Position numbers and translations under genes: made by a program
Assembly (NCBI GenBank): GCA_019058315.1
Contig: JAHPZH010000003.1
Location: 492,451 to 556,450 of the forward strand
Direction of reading: 5' to 3'
Length of the DNA: 64,000 bases
From: Candidatus Helarchaeota archaeon
Lineage (GTDB): Archaea > Asgardarchaeota > Lokiarchaeia > Helarchaeales > RDOG01
In this document: positions 1 to 64,000 of the stretch, piece after piece
Position numbering within the stretch: position 1 is the first letter of the stretch
How the letters are laid out: every line of letters starts with the position of its first letter
Notes under the pieces: generated by a model
What the model saw: the letters and a program-made list of their open reading frames with translations, nothing else
What the model was told of the DNA's origin: nothing
Database searches by the model: none

Positions 1-99
1 AATTTAATAGCTCATAATCTTTATAAAGAACCACATACAAAAGGTTTCAAGATAATTTTTTAAGCTAAAAGTAAAAAAAGATTACAAAAGGGAAAGATT

Positions 100-1137
100 A
101 TGTCTGTAGTATATAAGGGAATTGAACGTTTTGTTGAAATTGATGAAAATGGACTTAAAACTCTTGATCTTTCTAATTTTAGAATCAAAGATATTACAGA
201 AATTAAAAATCTCAAAAATCTGACCCAACTTCAAGTTTTAAAGCTTAGTAGAAATAAGATTAGAAAGATAGAGGGTTTAGAAAACCTCTCCCAATTACAA
301 TCATTAGACCTTTTGCAAAATCAGATTTGGAAGATAGAGGGCTTGGAAAACCTCTCCCAATTACAATCATTAGACCTTAAGCAAAATCGGATTGGGAAGA
401 TAGAGGGGTTAGAAAACCTTTCCCAATTACAATTTTTAGGTCTTGCATGTAATCAGATCAAGAAGATAGAGGGGTTTGAAAACCTCTCCCAATTACGAGA
501 ATTACACTTTTGGTTCAATCAGATCAGGAAAATTGAGGGGTTAGAAAATCTAACCCAATTAAAAGAATTAAATCTTGAAAATAATTTGATATCGAAGATA
601 GAGGGGTTAGAAAATCTAACCCAATTACAAGAATTAGAACTAGTGAATAATCTGATCTCAAAGATAGAGGGACTCGAAAACCTCTCCCAATTAAAAGAAT
701 TAAACCTTTGGAATAATCACATTAAAAAGATAGAGGGTTTGGAAAACCTCACCCAATTACAATTATTGAAACTTTGGGAAAATAGGATCACGAAGATAGA
801 GGGGATGGAAAATCTCTCCCAATTAAAAAATTTATATCTTAAAGAAAATCAGATCACGAAGATAGAAGGATTGGAAAACCTCATTCAGTTACAAACATTG
901 GACCTTGAGCATAATAAGATCACTAAAATAGAGGGGTTAGAAAACCTCTCCCAATTACAAACATTATACCTTTCACACAATCAGATCTCGAAGATAGAGG
1001 GGTTAGAAAATCTCTCCCAATTAGAGGATTTATACCTTTGGTATAATAAGATCCCAAAGATAGAGGGGTTAAATCTTTCTGATCCTAAAAATGCACAAGC
1101 ACTAGTGGAATATTGTAAAGACTTAAAGAAAAAATAA
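100..1137 (+). CDS. Leucine-rich repeat protein, SDS22-like 22-aa repeats
   Basis: 13 KIEG motifs at 22-aa period, consensus KIEGLENLSQLxxLxLxxNxIx; about 14 LRRs in total. Confidence 0.95.
   Translation: MSVVYKGIERFVEIDENGLKTLDLSNFRIKDITEIKNLKNLTQLQVLKLSRNKIRKIEGLENLSQLQSLDLLQNQIWKIEGLENLSQLQSLDLKQNRIGKIEGLENLSQLQFLGLACNQIKKIEGFENLSQLRELHFWFNQIRKIEGLENLTQLKELNLENNLISKIEGLENLTQLQELELVNNLISKIEGLENLSQLKELNLWNNHIKKIEGLENLTQLQLLKLWENRITKIEGMENLSQLKNLYLKENQITKIEGLENLIQLQTLDLEHNKITKIEGLENLSQLQTLYLSHNQISKIEGLENLSQLEDLYLWYNKIPKIEGLNLSDPKNAQALVEYCKDLKKK
265..1070 (+). repeat. Intragenic 66-bp tandem repeat encoding the LRR units
   Basis: Recurring AAGATAGAGGG(G/T)TTAGAAAACCTCTCCCAATTA core every 66 nt. 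Confidence 0.9.
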
Positions 1138-1153
1138 AAAATTTAAAGAAAAA

Positions 1154-2284
1154 TTACGCATCAGTTGTTCTGAATTCTTTTACGATATTTTTAATTATTT
1201 CTGATTCTTTTAAGAACTCAGCCATAGGAATTAGATTCATTAGCGAGTTATTTCCGTTGTTTCCTCCACCCATAATTATTACTTTACTGTTTTGTTTTAG
1301 TCCAACAGCAATTTCTTTTGAAGACTGAATCATTCCTTCAACGATCAATTCTAAGGCTTTCATTTTTAAACCTTCTTTTCCAGCCTGATTATATTCCTCT
1401 AGAGCTTTTGCTTTTGCACGAATTCCTGCAGCTTCGGCTTCGGCTTTTAATTGGATAGATTTTGCTTCCGCTTCTGCTTCAATCATTTTAGCCTCACCTT
1501 TAGCATTTGCCAATACAATTTCTTTTTGACGTTCGATTTCAGCTTCTCTTTTTATTTCTAATTCTTTGACTAACATCTTTTTTACAACAAGTTCTTCTGT
1601 TTGAACTGCTACAAATTTTTCTTTTTCAATCTCTACTTCTTTTGCATCTGTATCATTATTTGCTTCAGCGATTCTGGCATTCCTATCTAATTCAGCAGAC
1701 TTGACCCTTTCTAAATCTCTAATCACCGAGCTATCCGAATCATCCCTAATATCTTTGATGTCAAAAATAATTGGTTCTAATCCCAGTTTTATAAATGAGC
1801 CAGTCAATGATTTATAAATACCATCTTCTATAACTTCACGTTCTCTCATAATCGTTAAAATCTTTTTTTGCATACAAATTGTTCTAGCAGAGCTTTGGAC
1901 TGTGTCATCAACAATTCTCCTTAGAGTTTCATAAACATCTTTACCAAGGGTCTCAGCAGCTTTTGCAGGGTTTTTGATTTGAACTTTACAACTTATCCTT
2001 ACAACTAATGGTAAATTGTCCATATCATGCAGTCTAATATCAGGGATGTCAACATCTATTACTTCTTTTGGAATAACAATTCTACGATGATACATTTTAA
2101 AATAATGATATCTTCCTTGTCCATCGTATATATTTTTCTTATCCTTACTCACCACAACATGTGCTTCGTTAGGAGCCACAATAACTATACTACTTATCCA
2201 GATTACCAAGAAAATTATTAATGATATTGTACCAACAACTGCCCCTACAATAATTAAAGTAATAATTCCTACATCTAAAACCAT
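1154..2284 (-). CDS. SPFH/band-7 (flotillin-like) membrane protein
   Basis: N-terminal TM helix, VAPNEAHVV SPFH start, DIKDIRD, AEAEA coiled-coil repeats; downstream of an NfeD-like gene. Confidence 0.9.
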   Translation of the reverse strand: MVLDVGIITLIIVGAVVGTISLIIFLVIWISSIVIVAPNEAHVVVSKDKKNIYDGQGRYHYFKMYHRRIVIPKEVIDVDIPDIRLHDMDNLPLVVRISCKVQIKNPAKAAETLGKDVYETLRRIVDDTVQSSARTICMQKKILTIMREREVIEDGIYKSLTGSFIKLGLEPIIFDIKDIRDDSDSSVIRDLERVKSAELDRNARIAEANNDTDAKEVEIEKEKFVAVQTEELVVKKMLVKELEIKREAEIERQKEIVLANAKGEAKMIEAEAEAKSIQLKAEAEAAGIRAKAKALEEYNQAGKEGLKMKALELIVEGMIQSSKEIAVGLKQNSKVIIMGGGNNGNNSLMNLIPMAEFLKESEIIKNIVKEFRTTDA

Positions 2285-2299
2285 TTAATTCACTCCTAT

Positions 2300-2821
2300 T
2301 TATTTCTCCATTTTTAATTTTTTTATTTCCCAGCTTACGGTTTTACGTATTTCGGCTATTCCTCCATTATATTTTTTAATCATAACTTTATCTCCCTTTA
2401 AATATGGTGGATCAGTTGAATCAAATGCCCTAGCGGGTATCTCTATCCTTTCTCCAGATTCTAGAATGAGCGAAACTTTGCCTATTTCTGTTTTAGTAAA
2501 AGGAATTTCTACAGTTGCACCTTTTCCTTCATAAGTTTTGAGATCTATGGGTTCAGATTCCAGCCAATTTCTAAGGAAATATACAATTGAACTTGTTATC
2601 AAAGAAAAAATTACTGCGACAATGCTGGTTGATATGAAATCATTCGATATTAGAAAACCTATAGTTCCAATAAATCCAAAGTTTATGAGACCACATAAAA
2701 TTGGCATTAAGATAACATCATCAAATTCCGTATCTGTTGATATCACAATTAAAAGGAGAATTGCTCCAATACCACTTACAATCAGAAATAAAATTAACTC
2801 GAATGAAAAAATAATCTCCGT
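2300..2821 (-). CDS. NfeD-like membrane protein with C-terminal OB fold (flotillin partner); start uncertain
   Basis: TM helices followed by GKGATVEIPF..IGKVSL..EIPARA..KGDKVMI. ORF track starts at GTG 2746, but the frame is open to 2842 and GGAGG at 2835-2831 precedes ACG 2821 / ATT 2815. Confidence 0.8.
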   Translation of the reverse strand, partial: TEIIFSFELILFLIVSGIGAILLLIVISTDTEFDDVILMPILCGLINFGFIGTIGFLISNDFISTSIVAVIFSLITSSIVYFLRNWLESEPIDLKTYEGKGATVEIPFTKTEIGKVSLILESGERIEIPARAFDSTDPPYLKGDKVMIKKYNGGIAEIRKTVSWEIKKLKMEK

Positions 2822-3107
2822 TAATTTTTTCCTCCTATTATTTTATTATTTGAATTGGATTTCTTAAGATAAGTATTTGTAGTAAATTCTCCTAACCCTA
2901 ACAATCCACATCCTCTTTTTTAAAATGTAAATTCCTTTTATCATTTTTTAAGTGTACAACCGTAACTGGTCTATAATTCTATTAATGGCTTGGTTTTTAA
3001 ATTTGATCTTATTGGCAAAAAGTAGAAAATATTATAATTTTATAAAATTTTAAACTGGAAATGAAAACATATTTTTCTTCTCATAATTAATTTTAAGGGA
3101 TGCTTGA

Positions 3108-3704
3108 ATGGAAAAGCAATCAAAAATAACATATCAAGGACAAGTTATAACAATTAAAGAACAGAAGGTCTTAAAAGAATTAGAAAAGATGCTCGGAAAA
3201 CCGATTCCCCCAGTCTCATTAATAAATGAATTTAGTTATGGTTTTATGGTAAAAAAAGGTTGTATTACAGGATTGGGGCTACGAAACAAGAATTTAAAAA
3301 CTCTTCCAGCATCATTTGGTGATCTTATTTCACTTAAAGAGCTAGTTTTATTTGATAACCGTTTAAAGATGCTTCCCGAATCATTTGGTAATTTGAGATC
3401 TTTGAAATATCTAAGTTTAGTTAGAAATAATTTAATAAAACTCCCAGACTCATTTACCCATTTAATTTCACTCGAGATGTTATATTTAAATGAAAATAAA
3501 ATAGAAATCCTCCCAGAGTCGTTTGGAAAGCTCGAGATGCTCCGTAGATTAAATTTAAGAAATAACCAGTTAAAAACCATCCCGAATTCATTACTAAAGT
3601 TATCGAATTTAGAAATGCTCTGGATTGAAAATAATCCTTTGGATGATGCTGCTAAGCAAATCCTTGAGCAATTAATCAAAAATGGAATATATGTAAATAA
3701 ATAA
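3108..3704 (+). CDS. Leucine-rich repeat protein, 23-aa LPESFG-type repeats
   Basis: Repeats of LxxLPESFGxLxxLxxLxLxxN; N-cap GCITGLGL. Confidence 0.92.
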   Translation: MEKQSKITYQGQVITIKEQKVLKELEKMLGKPIPPVSLINEFSYGFMVKKGCITGLGLRNKNLKTLPASFGDLISLKELVLFDNRLKMLPESFGNLRSLKYLSLVRNNLIKLPDSFTHLISLEMLYLNENKIEILPESFGKLEMLRRLNLRNNQLKTIPNSLLKLSNLEMLWIENNPLDDAAKQILEQLIKNGIYVNK

Positions 3705-3800
3705 TTTTGTTTTATCACTAAAAATCATATAAAATTCAGAATCTAAACGAGAATTTTCAATTCTTGAATAATTGAAAATTAATTTTCGAAAAAGACATTG

Positions 3801-4817
3801 TTATTTTTTTATTATTTTTTCTCCTGTTAATTTGGCATTCAAAAACGATTCAAACTTTTTAGAAATATGTTTTAATGTAGATAAGGAATATTTAATTGGT
3901 AGAAATCCATATTCTTTATCCAATTTAGCTAAATCTATTTCACCTCTCATTCGAAGCCATTGATCTAAAATTAGAATTGTCTTACCTAAATTCATCCATC
4001 TAACAAAATGATAATTAGCTAATAAATTACCTAAACCGAATAATATAAAAGAAATAATCAAAGGAAAGATACCATCTTTAAAATAAGATAAAAGGAAAAA
4101 TATACTTATTACAATCGTCGTATAACCTGTGATTGCTAGTATATGAGGGGGATGAACATGTCGATATATATACATTTTATCCAAAATTTCGACTTCTCCT
4201 CGCATTAATTTTCCTTTATCCAAATAATAATATGAATTTAGATATTTAGCACGAATTCCCCGCTCCAAAGCCCGTTGAAGTCTAAGTAAACCATATGGGC
4301 AATTTAGTTTTTGCAGATTTAATTCTGTAATCTTATCATTCAAAGGTATCAATTGAAAAATAACATTACGGTCAACTTTATGTCGAAATATGAATAATAA
4401 ACTCCCAATAATAATGCAAGAGAAAGATAATAATGCAGCAACTAATGAAAGGGGACTTAATAGATATATATAATTTATAGTAAAGCAAATAAATAGAACA
4501 CTTGCACCAGGAACACCAAACCAAAATCCAAAAGCGTTAATATTACATTTTTGAGTTCCTAATCCAAACCAAATGAAAAAAAACACGCTAATTAATAGAA
4601 ATATTGACGCGATATTTGAAAATAAAATTGTATCAGAATATGTCTTTAGGGGAAGGGACACGTTTAGATAAAATTTTACAAGATTTTGGAAGAATTCTAA
4701 AGTTATTAATACCATCAACAATAAAGTTATAGAACTAAGGAATGTACAAATTATTGAAAGAATTGGATTTATCCGATCTTTCTTAATTCTTATTTGATCT
4801 TCTAATGATAGATTCAT
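3801..4817 (-). CDS. Hypothetical multi-pass membrane protein
   Basis: About 4 N-terminal and 2 C-terminal hydrophobic segments separated by a soluble region; 338 aa, co-oriented with neighbours. Confidence 0.75.
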   Translation of the reverse strand: MNLSLEDQIRIKKDRINPILSIICTFLSSITLLLMVLITLEFFQNLVKFYLNVSLPLKTYSDTILFSNIASIFLLISVFFFIWFGLGTQKCNINAFGFWFGVPGASVLFICFTINYIYLLSPLSLVAALLSFSCIIIGSLLFIFRHKVDRNVIFQLIPLNDKITELNLQKLNCPYGLLRLQRALERGIRAKYLNSYYYLDKGKLMRGEVEILDKMYIYRHVHPPHILAITGYTTIVISIFFLLSYFKDGIFPLIISFILFGLGNLLANYHFVRWMNLGKTILILDQWLRMRGEIDLAKLDKEYGFLPIKYSLSTLKHISKKFESFLNAKLTGEKIIKK

Positions 4818-4833
4818 TTTAATTATTTATTAA

Positions 4834-7734
4834 TTATTTTAATGCTTTGTCTATTTCCATTGCTGCTCGACGACCATCCGCAACCGACTGAACCACTGTT
4901 CCTGCACCGCGAACGACATCTCCACCTGCATATATATTCGATTTATTTTTAATTTTTAGAGTTTCAGGTTCAACTTCAATTAGTCCAGAATTTCCAAATT
5001 CTTTCTCAAAGTGTTTTGCTAAATCTGCCTCAATCCCTTGACCTACTGCCATAATAATTTCATCAAATTGAAAGTCCTTAAATTTATCTTCGTTGAATTT
5101 AGGAGCAAAATTACCATTTTCGTCAAAGACAGATGTACATTCCATACATGTTAATTTACCATCAGAAAAAGCTTTTGGTCCCCAAGAATTGTGTATTTCA
5201 ATACCAGATTCCAAGATTTCCTCGATTTCTGTTTTTAAAGCAGGCATTTCATCTCGACATTCTAAACAAACCATGGAAACATCCTTGATTCCGCTTTTTT
5301 GCGCAACAGCTATAACATCAGCAGCAACGGAACCTCCCCCAATGACCAATAATTTTCCCTTCACCTCTACTTTGCCATTTTGTCTATAATCCATAATAAA
5401 TGAAAGGGCATCCCTAACTTTAACTTTATCAATACCGGGTATATTCAATTTACGACCTGCCCAAAGACCAGTTGCAATAAATACAGCAGCATATTCCTTT
5501 GATAGCTGTGAGATTGTGATATCTTTACCTAATTCCTTTCCAAACTTGAAATTAATGGTAGAAAGCGAGACCCCTTTAATATCACGTTCAACAGCATCCA
5601 TAGGTAGTCGAAATGGGGGAATTACATTAGTTAGCATACCACCTTTATTTTCTTTCTTTTCAAATAAATCTATTTTATAACCTGAGCGTGCTAAAAAGTA
5701 TGCACACGTCAATCCCGCAGGACCAGCACCTATAATCGCGACTTTTTTACCATTATATGTACTAATACTTTTATCCCATCCATCTTCCCCTGCTCTTTCA
5801 CAAACCCAAGCTTGTAATTGGCCTATTCTTGTAGCCTCATCTGAAAATTCTTTATGATTACAATCTTTTTGACAGAATTTTTCTTGTGGGCATATTAATC
5901 CACAAATTTCACCTAACGGATTCACTTGTCGAATTGATCGTGTAGCACCACTAAAATTATTAGATTCCATCCTCCGCATAAAATTTGATATATCAACTTT
6001 TGCAGGACAGCCTTCAATGCATTTTGCTTCTAAACACCATTGACATTCCATAGCTACCCGTCTTGCTTTTTGATCATCTAGTTTTTCTTCAATGGCTGGC
6101 AATAGTGAACGAGGTTTACCCTCCACAAAATTAACATAGTTTTTCGTGAACTTTTGGTTTTTATAGATTTTTTTTCCTTCGCTTTTTAGTACCATATTTG
6201 CACCACCTACGGCTGAAAGTGTGGTAGATACTACACCTTCTCCCATAGTTGTGCTATCTCCTACAAAAAAAAGATTTTTAAATTCACTTTTCGCACTGGG
6301 TCGCTTGAGTAAATGTTGACCAATAGCTTGTTTTGGACCTCCTATTGAACCGAACTCCCTTAAAGTAAATCGCTCTATGGTAGTAGGAGTTCCGACTTGT
6401 ATATCAATTATGTTTTCTTTCAGATGAGGAAAATATTTTTCAAGATCACCTAATATACGATTAGTCTCTTTCTCTTTTAATTTGTAATATTCTTCAGATT
6501 GATATTTTGGATCTCCAAGTTTTGGAAACTCCTCGAATAATTCAGCAATTACGGTTATTGAGTGAGTACCTTTGGGGCAGATTGAAGGGTCCTCTAAAGA
6601 TGGAATATACAAAACTGCCACTCCACCTTCATAATTAGAAATATCTTCTATGTACATTTCAATGGATCGCGCACCAGGTGGAATAGCTTCTTCATTAACT
6701 GCAATATACATTACTAATGCGCTCAAAGTGGGTTTAAATGAGTTTGCCCAATCAATCTTTTTTTGTGTTAAATGTTTTTTATTGATGAGTTTATTGTAAT
6801 TTTGCCAAATAGAAGTATCAGAAATCACATATTTTGAATGGATTTCTGAGCCATCATCAAGTCGAACACCATAAGCAGTTTTATTTTTAATTAGGATTTC
6901 TTCTACTTTATGTCTATATAGTGCTTTCCCCCCATATCGTTCATATGCTCGTTCAATTGCATTGGGTAACATCTGTGGAGAACCTTGGGGATAGCAAGCT
7001 CCGCCATGATAAGGGATAGAGAATATTGCAGCTGCTAATAAAACAGGGGTCTCTTCAACCTTAGTAGTTAACATGAGAGAAAGAAGCATGTCATAAAATG
7101 TTTTGATTTTAATATCATCCCCAAGGAATTCATCAATGACAGATTTCATATCTTTGTTCATCATTCTTAATAATTTTATAGCACCGATAGGATCTTTAAA
7201 AAACATTTTCATTTTATCAGTAATTGATTGCTCTGATACGGGAATTGGTGAGTCTAATTTCATGAGAATTTGATAAGAATTTTCGAGATATTCATAAAAA
7301 TCATGTAATCCTTTTTCATGTTCCGGAAATGCAGCAACTAATTCCTTAAAAAAGCGATCAAAATCTTTCCAGAAAATAACTTGAGCTAATTTATCCCCTC
7401 TTGGAAAATTACAACGATATATTGAATCATGTTGAATTACATTAATGGGTTCTTCAAGAACATTCATTATATATTTATGTGGGGTGAATCCTTCTTGAAG
7501 AACTTCAGGATCTCCAGAACCCCAGCCAAACAATAATGCGGCACCAACATCAAATGATTGCCCTTTCATTTTTAGAGAGGTACAAGCTCCACCAGGGAGA
7601 TAATGTTGCTCTATTAATAAAGTATCAATACCCTTTTTCGCAAGAAGTGCAGCTGCAGTAATGCCCCCAATGCCAGCACCTACTACGATACAATCATATT
7701 TATCTTTAATTACAGCATTATTAATTATCTTCAA
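4834..7734 (-). CDS. Fusion: phytoene desaturase/CrtISO/retinol-saturase-family FAD oxidoreductase + GltD/PreT-like Fe-S NAD(P)H flavoprotein
   Basis: N-half VVGAGIGG, EQHYLPGG, FDVGA, TPTTIERF, LFFVGDST; C-half CQWC-x4-C-x3-CP, CGLICP..CQKDC, IIGAGPAG, VIGGGSVAAD, YAGGDVVRGAGTVVQSVADGRRAA. Confidence 0.88.
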   Translation of the reverse strand: MKIINNAVIKDKYDCIVVGAGIGGITAAALLAKKGIDTLLIEQHYLPGGACTSLKMKGQSFDVGAALLFGWGSGDPEVLQEGFTPHKYIMNVLEEPINVIQHDSIYRCNFPRGDKLAQVIFWKDFDRFFKELVAAFPEHEKGLHDFYEYLENSYQILMKLDSPIPVSEQSITDKMKMFFKDPIGAIKLLRMMNKDMKSVIDEFLGDDIKIKTFYDMLLSLMLTTKVEETPVLLAAAIFSIPYHGGACYPQGSPQMLPNAIERAYERYGGKALYRHKVEEILIKNKTAYGVRLDDGSEIHSKYVISDTSIWQNYNKLINKKHLTQKKIDWANSFKPTLSALVMYIAVNEEAIPPGARSIEMYIEDISNYEGGVAVLYIPSLEDPSICPKGTHSITVIAELFEEFPKLGDPKYQSEEYYKLKEKETNRILGDLEKYFPHLKENIIDIQVGTPTTIERFTLREFGSIGGPKQAIGQHLLKRPSAKSEFKNLFFVGDSTTMGEGVVSTTLSAVGGANMVLKSEGKKIYKNQKFTKNYVNFVEGKPRSLLPAIEEKLDDQKARRVAMECQWCLEAKCIEGCPAKVDISNFMRRMESNNFSGATRSIRQVNPLGEICGLICPQEKFCQKDCNHKEFSDEATRIGQLQAWVCERAGEDGWDKSISTYNGKKVAIIGAGPAGLTCAYFLARSGYKIDLFEKKENKGGMLTNVIPPFRLPMDAVERDIKGVSLSTINFKFGKELGKDITISQLSKEYAAVFIATGLWAGRKLNIPGIDKVKVRDALSFIMDYRQNGKVEVKGKLLVIGGGSVAADVIAVAQKSGIKDVSMVCLECRDEMPALKTEIEEILESGIEIHNSWGPKAFSDGKLTCMECTSVFDENGNFAPKFNEDKFKDFQFDEIIMAVGQGIEADLAKHFEKEFGNSGLIEVEPETLKIKNKSNIYAGGDVVRGAGTVVQSVADGRRAAMEIDKALK

Positions 7735-7800
7735 ATAAAATAACCTTCAAATAAATTTTAATTTTATTTTCATAAATAAGAAAAGAAGGGGTTATCTTAA

Positions 7801-9846
7801 TTAATACCTTTTAAAAACAGGCAAGATCAAGTGTGAGGGATGTTTAGAGTCATGAAATATTTTTTGATTTGCGATTATGTAACCCGTTTCATTTTTTTCT
7901 CCTGCAAGATTTGAGTTTACATCGAATCTTGGAAAATTACTTGATGAAATTTCAATTCTAATTTTGTGATCTTTACGAAAATAAATACCAACGGCACCTA
8001 TTGGAATTTCGTACTTATAGATTTTGTCAGGTTCCAGTAAAGAAGGATTTTTCAACCCCTCACGAAATCGAGCCCTTACTCCATTATCCACAATGTTTAT
8101 TGCTTTTTTATCATTATAAACTTCTACTAATTTAACTGTAAAATCAGTATCTTTCGCAGATGATGATGCATAAAATACAATTTTTACATCTCCTATAACT
8201 TCTAATCCTTGTCTCAATTTATCTGTTGTAAATACTAATACATCCTTTCTTTCTTCTATTTTAACTTGATTAAGAGGGCCACTTTTCAAATTTAAAAATC
8301 GTCCACCATGTGTAACAACCGGGTTAGATGGATCAAAATCATATGAATCTGGAGGTTCATCTTTAGGTTCTAATCCTGAAAGACCACCATTTTCAAATCG
8401 TGAATTTGCTTTTCCGTTTGAATGTAAATATAATTTCAATTCTGAACAATCGGGTGGCCATTTACTGAAATGTCGCCAAATTTTCTTATTTAAAATATAT
8501 AAGCGTAATGGAGGGATTTTTGATAAGTCCTTTCCATTTTTTTTCAGCCAGTATTCATACCACCAAAATGGGAAGAAATTTTGATATAATGCGAACATTT
8601 CCTTTGTATCGGGCGAGGAGGGGATTCGAGAATCAGAAGTCATAAAATCCATACCACCATGAGCACCAGGACCAACGATCATCTTGAAATTTTTCTTGAA
8701 ATATTCTGGAGAGTTTTTTTGTATTAACTTTAAGTCCTTGAAATATTGTTCGATGAACATATCATACCAAGATCCGATTACAAGCATGGGAGTTTCTATT
8801 TTTTCGCCATTAAATCCGAAAGCATAAGGTAGATAATCATAATTTGCATTTAACCGTCTTTTTAATATTGTTTCTCTCATAAACTTTTTTAAATCACCAT
8901 GATCTTTTTCATTAAATTTAGCATTCAAATCATAAGTATCATTAATTAATTTGGTCACTTCATCCTCATCTGTTATTTTTTCAAGATCTTCCAAGTGCAA
9001 TAGAAATCTTTTTGTATCTAATGGGTCGTTGTATAAACTTGCTAATGGATTTCGATATAATGTGTTAGAAAGTTGTTCATCTTGTGAAAAAGCTTTTATT
9101 GAAGGATCTTTTTGAGTTATCATTAAAATCAAATTGTAGACGGTAACGCCCATCCCAAGTAAGTTCATACCTTGTGGATGATATAGAACGCTTGTATAAG
9201 AGTTTTGAGCTGGGCTTGCGCATGTTAGCATACCCTTATTGTCCCAAGATACAGACAACTGGGTTAAGCCTAAGAAACTAATACCCCACATTCCGATCTT
9301 CCCATTATACCAAAATCTTTCTGTAATCCATTTTAGGGTTTCTAAACCATCCGGTCGAAGGTAGAATGTGACAGCTAGGGTACCATATTCAGAGCTGGAG
9401 GCGCAACCACGCATGTCTTGGAGAACTGTGACATATCCTTTGGAAGCAAATAGATATCCGAGTATACTGACTAGATCTTTCCAATATGGCAGTCGGACTA
9501 GCATAGTTGGTGCTTTAAATCTATCCTCGAATACAGGTTTTGGTAAAAATATATCGGTGGCAAGTTTTGCGCCATCGTGCATAGTTAATAAGTGTTCTTT
9601 TAATCGAACAACATTATATTTAGGAGTACCGAGGCCTAATAGTCGCCCTATAGAACCACCAAAATATTTAAACATTTTTAATAAGGGAGCTTGAATATAA
9701 TTCATGAGGTTCATTGAACGTTGGATAAGATTATCCATAAATTTACCCATTAAACTATCTTTTAGAAATGGAGGAACGTCTAAAACAAATTCCACATCAG
9801 AGCTATTAAACAAATCTTCTTTCTCCTTACTCATAAATAGCAACAC
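7801..9846 (-). CDS. CocE/NonD family serine hydrolase (X-Pro dipeptidyl-peptidase-like)
   Basis: MHDGAKLATD, RLPY, QDMRGC, nucleophile GISFLG, WYD, GPGAHG, C-terminal ISSSNFPRF; probable start ATG 9834. Confidence 0.92.
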   Translation of the reverse strand: MLLFMSKEKEDLFNSSDVEFVLDVPPFLKDSLMGKFMDNLIQRSMNLMNYIQAPLLKMFKYFGGSIGRLLGLGTPKYNVVRLKEHLLTMHDGAKLATDIFLPKPVFEDRFKAPTMLVRLPYWKDLVSILGYLFASKGYVTVLQDMRGCASSSEYGTLAVTFYLRPDGLETLKWITERFWYNGKIGMWGISFLGLTQLSVSWDNKGMLTCASPAQNSYTSVLYHPQGMNLLGMGVTVYNLILMITQKDPSIKAFSQDEQLSNTLYRNPLASLYNDPLDTKRFLLHLEDLEKITDEDEVTKLINDTYDLNAKFNEKDHGDLKKFMRETILKRRLNANYDYLPYAFGFNGEKIETPMLVIGSWYDMFIEQYFKDLKLIQKNSPEYFKKNFKMIVGPGAHGGMDFMTSDSRIPSSPDTKEMFALYQNFFPFWWYEYWLKKNGKDLSKIPPLRLYILNKKIWRHFSKWPPDCSELKLYLHSNGKANSRFENGGLSGLEPKDEPPDSYDFDPSNPVVTHGGRFLNLKSGPLNQVKIEERKDVLVFTTDKLRQGLEVIGDVKIVFYASSSAKDTDFTVKLVEVYNDKKAINIVDNGVRARFREGLKNPSLLEPDKIYKYEIPIGAVGIYFRKDHKIRIEISSSNFPRFDVNSNLAGEKNETGYIIANQKIFHDSKHPSHLILPVFKRY

Positions 9847-10064
9847 CTAAAAATGAATTAAAAAGTAAATATACAAAGAATAAATCAAACAAAAAAACTT
9901 AACAATTTATAATTAAAAAGTTTTCAATTTTTATAATTTGATAAATGTAATAGCATATAAAGGCATATATTCATTAGAAACAAATTACTAAATGTTATAA
10001 TTTTTGATATGAAGTTATTATATTAAATCGATAGATTTCTACATGAACAATTTAAGAAAATGAT

Positions 10065-10430
10065 TTAATTAGGAATTTTTTCTGATTTCGAATGGGCAAA
10101 CCGAATCCACCCAACTAATATTAGGATTATTGATACAATAATTGTTGAGATTATAACCCAAAATGTGATTTTTGCAGCTATTAGGTGCTTGTGTGATGAT
10201 TGTATCATATTAATGCAACCTATTAAAAAAATAGGGAATTCTTTAATCTCTTCAGAGTTTGATAACAACATAATAGTTAATACGCAATCATTACTACCAA
10301 ATCCCATTCTTAGAAGATTCGAATAATAATTATGCTGTGCCAAGATATAAAGAAGAACAGGAATTCCAGATGCGATTATAAGCCCAATAATTCCAATAGC
10401 TCTCCATTTATTGTGAATAATATTTCCCAT
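10065..10430 (-). CDS. Hypothetical membrane protein (2 TM)
   Basis: 121-aa ORF filling an intergenic gap, with two hydrophobic helices. Confidence 0.6.
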   Translation of the reverse strand: MGNIIHNKWRAIGIIGLIIASGIPVLLYILAQHNYYSNLLRMGFGSNDCVLTIMLLSNSEEIKEFPIFLIGCINMIQSSHKHLIAAKITFWVIISTIIVSIILILVGWIRFAHSKSEKIPN

Positions 10431-10561
10431 ATTATTCTCTCCATTTACTTTATAATTGAATTTAAGAAACCGCTTGTATTATTATACTACGACAATACTT
10501 ATAAACTTATCTGATGGAAGCATTTTAATAACAATTAAAAAATAATTGGAAAGGAATTAAA

Positions 10562-12112
10562 ATGTCAAGAGAAAATAATATTGTTGTTGACGTAGAATCG
10601 AAGAAAAAATCAATAAATCCGATGATTTATAGCAATTTTATCGAACATTTAGGGGAATGTATTCATAATGGAATATGGGCATATGATCCCGTTAATGTAC
10701 CTTTATTTAAAGGAAATCCGAAATTAAAAGGGATGAGAGAAGATGTTTTTAATGCAGTAAAAAATCTAAAACCGACTGTATTAAGGGCATTTGGAGGATG
10801 TTATTCTGATGTCTATCATTGGAAGGATGCAATTGGTTCAAGGGATTCACGAAAAACAGTTAAAAATATAGCTTGGAACGATCCAAATTTGCTTCCAGAA
10901 GGTACTGGTCCTGATATTGAGAATCAATTTGGTATTGATGAATTCCTAACTTTATGTGAAGAAATTAGTGCAAAACCCTATCTTAATGTGAATTATGGAA
11001 CTGGAACTCCCGAAGAGGCTGCCGATTGGGTAGAATATTGTAATTGTTCCACCAATACAAAATATGGTGCATTAAGAGCGAAATATAGGAGAAAAGAACC
11101 ATATAATGTCCAATTTTGGGGGATTGCTAACGAAATTTACGGTTTTTGGGAAAGAGGCTATGAAAAAAAACCGGAAAATTATGCAAAAAAATATCTCGAA
11201 TTCGCTAAACAAATGAGAGAAAAAGATCCCACAATTAAACTTTTTGCTTGTGGTTGGGAAAATTCAAAATGGAATCAAACATTACTAAAAAATATCGGAG
11301 AAGATTGGGTTGATTATTTAACTATACATCGATATTTTCCAAATCTTTTTGCAAAAGCTTCTGGAGAAAAACATCCAGACAAACCAAAATGTTATCATGC
11401 ACTAATGGCATCAGCCCCCTTAATTGAGCAATATATTAACCACACTTGGGAAGATATTATTACAGCTTTGGGAAAAAATACTCATGTTAGGATTGCATTC
11501 GACGAATGGGGTGTCTGGTATGTGTTTAAAGATGTGATAAAATCAAATTATAACTTACAAGACGGGCTATGGACAGCTTTGGTCTTGATGAACTTTCAAA
11601 AAATGTCGGATAAATGCCCGATGGCTAATTGGTCGCAACTTGTAAATTGTCTTGGTGCTATTCAAACTGATCCTGATGGTTTAATTCTTACTCCGATTTA
11701 TTTGGCATTAAAACTCTTTAAAGATCATACATACTATAATTTAATAGAAGACTTGGACATTAAGTGCGAAACATTTGATTCTCGCAGATACGGACGTATC
11801 CCAAAGAGTGAAAACGTTCCATATATAGATTGTAATGCTACCATTAATGATAAAGAGGATAAACTTTCGATTATGTTTGTTAATAAACATTTCACAAATA
11901 ATTTAATTGTCAATCTTGAACTTAAGAGTTTTAACCCTTCCGAACAAGGAGAAATTATAGAATTAAATAGTGAATCTCCCTTTGATTATAATACGATAGA
12001 AAATCGAAATAAAATTAAATTAAAACATAAAAAAGTTGAGGAATGCAAATCTAAAATGACTCTTGAATTACCTGCACATTCGGTAGTGCTTTTGAAATTA
12101 AATAAAAAATAA
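10562..12112 (+). CDS. abfA: Alpha-L-arabinofuranosidase, glycoside hydrolase family 51
   Basis: NFIEHLGECI, GGCYSDVYHWKDAIG, FGIDEF, acid/base WGIANE, nucleophile FDEWGVW, QLVN, LPAHSV. Confidence 0.92.
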   Translation: MSRENNIVVDVESKKKSINPMIYSNFIEHLGECIHNGIWAYDPVNVPLFKGNPKLKGMREDVFNAVKNLKPTVLRAFGGCYSDVYHWKDAIGSRDSRKTVKNIAWNDPNLLPEGTGPDIENQFGIDEFLTLCEEISAKPYLNVNYGTGTPEEAADWVEYCNCSTNTKYGALRAKYRRKEPYNVQFWGIANEIYGFWERGYEKKPENYAKKYLEFAKQMREKDPTIKLFACGWENSKWNQTLLKNIGEDWVDYLTIHRYFPNLFAKASGEKHPDKPKCYHALMASAPLIEQYINHTWEDIITALGKNTHVRIAFDEWGVWYVFKDVIKSNYNLQDGLWTALVLMNFQKMSDKCPMANWSQLVNCLGAIQTDPDGLILTPIYLALKLFKDHTYYNLIEDLDIKCETFDSRRYGRIPKSENVPYIDCNATINDKEDKLSIMFVNKHFTNNLIVNLELKSFNPSEQGEIIELNSESPFDYNTIENRNKIKLKHKKVEECKSKMTLELPAHSVVLLKLNKK

Positions 12113-12140
12113 AATATGAAATAATCATAAAGGTGTATTC

Positions 12141-13109
12141 ATGAAATTTGTAGAATTAGGAAAAAATAAGGAAAAAGTATCTGCCATTGGTTTAGGAACT
12201 TGGCAATTTGGGACTAAAGGATGGGGATATGGTAAAGAATTTGATAAAATAACCGCGATTAATATAACAAACCTTGCAATTGACAACGGAGTTAACTTAT
12301 TAGATACAGCAGAGCTATATGGAGATGGGATTTCTGAAAAAATTGTGGGTGAAGCTATAAAGGACAGGCGTGACGAAGTATTTATTGCGACTAAAGTTGC
12401 TCCTTATAATACTGGCTATAGAAGCTTAAAAAAATCTTGTGAGCGTAGTTTAAATAAATTAGGAATAAAAACTATTGATTTATATCAAATTCACTGGCCA
12501 AATCCTCTCTTAAGTACAAGACGCACCATAAAAGCGATGGATGAGCTTGTTGATGAGGGAAAAATTCGTTATATTGGTGTAAGTAATTTTTCAATTGGAA
12601 GATTAAAGAAAGCTCAAGAGCTGACAAAACATGAAATTGTTTCTAATCAAGTCAGTTATAGTCTTGCTAACTTAAAGGTAGAAGAAAAACTTTTGCCATT
12701 TTCTAAAGAATCAGGAGTAAAGATTATAGCTTACTCACCTCTGGCTCAAGGATTGCTAACAGGAAAATATACACCAGAAACTCCTTTGAAAACTGGGGGA
12801 GTGAGGAGAATTAATAATCTTTTTCGCCCCCGTAATTTGAAAAAGGCAATGCCCTTGATTAATAAATTAAAAGAAGTTGGAGAAAAATATAACCGAACCG
12901 CAGCACAAGTATCTTTAAATTTTCTAATATCTGATGATTCTGTGATAGCAATTCCAGGAGCTAAGAATGAAACACAATTAATGTCTAATATTGGAGCTGC
13001 TGACTTCGAACTTGAAAGAAATGATATTGATGAATTAAGAAAAGTTGCAGAGCAATTTGAACCGACTAAAATAGGTTCTCTTCAATGGATAGCAGGAATA
13101 CAAAGTTGA
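12141..13109 (+). CDS. Aldo/keto reductase
   Basis: GLGTWQFG, DTAELYG, IATK, DLYQIHWP, IGVSNF, AYSPLAQGLLTGKY, IPGAK. Confidence 0.95.
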   Translation: MKFVELGKNKEKVSAIGLGTWQFGTKGWGYGKEFDKITAINITNLAIDNGVNLLDTAELYGDGISEKIVGEAIKDRRDEVFIATKVAPYNTGYRSLKKSCERSLNKLGIKTIDLYQIHWPNPLLSTRRTIKAMDELVDEGKIRYIGVSNFSIGRLKKAQELTKHEIVSNQVSYSLANLKVEEKLLPFSKESGVKIIAYSPLAQGLLTGKYTPETPLKTGGVRRINNLFRPRNLKKAMPLINKLKEVGEKYNRTAAQVSLNFLISDDSVIAIPGAKNETQLMSNIGAADFELERNDIDELRKVAEQFEPTKIGSLQWIAGIQS

Positions 13110-13152
13110 CTTATTTTTAATATTTATAACACTTTAATCTGTTTTTCATATT

Positions 13153-14286
13153 TTGGAGTTGTTTAAAATAAAATTAATTAACATTGCAGAATTTCTTGCA
13201 AAACAAGCATCCTCACGTTTTCCGGATAAGATTGCTATTATTGCGGTATATGGATCTGTGGCTTTAGGAACAGAACGGGAGTATTCTGATATTGATATGT
13301 ATGCTATTGTAGATAATGAAGCAGATACTGATCTACCTTGGAATTTTATTTTTCAAAATCAAACTATCGAATTTTGGAAGATGGACTGGCAAGTAGCAGA
13401 ACAAATTGCTTTAGGAAATAGAGAAACAAACCCTTGGGCGGTTTCAGCTTCTTTGTTTATAAATAATAAAATACTTTATGCCCGATCTGAGACAGATAGG
13501 GCACATTTTGACTCTATATGTAAAAAAATTAAACGATCAGAAAAAGACAATATCGAACAAATAATGAGTATCTTCAATAAAGGTTATTCAACTATTGAAC
13601 AAATTTGGCTTGCAAAAAAGAATGATGATTTGGCTTCGGCAAGATGGGCAGTTTGGAATCTAATAAATCACACAGTAGCATGTCTTTCATTAATAAATAA
13701 TACTTTTCTCATGAAGAATTGGGGAAAGAATTTGCAAGAAGTGTTTGAGCTCCCAATTTTACCCGAAAACTATTCGAATCAAGTCCAAATTCTCAGCAAG
13801 TCATCAAATTTTGATGAAATGATGTCTATAGGACGAGAATTAATATCCAATTTCCGCAAATTAATCCTTGAAAAACAAAATAAAATTAATCTCTCCATTA
13901 GTAACCAAAAAGATATCTTTTGGAATAATTACATCGGTATTAAATCTTATTTAAATAAAATTCGCTCATCTTGTAAAGAAAAAGACTTAATCTCAGTTAG
14001 TTATACTGCTACTGAACTTCAAATTGTGATTGCTGAACAAATTGCTATTTTTGAAAAACAGATTGCTATTGATGCATATAATTTTAATTCATTTAAGGAA
14101 TTAAAATCATATTATGAGCAATTAAGATTACCTGACCTAATGTTAAGCATTTCAAAGGGGGATTTAAAACAAATTGAACAAGATATAAATGTCATTGATT
14201 CTCGGCTTGAGCAATATTATAGGAACCAAGGTTTTGATTTTATTTCTTTTAGAGATTGGGGTGAATTAGAAACTTATTTCAAATAA
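13153..14286 (+). CDS. Pol-beta superfamily nucleotidyltransferase, kanamycin nucleotidyltransferase-like, with extended helical C-terminus
   Basis: YGSVALG..YSDIDMY (hGS..DxD) followed by all-helical domains. Confidence 0.75.
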   Translation: MELFKIKLINIAEFLAKQASSRFPDKIAIIAVYGSVALGTEREYSDIDMYAIVDNEADTDLPWNFIFQNQTIEFWKMDWQVAEQIALGNRETNPWAVSASLFINNKILYARSETDRAHFDSICKKIKRSEKDNIEQIMSIFNKGYSTIEQIWLAKKNDDLASARWAVWNLINHTVACLSLINNTFLMKNWGKNLQEVFELPILPENYSNQVQILSKSSNFDEMMSIGRELISNFRKLILEKQNKINLSISNQKDIFWNNYIGIKSYLNKIRSSCKEKDLISVSYTATELQIVIAEQIAIFEKQIAIDAYNFNSFKELKSYYEQLRLPDLMLSISKGDLKQIEQDINVIDSRLEQYYRNQGFDFISFRDWGELETYFK

Positions 14287-14381
14287 TAGATAATGAAATC
14301 AAAATTTTTTTAAAACGAGAGGTATTCGTGAAATAAAGAATATTGTATTATGAGTTAAAACTTTTTTGTCAATGATTAAAT

Positions 14382-15341
14382 ATGGTATTAAGTGATGAAT
14401 CTAAAGGTTATATATTAGTATTTTTTGCTGTTTTTATATGGTCTTTTGGGGAAATTTTAATCAAGCTACTTCAAAATTCAGTAGGCCCTTTTTCTTACCC
14501 TTTTTTACGGTTTTTTATTGGAAGTATATTCTTATTTTCTGTTTTAGGCATAAAAAAAGATTTTTCAGGTATTAAGGATATGATGAAAAATCCGGTCTTG
14601 ATTTTGTTAGCAAGCGTTCTAGGTTTAGGTATTTCCCATGTTTTATTTTTTATTGGGATAAGTAAGACCTTTGCTAATACTGGTGCTTTAATTTTTACCA
14701 CATATCCTATCTGGACTGCACTTTATTCAGTGATTCTATTGAATGAGAGAACAAACTTAAAATTAAAATTCATAGGAATGGCTATTGGAATATTTGGAAT
14801 TACAATATTAATGTTGAGTTTTACACCAACTGAATTTTTTAATATTGAACAATTTTTTAAAAATTATCAGCATTTATTGGGTAGTATTTTAGCGCTTATT
14901 GCCTCCTTTTTATGGTCCTTGTATGCGGTTCTAGGAAAAAAAATTCAAAATAAATCTGAAGAAACTAATAATACATCCGACTATGATCTGAAATTTACCG
15001 CACTTTCTTTCTTAATAACTAGTATATCAATTTTTTTTATACTAATATTTACTCCCGATTTTGAAGCTATCTTCCATTATGATTTAAACACTTGGATTTT
15101 AGTCTTAATTTTAGGTATAATCTCATCAGGAGTAAGTTATTATCTATTTTTTAACGGAGTCAAGTATATTGAAGTAAGTAGAGGAATTTCTTTAGCGCTA
15201 TTAAAACCAATAATTGTTATATTTTTTGCCTTTGTTATATTAGGAGAGAATATTACATTTATTTTATTATTTTCTCTAGGAATAGTTCTTTTTTCACTCT
15301 ATTTAATTACTAGAAATCCAAAAGATAATCAAAAAGAATAG
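14382..15341 (+). CDS. DMT/EamA family transporter
   Basis: About 10 TM, FLRFFIG, YPIWT..LNER, LKPII..ILGE. Confidence 0.92.
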   Translation: MVLSDESKGYILVFFAVFIWSFGEILIKLLQNSVGPFSYPFLRFFIGSIFLFSVLGIKKDFSGIKDMMKNPVLILLASVLGLGISHVLFFIGISKTFANTGALIFTTYPIWTALYSVILLNERTNLKLKFIGMAIGIFGITILMLSFTPTEFFNIEQFFKNYQHLLGSILALIASFLWSLYAVLGKKIQNKSEETNNTSDYDLKFTALSFLITSISIFFILIFTPDFEAIFHYDLNTWILVLILGIISSGVSYYLFFNGVKYIEVSRGISLALLKPIIVIFFAFVILGENITFILLFSLGIVLFSLYLITRNPKDNQKE

Positions 15342-15343
15342 AA

Positions 15344-15991
15344 ATGCAAAATTATTACAAAAATAGAGCAGAGGAATATGAAGAGATTTATCTTAGAGAT
15401 GATCCAACAAGACAAGAAGAACTCAGGAAATTAGAAGAATTAATGAAAGAAACTTTAGTGAATAAAAAGGTTCTTGAGATTGCTTGTGGGACAGGATATT
15501 GGACAAGATTGCTTTCAGAGACAGCTCAATCTATAATAGCCACAGATAAAGTTCAACAAGTTTTGGAAATTGCAAAAGAAAAGCAATATTTATGTCCAGT
15601 TTCTTTTCATATTGAAGATGCATTCAAACTCTCATTTAAAAATGCTTCATTTAATGGTGGTTTAGCAAATTTTTGGTTTTCTCACGTCCCAAGAGAAAAA
15701 ATTGATTGCTTTTTAACTAATTTTCATAGAGTTTTGCAAAAAAAATCAGAAATATTCATAGCAGACAATGTTTATATCCCAAGCATTGGAGGAGAATTAG
15801 TCATCAAAAAAGGAGACAATAATACATATAAAAGAAGGAAATTAAAGGATGGACGGGAATATTTAATTTTGAAAAACTATTACTCATTTGAGGATCTTTT
15901 AAAAATTTTTAGTAAACATATTACAGGATTTAGTAAGGATAATATCTTTTATGGTAACTGTTTTTGGTGTTTAACATACGAATTGGAATAA
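15344..15991 (+). CDS. Class I SAM-dependent methyltransferase
   Basis: VLEIACGTGYWT, DAF, FWFSHVP. Confidence 0.92.
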   Translation: MQNYYKNRAEEYEEIYLRDDPTRQEELRKLEELMKETLVNKKVLEIACGTGYWTRLLSETAQSIIATDKVQQVLEIAKEKQYLCPVSFHIEDAFKLSFKNASFNGGLANFWFSHVPREKIDCFLTNFHRVLQKKSEIFIADNVYIPSIGGELVIKKGDNNTYKRRKLKDGREYLILKNYYSFEDLLKIFSKHITGFSKDNIFYGNCFWCLTYELE

Positions 15992-16107
15992 TCATTATTT
16001 GATTATTACTTTAAATAAGGTTTTATTTCTTTTTTTAATTTCAACCTAAAAAAAGTTGTTTTCGTCGAAAATATTAAAATTCATTTTTTTGATATAGATT
16101 ATTTGAG

Positions 16108-16683
16108 ATGCAGTCATTTATACACCCTCCAAATAATTTTTTAACAATTATAGAACTTAAGAATCAGCATGAAGCAGTATTAAAACCTTATAAAGATATA
16201 GATGGTGAATTGTTATATGATTTTTATTATTCTTGTTCAAGCGAAACAATTTATTATCGATTTATGAGCCTTTCACTTTATAATAATTTGAGAAAAGAAA
16301 GTAAGCAATCTGCAATTAAAATGATAAAAAAATTTACCAATCCTACCCATAATGACACTATTGCAATTATAGCCATAATAAAGGAAAATCATAAAGAAAA
16401 AATTGTTGCTGAGGGAATGTTTGTAAAAACAGGAAAGAATAGGGCTGAAATAGCAGTTATGACCTCTGATAATTGGCAAAGACAGGGATTAGCAATAAAT
16501 ATTGGAAAATTATTAAAAAAAATTGCATTATCAAGGGGAATAAAGTATTTCGAAGGAGACTACTTGTTATCAAATTATAAATTGAAAAAATTATTTCAAA
16601 ATTTAAAGATTAAATACAATTATATTATTAATGGAGATAGTCTCCGGTTTGAAATTGATTTAGAAGATCCATTTTATGAGTAA
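16108..16683 (+). CDS. GNAT acetyltransferase (stand-alone Pat/PatZ-type GNAT domain)
   Basis: SSETIYYRFM, AEIAV..SDNWQRQGLA, GIKYFEGDYLLSN. Confidence 0.82.
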   Translation: MQSFIHPPNNFLTIIELKNQHEAVLKPYKDIDGELLYDFYYSCSSETIYYRFMSLSLYNNLRKESKQSAIKMIKKFTNPTHNDTIAIIAIIKENHKEKIVAEGMFVKTGKNRAEIAVMTSDNWQRQGLAINIGKLLKKIALSRGIKYFEGDYLLSNYKLKKLFQNLKIKYNYIINGDSLRFEIDLEDPFYE

Positions 16684-16862
16684 GAGTTTACTTAATTCAA
16701 ATTAATTTTTGTTATTAATTTAAAATCTTCTTTTTTCAGTAAAAAATCTTTCAAAATTTTTTAGTAAACATATTATAGAATATAATAAGGATAATGTCTT
16801 TTACAATAACTACTGTTGATATAATATATGGATTGGAATGATCAAATTTAGGAAGAAACAAT

Positions 16863-18008
16863 ATGTTTGATGAAAATATTTGCACAAGATGTGGAACTTG
16901 TTTAGAAAGTTGTCCTGCAATTGATTTAGATATTGATCAAGCACAAGAAGAGATTGAAAATTTAATCAGCGGTTCAAGTTTTATTGTTGACAAATGCTTA
17001 GTTTGTGGCACTTGTGATCTCAATTGTCCGGAAGGTTTAACGCCAATGGCTTTGATTAAAGATTTAAAATACGTGAAAATGGAAGAATTAGAAAGAAAAG
17101 GACAAACCTCAAAGTTAGTCAAATTTATTTTGCCCTTTAGCAAACCAAATTTCTTTGAATTTTACGAAGAAACCATGATGACACCCGAAGAATCTGTGAA
17201 TTTAAAAAAGTGGAAATCACCAGCTAAGACCGATGAATTAGTGTTGTTAGGTTGCGCGATCTCATATCCTATGCAAAATTTTTACAAAAATCCCACAATT
17301 GAGGGGTTATTAAAAGGAAAGACTTTGGCTGGTGGGGTAGAATTTTGTTGCGGCGAAATGTATCATCGATTATGTTATCCAATTTCGAAAACTGAAATTG
17401 AGGATAGACTGTATTCTAAATTTTCTGATTTGGGAGTAAATAGACTATTAATATTTTGTAACGAATGTTATGAAGCGTATAATACGGAATATAAAAAAAT
17501 AGCAAAAGATTTTAAAATGACGTGCGTTTGGGAGTATATTTTCAAAGCTATTAAATCTGGAGAATTGCAAATTACAAATGAAATAGATTTAAAGGTCACT
17601 TATCATGATCCTTGTTCCGCAAAAAAACATCCTGAGTTAATGAAGTATCCCAGAGAAATTATCAAAGCAACCGGAGTCGAATTAATTGAGTTAGAACATA
17701 ATTCAGAAAATGCTCTTTGTTGTGGAATTGCGGCTGGCTTAAATGGTCTTTCTGCAATTGAGAAAATTAGAAAAAAGCGATTTAAAGAAATTAAACAAAC
17801 TGGAGGAGAATATATACTGACTACTTGCCCAGGATGTATCCTTAATTTTGCTTTAGATCCGAGAATTCAAAGAAAATTTAAAATTTTATCAGTCTTGGAT
17901 ATTTTACGATTAAGTTGTGGTGAAAAAATAGATTTAAATAAAAATCCCGTATTAATAAACAAATTATTAAATAAAGCCTTAACAACGAGACCTGATCTTT
18001 TGATATGA
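16863..18008 (+). CDS. Fe-S oxidoreductase with ferredoxin motifs and CCG domains (HdrD/GlpC-like)
   Basis: CTRCGTCLESCP, CLVCGTCDLNCP, FCCG, CNEC, YHDPC, LCCG, TCPGC. Confidence 0.9.
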   Translation: MFDENICTRCGTCLESCPAIDLDIDQAQEEIENLISGSSFIVDKCLVCGTCDLNCPEGLTPMALIKDLKYVKMEELERKGQTSKLVKFILPFSKPNFFEFYEETMMTPEESVNLKKWKSPAKTDELVLLGCAISYPMQNFYKNPTIEGLLKGKTLAGGVEFCCGEMYHRLCYPISKTEIEDRLYSKFSDLGVNRLLIFCNECYEAYNTEYKKIAKDFKMTCVWEYIFKAIKSGELQITNEIDLKVTYHDPCSAKKHPELMKYPREIIKATGVELIELEHNSENALCCGIAAGLNGLSAIEKIRKKRFKEIKQTGGEYILTTCPGCILNFALDPRIQRKFKILSVLDILRLSCGEKIDLNKNPVLINKLLNKALTTRPDLLI

Positions 18009-18025
18009 TATTTCAATGCCCTTTT

Positions 18026-19129
18026 TTAAGTATTTTTAACTGCTTTAACGGTATTTTTCAGGCATTTTATCGCAGATTCATATGTAGGGAAACTTTTAAG
18101 TCCACACTCGGGACCTGCATATAAAACTCTTTCTTCACTAAATTTATTAATAATTTTTTCAAATCTTTTTTGAATTACTTCAATAGGTTCAAGAAAAACC
18201 TTGGGATCTTGATTATTTCTATTTATTTCATCCCATATTTTTCCAATTCTTTCGTTAATTGCAATTTCACTACTAACTGAAGGTATTGTTTGTATTATAT
18301 GGTTCCTAATAAGCTTATCAAAAATAGAAATGCTTATACTAGCTTTCAAGAATTTATCTGTTGACTCTAACTGTTTTTTCGTTTTTTCTGAGCTGTAAAG
18401 TTGGTCATCAACATGTGATTCCAAGATTTTTAGAGATTTTACATCCCAAAAAAGCTCATTTACTGTATTATGAAGATGTATAGAAGTGTTTACTCCTTTT
18501 GAAAGGGCTTTTTGAAATATATTTTCCCATGCTTTAATCATATTTTCCCTTCCATCAGAACCATAATCAATTAGCGGATCATCAATAAATCCAAATGTAG
18601 GTTCATCCACAACTAAAATTGTCACATTTCCTTTCTTGGAATGAAATATGTTGTCTTCAACAATTTGCGACAGTATTTTACCTAATCGAATAAAAATTTC
18701 ACTATCTTTATATGTAAAAAAATTAGAAAGCGTATATGGACCTGTTATGCAAATTTTTAACCTAAAAGGACTGCCTAATTTTTCAGAAACTTGTTCAATA
18801 TTATTCTTTATTGCCGCAACTTCTGCTATTTGTGATTTATTTGGTAATAAAGATAAATCATTTACTTCCATAAATCCCCCTTTGACCTTTTCTAGACCAT
18901 TGATAGACTCCAAAAACATATTATTCATATCTCGAAACTGGGGGTAATTTGGAATATCAATTCCCACCATAATCTTATCAATAAAGGCTTTAGTCACTTT
19001 TTCTTCAAAATATTTAGTTAAATCCCTATTTTCAGAATCAAGTGAAGTTGAATATAATTTACTACTTTCTAAGAATTTCATTAAATTCCCATTATATGGC
19101 ATACTTCCAACATCAATTAACTCTATCAT
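18026..19129 (-). CDS. MetE/methionine synthase II core-barrel family protein (single barrel)
   Basis: DVGSMP, KICITGPYTL, VDEP, SIHLH, GPECGL. Confidence 0.75.
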   Translation of the reverse strand: MIELIDVGSMPYNGNLMKFLESSKLYSTSLDSENRDLTKYFEEKVTKAFIDKIMVGIDIPNYPQFRDMNNMFLESINGLEKVKGGFMEVNDLSLLPNKSQIAEVAAIKNNIEQVSEKLGSPFRLKICITGPYTLSNFFTYKDSEIFIRLGKILSQIVEDNIFHSKKGNVTILVVDEPTFGFIDDPLIDYGSDGRENMIKAWENIFQKALSKGVNTSIHLHNTVNELFWDVKSLKILESHVDDQLYSSEKTKKQLESTDKFLKASISISIFDKLIRNHIIQTIPSVSSEIAINERIGKIWDEINRNNQDPKVFLEPIEVIQKRFEKIINKFSEERVLYAGPECGLKSFPTYESAIKCLKNTVKAVKNT

Positions 19130-19324
19130 AGAAATTTTTCACCAAACATGCTAAATTTAAATTTTTATTTCAACTTTTAAATATCCTTGTATTATTGAAT
19201 ATTTTTTTTGATGAATTCATCATTGGGTTAAGTTTAAATTAATTAATGGAATCTTTGGGAGTATATTTAAATTAAGATCTAAGATTTTTCTAACAATAAT
19301 TCATAATGGTCGAGACAGAATAAT

Positions 19325-20266
19325 ATGAGTGAAAGAGAGAAATATATAGGGTATATCTTCATTTTTTTAGCTGTATTTATATGGTCTCTTGGCGAAATTT
19401 TCTTAAAATTGATACAAAACTATATTGGAGTCTTTGCATATACTTTTTTGCGTCTATTGACTGGAGGAATGTTTTTAATATTAATCTTAGGAATCCAGAA
19501 AGATTTTTCTGGGGTTGGTAAAATGGTAAAAAATAATAAATTGATTTTAACTTTATGCATTATAATTCTTACATCTTCAAATATCTTATTTTACGTTGGA
19601 ATAACTAATACATTAGCGAATATAGGAGCAGTTCTTTGTTCAACTTCACCTATATGGATTACTATTTTGGCAATTTTTATATTAAAAGAGAGAAATAATT
19701 TAAAAACTAAATTTTTTGGTATTTTGATTGGCACAATTGGTGTGATAATTCTTCTTACAGAATTTGATCTTTCAGGTTTTATTTCATCAGTTTTTTTGTT
19801 TGGTAATATTATGGCCCTTGGAGCTGAAATTAGTTGGGATTTTTTTACAGTTTTAGGGAGAAAACTCCAAATAAATGAGAAGGATACCTCAAACCATGAA
19901 ATAAAATTCACTTTTCTTTCTTTACTTCTATGCTGCATCCCAATTTTTATTTTATTAATATTTTCTCCCGAATTTTCTAACTTTTTAAATTATCCATTTG
20001 ATGTATGGCTTATTGTAATAGGTTTGGGAATAGTCAATTCAGCTTTAGCTTATTTCTTATTTTTTAAAGGATTAAAAAGAGTAGATACTTCAAAGGGTGC
20101 ATCTTTAATTTTTTTAAAACCTATAATTGCTACTACGCTTGCGTTTTTAATATTAAACGAAGAACCAACCATCTTTTTAATAATATCATCAATATTAATC
20201 ATAATAGCAATCTATATCATCAATATAGATACAGCAATAAAAGAAGACATACAAATTAATTTTTAA
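19325..20266 (+). CDS. DMT/EamA family transporter (paralog of 14382-15341)
   Basis: About 10 TM; shares AVFIWSxGEI, FLR, KDFSG, PIW, ERxNLKxKF and LKPII with the paralog. Confidence 0.92.
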   Translation: MSEREKYIGYIFIFLAVFIWSLGEIFLKLIQNYIGVFAYTFLRLLTGGMFLILILGIQKDFSGVGKMVKNNKLILTLCIIILTSSNILFYVGITNTLANIGAVLCSTSPIWITILAIFILKERNNLKTKFFGILIGTIGVIILLTEFDLSGFISSVFLFGNIMALGAEISWDFFTVLGRKLQINEKDTSNHEIKFTFLSLLLCCIPIFILLIFSPEFSNFLNYPFDVWLIVIGLGIVNSALAYFLFFKGLKRVDTSKGASLIFLKPIIATTLAFLILNEEPTIFLIISSILIIIAIYIINIDTAIKEDIQINF

Positions 20267-20282
20267 TTTTCATTCTAAATAA

Positions 20283-20792
20283 TTACTTCTTTTTAATAAT
20301 TTGGTTTTCTTCAAAAATTTCAAGTATCTTTTCAAGACATTGGTCAATTTCAGCGAAACTTTCATCAAATTGTCCTGTAAAAAATGCGTCAGCAATTGAT
20401 TTTTTTTCACCAAATGCGAATTCCCAGATTAGAAATGTCTTATCAGCAAATTCATTAGCATCCTCAAGATGCTCTTGCGAATATACGAAAATAATATCAG
20501 CATTATCGAACATTTCTCGATAATAGTCAACATGCTTCGGTTTATGCCTTTTAATTCGCTCTTTTGAAATTCCTTTTGCTAAAAGTGCCCTCTTAGTTTT
20601 ATAATGGATGCTATCATTTTTATAAACTAATGCACCTGATTCAGATACAATATTTGTCCTTCCAAATTTATCCAGCAACATTTTCTCAAACATTATTTCC
20701 GAATAGGCGCTTCTAATAATATTTCCCGAACAAACAAATAAGATATGGATATCAGTTGTCTTATTTTTTAATTTTTTGAGTATTTGTTCCAT
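20283..20792 (-). CDS. Low-molecular-weight protein tyrosine phosphatase/ArsC family
   Basis: P-loop FVCSGNIIRSAYSE, ESGAL, ADIIF, IADAF. Confidence 0.85.
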   Translation of the reverse strand: MEQILKKLKNKTTDIHILFVCSGNIIRSAYSEIMFEKMLLDKFGRTNIVSESGALVYKNDSIHYKTKRALLAKGISKERIKRHKPKHVDYYREMFDNADIIFVYSQEHLEDANEFADKTFLIWEFAFGEKKSIADAFFTGQFDESFAEIDQCLEKILEIFEENQIIKKK

Positions 20793-20848
20793 AAAATCAC
20801 TATTTTATTACAGATTTTCTGAATATTTAGATTTGGTTAAAATAAATT

Positions 20849-21094
20849 CTAAGGCATATGGATTGTTAATTTGGCTTTTTTGACAACTGCATTGCAAATT
20901 TCACAAACTTTTTCTTTTTTTTGGGACCCTCCCTTTATCAAAACTGATACTTTTGGGTGTTTACATGTTCGTTGAAGCTCCTTTAATTTGCTATTAAATT
21001 CTTCTTTGGCTTTTGTTACTTCATTATCATAATTTTCTTTTAAATCAATTAATTTTTTTTCCAAATCATCTTTTAATTCTTTATAGGTTACCAT
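20849..21094 (-). CDS. Small coiled-coil protein with C-terminal putative Zn knuckle
   Basis: Heptad-rich N-terminus, CKH...CEIC; GAGG upstream of ATG. Confidence 0.65.
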   Translation of the reverse strand: MVTYKELKDDLEKKLIDLKENYDNEVTKAKEEFNSKLKELQRTCKHPKVSVLIKGGSQKKEKVCEICNAVVKKAKLTIHMP

Positions 21095-21142
21095 TTTTGA
21101 TATTCCTCGATTTTTTTATAGTATCTAATAACTAAATAGACA

Positions 21143-21814
21143 TTAATAAATAAATGGAATTAATCGCTTGGTTTTCTTCATATAGTTCTTATACTCTTCA
21201 CCGAACTCCTCAATTAAAAGTCGTTCTTCCACGATAATTCGTTGTCTAAATACAAAGAAATATAAGATAAAGCAGGAAAATAGCGCAAATATGGTCCGGA
21301 ATACCAATCCAGCTCCAACAACGGCGATCAAACCCCCTGAATACATTGGATGTCGAATTTTGTTATAGATACCATTCGTAATTAATTTATGATCTTCTTC
21401 AATAACTAAATATCCACCTCCATATTTTCCGAGTTGGATTCTACTGAAAAGTGAAATTATCCCTCCAAGAATATAAAGAGATATTCCAATATAAGATATG
21501 ATTAAATTATCCCAAAATGGAAAATGGTTAGAAATAATGCAGATATTTTCGTAATAAAATAAAATATGTATAAATGGGCTCGCAAAAAACAATAGTAGTA
21601 TTATTATTGTATATTTATCAGCTTCCGCTTTTTCTGATACTTTCCTTATCATCGTATCAAGAAATTGAAAGAGAACTAGGAGAATAAGATATATTTGAAA
21701 ATGAAGAATCGAATATATTTCAGGTATGAAAAGATAGAAACAGATATTATAATATAATAAAATTACCAAGCTAAAAAAAATTATTTTTCTTAATATAATA
21801 TGCAACTTTTTCAC
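21143..21814 (-). CDS. Isoprenylcysteine carboxyl methyltransferase/PEMT family membrane methyltransferase
   Basis: HKLITNGIYNKIRHPMYSG, RIIVEERLLIEEFGEEYKNY, RLIPFIY. Confidence 0.9.
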   Translation of the reverse strand: MKKLHIILRKIIFFSLVILLYYNICFYLFIPEIYSILHFQIYLILLVLFQFLDTMIRKVSEKAEADKYTIIILLLFFASPFIHILFYYENICIISNHFPFWDNLIISYIGISLYILGGIISLFSRIQLGKYGGGYLVIEEDHKLITNGIYNKIRHPMYSGGLIAVVGAGLVFRTIFALFSCFILYFFVFRQRIIVEERLLIEEFGEEYKNYMKKTKRLIPFIY

Positions 21815-21856
21815 CTCTTTACTATTAAATAATAAAAAAAAATAAAAAATATTATT

Positions 21857-22927
21857 CTAATGAATTTCGCGTTTCTCTGTTATTACACATGCGGCAACCA
21901 ATGGCAAAATGACCAGCGAAATAAATTCTATCATCCCAACTGTTGAATCGACGAATTGTCCTAAGAATACTGTTGTAAAAACATCTGTATAACCATATTG
22001 AACGATAACATCAAAAATTGCATCCCAAAAAACGAATCCCAGTATATAATCATTCATCAAACTGTATACCACTGTGGTAAGGTCCAAATATTTCAAAGGT
22101 TCTGCTAGTGCACCAACAAATAGCATCATTATTGTAATAAGCATGGTTAGACCGAATAATAAGGTTAGGGAAACTATTGCGGCAAAAACTGCACGATTAA
22201 GTAGAGAAGACAGTAGTGTTGTAATGGAACCAGTTGCTAATATAAATAACCATGTTAATAGAGTGAGATTAATTGGCATATCGATTGTCTCTGCAATTCC
22301 TGCAATAATTAAGTTCATTTTACCGAAAATTGAAATGGCATATACAAAATACATACAGAAATACACAATAGTCGTAAATAGTAGACTTATCAATGCAAAG
22401 GCAAGAAATCTTATAAGTACCAATTGAGTTCTATAGATCGGCTTGGAAGCATATATTTTCAAGGTGCCCTTCTCTCTATCTCCTGCAATTATACCACAAC
22501 ATAATACCGTGACAGGTGCAAACATTGGAACATTAGCATAGAAAATTGTGGCAAATCCCAAATTTTGAAAACCACCACCAGTATAAAGGCCCATTGCACT
22601 TGAAAATAAAGCTCTAAATGTATTTATAGCACCATCATTACTAAATTGCAACAGATAAAAAGGGCTATTTAAGAAATTCTGAATATTTACTTCATTTAGG
22701 TACTCTGGATATTGTGTTAAAGCAAATGAAATCAGGGTAAATAACATCGGCAATAGCATCATTAAAATGAAAACTAGATACATCTTGGATGTAATTGCAT
22801 CTTTTAATTCAATATATAATAGAAGGACAGTTTGTTTAACCCTTGATATTCTATTATTATAATCGATTGCTTTTGTATTCGTTAGAACTGGCTTGGGTTT
22901 ATCGACTATTATTTTATCATGTTCCAT
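21857..22927 (-). CDS. ABC-2 type transporter permease
   Basis: IAGDREKGTLKIYASKPIYR motif, multiple TMs, overlaps the ATPase stop. Confidence 0.88.
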   Translation of the reverse strand: MEHDKIIVDKPKPVLTNTKAIDYNNRISRVKQTVLLLYIELKDAITSKMYLVFILMMLLPMLFTLISFALTQYPEYLNEVNIQNFLNSPFYLLQFSNDGAINTFRALFSSAMGLYTGGGFQNLGFATIFYANVPMFAPVTVLCCGIIAGDREKGTLKIYASKPIYRTQLVLIRFLAFALISLLFTTIVYFCMYFVYAISIFGKMNLIIAGIAETIDMPINLTLLTWLFILATGSITTLLSSLLNRAVFAAIVSLTLLFGLTMLITIMMLFVGALAEPLKYLDLTTVVYSLMNDYILGFVFWDAIFDVIVQYGYTDVFTTVFLGQFVDSTVGMIEFISLVILPLVAACVITEKREIH

Positions 22928-23849
22928 GAGCAGTTTCCTCCATAATGTTTAGAAATATTTCTTGTAATCCACCCATTGGAGGTGAATATTTTATTAACTG
23001 AAGGTTATTATCTACGAGAATTTGGGGAATATCTTTTCCTAGTTGGTCAGGATCCGTAGTCTCTGCTAGAATTTTAAAATCCATCCTGGTTATTTTTGAA
23101 ATATAATTAAGATTTTCGAGAGCTGGAATTAGATTTATAGGTTCATTAACGATTATTTCAATTATTGGTTTTTTGTGTATACTTCTTTCTCTTCTAATAT
23201 CTTCAAGAGAGCCTTGAGTTACTACACGGCCATTTGCAATTATACCTATATAGTCACTAACTACCTCAATTTCAGAAAGTATATGGCTTGAAATAAAAAC
23301 TGTAATCCCTTCTTTCACGATAGTTTTGATTTTATTAAGCATATCATCTCTACCGACCGGATCTAGATTACTAGTTGGTTCATCAAGCATTATCAATTTT
23401 GGATTTCCCATTAATGCTTGAGCAAAGCCCAATCTTTGCTTCATTCCTGCACTAAGATCACCTATCCGAGAATCACCCCAACCACCTAAACCAACAAATT
23501 CCAGTAATTCATCAATCTGTTTTTCTATTTCATATCTTGGAAGTAAATTTAGCAATCCAACATAAGCTAAAAAATCCTTCACAAGAATATGACCATGATA
23601 ATCAATCCTTTCAGGTAAAAATCCAATATAGCGATTCGTTTCACTCGTCCTTTTTTTTCCAAAAATCTTTATAGTTCCACTAGTTGGGTTAAGAAGTCCT
23701 AAAATGCATTTTATTGTAGTAGTTTTTCCAGCACCATTCAATCCAAGCAATCCATAACATACGCCTTGAGGAACTTCTAAATCAATATCTCTTATAGCTG
23801 GATAATCACCAAAAAATTTCTTTAAATCCTCAGTTTTAATTGCATACAT
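22917..23849 (-). CDS. ABC transporter ATP-binding protein
   Basis: Walker A GLNGAGKT, LSAGMKQR, LDEPT, SSH; start placed at ATG 23849 behind GGAGG (ORF track 23885). Confidence 0.95.
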   Translation of the reverse strand: MYAIKTEDLKKFFGDYPAIRDIDLEVPQGVCYGLLGLNGAGKTTTIKCILGLLNPTSGTIKIFGKKRTSETNRYIGFLPERIDYHGHILVKDFLAYVGLLNLLPRYEIEKQIDELLEFVGLGGWGDSRIGDLSAGMKQRLGFAQALMGNPKLIMLDEPTSNLDPVGRDDMLNKIKTIVKEGITVFISSHILSEIEVVSDYIGIIANGRVVTQGSLEDIRRERSIHKKPIIEIIVNEPINLIPALENLNYISKITRMDFKILAETTDPDQLGKDIPQILVDNNLQLIKYSPPMGGLQEIFLNIMEETAHGT

Positions 23850-23850
23850 G

Positions 23851-24681
23851 TTAAATCGCCTCCTTAATTTCGCTACTAGGTTCAATAGGCTGTTTAAACC
23901 TATCTTGTTCAGCTCGTTCGAGAGGTTTTATTTTTTCTTTTTTGGGTTTCTTTCTTCTGATTCCTAAAGTTACAATATATACAACAAGTGCAGGAATTAA
24001 TGCAAATAAGAAAATCATCAGACTATAGTAGTCATAAGCAATTCCAAGATTTAATCCAATTATAGATTGTAATTGATAAATCACAATTGAATTTCCTATC
24101 CTGCCTTTATATTCTATTAAAAAACCACTATTTCTATCATAATGAGCCACAGAAAGATCTGCCTTATTCCAATACCATGCAACCTTTGTATTTCTTACTA
24201 GTTGTAGAACCATCATATTTTCTTCGCCAGTAACTACGCTTGTATAATCCTCTATTTCAATGGGTAGTGGCATTTCATTAGGAATATTGATTAAATTCCA
24301 GTAAGGGAGGGACCAGAAAAGGAATTTTTCATCGGAATTATTTACTTTACGAGTCAATAAATTTACTGGATATGTCTTGGTCTCGCTGAAATTTTTGGGA
24401 ATAAAACCTAGTTCAGTTTCAATATCCAATTGAGATATTTCTATTGTTGTTGCATTGATTATTTTTGAAAGCCAAACAATAGTAATTGCTGTATAAGCCT
24501 CAGAGGCAGCTTTCCCTGGGTCTTGATTATAACCTATTTTAGTATAATAGCTCATAAAAGGTGTTATAGGAAACATCGTTGTTGATTGTGGCATGGAATA
24601 TATTGCGCCAGATACTCCTAGACTGACAACTAAAATAATAATTAAATTAATTACTTTAGGACTAGTCAATTTACTTTTCAT
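23851..24681 (-). CDS. Hypothetical membrane-anchored extracellular protein (N- and C-terminal TM)
   Basis: Hydrophobic N-terminus, beta-rich middle with N-x-S/T sequons (NAT, NFS, NNS), C-terminal TM and basic tail; coupled to the ABC genes. Confidence 0.75.
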   Translation of the reverse strand: MKSKLTSPKVINLIIILVVSLGVSGAIYSMPQSTTMFPITPFMSYYTKIGYNQDPGKAASEAYTAITIVWLSKIINATTIEISQLDIETELGFIPKNFSETKTYPVNLLTRKVNNSDEKFLFWSLPYWNLINIPNEMPLPIEIEDYTSVVTGEENMMVLQLVRNTKVAWYWNKADLSVAHYDRNSGFLIEYKGRIGNSIVIYQLQSIIGLNLGIAYDYYSLMIFLFALIPALVVYIVTLGIRRKKPKKEKIKPLERAEQDRFKQPIEPSSEIKEAI

Positions 24682-25402
24682 TTTCTGCTCCTCCTTCTTT
24701 GAGTTCTAATTCTTTCTTTTTTTGTATTTTTTTATGGATCGCATTGACAACTATGATGGTGATAGGGAGTAAGAATGGTAATCCATACATAAGACCAAAG
24801 AATAAAGATCCGAGCTCAGGAATAGTTTCAGTATTTTGGAATATAAATGCAACAAGAGGTTTATCTCCAGAAGAAACATAGAAAGTATTATTCCTTGTAG
24901 AATTTCCAACGAAAATTTGCAAATCAAACGTAAATAAATTAGGTATTCCGTAGACACCTGGAACTAGTAAGAGATTTTCTAAAACCATACCGGAAAAGAT
25001 TTTAGAAGAGCCAATAATGGCATCATTTAGTATAATATCATCTTTAAAATCATTGGATGTAGGCAGAATAATTCCTCTGTTGACTTTTGAACCATTAGAG
25101 ATCCCACGAACTATTACATTTGGAATGGATAGATTAGTAAATACACCAATAGTAAGACCCCATAGACTGATTCCACCATCTTCCAAGATTCCAACATTCG
25201 CGTTAATTGTGATATTTATATCTGTTCCACCAACGAAGAATTTATAATATTCTGCATAATTTATATTTGTCTTGGCATATGTTTTTGGTATTTGTGTACA
25301 ATACAATAGTGTTAAGCATAGTAACATTAGAGAAATTATGGAAATTTTGACTTTTTTCGTCTTTTTTTTCAGTTTTAATTTTTTATTTTTTGTTTTTTCC
25401 AT
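24671..25402 (-). CDS. Hypothetical membrane-anchored extracellular protein, first gene of the ABC operon
   Basis: Lys-rich n-region plus signal-like helix, sequons (NIT, NLS, NGS, NST, NNT), C-terminal TM and basic tail. Confidence 0.75.
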   Translation of the reverse strand: MEKTKNKKLKLKKKTKKVKISIISLMLLCLTLLYCTQIPKTYAKTNINYAEYYKFFVGGTDINITINANVGILEDGGISLWGLTIGVFTNLSIPNVIVRGISNGSKVNRGIILPTSNDFKDDIILNDAIIGSSKIFSGMVLENLLLVPGVYGIPNLFTFDLQIFVGNSTRNNTFYVSSGDKPLVAFIFQNTETIPELGSLFFGLMYGLPFLLPITIIVVNAIHKKIQKKKELELKEGGAENEK

Positions 25403-25671
25403 TTTTATCCCGATTTTTTGTTGATTGTTATTGATTTATTTAGAGAGTGTCTGCGAATTTTAATGCTAGAAATAGCATATATTCGTTTTATATATCCTTT
25501 TTATGCGACTCAATGTTTTTTATGTTTGTCTTTTTAAAGGAAGATCGAAATATTATCTAAACTATAATATTCTTAACTCCTTTCCCCTCCGGAGCTATTT
25601 TGATAGATTGGTATTTATTAAAAAAGTTTTTTTTCATTACATCTCTACAACTTAATTTACATTTAAACGCT

Positions 25672-25716
25672 TATATCTACTGATTCGAGATATATCTATA
25701 TTTTGATAAAGATATA
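25672..25716. promoter_or_regulatory. Candidate PadR-type operator: overlapping inverted repeats TATATCT/AGATATA
   Basis: TATATCT-N9-AGATATA (25672-25694) and TATATCT-N12-AGATATA (25691-25716) between the divergent ABC operon and the PadR gene; AT-rich background weakens this. Confidence 0.3.
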
Positions 25717-25786
25717 TTCTTTTATATAATATCTTTCTCAATAGACCAAAATATTAAAATCAAAATTATCATAAACTAAGATATAT

Positions 25787-26647
25787 ATGAAAAAAACTAA
25801 AAATATTCATCTCGGTTGGCTACAGCAAACATTACTAACAATGTTATATGGTCATGAAATGTATGGGCTACAGATTCAACGTACCTTCAAGTTTTTTGGA
25901 GAAAAAGTTGGTCCAGGTCAGCTATATCCTGCTTTGGCAAAGTTGGAGAAGTTGGGAGCAATCAAAGTTCGGGAGGAGGAGCGGACTGGTGCAAATCGTA
26001 AATTTTACACCACTACAGATGAAGGAAAGATGATTTTACTCCGAAATGCAATAGGATATTTTGCTGTTATGGAATCTATAGCTATGGAAAAATTTGCTTC
26101 TATTCTTGATGAACTGCCGAAACTAGTAAATATTAAACTTGGTACAATTATACTAGATTTTTCCCATGCCTATTTAGAAAAAATATACTCCAAATTAGCT
26201 CCACTTACTGCTCCAATAGGACGTTATTTCATAACTATTAGAGATAAATTTGCTATGAAAATATATAAGGAACGTTTGAACAATAAAGGACTTCAAGACT
26301 TAATTTCAATTTTCGAATTACAAGAAAATAAAATCCCCCTCCCTGATAAATCTGTTGATGTTTGTATTGTTTGTTTTACCCTCCATGAGGATGGGACAGA
26401 TTGGATCATCAGCGAAATAAATAGATTATTAAAGAAAAGTGGAAAAGGTATAATTATTGATATGGTATCTCTTAATGGACATATTGTTGAAGAGATTATG
26501 ACGAATTTTATTCCAAATCATTCCCGTATTGGTATTGATAAGGATATTCTCTTTCCTTTGCTTAAACAAAATAATTTAAATATATCTTATCAAAAAGAGG
26601 AAAAGGGGACTATCATCATAGTTATCGAACCTCGAATTACAGACTAA
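25787..26647 (+). CDS. PadR-family winged-helix regulator fused to a degenerate class I methyltransferase domain
   Basis: MYGLQI..VGPGQLYPALAKLEK..RKFYTTTDEG; C-half IILDFS, LPDKSVDV, LHE, EINRLLKKSG, IIID. Confidence 0.85.
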   Translation: MKKTKNIHLGWLQQTLLTMLYGHEMYGLQIQRTFKFFGEKVGPGQLYPALAKLEKLGAIKVREEERTGANRKFYTTTDEGKMILLRNAIGYFAVMESIAMEKFASILDELPKLVNIKLGTIILDFSHAYLEKIYSKLAPLTAPIGRYFITIRDKFAMKIYKERLNNKGLQDLISIFELQENKIPLPDKSVDVCIVCFTLHEDGTDWIISEINRLLKKSGKGIIIDMVSLNGHIVEEIMTNFIPNHSRIGIDKDILFPLLKQNNLNISYQKEEKGTIIIVIEPRITD

Positions 26648-26704
26648 CTTTTTAGTTTATTAAACTTTTAACCTTAAGCTCGACAATGATGGAAAATTCT
26701 GCGA

Positions 26705-28003
26705 CTATTTAGGTAAAGTTTCTTTAAAATAATATTTGCCAATAACTAGAGATAATAGTGCAAAAATGGCAATCAAGATTGCTGAAAAATAAATTGGCAC
26801 ATTAAATAGAATATTTAATAGAAACATCAGAAATGGATGTATAACGCCTCCGAGTTCATTGAAAAATCTGAATATACCATAGGTTCTCCCTCGTTCTGAA
26901 GGTGCTGATATATCAGTCCAAGTACTCTCAATCGTTGATCTCACAAATGAGCTTGAACCTGAAATTAAGAACACTATTATAAATATTAAAATCGTCGAAA
27001 TCATTAGAAATGAAGCCAATATAGAAAGAATAAGCATCATTAATATTCCTAAATTTGCAGTAAATTTCCTACCTTTTTTATCATTAATTATTCCAGCGAA
27101 GAGAAAGAATATACCCAATCCTAAAGAGAATGGTAATGTTGTGAATAGAGCACTTTTATCGGGGCTGACAAAAGAAGCCACCAAAATTGGTAAAGTTGTA
27201 GCAATAAACCCAGATTCTGCACCTTCTACAGTGAAGGAGTATATAAATGTAGGAATGAAATTTTCATGTTTTAAAATAGCTTTATAATCAAAATCTTGTT
27301 TTTTTAAGCCTTCAGTGGGCATTGAATCTTTTAAGACTAAAATAATAAAAATAAAAGCAATAATAAAAAGTATAAAAGTCAATGTCAGAAAAGGAGAGAA
27401 ATTATATATATTAAAGAGAATATTTATTGGATTATCCTTATTTAGAAATAAGCTAGAAGCTCCGCCTAATATTGCACCAATTAAATAAAGACCGTCACAA
27501 TATGATTCAGTCTGACCTACCTTTTTATACTTTTCTCCAATATCCCCAGCCATTATATTGAATGTGGTCATAAAAAAGCCTCTACCAGCACCTATAATCA
27601 AAGTTCCAATAATTGCTAGGGCAATAATATTATAAGTGGAAAGAATTAAGCATAAACTCCCAATTAGTGAGATTATTCCGCCAAAGACGATGGTAAATCT
27701 TCTGCCTTTATCATCAGCTATATAACCACAAACAGGTGAAAAGATTCCTTTCATTAATACATGGAGGCTCATTGTTAAAAACGCTAAAGCCCACCCCATT
27801 GATTCAGTTCCCCATGGGAGAACACCAGAACCTAATGGAAGCGGACCTGATAGAGATAAAAATGAATATTCTAGATATCTACTTAATATAGCAAGACCAA
27901 TTCCCCCAGGTATACCTAATAGAAGATTAGTTAGATAAATTCCAATTGTGGCTTTGAAGTATGATTTTTCTTTTTGCATTTGTACTCCCATCTTTTTTAT
28001 CAA
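26705..28003 (-). CDS. Major facilitator superfamily transporter
   Basis: Motif A GYIADDKGRR and its repeat GIINDKKGRK; about 12 TM. Confidence 0.92.
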   Translation of the reverse strand: MIKKMGVQMQKEKSYFKATIGIYLTNLLLGIPGGIGLAILSRYLEYSFLSLSGPLPLGSGVLPWGTESMGWALAFLTMSLHVLMKGIFSPVCGYIADDKGRRFTIVFGGIISLIGSLCLILSTYNIIALAIIGTLIIGAGRGFFMTTFNIMAGDIGEKYKKVGQTESYCDGLYLIGAILGGASSLFLNKDNPINILFNIYNFSPFLTLTFILFIIAFIFIILVLKDSMPTEGLKKQDFDYKAILKHENFIPTFIYSFTVEGAESGFIATTLPILVASFVSPDKSALFTTLPFSLGLGIFFLFAGIINDKKGRKFTANLGILMMLILSILASFLMISTILIFIIVFLISGSSSFVRSTIESTWTDISAPSERGRTYGIFRFFNELGGVIHPFLMFLLNILFNVPIYFSAILIAIFALLSLVIGKYYFKETLPK

Positions 28004-28056
28004 TAATAATTAAATGATTATAAATTTGGAGTAACCAATTAATAAAATGATCTTTA

Positions 28057-30615
28057 TTAAGCTCCAATTGATTTCAAATATTTCCCAAGCAGTGGAAGGA
28101 GCATTTGTGGAATGAAATTTTTAAAATATCCCCTAGTACCGAACATATAAGTTGTTCTGGAGGGAAAGTTGTCTAAGAAATAAGGACGAGTAATTTCACC
28201 ATTAAATTCAGGAGGTGCGCCATATGATTTTGCTCGTTCCCAGAGAGAATCGTTAAACCCAATCTCTTTCCAATCTGCTAATTCGGTTTTATTTGTTTTC
28301 CAAGTTTCATCAGATTTTATTACTTGCATTTCATCATTTTCAAAATAAATTTCAACATAAATATTAATTGCATTTACATCATACACATAATTCGCAGCTT
28401 CTACTGTTATGACGTTTTTTTCTTGTAGATGTTCATTAATATCAAAAATTTTTACTCTTTCATCAATAGGTCTTACTGCGAGAGTGAATCTACTGAAAAC
28501 TTCTCCAAGCTCAGTTTCATTGATTGATATTTTCATATAATGATTTGAAATTCCTTGAAGAAATGCTTTTTTAACTTTTCGATTCGAAAGGGTGAAAGTT
28601 TTTCGGAAATATCGATAATCTTGATGTAAACTTTTTTCGGGATATCCTATCCATTCCGATTCCAAAAATGGATTGGTCCAGCTAATATCATTTTCAATTT
28701 CCTCTAGTTTATTTTTATATAGATAATCAAGCCAATCATAATAGGGCAATAATCTTTTAAGACTATCCGGTTTTGCACAACGTAACCAAAGTTCTGGGTA
28801 AATTTCTTTAATGTTTTTAAAATCATCTCTCAATTTGGATAGTAAATTTATCGCTTCTTTTTTATTTTCTGCAGAAATAGGAGTTTTCTCAAGTAAGCTT
28901 GAAATTTTAAGAGAATAGAGATTTTTATTGGCATAAAACTTTGCAATTTGTGCAGAAAATTTTAAATAATCTATATATTCCCTATTCTTTTTTATTAGCG
29001 GCTCAATGGCTTCAATTTTTTTCTGGGTTAACTCCATTTTTTGAAGCAATTTTTTCATTTTTCCTGTATTGATTTTTGGTTTTTTTGATGGAAAAGGATG
29101 TCTCCAGAAGAGGTGAAAAAATATTGGAACAGCCAACATTCTTGAAATAGTTCCAGTAATAATCCTGTTAACCCAACCAAGAGAATAGAATATATCTGTC
29201 ATTCTTTCGTCAATAATTCCGAAAAATTCTTTATTAAAAGCTTTATGAAACCGTTCTAGATTAAAATCTGGTGTATTCCAAGACACATCTGCTGACAAAG
29301 AAAAGCCGAAAAGGCGATGGTCCCGAAAACTTTCATTTCCAAAGTCCCCCCAGCTTGATACACCCGTTCCTAAAACTTTTTCCCCTCTTTTATGTCCATA
29401 TTTTGTTAGTGCAACAATATTTTTAATACATTTCTTTATATCTGGGAAATTGCGACTCCAACTAAAAACTGTGGGACTAACAATGACAGAAAATCCTGCT
29501 TTTTGAAGTTTTTTTATCAATCTGAAATTAAAATGGAGGAAATATTCCCAAAAAAATATAATTATATCTTTTGGTAAACTCTTGCGGATTTTATCGTATT
29601 TGATTACGGTATCATGATACATTATAATTTGATCTTTACCATGCGTTCTTAAAATATCAAACATCCAATTATAAAAATCGAGTAAAGCAATTTCTTTTCC
29701 TTTTTGTTCTAAATATTTTTTAGATTTATAGCGACCAAAATCAAATAATTCATCTAAAGTAATATGAAAATAATTCGACGAGAAATTTGTACACAGCTCA
29801 TCGAGACAATCTTTGATAAATAAGCGAACTTTCTCATTTGAGATATCAAAAGTTTGTGCACCAGGGAATTCACCCAAATCTCGATATCCAGGAACGAGTA
29901 AAACATTATCCACATGACCAGTTAGACAGACTAATGGGACAATCTCCATAAAATATTTTTTTGCATATTCTTGTATTTCTGAAATTTCTTCTTTTGTCAG
30001 CGGATCCCTTCCAATCCCAATATTAGGATGTTTCTCATAATAAAAAATATCACATTCATAACCGAAAATGAAGAAATTTATTTTGAAACGACTTAATATT
30101 CGAATAAATTTTTTCATGTTTTCAACAGTAGGAACTTGACCCCTACTGATGTCATCAGCTATAGCTCGTATTTTAAAATTGGGAAAATCAATAATAGTAA
30201 TTTCTGGGAGAGAAACTTCATTTTGATTAGAATTTAGTAATTGAAGTATAGTTTGTATTCCATAAAAAACTCCTTTTTCAGATTCTGCTATTAATCTTAC
30301 CTCATTTTTTCCAATTGTTAAAGAATATCCTTCCTCAGTTTGCTTAACACTATCAAATACTGGTAATTCTATGCCTTCAACCACTTTTTCTTTCGTATCA
30401 GAAATTTGGGGTGCATTTAAGAAAGATAATTCTTCATTTATTAAATCTTGAAAAAAAACAAGATTTTCAACGTTATCATATAGCAGTTCAATGGATTCTG
30501 TCAAATAATATGATTTATCACCTACTATCATGCTTTGAGGTTGAGGTATAATAAGCAATTCTCTAGAAATTGGATAAGATTTTTCTTTTAAACCAGTAAT
30601 TATTAATTTTTTCAA
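28057..30615 (-). CDS. GH20 beta-N-acetylhexosaminidase with C-terminal CBM67/rhamnosidase-N-like beta domain
   Basis: IIPQPQ, EGYSL, GVFYGIQT, DFPNFKIR, DDISRG, GHVD, catalytic FHITLDE; C-terminal WIGY..YFRKTF..SDETWK..FNDSLW. Confidence 0.88.
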   Translation of the reverse strand: MKKLIITGLKEKSYPISRELLIIPQPQSMIVGDKSYYLTESIELLYDNVENLVFFQDLINEELSFLNAPQISDTKEKVVEGIELPVFDSVKQTEEGYSLTIGKNEVRLIAESEKGVFYGIQTILQLLNSNQNEVSLPEITIIDFPNFKIRAIADDISRGQVPTVENMKKFIRILSRFKINFFIFGYECDIFYYEKHPNIGIGRDPLTKEEISEIQEYAKKYFMEIVPLVCLTGHVDNVLLVPGYRDLGEFPGAQTFDISNEKVRLFIKDCLDELCTNFSSNYFHITLDELFDFGRYKSKKYLEQKGKEIALLDFYNWMFDILRTHGKDQIIMYHDTVIKYDKIRKSLPKDIIIFFWEYFLHFNFRLIKKLQKAGFSVIVSPTVFSWSRNFPDIKKCIKNIVALTKYGHKRGEKVLGTGVSSWGDFGNESFRDHRLFGFSLSADVSWNTPDFNLERFHKAFNKEFFGIIDERMTDIFYSLGWVNRIITGTISRMLAVPIFFHLFWRHPFPSKKPKINTGKMKKLLQKMELTQKKIEAIEPLIKKNREYIDYLKFSAQIAKFYANKNLYSLKISSLLEKTPISAENKKEAINLLSKLRDDFKNIKEIYPELWLRCAKPDSLKRLLPYYDWLDYLYKNKLEEIENDISWTNPFLESEWIGYPEKSLHQDYRYFRKTFTLSNRKVKKAFLQGISNHYMKISINETELGEVFSRFTLAVRPIDERVKIFDINEHLQEKNVITVEAANYVYDVNAINIYVEIYFENDEMQVIKSDETWKTNKTELADWKEIGFNDSLWERAKSYGAPPEFNGEITRPYFLDNFPSRTTYMFGTRGYFKNFIPQMLLPLLGKYLKSIGA

Positions 30616-30727
30616 ATTAAATCGCCTATTATTGTTTTATTTACAACTCCAGATCTTTTAAAAAATATTTGAGATAATATTTACAAAAATTAATAACCCA
30701 TAAAAAATTGTTATTGATAAAAAAAAA

Positions 30728-31543
30728 TTGGTGATAAGTGTGAAAAAGACTCCATTAATAATCTTCTGCATCGGTTACGTTGTAGTATTACTTGTTCAAT
30801 TTGCGCTTCTCCGAAACCTAAATGCAGACCTTGCAACATTTATACCAGGACCAGCTTTTACCGACTTTCTTATTATAGCAACTTTGCAGCCGTTATATAT
30901 TGTAGGGTTATATTACTTAGTTGCATATCCAATGTCACAGGTCTATTATTGGCTCCATGATTTGATATCCTTCTTTAAATATGAGTATAAGAAAACTGAA
31001 CTCGGCACTGAATATTCAACATTTTCATATTTAGCAAGATTGGCAGTTCCAGCATTGTTGTGTTACTCTCTATTGTTCTTATTTATAGATTTTATAATGC
31101 CCTCTGGGTTGTTTACAGTTAGTAGAGAGAATTTTCTTATTCCAATAATTACATTAAATTTTCTACTGCTACCCCTGTCTTGCTTAATTGTCAGTGGCAC
31201 GTGGATATTGGATGATATAGGTGTTATTTGTCATCTAAAACCGAAGTATTATGATGATCGGAAACCTCCAGTTATCGAAGGTGTAGGAAGGTTCTGGGGA
31301 TCGACATGGAGCGGTCTCATTGGTTACACCACTCCAATCGGAATTGCTGTACAAATATATCGGTCAATGGTTTTAGCTATTCCAATTCAACAAACAATTA
31401 CTTTGATCTTACTACCTTTGGTTCTAATCTGCATGTTTATACCGATCGTCTTAATTCATGATGAAAGAATAGAAGAATATAAAAAGAAATTCTTCGAAAA
31501 GTGGGACTTAGAAGCTGTTCCGAAATCTAAATTAGAAATTTAA
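30728..31543 (+). CDS. Hypothetical multi-pass membrane protein
   Basis: About 6 hydrophobic helices; probable start GTG 30740 after GGTGAT. Confidence 0.75.
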   Translation: MVISVKKTPLIIFCIGYVVVLLVQFALLRNLNADLATFIPGPAFTDFLIIATLQPLYIVGLYYLVAYPMSQVYYWLHDLISFFKYEYKKTELGTEYSTFSYLARLAVPALLCYSLLFLFIDFIMPSGLFTVSRENFLIPIITLNFLLLPLSCLIVSGTWILDDIGVICHLKPKYYDDRKPPVIEGVGRFWGSTWSGLIGYTTPIGIAVQIYRSMVLAIPIQQTITLILLPLVLICMFIPIVLIHDERIEEYKKKFFEKWDLEAVPKSKLEI

Positions 31544-32015
31544 AAATTTTTTTATTTTTTTCTTTCCATTTTTTACTAAATTTAATTGTGTCCTAATACT
31601 GCTTTTATCCCTTTATGGTATATTTCCTGGTCCTCCCTTTTTAAGGGTTATAGACTAAATTTAACCGATTTTTTTTTTCGATCAAAAGAAGAAAATAAAG
31701 AAGTGTTTTCATGTTGTGTATATTTGTGCATATTTGATCATATTTAATTAGAAATATATATTGGGATAAGATTTCTGTAATAGTTAATACATTTATAGGA
31801 GAGATTTTTATAAGAGAACATAAAATTTCTTTATTATTTACAAAAGCTTTAAAATGACCCCAATACTTAAATAGTAATGACAAAAAAAATTGAATAATAT
31901 TCGATGTTATATATAAACCCCTTGGATAATATTCAGTTTTTTATAAATAGATTTTTTTTAATACTAAAGGATTAATTAAATCCTTCAAATAAACTAAAAT
32001 AGAAGGCAATATAAT

Positions 32016-32951
32016 TTGACTATTGATAGTAATTCTGTACTTTCAAAGATAGCATGCCCAGAGTGTGGAAATGATTCTAATATAGTTAATGACGATACTC
32101 GTGGCGAAGTTATTTGTGGAAACTGTGGGATTGTAATAAGTGAAAAAATTATTGATCAAGGTCCTGAATGGAGAGCTTTTAATACATTAGAACGCGATAA
32201 ACGTTCAAGAGTAGGATCTCCAATTTCTTATACTATACATGATAAAGGTCTTTCAACTATGATTGACTGGCATGATAAGGATATTTACGGTAAAAAACTG
32301 CCTCCTAAAACCCGAGCACAAGTGTATCGGATGAGGAAGTGGCAAATTCGGACTCGAGTGCATAGCTCTATAGCTAGAAACTTAGCACAAGCTATGACAG
32401 AATTAGATCGTTTATCATCACAATTAGACATTCCAAAAGGAGTTAAAGAGACATCAGCTGTTATGTATCGTAGAGCAATTGAAAGAAGACTTATTAGAGG
32501 ACGTTCTATCGAAGCTATGATTGCAGCCGCAGTATATGCAGCATGTAGACTTAGAAAAGTTCCGAGAACCTTAGATGAACTTGTTAAATATACCCGAGTT
32601 AATAAAAAAGATCTTGGACGTGCTTACCGATTAATGATTCAAAGATTGGGAGTTCAAATTCCTACCTCGAATGCGAAAGATTTCATATCTCGTTTTTGTG
32701 CAGACCTTGAATTATCAGGACGTGTTCAAAAGAAAGCATGTGAGCTTATTGATCAAGCAAGTGCAAAGGCAATAACCGCAGGAAAAGACCCCACAGGGCT
32801 TGCAGCCGCAGCAATTTATATAACAGGAATTCTTGAAGGTGAACGAAGAACCCAAAGACGCATAGCAGAAGTAGCCCATGTTACGGAAGTAACAATAAGA
32901 AACCGATACAAAGAGTTAATCAAAAAATTAAGAATTTTTGTTGAAGTTTAA
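32016..32951 (+). CDS. tfb: Archaeal transcription initiation factor IIB
   Basis: Zn ribbon CPECG..CGNCG, IDQGPEWRAF, HDKGLST, RGRSIEA, GKDPTGLAAAAIY, VTEVTIRNRYKEL. Confidence 0.98.
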   Translation: MTIDSNSVLSKIACPECGNDSNIVNDDTRGEVICGNCGIVISEKIIDQGPEWRAFNTLERDKRSRVGSPISYTIHDKGLSTMIDWHDKDIYGKKLPPKTRAQVYRMRKWQIRTRVHSSIARNLAQAMTELDRLSSQLDIPKGVKETSAVMYRRAIERRLIRGRSIEAMIAAAVYAACRLRKVPRTLDELVKYTRVNKKDLGRAYRLMIQRLGVQIPTSNAKDFISRFCADLELSGRVQKKACELIDQASAKAITAGKDPTGLAAAAIYITGILEGERRTQRRIAEVAHVTEVTIRNRYKELIKKLRIFVEV

Positions 32952-33000
32952 TTCATTTATTTTTATTTTTGCTTTTTTTCCTTATATCTAAAATCATTTT

Positions 33001-33627
33001 CTAGTCAACACTATTTCTAATAGCTAATTTCCAATAGATGTAAAATATCGAACAGAACATCTCTTCCCACCTTGTTGTAGAAAACTCATCAAGAATATAA
33101 TTCTTAGGTTTGAAATGAATTGTTTTTCCATTAGTATATTGAAAATGAACTTCCTTCCATTCATGCTTAATACCTCTATAAAATTCAGTGACTTGGATAA
33201 ATGGCATATCCTCAATATAATCCCATGTGAAACCTTGAACTCCTCCAGTCCATAATTTGTAAACAACTCCGGATGGACCTACTGCAATAAACAGATTTTT
33301 CCTTAAATGTCTGTCAAGACTACCCAATATTAAAACAAATACGGCTAGTCCTAGAGGAATAAATGGAATCCATGTGGGCAGATAACTATTTGTGTTTGAG
33401 TTAATATTAATTATGGAGAACAGGCTTATTAGCCCTATTATAACTAAAAATACACCAAAAATTAGGAGCACATATCCACCAGTACCGACTTTGCCTGGAA
33501 AAACAAAAATTTGTTTTCTCTGAATGGCACCCTTTAAATCTTCTGGAGAATATAATTCTTTAGATTCATAATATCCCGATTTATAATCTTCGTAAGCTTT
33601 AAGAAGTATATTTAATTCCTCACTCAT
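33001..33627 (-). CDS. Hypothetical protein, two TM helices plus soluble beta-rich (PH-like) tail
   Basis: GGAGG upstream of ATG; 2 TM followed by IAVGPSGVVY..FTWDYIE. Confidence 0.7.
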   Translation of the reverse strand: MSEELNILLKAYEDYKSGYYESKELYSPEDLKGAIQRKQIFVFPGKVGTGGYVLLIFGVFLVIIGLISLFSIININSNTNSYLPTWIPFIPLGLAVFVLILGSLDRHLRKNLFIAVGPSGVVYKLWTGGVQGFTWDYIEDMPFIQVTEFYRGIKHEWKEVHFQYTNGKTIHFKPKNYILDEFSTTRWEEMFCSIFYIYWKLAIRNSVD

Positions 33628-33909
33628 GATTTATTTCCTCCTCTTATTTATGAACAATTTATCAAAATTTACTCATAACTTGTTATATGATTTTCTTAAT
33701 GTCTATATATAGTTTTATTTATGTAAATAATAAATCTCAGCTAATTATATTATGATAAGAAGGTAATTATACAAAGATAATCAGCAATAGGAGGGGTTTT
33801 AGAGGAGTTAGGATTATTTGAGCTTATCTTTAATTAAATTTTATGAACGAAACAAGTCATTACATAATTAGAATTAACAAATAAGCTAAACTGTACCCCT
33901 TTTTACATT

Positions 33910-34131
33910 TTATAAGAGATTTTTTCGTTTTATTATTAATATTATACCTGAAATAACCCAAAAAAAACCAAATATTAAAACTACAATAGTAGCAGTAACT
34001 ACATCAAAATTGAGGGGGGGATGAAGAAAAACCCAAAGATAACCCAAAATTATAATTATACCCAAAATTATGAGTCCTGTTCCAAAGATTATATATTTTG
34101 TTGGATCTTTTATCGCTGTATATCTTGACAA
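33910..34131 (-). CDS. Small two-TM membrane protein
   Basis: 73 aa, two hydrophobic helices, GAGG upstream of TTG. Confidence 0.6.
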   Translation of the reverse strand: MSRYTAIKDPTKYIIFGTGLIILGIIIILGYLWVFLHPPLNFDVVTATIVVLIFGFFWVISGIILIIKRKNLL

Positions 34132-34188
34132 GCAGAAAAACCTCTTTTGTTATCTTATTAAATCTTTCTTATAATTATTATATTTATC

Positions 34189-35142
34189 TTATTTAATACT
34201 ATCTTTAATAAGATAATAGCAAAGCGCCCCAAATGCTTTATCCACATTATCCCCCGTTTTTGCAGATGTTTCAAGATACGGCAAATTTAATTTTTTAGCT
34301 AACTTAGCTGCTTTTTCAAAACTTACTTTTCTTTCTAAATCGATCTTATTACCGATAAGCATAATTAGGAATTTATGTTGTAGAGGCGCAGATTCCTTTA
34401 ATTCTTCAAGCCAATTTGAAATATTTTCGAAAGTTTGCGGTCGACTGACATCATAAACTATGACTGCAGAATCTGCACCTTCTAAATAAGTTTTGCGTAT
34501 ATTTTTAAACATTGTCTGACCTGATAAGTCCCAAATATTCAGAATCACAGAGATATTTTCTGAAAGTGTATATGTCTTTTTTTGAATCCCCACACCAATA
34601 GTAGATTTATAATCCTCATCAAATTTTTTCTCTATAAAACGTCTTAATATGCTAGTTTTTCCTACACTTTCAGTACCAAGAATTACTAGTTTAAAGAAAA
34701 AATCAGTTTTTTCCTTCATTTGAGGAAGTTGGAGATCAAGTGAAATATTTGGAACTTCATAATCGATTAATTGTTGGATTTTTTCAGCAACAATATAGGT
34801 CCAAGGGAGGATTTTGTCCGTATCCGAGCCAGGTCTAACTAATGTTATGAGAAAAGCTTTTTTTCCAGCTTGTGTAAAAATTAATTGTCCTTGTTCTGTG
34901 GTGACTATAGCTCCTAAATGACCACCTTCACCTGATAATTCTCTTTTAATCCGATTAGCAGCATTACTTAAAGCACCACTACAAGCAGCAATTGTGAGTT
35001 CTTCCTCCTCTTGAGTAATTGATGAAGCAATAATAAGCCCACTTTTATCCATAATAGCAGCTACTAAAATACTATGAATATTTAAATAATTATCTAAAAG
35101 AATGTTAAGCTTATTACCAAGTGTTTGTTGCACAAAATCCAC
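34189..35142 (-). CDS. Roadblock/LC7 domain fused to a Rab-like small GTPase (copy A)
   Basis: Roadblock AAIMDKSGLIIAS..IAACSGAL; G1 GTESVGKT, G2 YKSTIGV, G3 WDLSGQ, G4 GNKID, G5 ETSAK. Confidence 0.93.
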   Translation of the reverse strand: MDFVQQTLGNKLNILLDNYLNIHSILVAAIMDKSGLIIASSITQEEEELTIAACSGALSNAANRIKRELSGEGGHLGAIVTTEQGQLIFTQAGKKAFLITLVRPGSDTDKILPWTYIVAEKIQQLIDYEVPNISLDLQLPQMKEKTDFFFKLVILGTESVGKTSILRRFIEKKFDEDYKSTIGVGIQKKTYTLSENISVILNIWDLSGQTMFKNIRKTYLEGADSAVIVYDVSRPQTFENISNWLEELKESAPLQHKFLIMLIGNKIDLERKVSFEKAAKLAKKLNLPYLETSAKTGDNVDKAFGALCYYLIKDSIK

Positions 35143-35356
35143 TACTTATTATAAGAATAAATATTGAAGATAAATCAATAATACTTAATTTAAATATTTT
35201 TATAGTTGCCTTTAAGAAATCCTCAATTTAATTATTTAAAGCATTGAGAATCTCTTTAATTTTTATACAAAAATTTGAGAAAATCTCTAATTACTAATAA
35301 AATTAAAAAAAATACTTTTTATTAAAAGATTGAAAATTTAAAATTTTTTAAATTAC

Positions 35357-36289
35357 TTATCTAACACTATCTTTAATCAGGTGATAACAGAGTGCCCCAA
35401 ATGCTTTGTCAACATTATCTCCAGTTTTAGCCGATGTTTCAAGATATGGAATTTTTAGAGCTTTGGAAAAGTTTTTAGCCTCATCGAAACTCACCATTCT
35501 ATCCAAATCGATTTTGTTACCTATTAACATTACGATAAATCTACTTTGTGCTCTCATAGGTTCTTGAAGCTCATCAAGCCAGTGATTAATGTTTTCAAAC
35601 GATGCCGGTCTTGTTACATCATAAACAAGGACTGCAGATTGTGTTCCTTCTAGGTAGGTTTTCCGTATATTTCTGAACATTGCTTGACCCGCTAAATCCC
35701 AGATATTCAAAGTTACTGATACACTATCAGAAAGATCATAAGTTTTATTAAGTATCGAAACCCCAATAGTCGATTTATAATCTTGTTTAAACGATTTTTC
35801 AATAAATCTTCTTATTAAACTGGTCTTACCAACTGCTTCATCCCCGAGAACTACAAGTTTAAAGTTAAATTTTTGTGGATCCGTCATTTTTGGAAGTTCA
35901 AGGGACAGATCTAAATTCTCAAGGTCAATTAATTGTTGAATTTTTTCTGCAACAATATAGGTCCAAGGAAGGATTTTGTCCGTATCAGAGCCAGGTTTTG
36001 CCAAAGTAATGAGTACAGCTTGGTCTCCAGCACGAGTAAAAATAAATTCTCCTTGTTCTGAGGATACTATTGCACCTAAATGGTATCCTCCCGATAATTC
36101 ATCTTTAATTCTTTCTGCTGCTGTAGCTAATGCACCACCACAAGCAGCAATCGTCAGTTCCTCCTCCTCTTTAGTAATAGAAGAAGCCATCATTAACCCA
36201 TCATTGTCAACTATAGCTCCAGCTCTAATATTGGGTATTTTTAGGTAATTTTCTAATAACGTATTTAGTTTATCTCCGAGGGTTGTCAT
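35357..36289 (-). CDS. Roadblock/LC7 domain fused to a Rab-like small GTPase (copy B)
   Basis: Roadblock GAIVDNDGLMMAS; G1 GDEAVGKT, YKSTIGV, WDLAGQ, GNKID, ETSAK; start ATG 36289 behind GGAGG (ORF track 36337). Confidence 0.93.
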   Translation of the reverse strand: MTTLGDKLNTLLENYLKIPNIRAGAIVDNDGLMMASSITKEEEELTIAACGGALATAAERIKDELSGGYHLGAIVSSEQGEFIFTRAGDQAVLITLAKPGSDTDKILPWTYIVAEKIQQLIDLENLDLSLELPKMTDPQKFNFKLVVLGDEAVGKTSLIRRFIEKSFKQDYKSTIGVSILNKTYDLSDSVSVTLNIWDLAGQAMFRNIRKTYLEGTQSAVLVYDVTRPASFENINHWLDELQEPMRAQSRFIVMLIGNKIDLDRMVSFDEAKNFSKALKIPYLETSAKTGDNVDKAFGALCYHLIKDSVR

Positions 36290-36407
36290 TTCAATTTCCT
36301 CCAATTTTTCATTATTAAATTTAATATAAAAATACAAATATTAGTTTAATTTTTTAATTCATCCTCATATATTTTATATTAATAGATTATTGATAGGTTA
36401 GCTACCT

Positions 36408-37472
36408 CTAAATTACTCTCTTAATTCTTAGCAATTTTTTTTTCTGATATTTTTTAAGAATTTCATTTACTTTTATCAAAGGCAAATCAGATTTTTTACA
36501 AATATTTTCGATATTATTTGTTCCATCACATAAACGCAATACTTTTAAATCCAAAAAAGGTAATTTCTGCTTCCCAAGTTTTTTTACTAAGAAAGGTCTC
36601 CTTTGAGCATACTTTTTAGGTTTAGGTTTAATCTCTTTTTTAGTAATATCTTTTGGTGCTGTTTTTTTAGTAGACTTTTCAATCATTTTAAGTAATTCGG
36701 CTTTTTTAGTCGTAACGGAACTTGCTTCACCAGTATCAGGAATATCAACATGATTTATTTGGGTTGCCTCTTCTTCTGATTGAGAATATGCTTCAACCTC
36801 TGTTTGAAGCTCCATCATTTTTGTTAACTCTATCATTTCTTCGCACCATTTTGCCATATCGAATTCCTCTATAGCTTTGAATAAATTTATTGCTTCATTA
36901 AAATGACTTATTGCTTCTTTGTAATACCCTATAGAAAGTGCCCATTCAGCGTTTTCGATAGATTCTTCAATTTTAGCTTTTTTTAACTTTACTTCTGGAG
37001 AGTCAATCTCTTGAATTGCCTGATATTGTTCAGAAGCAAATGTAGCGTCAGAAGTTATAGACAAACCTTTTGCGGTATCTTGAACAATATTATCAATTGC
37101 TAATTCAAATGGTTTCAGTATTAAAACATCTTGGTTACTAAGAGCCTTATCGGCAAAACCTAATTTCACAAAGGAAGTTAAAATATTTCCAAGAAAAATT
37201 TTTGCATCTACCTCATTAAAACCCAAGTCCATTGAAACTGCAATTATAAAGTAATCTGAAATGCTGTAGAAAAATTTTTTGGAGCCCATGGTCACCGCTT
37301 TTACGTAATCCCCACCAGTCACTTCTGCAGAAAAATTAATTATTGCAGTAAGCAGACCACTGAATAAATTAGAGTCTATTTTTTGTGTTTTATCATAATT
37401 TTTATGAATTAAACAGACTCCACTATTCTTATCTATTATCCAAACGTCACCAATCAAAGAGAATAATTCCAT
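36408..37472 (-). CDS. Longin domain + helical hairpin + C-terminal winged helix protein (paralog 1)
   Basis: VWIIDKNSGVCLIHKNY..DSNLFSGLLTAIINFS; KIEESIENAEWAL..AISHF; RPFL..LRLCDGTNNIENICKK..KVNEILKKY. Confidence 0.8.
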   Translation of the reverse strand: MELFSLIGDVWIIDKNSGVCLIHKNYDKTQKIDSNLFSGLLTAIINFSAEVTGGDYVKAVTMGSKKFFYSISDYFIIAVSMDLGFNEVDAKIFLGNILTSFVKLGFADKALSNQDVLILKPFELAIDNIVQDTAKGLSITSDATFASEQYQAIQEIDSPEVKLKKAKIEESIENAEWALSIGYYKEAISHFNEAINLFKAIEEFDMAKWCEEMIELTKMMELQTEVEAYSQSEEEATQINHVDIPDTGEASSVTTKKAELLKMIEKSTKKTAPKDITKKEIKPKPKKYAQRRPFLVKKLGKQKLPFLDLKVLRLCDGTNNIENICKKSDLPLIKVNEILKKYQKKKLLRIKRVI

Positions 37473-37583
37473 TTATTTAGTTATTATAAATTTATTTTAT
37501 TACTGGAATTAATTCTTTTTGGTTTATTATCAAATTAATATTGTAATTCAGATAGGTTATTAACAATATTTTTTGTTAATATG

Positions 37584-38537
37584 CTAAATAGAAGTCTTTT
37601 TATATTCAATGAATTTATTTTTTTGGTACTTTTGCAGTATTTCTTTTACTTTTGTTAAAGATTTATTTGTCAGTTTACAAATTTGTTCAACAGTGCGAGT
37701 TCCATTACATAAACTAAGAATTTCATTATCAATAAAAGGCATTTTCTTTTTACCAAGTTTTTTAATTAATATTGGGGTTTTTTTTGTAATCTCATGTTTT
37801 TCATCAGGAATTGATTGCATTTCTTTTTTTTCTATTTTTGAAAAAGCTTCGATTTCTTCTTCCAACTCCACCATCTTGATTTGCTCAATCATTTCATTAC
37901 ACCAGTTTGCCATATCGAATTCCTCTAGCTCATTAAATAGAGTTATTGCAGTTTTAAAATGGGCAAGTGCATCTTTATAAAAACCTTTACTTAGTGAATG
38001 CTCTGCTTTTTCTATAACCTCTTCAATTTTTGTTTTCTTTAATTTTACATCTTGAGAGTCAATTTCTTGTGCTGCAGGATATTGATCAGACAGATTTTCT
38101 GCAACATTAGGAATTACAGCTAGACTTCTTTTAGTATTTTTAACGATTTTATTAATTGTTATTTCGAAGGGTTTCAATTGTTTAAGATCTTTTTCGGCGT
38201 CTTTAAGAGCTTTATCGGCATAACCTAACTTTATAAATGCGGTTAAAATATTTCCGAGGAAAATTTTTGCATCCACTTCATCATAGCTCGGATCCATTGA
38301 TACTGCAATTATAAAATGATCGGAAATGCTGTAAAAAAATTTTTTGGAGCCCATAGCTACCGCTTTTACATAATCACCCCCAGTAACTTCAGCAGAAAAA
38401 TTTATGATCGCAGTTAGTAGACCACTAAATAAATTAGAATCAATTCTTTGTAATTTATCATAATTCTTATGAATTAAGCAAAGTCCGCTACGTTTATCAA
38501 TAATCCAAACGTCACCAATCAAGAACAATAATCCCAT
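37584..38537 (-). CDS. Longin domain + helical hairpin + C-terminal winged helix protein (paralog 2)
   Basis: Same three-part architecture; TPIL..ILSLCNGTRTVEQICK..KVKEILQKY. Confidence 0.8.
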   Translation of the reverse strand: MGLLFLIGDVWIIDKRSGLCLIHKNYDKLQRIDSNLFSGLLTAIINFSAEVTGGDYVKAVAMGSKKFFYSISDHFIIAVSMDPSYDEVDAKIFLGNILTAFIKLGYADKALKDAEKDLKQLKPFEITINKIVKNTKRSLAVIPNVAENLSDQYPAAQEIDSQDVKLKKTKIEEVIEKAEHSLSKGFYKDALAHFKTAITLFNELEEFDMANWCNEMIEQIKMVELEEEIEAFSKIEKKEMQSIPDEKHEITKKTPILIKKLGKKKMPFIDNEILSLCNGTRTVEQICKLTNKSLTKVKEILQKYQKNKFIEYKKTSI

Positions 38538-38678
38538 TTAATATTTTTAATTAATCTATTTTATTATAAGAATAAAATTCTGATAAATATTTTATGATTA
38601 ATTGAAATTTGAATATAAAAAAGCGAAAATAGAAAATATTAATTTGTATAAATTTTAAATTTAGAAATTCGAATTTTT

Positions 38679-39782
38679 TTATTGAAAAGCTCGTTTCATT
38701 CCAATTAATTTCTTTTTATGATATTTTCGGAGAATTTCACTTACTTTTAATCTGTTTAGTTTAGTTTTTTTACAGATATCATCGACAGTGTGGTTGCCAT
38801 CACATAAAGGGATTACTTTTGAATCTAATAAAGGAAATTTCTTAGCTCCAGTTAGAGGTCTTAATAAATACGGAATCCTTCGAAATTGAACTGAAACATC
38901 TTTCTTTTTTTCTTGTTTAATAGGTTCTACGGGTTTAATTGGTTCTTCAGTTTTAATCGGTTCTTGATAATTAGTGGCTTCTTTAGTTTGAGTAGATTCA
39001 ATAGGTACTGGAGGTGCTTGAAATGGAACGGTAATTTCTTCTATTTTTTCGGGGCTTTTTTTCGTATCAAGTAAGACCGTTTCTCTTACTGGAAAAGGAG
39101 GTAATTTTGCAATGATTTGAGTTTCTTGAGTTTCAAATTGCTTAGCTTTTTCTATCATCTCCGTACACCATTCAGCCATATCATTCTCTCCAAGTTCTCT
39201 GAATAACTCTTCTGCAACGTGAAAGTATATTATAGCGTCCTTATATAGACTGTTTGCTAATGCCCACTCTGCATTCTCAATGGCTTCTTCAATTTTTTGT
39301 TTTTTCATACGAACTTCTGGTGTGTCTGTTTTTTCGGCAAGTTGATATTGTTCATTCAAGAGATCTCCGTAATCTTGCCTGATTGTTAAGATGTTGATTG
39401 CATCTTGAACAATTATATCAATTTGTTGTTCAAATGGTTGAAGTGCTAAGGTATCTTGAGTAGTAAGTGCAATTTCAGAATAACCCATTGTAATAAAAGA
39501 ATTTAAAATATGATCAAGGACTGGTTTTGCGTCAAGCTCATTGAATCGTTCTTCCATAGAAATAGCAATGATGAAATTAGTAGAAACTCTATAGAAAAAT
39601 TTGTTAGACCCCATAGCAACTGATTTTATGAAATCTCCACCTGTTATCTCTTCGGAGAAGTTGATTATGGCCGATAATAAGCCACTGAAGAGGTTGGCAT
39701 CCACCTTCTTCAATCTCCCATAGTTTCTATGTATTAGACACAAGCCTGTCTTTCTTCCTATTACCCAGATGTTTGAAATCAA
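38679..39782 (-). CDS. Longin domain + helical hairpin + C-terminal winged helix protein (paralog 3)
   Basis: IWVIGRKTGLCLIHRNY..DANLFSGLLSAI; Pro/Glu/Lys linker with EPIK x3; IPYL..VIPLCDGNHTVDDICKK. Confidence 0.8.
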   Translation of the reverse strand: MISNIWVIGRKTGLCLIHRNYGRLKKVDANLFSGLLSAIINFSEEITGGDFIKSVAMGSNKFFYRVSTNFIIAISMEERFNELDAKPVLDHILNSFITMGYSEIALTTQDTLALQPFEQQIDIIVQDAINILTIRQDYGDLLNEQYQLAEKTDTPEVRMKKQKIEEAIENAEWALANSLYKDAIIYFHVAEELFRELGENDMAEWCTEMIEKAKQFETQETQIIAKLPPFPVRETVLLDTKKSPEKIEEITVPFQAPPVPIESTQTKEATNYQEPIKTEEPIKPVEPIKQEKKKDVSVQFRRIPYLLRPLTGAKKFPLLDSKVIPLCDGNHTVDDICKKTKLNRLKVSEILRKYHKKKLIGMKRAFQ

Positions 39783-39982
39783 GAATTCAGCCCAATCCCA
39801 TTGAATAAAATATATAATATTATTTATTATATTACTAAAATTAATGTTTTTCGGTTTGTTTTCTTATATTTTTATTATAACAATAATATAACAAAAAGCT
39901 CTCGAATCTCAAAATTGGTATAAAGGAAAAGAGAATAGAATTTAAATTTAATTAATCGAAAGATTAATTTGAGGTTTATTCG

Positions 39983-41122
39983 ATGGAAGATAGAATTTCG
40001 AAAATAAAAAAAGAAATGGAATTAAAAGAGATAAATTTAATAATCTTATTTAGTTCCAGAAATATCTATTATGTTTCTGACACTGCTCAATTTTCTATTT
40101 GTGTATTACCCTTAGACGGTGAACCATTCATTTTTATAAAACGCAATTTTCAACGTGGAAAAAAAGAGACCTGGATTAAAGATGTAATAAAACTCGAATC
40201 AACCAAGGGTGTAATTCAAGAGATAAAGGATAGAAAATTAGAAATAAAGGATTTAGGGTTAGAATTGAATTTTTTAAGAGCAAATCAATACATAAAATTA
40301 TCTAAATTGCTTCCAAATAGTCGATTTATTGATATTAATCAACTATTTTTAGAAATAAGAATGATTAAGGATAAGAGGGAAATAGAGCATATAAAAGCAG
40401 CAGCAAAGGCGGTGATGGGAGCACAAAAAGTTACACGTGAATTTATAAAACCTGGTGTTACTGAAATGGAAGTTGCTGCTGAAATAGCATATGAATTAAA
40501 AAAACATGGAAGTTGGACAACACAAAGTAATATGTATTGGGATTCTAATGGATTTTGTCTTGCTTCAGGGGAGAATCTATATTCGCCTGGTGATTTTCCA
40601 ATTTTATCAGGTGTAGGGGCTTCTAAGGCAACCCCAAGAAGCGCTTCGAATCGGATTTTGAAAAATGGGGACATTTTCGTACTTGATATTGGTTCGAATG
40701 TTGAAGGCTACCATGCAGATCATGCAAGAACCTATTACATCGGAAATCCAGATTCAAAATTCCGAAAAATTTATAATATTATTTTAGGAGCACTCAAGAA
40801 TGCATTTCAATTAATAAAGGAAGACAAAACCATTGCTGAAATATTCCAAGAGACAAAAGAACGCATGGGAGAATACAAGGAATTTTTTCAGGGGTTTAAT
40901 GGATACAGACAAGGACTCGGGCATGGTGTCGGTCTTCATTTAGATGAACCGCCATATATCATTGCTAGGAATACGAATAAACTCCAAGAAAATATGGTTA
41001 TTGCTCTCGAGCCAAAATTAATTATTCCAAATTGGGGAGCAGTTGATTTGGAAGACACTTTATTAATAAGAAAAAATAAAGACCCCGAATTATTAACCAC
41101 TTCCCCTTATTTGGAATTCTAA
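39983..41122 (+). CDS. Xaa-Pro aminopeptidase/dipeptidase (M24 family)
   Basis: RMIKD..EI, LDIG, YHADHART, GHGVGLHLDEPP, ALEPK, LED. Confidence 0.93.
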   Translation: MEDRISKIKKEMELKEINLIILFSSRNIYYVSDTAQFSICVLPLDGEPFIFIKRNFQRGKKETWIKDVIKLESTKGVIQEIKDRKLEIKDLGLELNFLRANQYIKLSKLLPNSRFIDINQLFLEIRMIKDKREIEHIKAAAKAVMGAQKVTREFIKPGVTEMEVAAEIAYELKKHGSWTTQSNMYWDSNGFCLASGENLYSPGDFPILSGVGASKATPRSASNRILKNGDIFVLDIGSNVEGYHADHARTYYIGNPDSKFRKIYNIILGALKNAFQLIKEDKTIAEIFQETKERMGEYKEFFQGFNGYRQGLGHGVGLHLDEPPYIIARNTNKLQENMVIALEPKLIIPNWGAVDLEDTLLIRKNKDPELLTTSPYLEF

Positions 41123-41333
41123 TATTTAATTTGTCCTACTTAAAACTGAAAAAGCCAGACTAAATTTATGAACTTGTTGCTATTATTAACATATACTACT
41201 TATTTTTGAAAATAATCAATCAACGGAAAAAATAATAAAACTATGTTTTATTGTAAATTTAGTTAAATCTTCTTATGAAGAATTAATATAATAGAAAAAT
41301 AACAAAAATAACAAATTTAATGGAGCAAAAATT

Positions 41334-42770
41334 ATGGTAGGAATTAGATCATATGGGGCTTATCTACCAGCTTATAAACTTGAGCGAAAAGCTATTGGAA
41401 GAGCTTGGGATTTCCCAAAAGCGCCAGGCACGAAATCGATGGCTAATCTAGACGAAGATTCAATAACCATGGGTGTTGCAGCGGCTCTTAAATGCATGGG
41501 AGATATTGATCCTAAAGAATTAGATGGTATATTTTACGCTTCAACCACTCCACCATACGTTGAAAAACAAAATGCATCTACATTAGCTTCAGTGTTAGAT
41601 TGTAGATCAGATATCTTAACTGCTGATTTTTGTAATACATTAAAGGCAGGAACAACAGCTTTACGTTCAGCTTATGATGCAATATCAAATAAGAAAGCCA
41701 AAAATATATTGATTATAGTCTCAGATAGAAGAAACCCAGAACCGGTAAGTATGTGGGAATATCAAATGGCTGATGGGGCTGTAGCTTTATTAGTATCAGA
41801 AGATGATGGGCTTGCTAGAATTGAGGGATATCATTCTGTAAATTATGAGTTAATAGGACCTTGGAGAAAAGAAGGGCAAGACTATGTCCATAGTTTTGAA
41901 GTTAAAGTCGAAGTAAAAATTGCATATGTACAATCAATGACTGCTGCAATAAAGGGACTTATGGAGAAATTTGAACTTACGCCAGAGTCCATCGACAAAG
42001 CAGCATATTATTCACCAGAGCCCAGATATCATGGTGTAGTCGCTAAAAAACTGAAACTTCCGACTAAAGCTATAGTGGATTCAAATTTCTTAGAGATGGG
42101 AAATACTGGATCTCCATTATGTTTTCAATTATTAATCAGTGCATTTGAAAAAGCGAAACCAGATGGAAATATTATTCTCGCAGGATATGGTGATGGTGCA
42201 GATGCTTTTTACTTAGTAGCCACAGAAAAAGCTAAAGAAATGAAAAATGAGAAAGGTAAATTCCAAAAACTAATTAAAAATCAGATACTTATCGAAAATT
42301 ATAATAAATATTTAGAAAATAGATTATTAGTTAAAGGTCGGAATTTCTTTGTTCGTAGATCCAGTCCTGTGACTATGTGGAGAGATCAAAAATCGGTCTA
42401 CCAATTATATGGATTTAAATGCAATAAATGCGGAATGATCCAATATCCAATAATGAACGGTAACTGTATGAATTGTATGAGTGAAGATGTTACTCCTATG
42501 AAAATGAGTCATACAGGTAAAGTCTTTACCTTCAGTTTAGATCATTTAGTCGGTGGAGAATATAAACAAACTCCAGTTCCTAGGTGTGTTGTGGATTTAG
42601 ATGGTGGTGGTAGAATTTTGTTAGATATGACAGATTGTATACCACGTGATACGTATGTCGGTCAAGAAGTTGAATTAACATTTAGAAAATATTCTGAAGG
42701 TGGAGAATTTGATAATTATTATTGGAAATGTCGCCCCATAGAAAGAAAGAAGAAAAAGGAGGCGAGCTAA
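41334..42770 (+). CDS. HMG-CoA synthase-fold protein (apparently non-catalytic) fused to a DUF35 Zn-ribbon/OB domain
   Basis: GIRSYGAYLP, DEDSITM, KAGT, GNTG, YGDGADA; C-terminal CNKCG..CMNC, GKVFTFS, VELTFRK, YYWK. Confidence 0.88.
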   Translation: MVGIRSYGAYLPAYKLERKAIGRAWDFPKAPGTKSMANLDEDSITMGVAAALKCMGDIDPKELDGIFYASTTPPYVEKQNASTLASVLDCRSDILTADFCNTLKAGTTALRSAYDAISNKKAKNILIIVSDRRNPEPVSMWEYQMADGAVALLVSEDDGLARIEGYHSVNYELIGPWRKEGQDYVHSFEVKVEVKIAYVQSMTAAIKGLMEKFELTPESIDKAAYYSPEPRYHGVVAKKLKLPTKAIVDSNFLEMGNTGSPLCFQLLISAFEKAKPDGNIILAGYGDGADAFYLVATEKAKEMKNEKGKFQKLIKNQILIENYNKYLENRLLVKGRNFFVRRSSPVTMWRDQKSVYQLYGFKCNKCGMIQYPIMNGNCMNCMSEDVTPMKMSHTGKVFTFSLDHLVGGEYKQTPVPRCVVDLDGGGRILLDMTDCIPRDTYVGQEVELTFRKYSEGGEFDNYYWKCRPIERKKKKEAS

Positions 42771-43964
42771 TTGGGACATATTAGACATGGTAGTATAAGA
42801 GATAAAATTGCAATTATAGGTGTTGGTTGCACAAAATTTGGTGAATTATGGGATAAGAACCAATATGACTTGTTAAGGGAATCTACATATGCAGCTTTTA
42901 AAGATGCCGGAATTCAAGATCCAAATAAAGAAATCGATGCAATTTGGTGCGGCATACAATATTATTTTACTGGGCTTTCAGGTGGGACTGCTGCGGATGC
43001 TATGAAACTATATGGTAAACCAGTAACAAGAGTAGAGAATTTTTGTGCTTCTGGTATGGACGCATTTAGAAATGCTTGTTACGGAGTGGCATCAGGAGTT
43101 TGTGATATTAATCTCGCATGTGGTGTTGAAAAGTTGATGGATGAGGGAAGTGCAGGGCTTCCAGGCTTTCATGAGTTTGGTCATCCAGTATTACCTATGC
43201 CGTCAGCTCCAGCAATGTTTTGTTTTGCCGCATCTCGTTCTTTTGCAGAATATGGCTGGACAAAAGAAGATCTTGCCAGAGTTGCAGTAAAAAATCATAA
43301 AAATGGAGTTGCTCATCCTAAGGCTCACTTTAGACGCGCAATAACAATAGAAGATGCTTTAAATGCACCAATGATCGCTGAGCCACTTGGTCGTTTTGAT
43401 TGTTGTGCTATGAGTGATGGCAGTGCAGCTTTGATAGTCACGACGCCTGAAATAGCTGAAAGTTACGCCCATGCCAAAGATTATGTAGTGGTAAAAGCAA
43501 ATGCCATCTGCGTTGAAACCAACTTTCCGTGGTATAATCCGAATTATAGTTTTGTGGGTTTTCCATCAACACAAAAGGCTGCAAAATTAGCATATGAAGA
43601 AGCAGGTGTAAAAGACCCCAAAAAAGAAATATCATTAGCCGAAGTTCATGATTGTTTTACTATTACAGAATTAGTTAACTATCAAGATCTATTCTTCTGT
43701 GAACCTGGTGAAGCAGCACAATGGCTCAAAGATGGACATCCGGAAGTGGAAGGTGATTTGCCAGTCAATGCATCAGGAGGATTAAAATGTTTTGGACATC
43801 CCATTGGAGCAACGGGATGTAGAATGCTTCAAGAAGTAACTCGACAATTACAAGGTAGAGCAGAAGGTATGCAAGTCAAAGATCCAGAACTTGGTTTGGC
43901 ACATAATCTTGGTGGTGCCTTTACCGTAGCATCAGTTACAATTTTAGGAAAAGGGCCTCTATAA
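42771..43964 (+). CDS. Thiolase, SCP-x/archaeal type (acetyl-CoA acetyltransferase)
   Basis: ENFCASG (catalytic Cys), KNHKN, SDGSAA, EVHDCF, NASGGL..GHPIGATG, HNLGG; TTG immediately follows the upstream stop. Confidence 0.93.
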   Translation: MGHIRHGSIRDKIAIIGVGCTKFGELWDKNQYDLLRESTYAAFKDAGIQDPNKEIDAIWCGIQYYFTGLSGGTAADAMKLYGKPVTRVENFCASGMDAFRNACYGVASGVCDINLACGVEKLMDEGSAGLPGFHEFGHPVLPMPSAPAMFCFAASRSFAEYGWTKEDLARVAVKNHKNGVAHPKAHFRRAITIEDALNAPMIAEPLGRFDCCAMSDGSAALIVTTPEIAESYAHAKDYVVVKANAICVETNFPWYNPNYSFVGFPSTQKAAKLAYEEAGVKDPKKEISLAEVHDCFTITELVNYQDLFFCEPGEAAQWLKDGHPEVEGDLPVNASGGLKCFGHPIGATGCRMLQEVTRQLQGRAEGMQVKDPELGLAHNLGGAFTVASVTILGKGPL

Positions 43965-44022
43965 TCCCCTTATTTTACTTTCCTTTATCCCTTTTTTTTA
44001 TTAAAAAAAATAATTATTGTTT

Positions 44023-45717
44023 TTATGATTCTTTTTTTTCTTCCCATTCTCTAAGTTTTCTTCGAAATACTTTGCCTACAGCAGTACGGGGAAGTCTATT
44101 AATGAATTCTACTTTTCTTGGCCATTTATAACCTGCCATACGTTCTTTTGCCCATTCAATGATTTCCTGTTCTGTGATTTTCCCATCACGATATTCTTTT
44201 CTAAGTACAATAAAAGCTTTTATTGTTTCACCAATGACAGGATCCGGAACACCAACCACTCCTACTTCTAGAACTGCTGGGTGTTCATATAATTTTTCTT
44301 CTACCTCTCTAGGCATAACTTTATATCCTTTGTATTTAACCATATCCTTTGTTCGACCTTCAATGTAGAAATAGCCGTCCTCAGCCATTCTTGCTAAGTC
44401 TCCAGTTCTTAACCATCCATCAGATGTAATAGTTTTTGCTGTAGCTTCCGGTTTCTTCCAATATCCTTTCATAATCTGTGGACCCCGAATTAACAACTCC
44501 CCTACTTGATCTAATGGTAATTCTTCTAATGTCGCTGGATCTACAATCTTGGCGTCAGTATCGATTATAGGGACACCAATACTTTCAGCTCTTATTTCGG
44601 GAAGCCATTCTGGTTGTGTATGAGTTATAGGGCTTGCCTCAGTCAACCCATAACCTTGTCCCATTTTTACTCCTGTTACTTCCTCCCATCTACGACTTAT
44701 TTCGGGGGGTAAAGCTGCTGAACCTGATCCCGAGCTTTCTAAGGAGCTTAGATCGCGTTTTGTAAAATCTGGGTGATTTACGAGCATTTGGAACATTACT
44801 GGCACTCCAACAAACCCTCTTAATTTGTATGTCTCAATTGTCTTAAGGATTTCTCCAGCATCAAACGAAGTATACATGATCATCATCGCTGCTGCTGAGA
44901 GTGATATTAATACAACAGTGAAACCGAAAGTATGACATATTGGTAAGACTGTTACACTAGTAATCTTTCCAATTTCTTCTACATATCGATTCTTTGCTAT
45001 CCCCATTGTACATAATGCATCTGCTATAAGATTATTGTGAGTTAACATAACTCCCTTCGGCAATCCGGTGGTTCCTCCCGTATATAAAAGAGCCGCTATG
45101 TCATTTAATGGATCAATTTCAACTTTTGGAGGTTTAGGTTCCTTGTCTTTAACAAAATCTTCAAAAAGTATTGCATCACCTTTTGGTTTTTGGGCACCTA
45201 ACAAAATTACATTTTCAATTTCAACTTTCTCCCTAGCTTTTTTAATTGTCCTATAGTTGTCACTATGACAAAAAACCGTGTTAATATTACCAGCATCTCT
45301 TACTATATGAGCTACATCGGATTCTTTTAGTAATGGATTTATTGGAGTAGCCGCTGCTCCACATTGAGTTATCCCAAAAATTGAAAATATAAATTCTGGA
45401 CGATTGGAAGTCATAATCGCAACTGAACTTCCTTTTTTAACACCTAAATCATTATAAAGACCATTTGAAATCTTATCTGCATATAAAAAGACATCTCGAT
45501 AGGTATATTTCTTATCAGTGGGAACAAAATAAATAGCTACATTATTTGGAAAATCCTCGGCGACTTGCCGAATATAATCATTTATTGAAATTGGATCATA
45601 CTTGATGGTTTTTGGTATATCAGCAGGTTTGTAGCTATTCCAGATTCTATTTGGTCTAACATAAGGGGATTCGTTTTTATAATCGTAAATAGGCTCCCAT
45701 TTTTTTTCTTCACTCAT
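44023..45717 (-). CDS. Long-chain-fatty-acid--CoA ligase
   Basis: YTGGTTGLPKG, GYGLTEASP, RTGD, GRTKD, PRTAVGK. Confidence 0.93.
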   Translation of the reverse strand: MSEEKKWEPIYDYKNESPYVRPNRIWNSYKPADIPKTIKYDPISINDYIRQVAEDFPNNVAIYFVPTDKKYTYRDVFLYADKISNGLYNDLGVKKGSSVAIMTSNRPEFIFSIFGITQCGAAATPINPLLKESDVAHIVRDAGNINTVFCHSDNYRTIKKAREKVEIENVILLGAQKPKGDAILFEDFVKDKEPKPPKVEIDPLNDIAALLYTGGTTGLPKGVMLTHNNLIADALCTMGIAKNRYVEEIGKITSVTVLPICHTFGFTVVLISLSAAAMMIMYTSFDAGEILKTIETYKLRGFVGVPVMFQMLVNHPDFTKRDLSSLESSGSGSAALPPEISRRWEEVTGVKMGQGYGLTEASPITHTQPEWLPEIRAESIGVPIIDTDAKIVDPATLEELPLDQVGELLIRGPQIMKGYWKKPEATAKTITSDGWLRTGDLARMAEDGYFYIEGRTKDMVKYKGYKVMPREVEEKLYEHPAVLEVGVVGVPDPVIGETIKAFIVLRKEYRDGKITEQEIIEWAKERMAGYKWPRKVEFINRLPRTAVGKVFRRKLREWEEKKES

Positions 45718-45882
45718 AAAAATACCTCGACTTCTTTTAAATTATTTTAATATTATTTTTATTAATAAATCCACCATTTAATTTGATTTTTTCTTATAAA
45801 AAAGGTTTAAATAATGTCACTTCTTATCTAAGAAATACTAAAAAGAAAATACCTATTTCATAGATTAAAAGAGGGAATCTTA

Positions 45883-47571
45883 GTGAGTAAAAACATTTCG
45901 GAGGAATTTATCCTTAAACATGAAGATATAGTTAGATCAATTTCTGTATCTCCAGATAAAAAATATTTAATCAGTGGTTCTCAAGATAAAACAATTAGAG
46001 TCTGGGAGTTGGAAACTGGAAATCTCGTTCATAATCTTAAAGGTCATACTGGTTGGGTATTAACAGTCGCAGTCTCTCCAAATGGAGAATATATTGTTAG
46101 TGGATCGTCAGACAAAACAATCAAAATTTGGGATCTTGAAACTGGGTTGCTTATCCGCACACTTGAAGGGCATAATCTTTATGTATTCTCCGTTGCAGTT
46201 TCTGAAGAATATATCTTTAGTTCATCTTGGGATAAGACTATTAAAGTCTGGAGTTTAAAAACTGGAAAATTAATACACACAATTAAAGGTCATAAAGATT
46301 GTGTGTATACAATAATTTTATCTCCTGATAATAATTATTTATTGAGTGGATCTTGGGATGCAACAATTAAGATGTGGGAGATAGGCACATGGAAACACAT
46401 CTGTGATTTCACAGGTCACGAGAGTGCTATTTATTCGCTTGCAATAACATCTGATGGAAGATATATCTTTAGTGGATCGGGGGATAATACCATTAAGATG
46501 TGGGATTCTAAGAATAAATTAATTATTCGCACTTTTGAGGCACATACAGATCAAATATATGCTCTTGCGGTTCTACCAGATAATAAAATTATTACTGGTT
46601 CGGCAGATAAAAGCATTTGGATTTGGAATTATTTAAATGGTTGGGCACTCGGGAAACTTACAGGATACTCAGCAATTTATTCTCTTGCAGCTCCAGGGAA
46701 ATATATTATTTGTGCATTCGAAGATAAAACAATTAAAGTATGGAATACAGATAAATTTCAAGAAGGAATCTCAATTGAAGAATTGATTAAATCACATTTC
46801 AAATTCGGACGAAGTACAGGCTATGATCTATTTAGTAAAGGTGCTTATTATCAGAATGTAGGAGATTACGTAAAAGCAATTGATTACTTTAAAAGAGCTC
46901 TTGAATATGAAATGCAAAATAGCGAAGTTTGGAATAGATTAGGAATATGTTATAGTTCTATGGGCAAGATAAAAGAAGCTATAGATTCTTTTCAAAATGC
47001 AATAAAAATTAATTCCAATGATAGTTCAATATGGATCAATATGGGTATAGCATATAGTATAACGGATAATAATAAGGCCATCGAATGCTTTCAAGAAGCT
47101 GTTAAAATTAACCCATATAATAGATTGGGTTGGTATATTATGGGATTGACTTATTTCCTTTCGGGTTCCGCTTTAGAATCTATTGATCCATTTAAAAAAG
47201 TTATAGAAATTAACCCTAATGGACTTTTTCCGTGGTATCATATTGGACTTGCACTCGCTTTTGTAGAAAAATTTGAAAAAGCAATCGAATGGTTGCAAAA
47301 AGCTATTAAAAATGATTCTTCGAATTATAAAGCTTGGATACTAATGGGAATATGTTATACCGAGTTAAAGAAAAAAGATGAAGCTATGAATTGTTATGAA
47401 AAAGCTATTAATCTATTAGAAAGTCATCTGCAAGTATTTCCTTATGATAGTGATGCGAGAATTTTCTTAAATTGGGCAAGATATAAAACAAATGTTAGTA
47501 AATATAAGTCAGAAATGCTAAAAAAGGAGAAAGAGAAAGCTAGAGAGAATATAAAAAGTTATTACTCTTAA
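45883..47571 (+). CDS. WD40 beta-propeller (7 repeats) + TPR solenoid (about 6 repeats)
   Basis: Seven GH..SGSxDxTIKxW units, then W-x2-(L/M/I)G..A..(F/Y)-x2-A TPR units. Confidence 0.93.
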   Translation: MSKNISEEFILKHEDIVRSISVSPDKKYLISGSQDKTIRVWELETGNLVHNLKGHTGWVLTVAVSPNGEYIVSGSSDKTIKIWDLETGLLIRTLEGHNLYVFSVAVSEEYIFSSSWDKTIKVWSLKTGKLIHTIKGHKDCVYTIILSPDNNYLLSGSWDATIKMWEIGTWKHICDFTGHESAIYSLAITSDGRYIFSGSGDNTIKMWDSKNKLIIRTFEAHTDQIYALAVLPDNKIITGSADKSIWIWNYLNGWALGKLTGYSAIYSLAAPGKYIICAFEDKTIKVWNTDKFQEGISIEELIKSHFKFGRSTGYDLFSKGAYYQNVGDYVKAIDYFKRALEYEMQNSEVWNRLGICYSSMGKIKEAIDSFQNAIKINSNDSSIWINMGIAYSITDNNKAIECFQEAVKINPYNRLGWYIMGLTYFLSGSALESIDPFKKVIEINPNGLFPWYHIGLALAFVEKFEKAIEWLQKAIKNDSSNYKAWILMGICYTELKKKDEAMNCYEKAINLLESHLQVFPYDSDARIFLNWARYKTNVSKYKSEMLKKEKEKARENIKSYYS

Positions 47572-47597
47572 AAAAATATTAAAAAATCATTATTTTT

Positions 47598-49256
47598 TTA
47601 AATTTTCTCCTTATCTCTTAATTTTCTTCGAAGTATTTTTCCAACTGCACTTTTTGGGAAAGATCCTACAAATTCTACTTTTCTAGGATATTTGTAGGCG
47701 GCAAGTTCTTCACGTGACCAATCAATAATTTCTTTTTCAGTAATTTTTCCTTTGTATTCACTATTTAATCGGATAAATGCTTTAATAGTTTCACCTGCAA
47801 CGGGATCTGGAATCCCTACGACGGATACTTCTTCAATAGCAGGGTGTTCGTATAAAACTTCTTCTACTTCGCGTGGATAAACCGAATGTCCTTTATATTT
47901 AATAAGATCTTTCATTCTATCCAGAAGATAAATATATCCTTCTTCATCTAACTTACCATAATCTCCTGTTTTTAACCATATCATTCCACCAGCTTCAAAT
48001 AAGACTCCCTTTGTTTTTTCAGGTCTTTTATAATAACCCTTCATTACTTGCGGTCCACTTACAACAAGTTCTCCCTCTTTTCCAACAGGTAGAAAATTAT
48101 TATCTTCATCTATAATTCCAACATACGTATTTGGTATGGGAAATCCACAAGATCCTAGTTTTTTCTTTCCAAAAGGTGCATTTATACAAACAACAGGTGA
48201 TGCCTCTGTAAGCCCATACCCTTCTGCCATACGCCATCCTGTTATATTTTCCCATTTTTTTGCCAATTCTACAGGTAAAGCACCAGCACCAACATTTGCA
48301 AGTTGAAATTGTGACATATTAACTTTCTTTTCCTTGACTAGTGGATGATTCATAAGAGTTATAAACATTGTAGTAACACCTTGCATTCCTACGGCATCCT
48401 GATTAAATTTCTCCAATACTTCTTCTGGATTAAAAGTTGGAAATAAATAAGATTTAGCCCCAACTAATGAATTTAGCGCCAATTCGCAAGTTTGTCCATA
48501 AATATGATACCAAGGTAAGACACTGACCATTACTTGTCGTTCCCATTTATAAAATTCCTTTAAATGATTTACATATGGTACTAATTGATGCGCATTTGCA
48601 ACAACATTTCTATGTGTTAACATAGCACCTTTTGGATCTCCTGTTGTACCTCCTGTATATTGAATTATAGCAAGATCATCAGGATTTATATCTACTTTTG
48701 GTGGTTCCGGAGGATTGTTCATTATTGTATCAAAATGATAGATTCCATTTTCAGGATCTTCAGGTTTTTTTATTTCTTTACCCTCAACATTCACTAGAAT
48801 TATATTTTTAAGATTTGTTTCAGCTCTTATCTTTTTAACATGTCGGAAAAATCTATCTAATACTATTATTGTTGTAGCCCCACTATCATTTACTTGGTAT
48901 TTTACTTCCCGTCCAACAAAAAGTGGACTAATAGCTGTCAAATAAGCCCCAGTCGTAAGAATTCCAAAGTAACTGAAAATGAAATGAGGACAATTAGGAA
49001 GAAAAATAGCAACTATATCACCTTTCTTTATTCCTAATTTTGCAAGACCTGTAGCAACTCTTTTTGATAAATCAACTATCTGGTTAGCAGAAAATTCTCG
49101 TCCAAAATAGTCAATAACTATATTGTCACCGAATTTTTTTGCTGTATTTTCACCCATTTCGGGAATAGTCATGTCTGGAATTTCAACCCATTTGTCAAAA
49201 CCTGGTGGTGCATATTTCATCCAGTATTTGTCTTTAATTTCTTGAGGAATATCCAT
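47598..49256 (-). CDS. Long-chain-fatty-acid--CoA ligase
   Basis: YTGGTTGDPKG, EGYGLTEASP, KTGD, DRMKD, PKSAVGK. Confidence 0.93.
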   Translation of the reverse strand: MDIPQEIKDKYWMKYAPPGFDKWVEIPDMTIPEMGENTAKKFGDNIVIDYFGREFSANQIVDLSKRVATGLAKLGIKKGDIVAIFLPNCPHFIFSYFGILTTGAYLTAISPLFVGREVKYQVNDSGATTIIVLDRFFRHVKKIRAETNLKNIILVNVEGKEIKKPEDPENGIYHFDTIMNNPPEPPKVDINPDDLAIIQYTGGTTGDPKGAMLTHRNVVANAHQLVPYVNHLKEFYKWERQVMVSVLPWYHIYGQTCELALNSLVGAKSYLFPTFNPEEVLEKFNQDAVGMQGVTTMFITLMNHPLVKEKKVNMSQFQLANVGAGALPVELAKKWENITGWRMAEGYGLTEASPVVCINAPFGKKKLGSCGFPIPNTYVGIIDEDNNFLPVGKEGELVVSGPQVMKGYYKRPEKTKGVLFEAGGMIWLKTGDYGKLDEEGYIYLLDRMKDLIKYKGHSVYPREVEEVLYEHPAIEEVSVVGIPDPVAGETIKAFIRLNSEYKGKITEKEIIDWSREELAAYKYPRKVEFVGSFPKSAVGKILRRKLRDKEKI

Positions 49257-49402
49257 TTAACTTCCACTTCCTTAAATTCAATTCTTTAGATTTTATTATT
49301 TTTAATTTATTTTTATTATTTTAAAAAAGGTTATTGTTATATAAGAAGAGAAAAAAATGCTCTTTATATTTTTTAATATTAATAGAGGGATATTACGTTT
49401 AT

Positions 49403-50608
49403 TTATAATGCTCTTAAAATCAAATCTGTAATATCGATAATTTCTAGCGATTCTTTATTCATTTCAGTAGCAGCAGCAGTTAAGTTATTCAAACAAAATG
49501 GACAAGCTGATGTAACTATTTTTGCATTTGTATCAATTGCTTCATCAATTCTAACTTTAGCAATTTCTAATGCTAATTCTGGAAAACTGCTTTTAACACC
49601 TCCACCTGCTCCACAGCACCAAGCATTTTCCCTATTTCTTTTCATTTCGATAAGCTGTAATCCAGGTATTAATTGAAGGATATTTCTAGGAGCATCATAT
49701 AAATTAGAAGAACGACCAAGATGGCAAGGATCGTGATATGTTACAATTTCATTAATTTCATTTTCAAATTTCAATTTTCCATTTTTTATTAGTTGTTCAA
49801 TGAATTCTGTGATGTGTAGAACTTCAAAAGGTAATTCCCCAACAAGATCAGGATAATCATTTTTTAGCGTTTTATAACACCCAGCACAGTGGGTTATTAT
49901 TAATTTCGCCCCGGAATTTTTTATAGCCTCAACATTTTTATATGCTAATTCTTTTGCTAAGGTTTTTTTACCAATCCTTAATGCTACACTACCACAGCAT
50001 TTTTCATTTTCACCAAGGATGCCGAATTCAACATTTGCTTTCTTTAATATTTTAATTACATTTTTTGTAATCCTTTGTGATCTGTAACTTTCTGTACATC
50101 CAATATAAAATATGATATCTGCTTTATTTGGGATTCTTTCACCTTTCAGCCAATTTAAACGATCACTATGTTTTTCCATATAGGGATTATTTTCTTCTTG
50201 ACACCAATCTAAAATTTCTTTATGTCTTGGTAAAATAAAACCATTCTCAACTAGATCTTCTCGAAATGCTTCCCAAACTGTCACATGATCTAACCAATAA
50301 GAGTTTGGTAGGTTAATACAAGGATCATAACTGTTATGGCAGATTGCTTTACAAGAACCACAAGTAGTACATTGGTAGAAACATTCTGCAATTTCCTCAG
50401 TTAATTCTAGGGTTCCCTCGAGGAGACCTTCCAGTACCCTAAACTTTCCTCTTGCGGTTGATGGTTCAAAACCAGCAGTATGTTCATAGATCGGACAGAC
50501 ACCGAACCTTCCTACTCCCGGGCGATGTCCAATTCTACAATCACCAACACCCATACATGAATGGATCATTTTTTCATATTTCTTTAAATTAGTCAATTTA
50601 ACCTTCAA
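49403..50608 (-). CDS. CCG-domain Fe-S oxidoreductase (GlcF/GlpC/HdrD-like)
   Basis: CTTCGSCKAIC, KCCG, HCAGC, YHDPCHLGR, WCCGAGGG, ACPFC; first cluster motif is atypical (CMGVGDC). Confidence 0.92.
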   Translation of the reverse strand: MKVKLTNLKKYEKMIHSCMGVGDCRIGHRPGVGRFGVCPIYEHTAGFEPSTARGKFRVLEGLLEGTLELTEEIAECFYQCTTCGSCKAICHNSYDPCINLPNSYWLDHVTVWEAFREDLVENGFILPRHKEILDWCQEENNPYMEKHSDRLNWLKGERIPNKADIIFYIGCTESYRSQRITKNVIKILKKANVEFGILGENEKCCGSVALRIGKKTLAKELAYKNVEAIKNSGAKLIITHCAGCYKTLKNDYPDLVGELPFEVLHITEFIEQLIKNGKLKFENEINEIVTYHDPCHLGRSSNLYDAPRNILQLIPGLQLIEMKRNRENAWCCGAGGGVKSSFPELALEIAKVRIDEAIDTNAKIVTSACPFCLNNLTAAATEMNKESLEIIDITDLILRAL

Positions 50609-50614
50609 ATTATC

Positions 50615-52123
50615 TCACTCACTATACATTCCTAAATTATATTTTCCCGGAGAAAGGATTCCTCGTGGATCTAAAGTTTGTTTAATATTTCTCAAAAAAT
50701 TAAGAAATTGTCCTGAAAATCCTCCTGTTCTTATTAAAGATCTTGAATATCTCAATCCAGTCATATATGGCATAACACCCAATTTAATAGCAGCATCCAT
50801 AAAGCTATCCCATAATTCTCCATTTAATTTTCTATATTCGGGTTTATTCCATACTATTAAACCTATAGGAAACGATATAGTTGTGTGGTCACATAAACTA
50901 ATCATTCCCCCAGTTGCAGGAAAGGCCTTAACAGCTTGTAGTTTTTCACTATTTTCAAGTGTCCATTTAGATAAACCCTTTGTTAATTCTGGGTAGTTAT
51001 GCATAGCTATTCTACATTCTGCTGATTGTCCGGTACTTTCTGGCCCTAATGCCCCCCATATATGATGTGAAACTTGCCAATATTCGTTTTTATCATTATC
51101 CCATTTAAATATCTTTTTTTGGGCATCAATAGACTCAACACCTTTTTCTGCTAATGAAATCTCTTCTATTATCTTTGAATTTTCTTCTATAATATTTTCA
51201 TTCTCGCCTATTAATTTGTATTCTAGCATAGACCTTCCTTTTGGGTTGATACTTTTCATATTTTCATCTATGGGAGGGAGATCAGGGAGAATTTTAATTA
51301 TAGAAGCCTGAACTAATGGGGAATCCATGAACTCGGCTCTAAAAATCCCTAAGTATCCTTTTTTACGACAATTAAATAAAATTTTAAGTGCTACTTCTGC
51401 GGACTTTCTTCTTAATGTAAAAGACATGTGAGATCGGAATTTAGGCTTTGAGTAAATTTTTAAAATTGCCTCAGTTTTAATTCCCATTATTCCATTATCA
51501 CCTAAAAAGATACCTAAAAGGTCAGATACGAACCCAAACCTATTAAACGGGTTTTTTACATATTTACATTCGCCAGAGCCAGTTTCTATAATATCACCAT
51601 TTTTATTTGGTAATACAACCTTTAATCCTATACAATTCTTCGTTACAGGCCCATATATTGCAATACCCTCTCCATAACTATTATTGCTCAATCCTCCTCC
51701 TACGACAGCTGACATTCCACTATTAGGCCCCACGTTTCCAGTGTAATACCCTTTTTCCATTAAGAAAGTATTTAATTCTGCCCAAGTTATTCCACATTGG
51801 ACTCTAACAGTTAGATGGTCTTCATCGAGATTCAATATTTTATTCATTCTTGTTGTATCGATCACAATACCTCCAGGTTTATACGGGATAGCTCCTTGCT
51901 GAAGTCCAGCACCTCCACCTCTTGGAATTATTGGAATTCTCTCACTATATGCAATCTTAACAATCTCAGAGATTTCCTCTGAATTTTCCGGGCGTACAAC
52001 AAAGTCTGGGAGATTATCTTCAATAACGGAATTCATAGATCTTGAATAACTCTTTCTAATGTAATCTGCGTTAGAAACATATTTACTACTGACAATATCT
52101 CTTAAGGAATTGAGAATATTCAT
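50615..52123 (-). CDS. FAD-binding oxidoreductase, GlcD/VAO family (downstream copy)
   Basis: PDFVVRPEN, PRGGGAGL, VVGGGL, GIMGIKT, LDPRGILSPGK; start ATG 52123 behind GGAG (ORF track 52147). Confidence 0.9.
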   Translation of the reverse strand: MNILNSLRDIVSSKYVSNADYIRKSYSRSMNSVIEDNLPDFVVRPENSEEISEIVKIAYSERIPIIPRGGGAGLQQGAIPYKPGGIVIDTTRMNKILNLDEDHLTVRVQCGITWAELNTFLMEKGYYTGNVGPNSGMSAVVGGGLSNNSYGEGIAIYGPVTKNCIGLKVVLPNKNGDIIETGSGECKYVKNPFNRFGFVSDLLGIFLGDNGIMGIKTEAILKIYSKPKFRSHMSFTLRRKSAEVALKILFNCRKKGYLGIFRAEFMDSPLVQASIIKILPDLPPIDENMKSINPKGRSMLEYKLIGENENIIEENSKIIEEISLAEKGVESIDAQKKIFKWDNDKNEYWQVSHHIWGALGPESTGQSAECRIAMHNYPELTKGLSKWTLENSEKLQAVKAFPATGGMISLCDHTTISFPIGLIVWNKPEYRKLNGELWDSFMDAAIKLGVMPYMTGLRYSRSLIRTGGFSGQFLNFLRNIKQTLDPRGILSPGKYNLGMYSE

Positions 52124-52175
52124 GTTTATCTCCGATTTATAAAACATTTGGTTTGTTAAACATTTAAAAATCTAT

Positions 52176-52226
52176 TTATAATCTTTTCCATTTTAATTTC
52201 CTTAAATTAGTCAATTTAACCTTCAT
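52176..52226 (-). pseudogene. Relic 5' end of the CCG Fe-S gene left by the duplication (MKVKLTNLRKLKWKRL*)
   Basis: First 8 residues match MKVKLTNL of 49403-50608, at the same 6-nt gap after the oxidoreductase stop. Confidence 0.8.
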
Positions 52227-52232
52227 ATTATC

Positions 52233-53741
52233 TTACTCACTATACATTCCTAAGTTATATTTTCCCGGAGAAAGGATTCCTCGTGGATCTAAAGATTGTT
52301 TAATAGTTCTCAAAAAATTAAGAAATTGTTCTGAAAATGCTCCTGTTCTTATTAAAGATCTTGAATATCTCAATCCAGTCATATATGGCATAACACCCAA
52401 TTTAATAGCAGCATCCATAAAGCTATCCCATAATTCTCCATTTAATTTTCTATATTCGGGTTTATTCCATACTATTAAACCTATAGGAAACGATATAGTT
52501 GTGTGGTCACATAAACTAATCATTCCCCCAGTTGCAGGAAAGGCCTTAACAGCTTGTAGTTTTTCACTATTTTCAAGTGTCCATTTAGATAAACCCTTTG
52601 TTAATTCTGGGTAGTTATGCATAGCTATTCTACATTCTGCTGATTGTCCGGTACTTTCTGGCCCTAATGCCCCCCATATATGATGTGAAACTTGCCAATA
52701 TTCGTTTTTATCATTATCCCATTTAAATATCTTTTTTTGGGCATCAATAGACTCAACACCTTTTTCTGCTAATGAAATCTCCTCTATTATCTTGTTATTT
52801 TCTTCTATAATATTTTCATTCTCGCCTATTAATATGTATTCTAGCATAGACCTTCCTTTTGGGTTTATAATTTTCAAATTCTCATCTAAGGGAGGGATGT
52901 CAGGGAGAATTTTAATCATGGAAGCCCGAACTAAAGAGGAATCTACGAAACCGGCTCTAAAAATCCCTAAGTATCCTTTTTTACGACAATTGAATAAAAT
53001 TTTAAGTGCTACTTCTGCGGACTTTCTTTTTAATGTAAAGGACATGTGAGCTTTGAATTTCGGCTTTGAGTAAATTTTTAAAATTGCCTCAGTTTTAATT
53101 CCCATTATTCCATTATCACCTAAAAAGATACCTAAAAGGTCAGATACGAACCCAAACCTATTAAACGGGTTTTTTACATATTTACATTCGCCAGAGCCAG
53201 TTTCTATAATATCACCATTTTTATTTGGTAATACAACCTTTAATCCTATACAATTCTTCGTTACAGGCCCATATATTGCAATACCCTCTCCATAACTATT
53301 ATTGCTCAATCCTCCTCCTACGACAGCTGACATTCCACTATTAGGCCCCACGTTTCCAGTGTAATACCCTTTTTCCATTAAGAAAGTATTTAATTCTGCC
53401 CAAGTTATTCCACATTGGACTCTAACAGTTAGATGGTCTTCATCGAGATTCAATATTTTATTCATTCTTGTTGTATCGATCACAATACCTCCAGGTTTAT
53501 ACGGGATAGCTCCTTGCTGAAGTCCAGCACCTCCACCTCTTGGAATTATTGGAATTCTCTCACTATATGCAATCTTAACAATCTCAGAGATTTCCTCTGA
53601 ATTTTCCGGGCGTACAACAAAGTCTGGGAGATTATCTTCAATAACGGAATTCATAGATCTTGAATAACTCTTTCTAATGTAATCTGCGTTAGAAACATAT
53701 TTACTACTGACAATATCTCTTAAGGAATTGAGAATATTCAT
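52233..53741 (-). CDS. FAD-binding oxidoreductase, GlcD/VAO family (upstream copy)
   Basis: Near-identical to 50615-52123 (18 aa differences counted by eye); start ATG 53741 or 53747. Confidence 0.9.
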   Translation of the reverse strand: MNILNSLRDIVSSKYVSNADYIRKSYSRSMNSVIEDNLPDFVVRPENSEEISEIVKIAYSERIPIIPRGGGAGLQQGAIPYKPGGIVIDTTRMNKILNLDEDHLTVRVQCGITWAELNTFLMEKGYYTGNVGPNSGMSAVVGGGLSNNSYGEGIAIYGPVTKNCIGLKVVLPNKNGDIIETGSGECKYVKNPFNRFGFVSDLLGIFLGDNGIMGIKTEAILKIYSKPKFKAHMSFTLKRKSAEVALKILFNCRKKGYLGIFRAGFVDSSLVRASMIKILPDIPPLDENLKIINPKGRSMLEYILIGENENIIEENNKIIEEISLAEKGVESIDAQKKIFKWDNDKNEYWQVSHHIWGALGPESTGQSAECRIAMHNYPELTKGLSKWTLENSEKLQAVKAFPATGGMISLCDHTTISFPIGLIVWNKPEYRKLNGELWDSFMDAAIKLGVMPYMTGLRYSRSLIRTGAFSEQFLNFLRTIKQSLDPRGILSPGKYNLGMYSE

Positions 53742-53949
53742 ATTCATCTCCTATTTATAAAAAATTTGATTTGTCAAACATTTGATTTACTTAACGTTTA
53801 AAAATCTATGTCCAGTCCAAATGAATAGTTTTAACGTTATTCGAAATATTTTATAGTTTTGGCGATGTTATTACTATATTAATCGAAACGGGTTTAGAAA
53901 AAAACCAATAAAATTAATAAAAATTTAAATATACTAATGATTTTGTCAC

Positions 53950-54147
53950 TTATTTTTCTATTAGATCCATTCCGCATAAAGGACAGTGATATGGGGCAAA
54001 AGGTGGTGGATTAAATAATATCAACTTGCCTTCTTCCTCCATTTGTTTTCGTAAATCATTCAATGCCTTATCCGGTACTGCAGAATGACTAACTCCATAA
54101 ATCACGACTTCTTTTTTGCAATTTTGACAATATAACATATTATTCAT
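53950..54147 (-). CDS. Small Zn-ribbon protein
   Basis: CQNC near the N-terminus and CPLC near the C-terminus; 65 aa, co-oriented with neighbours. Confidence 0.7.
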   Translation of the reverse strand: MNNMLYCQNCKKEVVIYGVSHSAVPDKALNDLRKQMEEEGKLILFNPPPFAPYHCPLCGMDLIEK

Positions 54148-54188
54148 CTTTAGTGTTTGTTTATTTAAAGTAATTTTCTCAGTTAAGG

Positions 54189-55316
54189 TTATCTATAATA
54201 GTCCAAAAAAAATTCATTATATTTTTTATGTCTATTAATTTCTTCCCCTTTTTCGGTTAGTGGTTTCATACATAAAATGTAAAAATTACGGTCACTTATG
54301 AATTTCAACTTTCTAAATACTTTCATTTCATGCTGACAGCTTGTTATATGCGTTGCGAAAACGCTAGGGACTAAATTTCTTATTTTGCGAAGAATACAAC
54401 TAATAAAATCGATTTTTTGTTCCATATCCATATCTTCATGAAATCCGGCACTTGTTAAAAGGGCAACTGGTAACGTTAATAATTCATCTTCTTCATATTT
54501 GGCCGTGACAATTTCAATTCGATTATTAATTACAGCTTTTATTTCATTTTTTTCTTCTAGAATCCAAGAATAAAAATTATGCGGATCACCAAATAATGAA
54601 TTTAATAAATAAGTATTCTTATGATGTTTTTCATACCTTTTTAGTTCGTAAATTGTCGAAAGTGGAACTCTTGATTGGTAAGAATTAATGAGATCTATAA
54701 TTTTGGGATAATCTTCTATTTGGGCATCTCGGACTTTACCTTCTATATTAAATTCTGGAATATGAGAATATAAAGAAGCGATTTTTACCAATACAGGATT
54801 TACTTTGAAATCTTCCCTTAAAGCTTGTAGTCCTTGTTCTTCCATTAATTTAAGCAGATGTTTGTTTTTGCTATAGCTTTTAAAATCAAAGTGTTCCTTT
54901 AATAATTTATCACCAAAACGCCCTTTTTCTGGAAATGCCATTAAAAAATCAATTTTTTCTTCGATTGCTTTTTCAATCAATTTATTTAACAAAGCTTTTG
55001 CTATACCCTGACGTCTATATTCGGGATCTACAGCACATAACCCAAGATTTAATGCCTCAAACCGCAATTCATTATCCAGCATTATAGATTCTTGGTGTCC
55101 AAATAGTGTGCCGATTAATTTTTCTCCTTTATAAGCTCCAAAAATGAAATTTTTGGATACTTCACTTAATACGACGTCAAAATAAAATTTCGCATATTTT
55201 TCGCTCCATGGCATAGCCCCAGCTTCGACATATTCCCAAAAATATGTTTTATTAAGAACTTCTGCAATTTTAATAATTGGAAATGGTTCGACAATCCTTT
55301 TTACTTCGAAATCCAT
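54189..55316 (-). CDS. Tandem-GNAT acyltransferase, N-myristoyltransferase-like
   Basis: [16 protein letters not shown] motif A; second GNAT begins [19 protein letters not shown]; several segments parallel recalled NMT motifs. Confidence 0.8.
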   Translation of the reverse strand: [375 protein letters not shown]

Positions 55317-55352
55317 TCTCGATTCACAAATATCTATTTTATAGGGAAATTA

Positions 55353-57386
55353 TTATAGATTTGGTTTACCATATTGGTCTCTAACCTTTGCCCTAAGAAC
55401 CTTCCCTACCGGTGATATAGGAAACTCTTCTGCAAAAACTACTGTCTTAGGTTTTTTATAACTTGCCATTTTCCCTCTACAGAACTCGATAATTTCTTCT
55501 TCGGTTATATCTTGATGTGGCTTAAGACCCTTTTTGGGAATAATAACAGCTCTTACAGCAGACCCCCACTCTTCGTCAGGAACTCCAATTACAACCACCT
55601 CGCTTATTTTAGGGTGTTGAATTAGAATTTCTTCTACCTCTAGAGGATAAATTTTTTCAGCACCACTAGTAATGCATTCTTTCAATCTCTCAACTAAAAA
55701 TAAATCACCATCCTTTCGGTATCCAAGATCTCCACCACGAAACCACCCATCTTTAAAAGCGGCTTTGGTTTTTTCCGGATTTTTATAGTATTCTTTCATA
55801 ATAGTGACACTTTTATACCATAGTTCACCGATTTCACCATCTTTTACATCTTCTCCAGTTTCAGGATCGACTATTCTCACTTCTAAGCCATCTATTTCAT
55901 GCCCGATTGATCTTTCAACAACTTGATCTGGGGTTGCATCAAGTCTTAATGAAATAATTGGAGACATTTCAGTCTGACCAAATCCATCAATAATTAAAGC
56001 ATTTGGAAGTAAATTTAGAAGAAGTTTTTTATATTTACCTCTAAATAAAGATCCCCCAGAAATTGCTACTTTTAATGAACTAAGATCAAATTTATTAATA
56101 TCGGGATATTCTAAAAGTCTTTTCCACATTGTTGGTACCATCATCAAAGATCTAATCCCTTGTTTTTCAACGAGTTCCAATATTTCTCTTATATCAAACT
56201 TTTTTGAAACAGGAAAAATCAATGGTTGACCAAAAAGTATCCAAGTAACTATACCGCTGACATATGCCGCAGAGTGGAAGAAGGGGGGCATATATAATGA
56301 TGGTGTTAGTATTTCAACCTTTCTACTTAGCATTGACTTTATTACTGCACTTCTTAATTCTTTATCACCTTCAAGCTTAATTCCTCCTGTTATTAGTCGC
56401 TTAATAGCAGGGAACAACATTTTAAGTCTTCCCACTCTGCTATATGCCAATGGAAATGTTTTAGCGGTTGAACGAATTTGTTTGCCAATTTCATAATAAA
56501 TTTTCAGGTCGGTCTTAAAATCAGGCATACCACTGAACATTTTAATTTTTTCTGTACCATCATCATCGGTTTTAGTAGTCATTGTTAATGGGGGAAGTTT
56601 TACACCTTTACTAGTTTCTGTTATCAGAAGCAAAGATTTACCTTTCAGAGTTTCGACATCTAAATCAACTAATGCTGCACCCATTCCCATAGAATCCATA
56701 ACTTCACCCATTTTACGTTGAAATGCATTTTTTGCGAATTTTTCTTCATGGAACTCTGAAATAGGGGGAAGAAAACTAGCTAGAAATGTGGTGGTCATTT
56801 CTAAATTAGAAATAAAGTTGTCATAAGTTAAAACTACACCTTTTGGACGACCTGTTGTTCCTCCTGTAAAACAGATTAGAGCCTCATCGAACTCTGAGAA
56901 TTTGCCTTTAACGTTTACTTTTCTTTTGCTTGATTTTTTAATTAATTCCTCATAATCAATCCAATTAGAGGGTAAATTATTACCATTACAAATAAATGCC
57001 TTAACCTTACTTAATTCTGATCTAATTTTTTCAATTTCCTCCAAATAATCTTGATCGATTATTAAAGCAACTGCATCACAATGATTTATAGCAAAACTGT
57101 ATTCTAAATGAGAATACATGTAATTTAAAGGAACTGCGACAGCACCGAAAGCTTGAATTGCTAAATGCGTCTCTAAAAATTCTGGTCCATTTCTAAAAAC
57201 AAAAGCTACTTTGTTATATTTTTTAACACCCAATTTTTTTAATGCATTCCCAAGCCGGTTTACTCTTTCTGCGAATTGTTTCCAAGTAATTTCTTGATCA
57301 CCACGAACTAATGCCACCCTATCTTTTGGATAATGACGGGCTTTTATATCAACATATTCTTTAAAAGGAGCTTTTCCCAAGTGCAT
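55353..57386 (-). CDS. Acyl-CoA ligase (AMP-forming) with an approximately 150-aa SCP2-like insertion
   Basis: FTGGTTGRPKG, GFGQTE, RGGD, ERLKE, PISPVGK; 677 aa against 552/564 aa for the two paralogs here. Confidence 0.9.
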   Translation of the reverse strand: MHLGKAPFKEYVDIKARHYPKDRVALVRGDQEITWKQFAERVNRLGNALKKLGVKKYNKVAFVFRNGPEFLETHLAIQAFGAVAVPLNYMYSHLEYSFAINHCDAVALIIDQDYLEEIEKIRSELSKVKAFICNGNNLPSNWIDYEELIKKSSKRKVNVKGKFSEFDEALICFTGGTTGRPKGVVLTYDNFISNLEMTTTFLASFLPPISEFHEEKFAKNAFQRKMGEVMDSMGMGAALVDLDVETLKGKSLLLITETSKGVKLPPLTMTTKTDDDGTEKIKMFSGMPDFKTDLKIYYEIGKQIRSTAKTFPLAYSRVGRLKMLFPAIKRLITGGIKLEGDKELRSAVIKSMLSRKVEILTPSLYMPPFFHSAAYVSGIVTWILFGQPLIFPVSKKFDIREILELVEKQGIRSLMMVPTMWKRLLEYPDINKFDLSSLKVAISGGSLFRGKYKKLLLNLLPNALIIDGFGQTEMSPIISLRLDATPDQVVERSIGHEIDGLEVRIVDPETGEDVKDGEIGELWYKSVTIMKEYYKNPEKTKAAFKDGWFRGGDLGYRKDGDLFLVERLKECITSGAEKIYPLEVEEILIQHPKISEVVVIGVPDEEWGSAVRAVIIPKKGLKPHQDITEEEIIEFCRGKMASYKKPKTVVFAEEFPISPVGKVLRAKVRDQYGKPNL

Positions 57387-57450
57387 ACCTCATTTATATA
57401 AATTTAATATTAATTATTGAAATACTGAGATTAAATAATTAGTTTTTAGG

Positions 57451-58116
57451 TTATTTTAATGCTTTGAAAATAGACTTTCCCATCTTAATAGCATCTTCAT
57501 CCAAAAACTTTATTTTACCCATCATATTTGCCATGAAATATATTTGAGCAGTTTTTTCTAATAACTCACAAGATAGAAATGCACGTCTCATGTTTTTTCC
57601 AAAACCTAATGAGCCGTGATTCCTAATAATTATCGCCAAGCTTGTTTTATTGATAACTTCACTGATGTGTTTTGCTAGCTCGGTTGATCCAGATCGATTA
57701 TACTCAGAGGTTATTACAATTGGATGACCTAGAAAAAAAACTTGATCATCGAGTATAGCAGGAAGAGAATCTTCGAGGACTAAGCCTATAGCTGTAGAAT
57801 AGACTGGATGATAATGAATGATAGCATTTACGTCTTTTCTAGCTTTGTAAATGGCCATATGTAAGTAAGTTTCAGATGAGGCAGTTAAATTACCTTCAAT
57901 TACCTCGAATTTTCCACTTTCGTCAGAAAAATCAATTACTAACATATCATCAATCATGTAATCTTCAATATCTTTTCCGCTGGGGGTTCCAATCATCTTG
58001 GTTCCTTTTTTTTCTGTCCTTAGTGTTAAATTTCCAGAAGAACCAAGCGTTAAACCTTTAGCAAGGAGTTTTTTTGCAGCTTCAAATACGATCTTTTTCT
58101 GTTCTTCATACAACAA
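57451..58116 (-). CDS. Class II aldolase/adducin family (FucA/AraD-like)
   Basis: SSGNL, TPSG, SSE..H, IHYHP, RNHG. Confidence 0.92.
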   Translation of the reverse strand: MLYEEQKKIVFEAAKKLLAKGLTLGSSGNLTLRTEKKGTKMIGTPSGKDIEDYMIDDMLVIDFSDESGKFEVIEGNLTASSETYLHMAIYKARKDVNAIIHYHPVYSTAIGLVLEDSLPAILDDQVFFLGHPIVITSEYNRSGSTELAKHISEVINKTSLAIIIRNHGSLGFGKNMRRAFLSCELLEKTAQIYFMANMMGKIKFLDEDAIKMGKSIFKALK

Positions 58117-58142
58117 AATACACCCTTAAAATAAAGTACTAA

Positions 58143-59663
58143 TTATCTAATTTTAAGAAATTGATTATAGATTTTTTTCCATTTTTTGAATAATTTACGA
58201 TAGGTTTTAGTTAAAATTTTATCGGGTTTGACTGTTTTTTCTAAATGAACCATATTATTTACAGCTTCATCAAAATTTTTATAAATCCCAGCACCAATTG
58301 ATGCCAAAATTGCACTTCCTAATGCCGTTCCTTCCTTAATTTTGAATATTTTGATTGGATTTCCGAGAACATTGGTTAATATAGTTGCAAAAATATTACT
58401 TCTTGCCTGTCCTCCTGTAAGTGCAATATCTTCTTCACCAACTTTTAACCCTGAGATTTCTTCGACTTGTTCTGCATTAGCTTTAATAATATATGCCATA
58501 TTTTCTAATAGCCCTCTACAAATTTCAGCCTGAAATATTTCTGTTGAAATGATCGGTAATGGAATTAAAAATCCTCCATAGCCAATTTCTGCTAAATTTC
58601 CATAATTTGCAATGCTTCCCCCTAAATTCGCTAAAAAACCACCCGATCCTGGCGGAGCTTGCTCTGCTAATTTATCAATTTCGGGAAAATCTAGTTTAAA
58701 TATTTTTTTAAACCAGCGGAGGTTATGTCCAGTCTCTCCAGCGTCAGAGTCTATAACCCACATATTTGGAACTACATGGCAACCAGTCCAAATCCGATAA
58801 TTCATATCTATTTGTGCTTTATTTGTAACTATTTGAAAAGGAGTTGATGTTCCTGCTACAGCACAAGATTGTCCAGGTTTTATAGTTTTTGTTCCTAATA
58901 AGGCACATTGAGTGTCTGCACCACCTACGACCACTTTGATTTTTGCAGATATGCCCATTTGTTTTGCTATATCTGATTCAATTTCTTCAGCAATCAGACT
59001 TCCTGATTCTTTAAGATTGGGAGTGATTGTGTCTGGAATATCTAAAAGTTCCATCAATTCTTTTGACCATTTTCGACTATGAACATCCAAAAGCATGGAT
59101 TCACAAGCGTTTGATGGTTCCGAGACGTATTGCCCAGTCAGACGAAATAATATCCAATCATTTATCATTAGGAATTTATCTATTTTTTGATAAATTTCTG
59201 GTTTTTTATTTTTTATCCATGCCAATCTTGCAGGTACATAAATTATTGGAGGCATATGTCCTGTAATTTGTTGAATTTTTTCCTTATATTTTCCCTGCAT
59301 CTCCATGCCTTCCATAAATGCCCTAGCATCTACGTTTGGCATAGCATATAGCTCATTACCGTTCTTATCTAGAAAAACGCACCCATGGCGCATACTTGTT
59401 GATGATATAGCAACAATATCTTGATGGTTGATATTTGATTTCTTAATCGCTTGTTTGGTAAGATTGCATAAAATCTTCCAAAATATATCAGGATCGAAAT
59501 CTAGTTGGGGAACTTTATTATCACCAAAGGGTAACCAATTTTCATTATATTTCCATTCTTCAGAAGTATGTGAAATTAGTTCCCCAGTTATAGAAAAAAT
59601 TAAACAGCGTCCTGTACCTGTTCCAAAATCTAAAGTTAGTAGATATTCGGGCATTAAAACCAC
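58143..59663 (-). CDS. FGGY-family sugar kinase, LsrK-like
   Basis: LDFGTGTGR, TSMRHG, NVDARA, EPSNA, GGADTQ, AGTS, GGQARS, EGTALG. Confidence 0.9.
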   Translation of the reverse strand: MVLMPEYLLTLDFGTGTGRCLIFSITGELISHTSEEWKYNENWLPFGDNKVPQLDFDPDIFWKILCNLTKQAIKKSNINHQDIVAISSTSMRHGCVFLDKNGNELYAMPNVDARAFMEGMEMQGKYKEKIQQITGHMPPIIYVPARLAWIKNKKPEIYQKIDKFLMINDWILFRLTGQYVSEPSNACESMLLDVHSRKWSKELMELLDIPDTITPNLKESGSLIAEEIESDIAKQMGISAKIKVVVGGADTQCALLGTKTIKPGQSCAVAGTSTPFQIVTNKAQIDMNYRIWTGCHVVPNMWVIDSDAGETGHNLRWFKKIFKLDFPEIDKLAEQAPPGSGGFLANLGGSIANYGNLAEIGYGGFLIPLPIISTEIFQAEICRGLLENMAYIIKANAEQVEEISGLKVGEEDIALTGGQARSNIFATILTNVLGNPIKIFKIKEGTALGSAILASIGAGIYKNFDEAVNNMVHLEKTVKPDKILTKTYRKLFKKWKKIYNQFLKIR

Positions 59664-59690
59664 AAATTTTATAATCCGATAAGGATTTTT

Positions 59691-60677
59691 TTAGCTGATA
59701 TTCATTTTACGAACATTTTTAGGTATTTTACCATCCAAGAAATCTCTTATAGCTTCAAATACCATTTCTGAGTAATGTGTGACTACTTCAGCTGTTGCTC
59801 CTCCAATATGAGGTGTGGTAATTACATTATCAAGACCTTTAAATGGACTACCCCTACGACCAGTAGGCTCTATTTTATAAACATCAACAGCTGCTCCTGC
59901 AATTTTCCGATCTTTAAGTGCATTAACTAGTGCTTTTTCATCAGTTATTCTCGATCGGGCCACATTCAAAAAAAATGCTGTTGGTTTCATTAATGATATC
60001 ATATCAGCATTTATCAAACCTTTAGTCTCTTTGTTATATACTGCATGAATTGTTATAAAATCTGATTCTTTCATTAAAACAGCTAATTCAACTACTTTTG
60101 CTTCTACATCCTCCACTCTTTTAGGATTTACATAGGGATCATAAACTAAGATATTCATACCCATTGTTTTCAAAATCTTTGCTACTTTATAACCAATCGC
60201 TCCTAGACCTACTATACCTACAGTTTTACCTTCAAGTTCAATCCCTTTCGCAGTTACAACACCTTCTAGACCTTTCCATTCCCCATTTTGAACTATATTA
60301 TGGGCAAGTATTATATTTCTAGCTAAAGATATCATAAAACCAATTGTTAATTCTGCAACTGCGGTTGCATTTCGCCCAGGACAAGATGTCACCATTACAT
60401 TTGCTTTGTTTGCTGCTTCTACATCGATATTAACAGGATTACCCCGAACACAACAAATAAGTTGGAGCCCTTTAACAACTTCAAAGAAATCTTCACGTAA
60501 AACTTCCACTTCACAGATTAGAATATTAATATCTTCTTTTTCTATTTTCTCTAATAATTCATCTGAGCTATAAAGTTTGTCGTATTCAATCCAATCTTCA
60601 ACTTTAAATTCGCCAACAAGCTCTGCAATTTTTTTTTGGTAATTTGGATCTAATCTAACTGTTGAATAAGCTTTCAT
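59691..60677 (-). CDS. D-isomer-specific 2-hydroxyacid dehydrogenase
   Basis: PGRNATAVAE, GIVGLGAIG, NVARS, DVYKIEP, TPHIGGAT. Confidence 0.93.
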   Translation of the reverse strand: MKAYSTVRLDPNYQKKIAELVGEFKVEDWIEYDKLYSSDELLEKIEKEDINILICEVEVLREDFFEVVKGLQLICCVRGNPVNIDVEAANKANVMVTSCPGRNATAVAELTIGFMISLARNIILAHNIVQNGEWKGLEGVVTAKGIELEGKTVGIVGLGAIGYKVAKILKTMGMNILVYDPYVNPKRVEDVEAKVVELAVLMKESDFITIHAVYNKETKGLINADMISLMKPTAFFLNVARSRITDEKALVNALKDRKIAGAAVDVYKIEPTGRRGSPFKGLDNVITTPHIGGATAEVVTHYSEMVFEAIRDFLDGKIPKNVRKMNIS

Positions 60678-60747
60678 TATGAGTTCCTCTAATTAATAAT
60701 ATTTGAAAAAGAAAAACTGAAAAATATTAGTTTTTTGATTTTATAAT

Positions 60748-61551
60748 TTATTGTTTTCTAGGCCAAAGCCATACAATGACACTGAAAACTAATGAAAGCA
60801 CAAATGGTATGTTAAGTAGGTTGAAATCTTGGGTAGATGAATAAGCAAATACTCCTATAATAGCTGCTATTATTGTATTGATTATTAAAATACCTCTTAC
60901 TGCATTTCTTGGTAAATCGAGGGGTTCACGGGGTTTTGTTTCTTCATGTTTTCTTAAAGAAAAATATGCAGAAATGGCAATGCTTCCCGCACCTTGGATT
61001 CCTTCAGTAATTATAAAATATCCGAATGTGTAATTAGGGAAATAGAACTTGATTAAACCTATATAAAAAGGCAAATATGCAGATAACATAACACAAATTA
61101 TTGCAACTACGGCCCGGGTATCTTCAAATTTTATTTCTGTTTCAAGTGGCCAAAGCCAAGCCATAATACTTATTATCGCTGATAAAATAAATGGTAAATT
61201 AAGCACATCTATATCCGGAAATCTTATATAGGATATAATACCAATAATCTGAGCGATTAAAGCGTTGATTAATAAAAATACCCTAACTGTGTGCCGAGGG
61301 AGATTGAGTGGTTCTCTAGTTTTTCGTACTTCTCGTCTTCTCAAGAAAAAATACATAGACACCCCCAGGGTTCCAAGACCTTTAATCCCCTCTATAATGA
61401 AATAATATAATGAACTTCCTTCATAAATATAAAGAAGAAAATATTGCAATGCATATGATTGTATTAAATTAATATAAAATGGTAGATACGCTGCTGCAAC
61501 AACAGCTATCATAGCAAAAATGGACCGTAAATCATCAAGTATTGCTCCCAT
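60748..61551 (-). CDS. Membrane protein built from two tandem four-TM repeats
   Basis: Both halves carry AYLPFYI, IxEGIxGxG, YFxLR, REPLxLPRxxVR, LNxPF, WLWP; start ATG 61551 behind GGAG (ORF track 61566). Confidence 0.8.
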   Translation of the reverse strand: MGAILDDLRSIFAMIAVVAAAYLPFYINLIQSYALQYFLLYIYEGSSLYYFIIEGIKGLGTLGVSMYFFLRRREVRKTREPLNLPRHTVRVFLLINALIAQIIGIISYIRFPDIDVLNLPFILSAIISIMAWLWPLETEIKFEDTRAVVAIICVMLSAYLPFYIGLIKFYFPNYTFGYFIITEGIQGAGSIAISAYFSLRKHEETKPREPLDLPRNAVRGILIINTIIAAIIGVFAYSSTQDFNLLNIPFVLSLVFSVIVWLWPRKQ

Positions 61552-61629
61552 AATAATCAACTCCAAATGATATTTTCAGATTTATAATATTAATCTTTTT
61601 GCCATCATTTATAAAAAAAGAATTTAGCC

Positions 61630-62091
61630 TTATTCAGAACCTTCTAACGGTCCAGATGTTTCCTCTAATATAATAAATTTAAAAAAATAAAAAATAGTTG
61701 TAATTAAATAAAGAATAAAATTAGGAGGATCCTTTAGAAATTCAACTTTTAATATATCTCCAATTAGTTTTGTCTTCAAGATAAATTCTTTGTCGGGGCT
61801 TTCTAGATACAGCTTATGATTTTTGATTTTAATTTTTATTAATTTCCTTTTTGAAGGCCATTCCCGAACTTTATCATCAAGAAATTGATACATTTGGTCA
61901 TTAAATTCTAAAATTTCACCTTTTGCTGACTTTTTATTTTTGATTTTTATAACATTATTTTCATAAGTAAGCTTTGCACCAACAATTTCGCTTATATTAG
62001 GTTCACTGAACTTGAAAGTTCCTATATGCTGCTTGTTTTTTCGAATTTTAAGTATTCCATCAAATGGGATTATGCTTAATTCTGTTGGAAT
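61630..62091 (-). CDS. Hypothetical beta-rich protein with C-terminal hydrophobic helix; start uncertain (ATT?)
   Basis: Frame is open 68 codons beyond ATG 61893, to 62097, and fills the gap to the DUF4139 gene; the extension has no ATG/GTG/TTG. Confidence 0.6.
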   Translation of the reverse strand: MPTELSIIPFDGILKIRKNKQHIGTFKFSEPNISEIVGAKLTYENNVIKIKNKKSAKGEILEFNDQMYQFLDDKVREWPSKRKLIKIKIKNHKLYLESPDKEFILKTKLIGDILKVEFLKDPPNFILYLITTIFYFFKFIILEETSGPLEGSE

Positions 62092-62128
62092 TTTAATTCA
62101 ACATCCAGATTATTTAATATAAAAAAAA

Positions 62129-63781
62129 TTATGGAAGTGGAGGATCAATTGTGATATCTTTATTATAACTAACTTTATATCCATATTTTATTTTAAATTC
62201 TTGTTCTGGTGCTAATTTCAGCTCAAATGTAGCTACACTTAGTATAAACTTGTCAGGTATCGGTTTAAAATAATCATCTAAATGTTTTTCATCAGGTTCA
62301 ACAATAATATCGGGAGAACGGCTGTGTGGAATCCGGTCATTTATAGTTATTTCGCTCTCTTTCTTTCGATAATTATTGATTTTAATTTCATATCCATATT
62401 CATTCGTTAATTTTCCTTTAATTATCCCTTTTTTGCCAACTTCCCTTTTAACCAATTTTTTTTCCACTTTCATTTCATATGAACGTCGAGCACCTAGTTT
62501 GAATTCCTCACCTGGAGAAATCACTTTAATGTTAGTTTCGCCGATGAAATCCCCATCAACGTAGCATTTGCATTTACCAGGAAGTAATGTGCTTTCCCCA
62601 TTTTTAATTTTTTCTTGAGCAATTAGTTGCTGGTCCATACTGTTCCAGTAGAATAGTCTAGTTGAAGTTACATCAATTTCCTGAAGCAAAACTGGGTGTT
62701 TTGAACCATCTGCCTTAATATCCATTTTCTTTTTTATTTTGTAAATTTGCACACCAAATCCACTTTCAGAAAAAGCAGCTTGTTCTACCTTCATTTCAAC
62801 TTCTTTTTTCTTTTCTTCTATTTCCATGCCTTCATAATCCATCAATTCTTCTTCTGTTGCTTTCTCTAATTCCCTGACAGCCTCAGAGCGCTCTCTCCCC
62901 TTTTCCTTGTCCCTTCTGGGTGCGGGAGGATAATAAACTCTCTCTTGTATATACCAAGGTTGAGGTTCTATTATTCTAACAGGTTTAAAAGTTGCTGTTG
63001 ATACTTCTAAGTTGATATCAATCCAATCTTCTAATGTTTTATTCACGATTTCCGCTCTATAGTTGATTTTTGTTTCATTCTCACTTATTAGAACATCATA
63101 GCTTGGTGTCCAAAAGGCTCCACGAATCTGATATGTAACATTCAAATCAAAAGTTCCTGCACTTTCTGCTTCAATCGAAATCACAATATCATAATATTCT
63201 TCGACTTTTTGGGCTAAACCACCAAATTTTTGAATTTCCCTTCTCACTTTCTCAATTTCTAAATTCTTATTTTCAATTTTTTCAGCCAACTCAAACAATT
63301 TTTTCTGTGTGTTTGAAATTGTTTCATTAGAATAGGTTTGCATGTCTTTTAATCCTTGTAGGCTTGTCTCTCCCGCTGCAAAAAATTTCGGAAATTCAGC
63401 AGAGAATTTATTTAAAACGTTTGAAAAATTGTTTTTAACCCATTGAAAGTGTTGCAATTCTTCCTTTAATGAATTCAATTCTTTTTGAAGTTGTTTTAAT
63501 TTCTCTTGTAACTCATCAAGCTCTTTCTTACCCGTAACTTCTTTATATATATAATTAACCTCAACATCAATAAGGGTTGCCTTGATACCTTTTCCAGTTC
63601 CTTTCACTCGAACGCTATCACTATCTAAAAATTTCGAAATTGCACCAATTTTTATTATATTTACTCCGGGTTCTAGCGATATTTCGGCAATATTTTTACG
63701 TGTAACACGTGCCCCATCTAAAAAGATTACAGCATTTGATATTTTTGTGTCAATACCTTTAATTTCAGACATAATTTTCAC
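62129..63781 (-). CDS. DUF4140/DUF4139 (MuiA-like) protein
   Basis: AVIFLDGARVTR, DSDSVRV, coiled coil, AFWTPSYD, NKTLEDW, LLPG..YVDGDFIG, DRIP; probable start ATG 63772. Confidence 0.88.
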   Translation of the reverse strand: MKIMSEIKGIDTKISNAVIFLDGARVTRKNIAEISLEPGVNIIKIGAISKFLDSDSVRVKGTGKGIKATLIDVEVNYIYKEVTGKKELDELQEKLKQLQKELNSLKEELQHFQWVKNNFSNVLNKFSAEFPKFFAAGETSLQGLKDMQTYSNETISNTQKKLFELAEKIENKNLEIEKVRREIQKFGGLAQKVEEYYDIVISIEAESAGTFDLNVTYQIRGAFWTPSYDVLISENETKINYRAEIVNKTLEDWIDINLEVSTATFKPVRIIEPQPWYIQERVYYPPAPRRDKEKGRERSEAVRELEKATEEELMDYEGMEIEEKKKEVEMKVEQAAFSESGFGVQIYKIKKKMDIKADGSKHPVLLQEIDVTSTRLFYWNSMDQQLIAQEKIKNGESTLLPGKCKCYVDGDFIGETNIKVISPGEEFKLGARRSYEMKVEKKLVKREVGKKGIIKGKLTNEYGYEIKINNYRKKESEITINDRIPHSRSPDIIVEPDEKHLDDYFKPIPDKFILSVATFELKLAPEQEFKIKYGYKVSYNKDITIDPPLP

Positions 63782-63808
63782 TTCAATTTTAGTTTACTAA
63801 TTTTATAT

Positions 63809-64000
63809 TTATGGAAGGGGTGGATCTACAACAATATCTTTCTTATAATTTACTTTATATTCATATTTAATCTTGAATTCTTCTTCTGGTTTCAATTTAA
63901 GCTCGTAGGTAGCGATACCTAATTGAAATTTAGTAGGAACTGGGAAAAAGAAATCATCTAAACGTTTTTCTTCTTTTTGCTCCGGATCAACATCAATTTC
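63809..64000 (-). CDS. 3' end of a second DUF4139 paralog (runs off the window)
   Basis: My translation ..RLDDFFFPVPTKFQLGIATYELKLKPEEEFKIKYEYKVNYKKDIVVDPPLP* aligns with the C-terminus of 62129-63781; absent from the ORF track. Confidence 0.88.
   Translation of the reverse strand, partial: EIDVDPEQKEEKRLDDFFFPVPTKFQLGIATYELKLKPEEEFKIKYEYKVNYKKDIVVDPPLP

Follow-up and report, generated by a model that had tools for sequence, protein, structure and literature searches.

Three tandem paralogs and their GTPase neighbours

The window analysed here, a stretch of 64,000 nucleotides from a Candidatus Helarchaeota archaeon, carries on its reverse strand three tandem paralogs, W1 to W3, and beside them two genes in which a Roadblock/LC7 domain is fused to a Ras/Rab-like GTPase (Table 1). 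In alignment, W1 shares 65% identity with W2 and 47% with W3. The TTG start of W3 is backed by the N-termini of its homologues in the family alignment; the database gene call for the same protein (P0001) begins at an internal methionine, with the loss of longin strands b1 and b2.

Table 1. Features of the cluster, with positions in the window and residue numbers of W2 where given (wH, winged helix)
Feature	Position	Strand	Remarks
W3 paralog	38679..39782	(-)	367 aa, TTG start; longin, MIT-like bundle, long linker, wH
W3 longin	39357-39782	(-)	equivalent of W2 longin
W3 bundle	39081-39326	(-)	equivalent of W2 bundle
W3 wH	38682-38885	(-)	equivalent of W2 wH
W2 paralog	37584..38537	(-)	317 aa; linker shortest of three; protein used for modelling
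W2 longin (residues 1-147)	38097..38537	(-)	AF2 secondary structure b1 b2 a1 b3 b4 b5 a2 a3
W2 MIT/TPR-like three-helix bundle (residues 160-241), acidic	37815..38060	(-)	AF2 helices 162-183, 187-203, 207-241
W2 wH (residues 250-317), NPRL2-type, basic	37587..37790	(-)	profile and fold match
W1 paralog	36408..37472	(-)	354 aa
W1 longin	37038-37472	(-)	equivalent of W2 longin
W1 bundle	36759-37004	(-)	equivalent of W2 bundle
W1 wH	36411-36614	(-)	equivalent of W2 wH
Roadblock/LC7 + Ras/Rab-like GTPase fusion A	35357..36289	(-)	310 aa from ATG; ORF extends to 36337; next gene after W1
Roadblock/LC7 + Ras/Rab-like GTPase fusion B	34189..35142	(-)	317 aa; 69% identical to A

All three paralogs share a four-part architecture, consisting of a longin domain, an acidic three-helix bundle resembling MIT or TPR domains, a disordered, low-complexity linker of variable length (about 10, 48 and 65 residues across the three proteins), and a very basic winged helix (wH) of 68 residues. 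In the AF2 model of full-length W2 (m3b22bbb9ffde; pLDDT 89.8) each of the three folded modules is confident, and the wH modelled alone reaches a pLDDT of 87.4. The C-terminal motif described in the initial annotation, P-h-L...D..hh.LC(D/N)G...h..IC...V.EIL.KY, is found in all three proteins in alignment, with the correction that the spacer from IC to V is 9 residues and not 8. The helical segment AEWAL..Y..AI.HF..A..LF..MA.WC.EMIE, followed by the length-variable linker, is likewise present in 3/3; the insertion to which it belongs does exist and is MIT/TPR-like, and it comprises three helices and not the hairpin first proposed.

Both fusion proteins are matched by Pfam Ras (3.2e-49 for A, 3e-48 for B) and Robl_LC7 (3.7e-8 and 5.5e-9), and among GTPase profiles they score highest with Ras/Rab and weakly with Gtr1_RagA. 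At three other loci (L001, L002 and L003), orthologues of fusion A, 85-95% identical to it, always follow a longin-MIT-wH gene. Counting the window, the longin-MIT-wH gene is thus co-directional with, and immediately 5' of, a Roadblock-Ras fusion in four genomes from two related lineages, which are non-independent cases; the genes upstream of it vary among these loci. Elsewhere, fusions of related Asgard longins to Arf/Ras GTPases occur (one atlas row), a relative with a longin and three wH domains adjoins a TRAPP-domain gene, and in P0005-type relatives the wH is joined to a possibly roadblock-like N-terminal domain, which is a weak lead. Pfam IML1 (DEPDC5/Iml1) has no match in the genome of the window; as control genomes are likewise unmatched, this negative result carries no information.

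A possibly comparable gene set exists in bacteria: the actinobacterial conservon encodes, as separate proteins, CvnB (Roadblock/LC7), CvnC (a DUF742 winged helix) and CvnD (a Ras-like GTPase), together with a sensor kinase. As in the W1-W3 cluster, a protein of the roadblock/longin superfamily, a small winged helix and a small GTPase are brought together, and Pfam DUF742 gives weak matches to two wH family members (best E 5.8e-5; P0042, 9.7e-5).

The winged helix and its GATOR1 counterparts

The C-terminal domain had been likened to the winged helix of NPRL2 (GATOR1), and NPRL2 is indeed its best solved match by both profile and fold. When a 45-member wH profile was searched against 177,635 library sequences, the best natural solved-structure match was human NPRL2 (6ces_N), residues 174-239 (E 4.8e-5), aligned by HMMER to positions 4-66 of the 67-position profile, with yeast Npr2 next (E 4.9e-4); this significance belongs to the wider family profile, since one built from W1-W3 alone did not retrieve NPRL2. 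The same alignment printed, at residues 174-239, the NPRL2 sequence starting VPVF that the initial annotation had quoted correctly. The family is abundant at home, with about 25 matches to the wH domain in the same genome (E down to 6e-26).

The fold comparisons point the same way. In an unfiltered VIA-align search of 48,161 chains, NPRL2 and Npr2 took ranks 1-2 (Z 9.5, rmsd 1.9-2.0, 66/67 residues), with a lead over two unrelated wH domains (8hkr, Z 8.9; 3k9t, Z 8.7) of less than 1 Z unit, that is, a tie. The model superposes on NPRL2 172-240, Npr2 242-310 and NPRL3 258-330 with Z 8.9-9.8 (8.9-9.6 for NPRL3) and rmsd 1.9-2.0 over 66/67 residues, and NPRL2, Npr2 or NPRL3 account for 8/10 of the top PDB entries. 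Foldseek places Npr2 at the top and gives the NPRL2 chains a TM of 0.82-0.83, while Pfam HTH_NPRL3 matches 14/45 wH family members (best E 8.4e-7). PqqD-like and RRE domains rank lower: the PqqD chain 5sxy is matched over profile positions 17-41 only (25 residues, E 6.3e-4), RRE/PqqD folds reach Z 6.3-7.4, and Pfam PqqD matches a single relative (P0042, E 7.9e-4).

NPRL2 and NPRL3 (Npr2/Npr3 in yeast; subunits of GATOR1/SEACIT) share with W1-W3 an N-terminal longin followed by a winged helix, and a wH layout of strand, helix, (D/N)G, helix, helix and strand that begins with a P-h-L or VPVF strand. They differ in that W1-W3 insert a bundle of about 80 residues and a disordered linker between the two domains, have a strongly basic wH, and carry a single copy of it, compared with two or more in NPRL2/NPRL3 (PMC3747258); relatives such as P0042 have three. 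The GTPases beside W1-W3 also differ, being Roadblock-first and Rab-like, not Rag. In four relatives of about 200 residues (P0009, P0021, P0048 and P0087), the wH directly follows the longin, collinear with NPRL2 residues 1-240. Judged by sequence and model, the wH of W1-W3 appears to correspond, in archaea, to the wH that comes first behind the longin in NPRL2/NPRL3, its binding partners being putative.

The general resemblance to NPRL2 is already published. Liu et al. (2020/21) described Asgard 'NPRL2-like' proteins, composed of a longin and a C-terminal domain, in the majority of Thor MAGs and a small number of Loki MAGs (bioRxiv 10.1101/2020.10.19.343400), and the asCOG label 'NPRL2-like longin domain' is also used in PMC9834061. 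Compared by description, W1-W3 share with that family the longin, the small NPRL2-type C-terminal domain and the Asgard origin, and the four short relatives, like atlas rows from Thorarchaeota and Promethearchaeota, fit the description. What is new here is the MIT-like insertion, the tandem triplication and the presence of a Roadblock-GTPase gene as a conserved neighbour, all of which the description lacks.

Could the basic wH simply bind DNA or RNA, with the longin and MIT-like modules serving as sensor or partner modules and the adjacency to GTPase genes reflecting co-regulation? The charge of the domain (net +12 to +15, pI 10-10.4) and a conserved, exposed K-Y-Q-K-K-K motif in helix 3 and the wing would suit such regulators, and the wH core also matches the TrmB (21/45 members), MarR_2, HTH_24 and HTH_47 profiles, with some tandem-wH relatives passing the TrmB cut-off. 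DNA binding by the NPRL2/3 wH repeats was also considered by Levine 2013 (PMC3747258). However, over its full length the domain is matched best by the GATOR1 wH domains, which bind proteins, rather than by factors that bind DNA; the alignments of generic wHTH factors start at about residue 12 and leave the N-terminal strand unmatched. The wH is, moreover, repeatedly fused to longins and found beside GTPase or TRAPP genes. In the window and in three further genomes, a TFIIB gene adjoins the cluster, which could be read in favour of a role with nucleic acids, but it lies convergently on the opposite strand. We therefore consider nucleic-acid-binding regulators an unlikely explanation.

A longin domain without the marks of a GAP

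That the N-terminal domain adopts the longin fold, as originally proposed, is borne out by the order of elements in the AF2 model (Table 1; pLDDT >90 in this region) and by Z values of 12-14 to the solved longins of VAMP7, Sec22, Fuzzy, TRAPP and Mon1-Ccz1, the VIA-align matches including SYBL1/VAMP7 (2dmw, Z 14.3), TRAPP (3cue_A, 13.7) and Mon1-Ccz1 (13.3). AP sigma/mu chains stand with VAMP7 and Sec22 among the top fold matches. An NPRL2-specific type of longin was considered and rejected: the nearest longins in the fold search are of the SNARE, TRAPP and Mon1 types. In profile searches against the PDB the domain finds MON1 (E 1.7e-4) and Bet5 (3.3e-4), and Pfam Fuz_longin_1 matches 7/48 longin family members (best E 4.2e-7), W1-W3 themselves being unmatched. 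By sequence and by model, then, the longin appears nearest to GEF or adaptor types.

The Mon1-Ccz1, Fuzzy-Inturned and BLOC-3 GEFs and the core longins of TRAPP (Bet5/TRAPPC1 and Trs23/TRAPPC4) are closest to the W1-W3 longin by profile and among the best by fold. Longins of the Mon1-Ccz1 type and those of TRAPP are platforms that act as Rab GEFs. Unlike the tri-longin GEFs (Mon1/Ccz1, Fuzzy/Inturned, HPS1/HPS4), W1-W3 have one longin, not three in succession, the remainder being bundle, linker and wH; the tri-longin GEFs and TRAPP in turn lack the MIT-like and wH modules, and the cluster encodes no TRAPP (Bet3) partner.

The catalytic features of longin GAPs are of particular interest. NPRL2 carries its arginine finger, Arg78, in the loop between longin strands b4 and b5 (PMC8534245). 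The corresponding loop in W1-W3, placed in register by sequence and model secondary structure and not by superposition of coordinates, has 3 residues against 8 (residues 72-74, SDH, SDY or STN), and an Arg78 equivalent is absent. In the alignment of W1-W3 the b1-b2 loop reads DK[RNK]SG with L or V as the next residue; it has no conserved arginine, and a FLCN-type arginine is absent too. Neither known finger position thus carries one, which for the NPRL2 position agrees with the initial annotation. The GP motif before b2, which marks the GAP longins NPRL2, FLCN, SMCR8 and C9orf72 (PMC12290439), is missing as well: in the subfamily alignment G18 is at least 90% conserved, and the residue after it is L, V, S or I, never P.

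The GATOR1/SEACIT complex is a GAP for RagA/Gtr1, and W1-W3 might still be true GATOR1-like GAPs, in which a dimer of paralogous longins would stimulate GTP hydrolysis through a non-canonical residue or by repositioning the glutamine of the GTPase, as MglB does. The type of wH fits this idea, the three paralogs could form heterodimers similar to NPRL2/NPRL3, and the catalytic DxxGQ glutamine is kept in the neighbouring GTPases in alignment. A lysine or arginine at position 15, in the b1-b2 loop, is conserved within the subfamily and could be an unconventional catalytic residue; the Roadblock protein MglB functions as a GAP without an arginine finger (Tran et al. 2024, PMC10933270). Against these points stand the short b4-b5 loop devoid of arginine, the b1-b2 glycine followed by neither a conserved arginine nor the proline of the GP motif, and the GEF or adaptor longins as nearest relatives. 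Single-copy relatives, moreover, have just one paralog. Such an activity seems improbable to us. Since arginine finger and GP motif are both absent and the longin resembles those of SNAREs, TRAPP and Mon1, a platform or GEF-like role is likelier than that of an arginine-finger GAP. The earlier judgement that a GEF or adaptor role was as plausible as a GAP role is upheld, and the evidence from sequence and models now tips the balance towards a platform or GEF-like function.

A possible platform for Roadblock–Rab-like GTPases

The inserted bundle has a net charge of -7 to -8 and appears, from profiles and the model, to be MIT/TPR-like. MIT domains such as those of Vps4/CdvC, calpain-7 and spastin are likewise three-helix bundles of about 70-80 residues; the MIT domain of calpain-7 superposes with Z 9.2 and rmsd 1.9 over 66 residues, a value that, for helical bundles, may reflect merely a common arrangement. 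The bundle family finds the Sulfolobus Vps4-like MIT domain 2v6y (E 0.0099), and Pfam MIT (PF04212) matches 11/23 of its units (best E 1e-6), the three window units being unmatched at E <0.1. One unit of a 614-aa paralog in the same genome passes the Pfam cut-off. The first two helices are matched equally well by consensus TPR sequences.

Given these modules, one may ask whether W1-W3 are trafficking or membrane adaptors that operate independently of GTPases, using the longin as SNAREs and AP sigma do, the wH on acidic membranes and the bundle to bind ESCRT-III-type helices. The prominence of VAMP7, Sec22 and AP sigma/mu in the longin fold search and the matches of the bundle family to MIT would agree with this, and a basic wH and acidic modules on a flexible linker would suit a membrane tether. 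Yet W1-W3 have neither a SNARE motif nor a transmembrane anchor, the window units themselves fall outside Pfam MIT at the threshold given above, and the conserved pairing with Roadblock-GTPase genes would be left unexplained. We regard this alternative as very unlikely.

We favour, with a probability of roughly 0.55, the joint reading that W1-W3 are a Helarchaeota-type, lineage-restricted variant of the Asgard 'NPRL2-like' longin and winged-helix family, and that they act as non-catalytic platforms, GEF-like or scaffolding, for the adjacent Roadblock–Rab-like GTPases, the binding and the direction of regulation being what we infer. W1-W3 would dimerise through their longin domains, and the longin surface would engage the Roadblock–Rab-like GTPase encoded immediately downstream, with W1-W3 serving as a GEF-like factor or scaffold rather than a GAP with an arginine finger. 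Further partners, such as a membrane, nucleic acid, a helical peptide or the acidic surface of a protein, may dock on the MIT-like bundle and the wH. Dimers of longin and roadblock domains are known as platforms for small GTPases (Levine 2013, PMC3747258).

Small GTPases, longins and roadblock proteins are encoded by the dozen in Asgard genomes. Since these genes generally lie outside operons (Tran et al., PMC10933270), cognate pairs of regulator and GTPase are hard to predict. A longin gene with an NPRL2/NPRL3-type wH, conserved 5' of a Roadblock–Rab-like GTPase, provides a concrete candidate for such a pair, one that is testable biochemically.

The MIT-like insertion also hints, speculatively, at a connection to ESCRT-III. 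It is easy to imagine, though we think it a long shot, that the cluster represents, in minimal archaeal form, a precursor of the Rag–Ragulator–GATOR1 logic with a connection to ESCRT. An NPRL2-type longin–wH dimer would then sense or determine the nucleotide state of two paired Roadblock–Rab-like GTPases, the MIT-like bundle would recruit MIM-bearing ESCRT-III subunits and the basic wH would dock on the membrane. If true, this would be a direct coupling of small GTPases to ESCRT in a form not known in eukaryotes. Finally, our observations suggest that the GATOR1 combination of longin and winged helix predates eukaryotes, separately from the catalytic features that W1-W3 lack, the arginine finger and the GP motif; this is relevant to the evolution of GAP activity among longins.

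Gene cluster and its neighbourhood

The window is AT-rich (G+C about 30%), and the nearest relatives of its proteins carry the label Candidatus Helarchaeota. W1, W2 and W3, the three paralogous genes for proteins composed of a longin domain, an MIT-like helical unit, a linker and a C-terminal winged helix, are co-directional with the two downstream ORFs for Roadblock/LC7–Ras/Rab-like GTPase fusions, GTPases A and B. In the alignment W1 is 65% identical to W2 and 47% identical to W3. The public gene call for W3 (P0001, 341 aa) takes an internal Met as its start and is without the first 26 residues (longin strands 1-2); the TTG at 39782 gives an N-terminus that agrees with all homologues. A TFIIB gene is convergent to the cluster, likewise in L001 and L003, two loci of related genomes, and in the window the region between GTPase B and TFIIB holds a 208-aa ORF, none being seen in L001 or L003.

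Features of the longin–GTPase cluster in the window and of the W2 protein (AlphaFold2 model)
Feature	Position	Strand	Description
W1	36408-37472	minus	ORF, 354 aa
W2	37584-38537	minus	ORF, 317 aa
W3	38679-39782	minus	ORF, 367 aa, TTG start
GTPase A ORF	35357-36337	minus	Pfam Ras 3e-49, Robl_LC7 4e-8
GTPase B ORF	34189-35142	minus	Pfam Ras 3e-48, Robl_LC7 6e-9
TFIIB gene	32016-32951	plus	
208-aa ORF	33001-33627		hydrophobic segments
W2 longin domain	residues 7-140		order b1 b2 a1 b3 b4 b5 a2 a3
W2 linker	residues 146-157		low confidence
W2 helical unit	residues 162-241		helices 162-183, 187-203, 207-241; short linker next
W2 winged helix	residues 251-316		strand 251-257, helices 268-274, 283-290, 294-306, strand 310-316

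L001 and L003 each carry one longin–MIT–winged-helix gene immediately followed, on the same strand, by one Roadblock-Ras GTPase gene and then by the convergent TFIIB gene; upstream of the longin gene the two loci are unlike, with Peptidase_M24 in L001 and a DHH protein in L003. A third related locus, L002, has the same layout of three plus two genes as the window, and every window paralog pairs with one L002 gene in the tree, so that the triplication is older than the split of the two genomes. Across these four loci, whose genomes are close kin, the GTPases are 85-95% identical and the adjoining longin proteins only about 45%. A search with W3 through a sample of 151 genomes of the class recovered the full architecture from the archaeon's own genome alone, the known relatives coming from metagenome/MAG contigs that lie outside this sample; the Roadblock-GTPase fusion was present in 81 of the 151.

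More distant loci show related arrangements. Three genomes of a sister family (L013:1495-3918, L014:3-2421 and L015:3-2436), whose nearest GTPase homologue is 47-49% identical, carry the GTPase gene divergent from a neighbour encoding a protein of about 400 aa, in which profiles detect the alpha/beta N-terminal domain typified by the relative P0005 (E about 1e-40 to 1e-44) and the winged helix (E about 1e-7). The P0005-type domain had no sequence match in the PDB, and the Atlas gave only weak leads to Roadblock for it (score 0.83). A gap of 3 nt separates the gene for P0042, another relative, from the next gene, which encodes a 171-aa TRAPP (Bet3-like, PF04051) domain, and fusions to Arf/Ras GTPases are seen in related Asgard longins. 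Gene context and fusions thus associate the longin and winged-helix modules with small-GTPase machinery. Beside still more distant Roadblock-GTPase homologues (L016:2-1177, L017:3-1211) there are genes for FAD-dependent oxidoreductases with weak Pfam GDI matches (E 1.5e-4 and 0.018) over their first 47 or so residues, which probably reflect a shared dinucleotide-binding motif only.

The C-terminal winged helix

When 1.84 billion representatives were searched exhaustively with phmmer, 127 relatives came to light in two sets, one with the N-terminal domain in common and the other with the C-terminal domain alone. The C-terminal domain follows a longin or another alpha/beta domain (the P0005 type), forms tandem arrays with two or three copies, and is also found with zinc ribbons; about 25 matches to it come from the archaeon's own genome. 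The initial annotation had described a C-terminal motif common to W1, W2 and W3 and likened the domain to the winged helix of NPRL2, a GATOR1 subunit; the motif is present in all three proteins in the alignment, its IC-to-V spacer being nine residues, not eight. A profile of W1-W3 alone did not retrieve NPRL2 from the PDB and gave a marginal, irrelevant match (3n0u, E 0.23). With a profile of 45 C-terminal domains (A2, 67 positions) run against all PDB sequences, the best natural match was to human NPRL2 (residues 174-239, E 4.8e-5, aligned to profile positions 4-66 of 67), with a second, weak match at residues 346-369, and yeast Npr2 was the next natural match (E 4.9e-4). The NPRL2 sequence quoted in the annotation is reproduced by the printed profile alignment. 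Generic wHTH proteins and PqqD (25 residues, E 6.3e-4) were matched over the helix-turn-helix core only. Two entries scored above NPRL2 in this search, a repetitive adhesin and a designed 'CAP repeat' protein, and both were rejected as repeat-inflated artefacts.

Against Pfam, no full-length W1-W3 protein gave a match past cut-off, the weak ones being HTH_47 (0.0024), HTH_NPRL3 (0.029) and TPR_2 (0.14). When each A2 member was compared separately, HTH_47 was matched by 36 of the 45 (best E 1.2e-5), TrmB by 21/45 (1.8e-5), wHTH-PRTase_assc by 18/45 (3.2e-6) and HTH_NPRL3 by 14/45 (8.4e-7). At the Pfam level, then, the sequence of the C-terminal domain is that of a winged helix with weak likeness to several families, NPRL3 being one of the best matched.

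The AlphaFold2 model of W2, built from an input alignment of 34 sequences, has a mean pLDDT of 89.8 with loose domain placement (pTM 0.50); the winged helix modelled by itself from 45 family members reached a pLDDT of 87.4. Foldseek placed yeast Npr2 of the SEA complex on top, with E-values that were weak, as expected at 67 residues, and its highest TM-scores were to human NPRL2 chains (0.82-0.83, rmsd 1.8-2.0). VIA-align comparison with 48,161 representative chains, without a Foldseek pre-filter, ranked human NPRL2 (8fw5_B, 172-240) and yeast Npr2 (8adl_S, 242-310) first and second (Z 9.5 each, rmsd 1.9-2.0, 66 residues aligned). Once the whole PDB was compared, subunits of GATOR1/SEACIT made up eight of the ten best entries, and NPRL3 residues 258-330 gave Z 8.9-9.6. 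NPRL2 is not singled out by structure alone, because two unrelated winged helices, of Rv2067c (Z 8.9) and of a clostridial peptidase (Z 8.7), lie less than one Z unit behind. Sequence and fold searches agree in placing at the top the first winged helix after the longin of NPRL2/Npr2, which corresponds in its relative position to the archaeal domain, and the likeness to NPRL2 proposed initially is borne out.

Both the longin and the helical unit are acidic, and the winged helix is strongly basic (net +12 to +15 over 68 residues, pI 10-10.4). This charge, together with a TrmB/MarR-like core, would suit a regulator that binds nucleic acid; typical DNA-binding wHTH factors reach Z 7.4 at most and align from about residue 12, missing the N-terminal strand, and we regard such a role as unlikely.

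NPRL2 and NPRL3 are composed of a longin and two or more wHTH repeats (Levine et al., PMC3747258). Among the relatives, four proteins of about 200 aa (P0009, P0021, P0048 and P0087) have the winged helix directly after the longin, collinear with NPRL2 residues 1-240, and P0042 has a longin and three winged helices within 370 residues. P0042 (370 aa; L010:6001-7631 covers its gene and the next) agrees with NPRL2 in overall layout and length.

Longin domain and inserted helical unit

The predicted longin fold of the N-terminal domain is recovered in the W2 model. Its closest solved structures (Z 12-14) are VAMP7/SYBL1, Fuzzy, TRAPP, Sec22, Mon1-Ccz1, BLOC-3 and AP small/medium subunits, and a solved Lokiarchaeota longin gives Z 11.2. 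The solved sequences nearest to the longin profile are MON1 (E 1.7e-4), Bet5 (3.3e-4) and VAMP7, and Pfam matches among 48 longin family members comprise Longin, Fuz_longin_1, Intu_longin_1 and Clat_adaptor_s (best E 4.2e-7). The NPRL2 longin was absent, as a longin-domain match, from the top 50 fold matches of the full-length W2 model, where yeast Npr2 stood at rank 49 through an alignment of the whole chain (Z 9.1, rmsd 19.1). Its absence shows no special closeness to the NPRL2 longin and is compatible with similarity.

NPRL2 has its catalytic arginine, Arg78 (PMC8534245), in the loop that joins strands 4 and 5; the loop before strand 2 holds the arginine of FLCN/SMCR8, together with a GP motif specific to GAP longins (PMC12290439). 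We compared these loops by sequence and secondary-structure register. The strand 4-5 loop of W1-W3 has three residues (SDH, SDY or STN), none an arginine; the loop before strand 2 reads DK[R/N/K]SG followed by L or V, with a glycine that is at least 90% conserved and never has proline next to it, and no conserved arginine. A Lys/Arg at position 15 is conserved within the subfamily only. The initial remark that the longin loop lacks a conserved arginine thus appears to hold at both the Arg78-equivalent and the FLCN/SMCR8 positions, and we consider an unconventional GAP improbable.

The inserted segment, described initially as a TPR/MIT-like helical hairpin, is conserved in the alignment, but the model has three helices rather than two. 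In the paralogous proteins P0010-P0014 the longin is followed by three to five copies of this unit. A profile of 23 units matched consensus TPR designs in the PDB, with repeat-inflated scores, and MIT domains over nearly the full length of the profile: a Sulfolobus Vps4-like protein (2v6y, E 0.0099), chitin synthase (0.022) and calpain-7 (0.08). Calpain-7 MIT superposes on the W2 model over 66 residues (Z 9.2, rmsd 1.9), a match that may be unspecific for helical bundles. Pfam MIT was the family most often matched (11 of 23 units, best E 1e-6), and none of the window's three units matched it at E <0.1. The label 'MIT/TPR-like' is fair at the family level. One of P0010-P0014, a 614-aa paralog of the same genome (G000:C2:166946-168772, L008), 36% identical to W3 over residues 1-224, consists of a longin and five MIT-like units, one past the Pfam MIT cut-off, without a winged helix. 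Such a unit could be imagined in a membrane or ESCRT adaptor independent of the GTPase; given the conserved gene pairing, we think this very improbable.

The linker, as had been noted, differs greatly in length among W1, W2 and W3 in the alignment. The W3 orthologue in L002:1038-2486 was called as two genes (302 and 146 aa), the break falling inside a long TTYEQP tandem repeat of the linker, which appears to be either a hot spot for low-complexity expansion or, in this orthologue, the site of a frameshift or assembly error.

Relation to NPRL2 and possible function

The central idea of the initial annotation, longin proteins with an NPRL2-like C-terminal domain in Asgard archaea, is correct and in general not new: Liu et al. 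(bioRxiv 10.1101/2020.10.19.343400) had described Asgard proteins of this kind, and the label 'NPRL2-like longin domain' has been applied also to Lokiarchaeum ossiferum (PMC9834061). The literature searched makes no mention of the MIT-like insertion, of the tandem triplication or of a longin gene and a Roadblock–Rab-like GTPase gene paired in a conserved, operon-like way. The pairing is notable because Tran et al. (PMC10933270) report such regulator–GTPase gene pairings to be generally absent in MK-D1. Unlike members of the NPRL2/NPRL3 family, W1-W3 are without the arginine finger, the GP motif and multiple winged-helix repeats, and are therefore regarded here as a variant of the Asgard NPRL2-like longin–winged-helix proteins, not as NPRL2 orthologues. 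A search for Pfam IML1 (DEPDC5) gave no match in the archaeon's own genome and was equally silent in the control genomes, which makes this negative uninformative.

Small GTPases have conserved platforms in the dimers of longin and roadblock proteins, which for the most part act as GEFs (PMC3747258; PMC10933270). The best explanation of our observations, to which we assign a probability of roughly 0.55, is that W1-W3 serve the adjacent Roadblock–Rab-like GTPases as a non-catalytic platform; we prefer it because the longin is of the GEF/adaptor type, the arginine finger and GP motif are missing and the pairing with GTPase genes is conserved. The proteins would act as a GEF-like factor or a scaffold for the neighbouring GTPases, and the MIT-like bundle and basic winged helix may serve as docking modules.

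Follow-up and report, generated by a model that had tools for sequence, protein, structure and literature searches.

N-Myristoyltransferase (NMT) is a eukaryotic enzyme that adds a fatty chain to the ends of proteins, and Arf GTPases, like many signalling proteins, depend on N-myristoylation to be targeted to membranes. The gene described here raises the question of whether an archaeon carries a relative of this enzyme and, if so, how close that relative is and what reaction it might catalyze. It lies in a 64,000-nucleotide stretch of DNA (the window) from an Asgard (Helarchaeota-type) archaeon. An earlier note, made from the sequence alone, read its product, here called P0001, as an NMT-like double-GNAT protein, a long-chain acyltransferase close to the ancestor of NMT. 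Overall, this reading is partly supported: P0001, a two-lobed protein, is truly if distantly related to NMT, with a likeness that goes beyond chance.

The earlier note also took N-myristoylation to be a eukaryotic feature, which is the usual view; the modification is regarded as a eukaryotic invention (Meinnel et al., 2020, as cited in PMC12219266). This view needs qualifying, because models of NMT-type double-GNAT proteins were already reported from archaea and bacteria in 2025 (PMC12219266). Our literature search found no paper joining N-myristoyltransferase with Asgard archaea, and a myristoyltransferase goes unmentioned in the Asgard papers that it found.

The protein and its family

P0001 is a tandem GNAT protein, and its open reading frame was recovered exactly as first read (Table 1). 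Its 25 full-length homologues are 373-379 amino acids long and share 47-86% identity, and we count their mean column identity of 67% as a sign of selection. In a sample of 301 genomes, strong matches of the family are confined to its own order (Helarchaeota-type), within which each genome carries two to three paralogues of the P0001 gene. The AlphaFold (AF2) model of P0001 has a pLDDT of 93.3 and a pTM of 0.90.

Table 1. Position of the P0001 gene and its predicted parts within the window
Feature	Position	Strand	Basis
P0001 CDS (probable 375-aa NMT-type double-GNAT protein)	54189..55316	minus	ORF list and translation; ATG start, stop included
N-terminal GNAT lobe, aa 1-157; predicted to bind acyl-CoA and to carry out catalysis	54846..55316	minus	Pfam, model
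GNAT motif A, R101-R-Q-G104-I-A106-K (R/Q-x-x-G-x-G/A); CoA pyrophosphate-binding turn	54996..55016	minus	Conservation
Inter-lobe helical linker, aa 158-192	54741..54845	minus	Model helices 161-169, 174-184
C-terminal degenerate GNAT lobe, aa 193-352, without motif A	54261..54740	minus	Matches NMT C-lobe
R196-x5-D202 motif, start of C-lobe	54711..54731	minus	Conservation, printed alignments
C-terminal tail, aa 353-375, ending ...Y-Y-R-COOH	54192..54260	minus	Conservation, model, structural alignment

Over residues 35-134, the N-terminal lobe matches the Pfam models PF00583 (1.4e-10) and PF13527 (Eis-type; 2.5e-10), that is, its best models are ordinary acetyltransferase ones, and both Foldseek and VIA-align place it on the N-terminal lobe of NMT. 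Motif A is found in this lobe only. Its G104 and A106 residues are invariant in the window's family, G104 is invariant also in a second Asgard family described below (A4), and the motif aligns with 'R-S-K-R-L-A-P' of NMT via alignments bridged by A4. The linker falls inside the hhalign match to A4, and the C-terminal lobe yielded no Pfam match. At the start of this second lobe, conservation over the two Asgard families is complete for R196 and at least 90% for D202, and the R-x5-D spacing is the same in the alignments with yeast, Candida, human NMT2 and P. vivax NMT. In the tail, Y373 and R375 never vary, and every one of the 25 members stops at the same residue, ending Y-[YF]-R. The AF2 model has this tail ordered, its last two blocks having pLDDT values of 93 and 81.

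Relationship to N-myristoyltransferase

In a Foldseek search against the PDB, the top 50 matches to the model are all NMT (E 3e-19 to 4e-17, TM 0.67-0.74, about 365 columns), with 12-15% identity in the structural alignments. A VIA-align run against 48,161 representative chains also ranks NMT first, with Z 28.3 (339 residues, rmsd 3.3 Å) and Z 27.6, and its alignment spans residues 1-374 of the model and 77-455 of yeast NMT, where 455 is the last residue of the enzyme. Judged from the predicted model, the best solved structural match of the P0001 fold is NMT, and both programs bear out the proposal of an NMT-like double-GNAT protein in an archaeon.

Eis, FemABX, HisAT and other tandem GNATs were weighed as best matches and rejected, since all rank below NMT in VIA-align. 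Eis reaches Z 21.4-22.7 (rmsd 5.1-5.4 Å; model 2-374 against Eis 1-402), HisAT (9emd) reaches Z 16.1 with an alignment that stops at model residue 355, and FemA (1lrz), from the FemABX peptidyltransferases, which depend on aminoacyl-tRNA and have a coiled-coil insertion in their double-GNAT fold, reaches Z 14.5 (rmsd 6.5 Å). Moreover, Pfam searches of P0001 at E<=1 gave no match to PF17668 (central Acetyltransf_17), PF13530 (SCP2), FemAB or L/F-transferase. The earlier note had named Eis and Fem as alternatives and a best match to either, with no long acyl tunnel, as grounds for giving up its reading; both fit worse structurally, and the best solved match is NMT. Tandem GNATs of differing chemistry trail NMT by only 3-6 Z units, with the glucosamine N-acetyltransferase 5kf1, the clavulanate-pathway enzyme 2wpw and Eis at Z 21-25.

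Direct sequence similarity between the window's family and NMT is marginal (E about 0.003-0.01). By curated criteria P0001 is only 'a GNAT', because even at E<=1 it matches neither the NMT model PF01233 (cut-off 25 bits) nor the NMT_C model PF02799 (27.9 bits). Two of the 25 family members match PF01233 (best E 2.6e-3) and three match PF02799 (best P0021, residues 183-230, 20.1 bits), all below cut-off. The sole PF02799 match in the whole genome of the window is a paralogue of the P0001 gene, and no PF01233 match was found in this genome at E<=0.01. In every branch, the lobes that the NMT models match are the correct ones. When a profile of the C-terminal half (residues 150-375, 25 homologues) was compared with the whole PDB to E=10, seven matches were returned and all seven are NMT, the best being yeast NMT at E 0.0028. 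Word-indexed searches and exhaustive phmmer recovered no eukaryotic NMT sequence, and a profile search with a broad alignment (A3) recovered no bacterial or eukaryotic relatives, returning only Asgard proteins and two N-lobe-motif proteins of about 355 amino acids.

The four NMT-like segments on which the earlier note relied are present in the translation (residues 28-46, 90-110, 195-223 and 333-348), and their proposed collinearity with NMT stands in part. The third segment aligns to NMT 219-270, and the second is also aligned, but in a register about one residue away from that first proposed when set against the profile alignments. The fourth, 'VFRKLKF', is collinear with human NMT2 347-366, but this stretch is not significant alone, whereas the first is partly an insertion in hhalign and could not be confirmed at the residue level.

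Homology to NMT is supported at the sequence level by a chain that runs through the second Asgard family. A4 proteins, of about 363 amino acids and annotated 'GNAT family N-acetyltransferase', occur in Heimdall-, Gerd-, Thor- and Lokiarchaeota, including Ca. Lokiarchaeum ossiferum. Compared with the PDB, A4 matches NMT at E 6.7e-13, its top 35 matches are all NMT, and with up to 46.1 bits it passes the PF01233 cut-off. In turn, hhalign connects the window's family with A4 both locally (92.9%, E 3.6e-7) and globally (89.9% over 322 collinear columns, taking in the KxFxKLKF motif and the terminal residue), and the A3 profile matches A4-type open reading frames at 1e-11 to 1e-17.

The two Asgard families have the same length class and architecture, invariant G104, R196, G135 and P317 residues, and a terminal aromatic-Arg-COOH; 110 of 111 A4 proteins end in R. 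They differ in that A4 passes PF01233 and matches NMT at 7e-13, whereas the window's family does neither, and their pairwise identity is only 13-18%. A4 proteins end in ...[FY]-x-[DEY]-W-R and those of the window's family in ...D/Q-Y-[YF]-R, with a tail one residue longer and W replaced by Y/F. A4-type matches are present in 52 of the 301 genomes and in none from the window's order, and the two distributions do not overlap in this sample. We treat the window's family as a sister to A4, not as a member of it. By sequence comparison, A4 is far closer to NMT than is the window's family.

Bacterial proteins complicate this picture. In the ESM Atlas, which also contains a model of an A4 member, the shapes nearest to P0001 are uncharacterised bacterial double-GNAT clusters of about 350 amino acids (PF00583 and PF13527) from Aminicenantota, Myxococcota, Acidobacteriota, Pseudomonadota, Bacillota and Chloroflexota. 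These clusters provide the best shape match (residues 1-374, TM 0.77-0.80) and also score highest on language-model features (0.95-0.96), and in the Atlas their fit lies slightly above that of eukaryotic NMT (TM 0.80 versus 0.76). In one Acidobacteriota cluster, 14% of the proteins carry PF01233. Exhaustive phmmer and profile searches found no significant sequence match to the bacterial clusters beyond the N-lobe motif.

Within an NMT-like family that spans the Asgard archaea, the window's family forms a divergent branch that, in the genomes searched, is confined to its own order; the Asgard-wide family in turn sits within a larger, mostly bacterial, uncharacterised superfamily. The suggestion that P0001 is close to the NMT ancestor is not supported: it fails both Pfam NMT models and lies on a divergent, own-order branch, A4 is far closer to NMT (PF01233 46 bits; PDB E 7e-13), and the bacterial double-GNAT proteins of about 350 amino acids are at least as similar to it as eukaryotic NMT is. 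Because it is more divergent and restricted to one order, the window's gene tells less about the ancestor than does the Heimdall/Loki family. In addition, the wide occurrence of bacterial look-alikes, together with the prokaryotic NMT-type models (PMC12219266), tempers any direct line from Asgard archaea to eukaryotes.

Proposed function and its alternatives

We consider it probable that P0001 is an NMT-type double-GNAT protein of a divergent Asgard NMT-like branch that functions as an acyl-CoA-dependent N-acyltransferase with a carboxylate base. Acyl-CoA would be bound by the N-terminal GNAT lobe through motif A (R101-x-x-G104-x-A106), while the degenerate C-terminal lobe, which has no CoA motif, would shape the acceptor site where the two lobes meet. 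The ordered tail with its invariant Y-Y-R-COOH is expected to fold back toward the active site, such that the terminal carboxylate could take a proton from the acceptor amine, as it does in NMT and Eis. This proposal starts from the observed fold, homology chain, motif A position, tail invariance and distribution; the location of the terminal carboxylate is suggested by alignment ranges and conservation, and from these we infer its catalytic role and the N-acylation chemistry. The catalytic constellation is not identical to that of NMT, because NMT Asn169 (yeast numbering) aligns with Gly92 of P0001 via the bridge alignments.

The nature of the acceptor and of the acyl chain is less certain; candidate acceptors are a protein N-terminus, a lysine, and a small amine or amino acid. 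It is quite possible, though we would hold to this only tentatively, that P0001 is an N-acetyl or short-acyl transferase for small molecules or peptides, in which the NMT architecture serves other substrates (an amino acid, a polyamine, an aminoglycoside-like compound or another metabolite), on the model of HisAT/NAT16, Eis and the glucosamine N-acetyltransferases. The N-terminal lobe best fits ordinary acetyltransferase models, including the Eis-type PF13527, but Pfam matches to the Eis central domain and to SCP2 are lacking. Likewise, the characterised prokaryotic tandem GNATs at Z 21-25 (5kf1, 2wpw and Eis) all use small molecules, but none of the model enzymes is the best match: Eis superposes with the larger rmsd of 5.1-5.4 Å, HisAT reaches only Z 16.1, and the others lack the tail, because their alignments end near model residue ~353. 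The side chain of the invariant terminal Arg has no conserved counterpart in NMT and could offer a binding site to an anionic group on a small acceptor, and an NMT-like double-GNAT protein acting on a free amino acid has a precedent in HisAT (PMC12219266). However, no biosynthetic cluster is kept around the gene at the loci compared.

A second alternative, which we judge unlikely, is that P0001 is a protein N-terminal fatty-acyl (myristoyl-like) transferase, using long- or medium-chain acyl-CoA, which abounds in a Helarchaeota cell that degrades hydrocarbons and fatty acids, to lipidate N-terminal Gly or Lys residues for membrane anchoring. NMT is the best solved structure match and the sole PDB family matched by the C-half profile, and the tail superposes up to the terminal residue of NMT; yet the first ~76 residues of yeast NMT lie outside the structural alignment and are lacking in P0001, and the nearest look-alikes are uncharacterised bacterial proteins. 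Weak, sub-threshold matches to the long-chain enzymes FeeM (5 of 25 members, best 3e-4) and NodA (3 of 25) would agree with a fatty-acyl donor, as would the genomic setting: a gene for a 677-aa acyl-CoA synthetase lies 36 bp upstream of the P0001 gene, and three AMP-binding genes occur within 14 kb. A gene for a 65-aa Zn-ribbon protein lies downstream. The synthetase and Zn-ribbon neighbours are missing, however, at all five other loci compared (L001, L002, L004, L014 and L015), two of them from the same order, and the only recurrent neighbour set, an FAD-oxidase/CCG cluster, recurs once (L004). We have therefore stopped using the gene neighbourhood to identify the acyl donor, the long-chain acyltransferase of the earlier note is not supported, and we discount both the FeeM/NodA matches and the synthetase neighbour as evidence for C14 pocket selectivity.

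Archaeal membranes are isoprenoid-based, which also counts against fatty-acyl anchoring. The link to Arf GTPases that accompanied the original reading found no support. The genome of the window has 103 PF00025-type matches, and of 40 small GTPases with a usable N-terminus (start codons being assigned heuristically) a single one, not among the Arf-like ones, begins Met-Gly; Arf GTPases were rejected as substrates on this count, as the Arf-like N-termini are without Gly2. Asgard Arfs are reported to bind membranes without myristoylation and to have no recognisable or predicted sites (PMC11914678).

It is quite improbable that P0001 and its Heimdall/Loki sister family are together working protein N-terminal or lysine fatty-acyltransferases with the terminal carboxylate as base. 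If the fatty-acyltransferase reading were true, NMT-style protein lipidation would predate eukaryotes and would have been inherited from an Asgard ancestor, and the window's family would be a form that its own lineage has adapted to the acyl-CoA pool found in a hydrocarbon degrader.

Very unlikely, finally, is a convergent or generic resemblance of the kind that any tandem GNAT might have to NMT: the direct E-values are marginal, identity is low (12-15%) in the structural alignments and many tandem GNATs score above Z 20, but the C-half profile matches NMT exclusively, both steps of the profile chain are significant (6.7e-13 and 3.6e-7), the 322 collinear columns include KxFxKLKF and the terminal residue, the R-x5-D motif is common to NMT and both Asgard families, and the NMT models match the correct lobes in every branch.

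The P0001 gene shows that Helarchaeota have retained and duplicated the NMT-type double-GNAT architecture, whose C-terminal end is strictly conserved. Because Asgard archaea, a cultured species among them, carry genuine NMT homologues, the origin of the modification can be tested at the bench.

Comparison with known double-GNAT enzymes

Eukaryotic NMT (EC 2.3.1.97; yeast Nmt1p, 2p6e/1iic; human NMT1/2; P. vivax) and P0001 are alike in consisting of a single, pseudo-twofold symmetric chain with two GNAT lobes and a helical linker, in which CoA motif A is present in the N-terminal lobe only and the C-terminal lobe is degenerate. In both, R-x5-D opens the C-terminal lobe, K-L-K-F lies near its end, and an ordered C-terminal tail superposes to the last residue of NMT. 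The two differ in size (about 420-500 amino acids for NMT, of which the first ~76 in yeast are uncovered, versus 375 for P0001), in host (eukaryotic versus archaeal) and in the failure of P0001 to match either Pfam NMT model. The family of P0001 also ends in an invariant aromatic-Arg, unlike NMT, whose terminal side chain varies. NMT itself has a deep pocket selective for a C14 acyl chain, prefers myristoyl-CoA, and acylates the Gly that becomes N-terminal in proteins once Met has been removed.

Eis (PF13527 + PF17668 + PF13530) resembles P0001 in that a PF13527-type N-terminal GNAT is the active lobe, and its C-terminus returns to the active site. However, in P0001 a complete GNAT makes up the second lobe and only a short tail comes after it, in place of a GNAT plus SCP2. 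Enzymes of the HisAT/NAT16 type (9emd; archaeal Ta0821, 3c26) are likewise double-GNAT proteins with an active N-terminal lobe, but HisAT lacks the tail of P0001, because its alignment ends at model residue 355. Homologues of this type are known in archaea, including Thorarchaeota (PMC12219266).

These architectures have been told apart by what occupies the active site, which is the C-terminus in the NMT type and a beta-hairpin with a Trp in the HisAT type (PMC12219266). With its C-terminus placed by alignment ranges and conservation, P0001 would belong by this criterion to the NMT type.

Fold and nearest structural relatives

The gene for P0001, the 375-residue double-GNAT protein encoded in the window, is real and under selection. 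The four peptide segments quoted in the earlier note are found at aa 28-46, 90-110, 195-223 and 333-348 of its product. Alignment of the 25 full-length homologues (373-379 aa, 47-86% identity) leaves 48 columns invariant and gives a mean column identity of 67%. Every named family member is from an Asgard MAG, mostly labelled Helarchaeota, and exhaustive phmmer searching of 1.84 billion representatives gave just 30 matches at E<=1e-3. By curated criteria P0001 lies outside Pfam NMT (N-myristoyltransferase), as neither PF01233 (NMT) nor PF02799 (NMT_C) matches it even at E<=1. Pfam recognizes only an N-terminal GNAT domain (aa 35-134; PF00583 at 1.4e-10, Eis-type PF13527 at 2.5e-10) and nothing in aa 140-375, and NCBIfam yields only weak RimI-like matches.

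AlphaFold2, given the 25-sequence alignment, produced a confident model (pLDDT 93.3, pTM 0.90) in which a helical linker joins two alpha/beta lobes (aa 1-157 and aa 193-352) and the C-terminal tail is ordered. When this model was compared with the PDB using Foldseek, the best 50 matches were N-myristoyltransferases without exception (Candida, human NMT1/2, Plasmodium, Cryptosporidium, Leishmania, Aspergillus and yeast; E 3e-19 to 4e-17, TM 0.67-0.74, 360-390 columns, 11-15% identity). VIA-align, an independent all-against-representatives structure search, likewise ranks NMT first, with the yeast enzyme at Z 28.3 (residues 1-374 of the model paired with NMT 77-455, rmsd 3.3 A over 339 residues) and that of Cryptosporidium at 27.6. 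These are followed by the MAB_4324 tandem GNAT (Z 24.9, alignment ending at model residue 353), the Eis family (19.4-22.7, rmsd 5-6 A), the clavulanate-pathway and glucosamine tandem GNATs (about 22), HisAT (16.1) and FemA (14.5). Eis, HisAT and FemA were each rejected as best match on these Z scores. A best structural match to Eis or Fem, named in the earlier note as an outcome that would refute its NMT reading, was therefore not seen. In VIA-align the P0001 tail is covered only by NMT, by Eis-like chains and by a short chain from Pyrococcus (3ddd); for the remaining tandem GNATs the alignment does not extend beyond about residue 353.

Sequence links through a second Asgard family

When the whole P0001 family was used as a profile, NMTs from seven species were matched at E 0.01-1, and every match fell in one common region. 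A C-terminal-half profile (aa 150-375) was run against all of the PDB with E values up to 10 admitted, and all seven of its matches were NMT (yeast at 0.0028). Its 'iPe..G.iR....ed...v.ellnsY.sr.pl' stretch aligned with yeast NMT 219-270, and 'kvfkklkf' pairs with human NMT2 'TFLEKLKF', a collinear second stretch that is not significant alone. Below the curated cut-offs, Pfam NMT_C matches three of the 25 family members (best 5.6e-4, P0021 aa 183-230) and Pfam NMT two. The sole NMT_C match in the 5.8-Mb genome of the window (16 bits) is P0110, a 24% identical paralogue of P0001. The subfamily of P0110 (P0036, P0041, P0043, P0045, P0052) has another fixed-length tail with a hydrophobic end (...FYLPYIGFLI).

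In a PF01233 scan of 301 genomes of the phylum and 14 control genomes, 33 of the 301 contained an ORF (about 363-382 aa) that exceeded the curated cut-off. These genomes are found mainly in three GTDB families, where 23/28, 11/11 and 7/7 genomes match at E<=0.01; the window's order and the controls gave no matches. Some of the ORFs also match NMT_C collinearly, at scores below its cut-off. Eleven of the ORFs found with PF01233 make up the alignment of this second family, A4, in which the best PF01233 score is 46.1 bits. Its profile finds NMT in the PDB at 6.7e-13, the first 35 matches all being NMT, and positions 18-266 align with P. vivax NMT 55-288, covering the N-lobe, linker and C-lobe start. 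Going by source names, A4 occurs in Heimdallarchaeota/Heimdallarchaeaceae, Gerd-, Thor- and Lokiarchaeota, the cultured Ca. Lokiarchaeum ossiferum (P0218) among them. Clustered at 90% identity, A4-type proteins fall into at least 133 groups, annotated just as 'GNAT family N-acetyltransferase' or hypothetical; the family, which includes P0069 and P0111-P0225, is about 363 aa long and ends ...D-W-R-COOH.

By hhalign, the P0001 family matches A4 with 92.9% probability (E 3.6e-7), and in global mode over 322 collinear columns (89.9%), pairing K-x-F-x-K-L-K-F with K-P-L-K-K-A-K-F as well as the terminal Arg. Since two significant profile steps, via A4, and the fold connect them, we conclude that P0001 and NMT are homologous. 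Strong full-length matches of the P0001 family are confined to its own order (3/3 sampled genomes, 2-3 paralogues each). Weaker matches (1e-11 to 1e-17) occur in 13 other Asgard genomes. A4-type ORFs of about 366-393 aa account for most of them, and a few lie in frames that are shorter or span the N-lobe alone. Most likely, the P0001 family is a divergent branch, restricted to one order, of an NMT-like family that spans the Asgard archaea.

A third double-GNAT family (P0103, P0108; 421-430 aa), from genomes of the same class (source names Promethearchaeia/Promethearchaeota), carries PF13527 in its N-lobe and scores just under the NMT_C cut-off (25.7-26.9 vs 27.9 bits). Its C-termini read ...PDTYY or ...SSYL.

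Features of the window, its genome (G000; contigs C5 and C11) and other loci (L numbers)
Feature	Position	Strand	Remark
P0001 CDS, 375 aa	54189..55316	-	ATG start; ORF list and translation
Zinc-ribbon protein, 65 aa	53950-54147	-	two CxxC pairs
AMP-binding acyl-CoA synthetase, 677 aa	55353-57386	-	Pfam match split, aa 15-197 and about 363-674
AMP-binding/acyl-CoA synthetase genes	44023-45717, 47598-49256, 55353-57386	-	three within 14 kb
WD40+TPR protein, 562 aa	45883-47571	+	interleaved with the three AMP-binding genes
Tandem FAD_binding_4 oxidase genes	50615-52147, 52233-53747	-	proteins 96% identical (485/504)
CCG/4Fe-4S protein	49403-50608		follows the FAD_binding_4 pair
P0110, paralogue of P0001, 383 aa	G000:C5:1100557-1101690 = L007:1498-2649	+	
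A4-type ORFs	L025:1498-2589, L026:1504-2595, L027:1450-2547, L035:925-2019		
A4-type ORFs	L029:772-1860, L030:760-1854	-	
Third double-GNAT family	L031:1039-2304, L036:1000-2274		
Third double-GNAT family	L032:17-1282, L033:910-2181	-	
GTPase-domain proteins	G000:C11:698286-702389		row of four, about 385-400 aa

Gene neighbourhood and candidate substrates

The P0001 gene lies 36 bp downstream of the gene for the 677-aa synthetase and 41 bp upstream of that for the zinc-ribbon protein. Both neighbours are absent from five other loci, of which two belong to the same order, and so the context gives no reliable clue to the acyl donor. The split Pfam match of the synthetase points to an adenylation-domain insertion of about 165 residues; its best NCBIfam match, below cut-off, is long-chain-fatty-acid--CoA ligase. 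The three AMP-binding genes suggest a region devoted to organic-acid activation. The FAD_binding_4 pair, whose differences cluster in the middle third, appears to have arisen recently, when a GlcD/D-lactate-dehydrogenase-like gene was duplicated in tandem, and the FAD/CCG/FAD trio also adjoins a homologue of the NMT-like gene at another locus (L004).

The earlier note had connected N-myristoylation with Arf-family GTPases. The window's genome holds 103 small-GTPase-type matches. With starts assigned heuristically, only one of 40 small GTPases with an N-terminal GTPase domain and ATG start begins Met-Gly, and the three Arf-like GTPases begin MINMND, MIAEGK and MKEKNS. One study predicted no myristoylation sites for Asgard Arfs and showed that membrane binding occurs without this modification (PMC11914678). 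Given these N-termini and that study, the Arf link is unsupported.

Predicted mechanism and relationship to known enzymes

In a joint alignment of the P0001 and A4 families, the few invariant positions are A61, G104, G135, R196 and P317, and D202 is kept in >=90% of sequences. The CoA motif A (R101-x-x-G104-x-A106) occurs only in the N-lobe of P0001, and the R-x5-D spacing that opens the C-lobe is also seen in printed NMT alignments. All 25 P0001-family members end Y-[YF]-R, and 110 of 111 full-length A4-type proteins end in R (109 of those in W-R). If the end of the chain had a function of its own, a last residue fixed in both position and identity would be expected; NMT offers the precedent, its C-terminal carboxylate serving as catalytic base (PMC12219266).

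We consider it quite probable that P0001 is an NMT-type acyl-CoA N-acyltransferase, in which the N-lobe would be the active lobe, the acceptor would sit at the interface between lobes, and the terminal carboxylate, placed at the active site by analogy with NMT, may act as base. Short-acyl transfer, or a small-molecule or peptide acceptor, is a serious possibility with somewhat less than an even chance, whereas true protein fatty-acylation is improbable.

The present results do not imply descent of eukaryotic NMT from the window's gene, or from Asgard archaea at all. A literature search found no paper explicitly linking NMT with Asgard archaea, and for experiments on the origin of N-myristoylation A4 is a better candidate than the window's gene. 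The fold type is already known in prokaryotes: NMT-type double-GNAT models with the C-terminus at the active site have been reported from archaea and bacteria, in a study that could not settle their history (PMC12219266). Among ESM Atlas shapes, bacterial double-GNAT clusters (about 350 aa; TM 0.80, 0.78, 0.77) match the P0001 model best; clusters of eukaryotic NMT (0.76, 0.75) and NMT-like proteins of giant viruses (0.71) rank lower. A Heimdall A4 member likewise reaches TM 0.86-0.87 with bacterial clusters versus 0.81-0.82 with eukaryotic NMT, and language-model features retrieve the same bacterial clusters for both proteins (0.95-0.97). This ranking by shape and language model agrees with the occurrence of the fold reported in PMC12219266.
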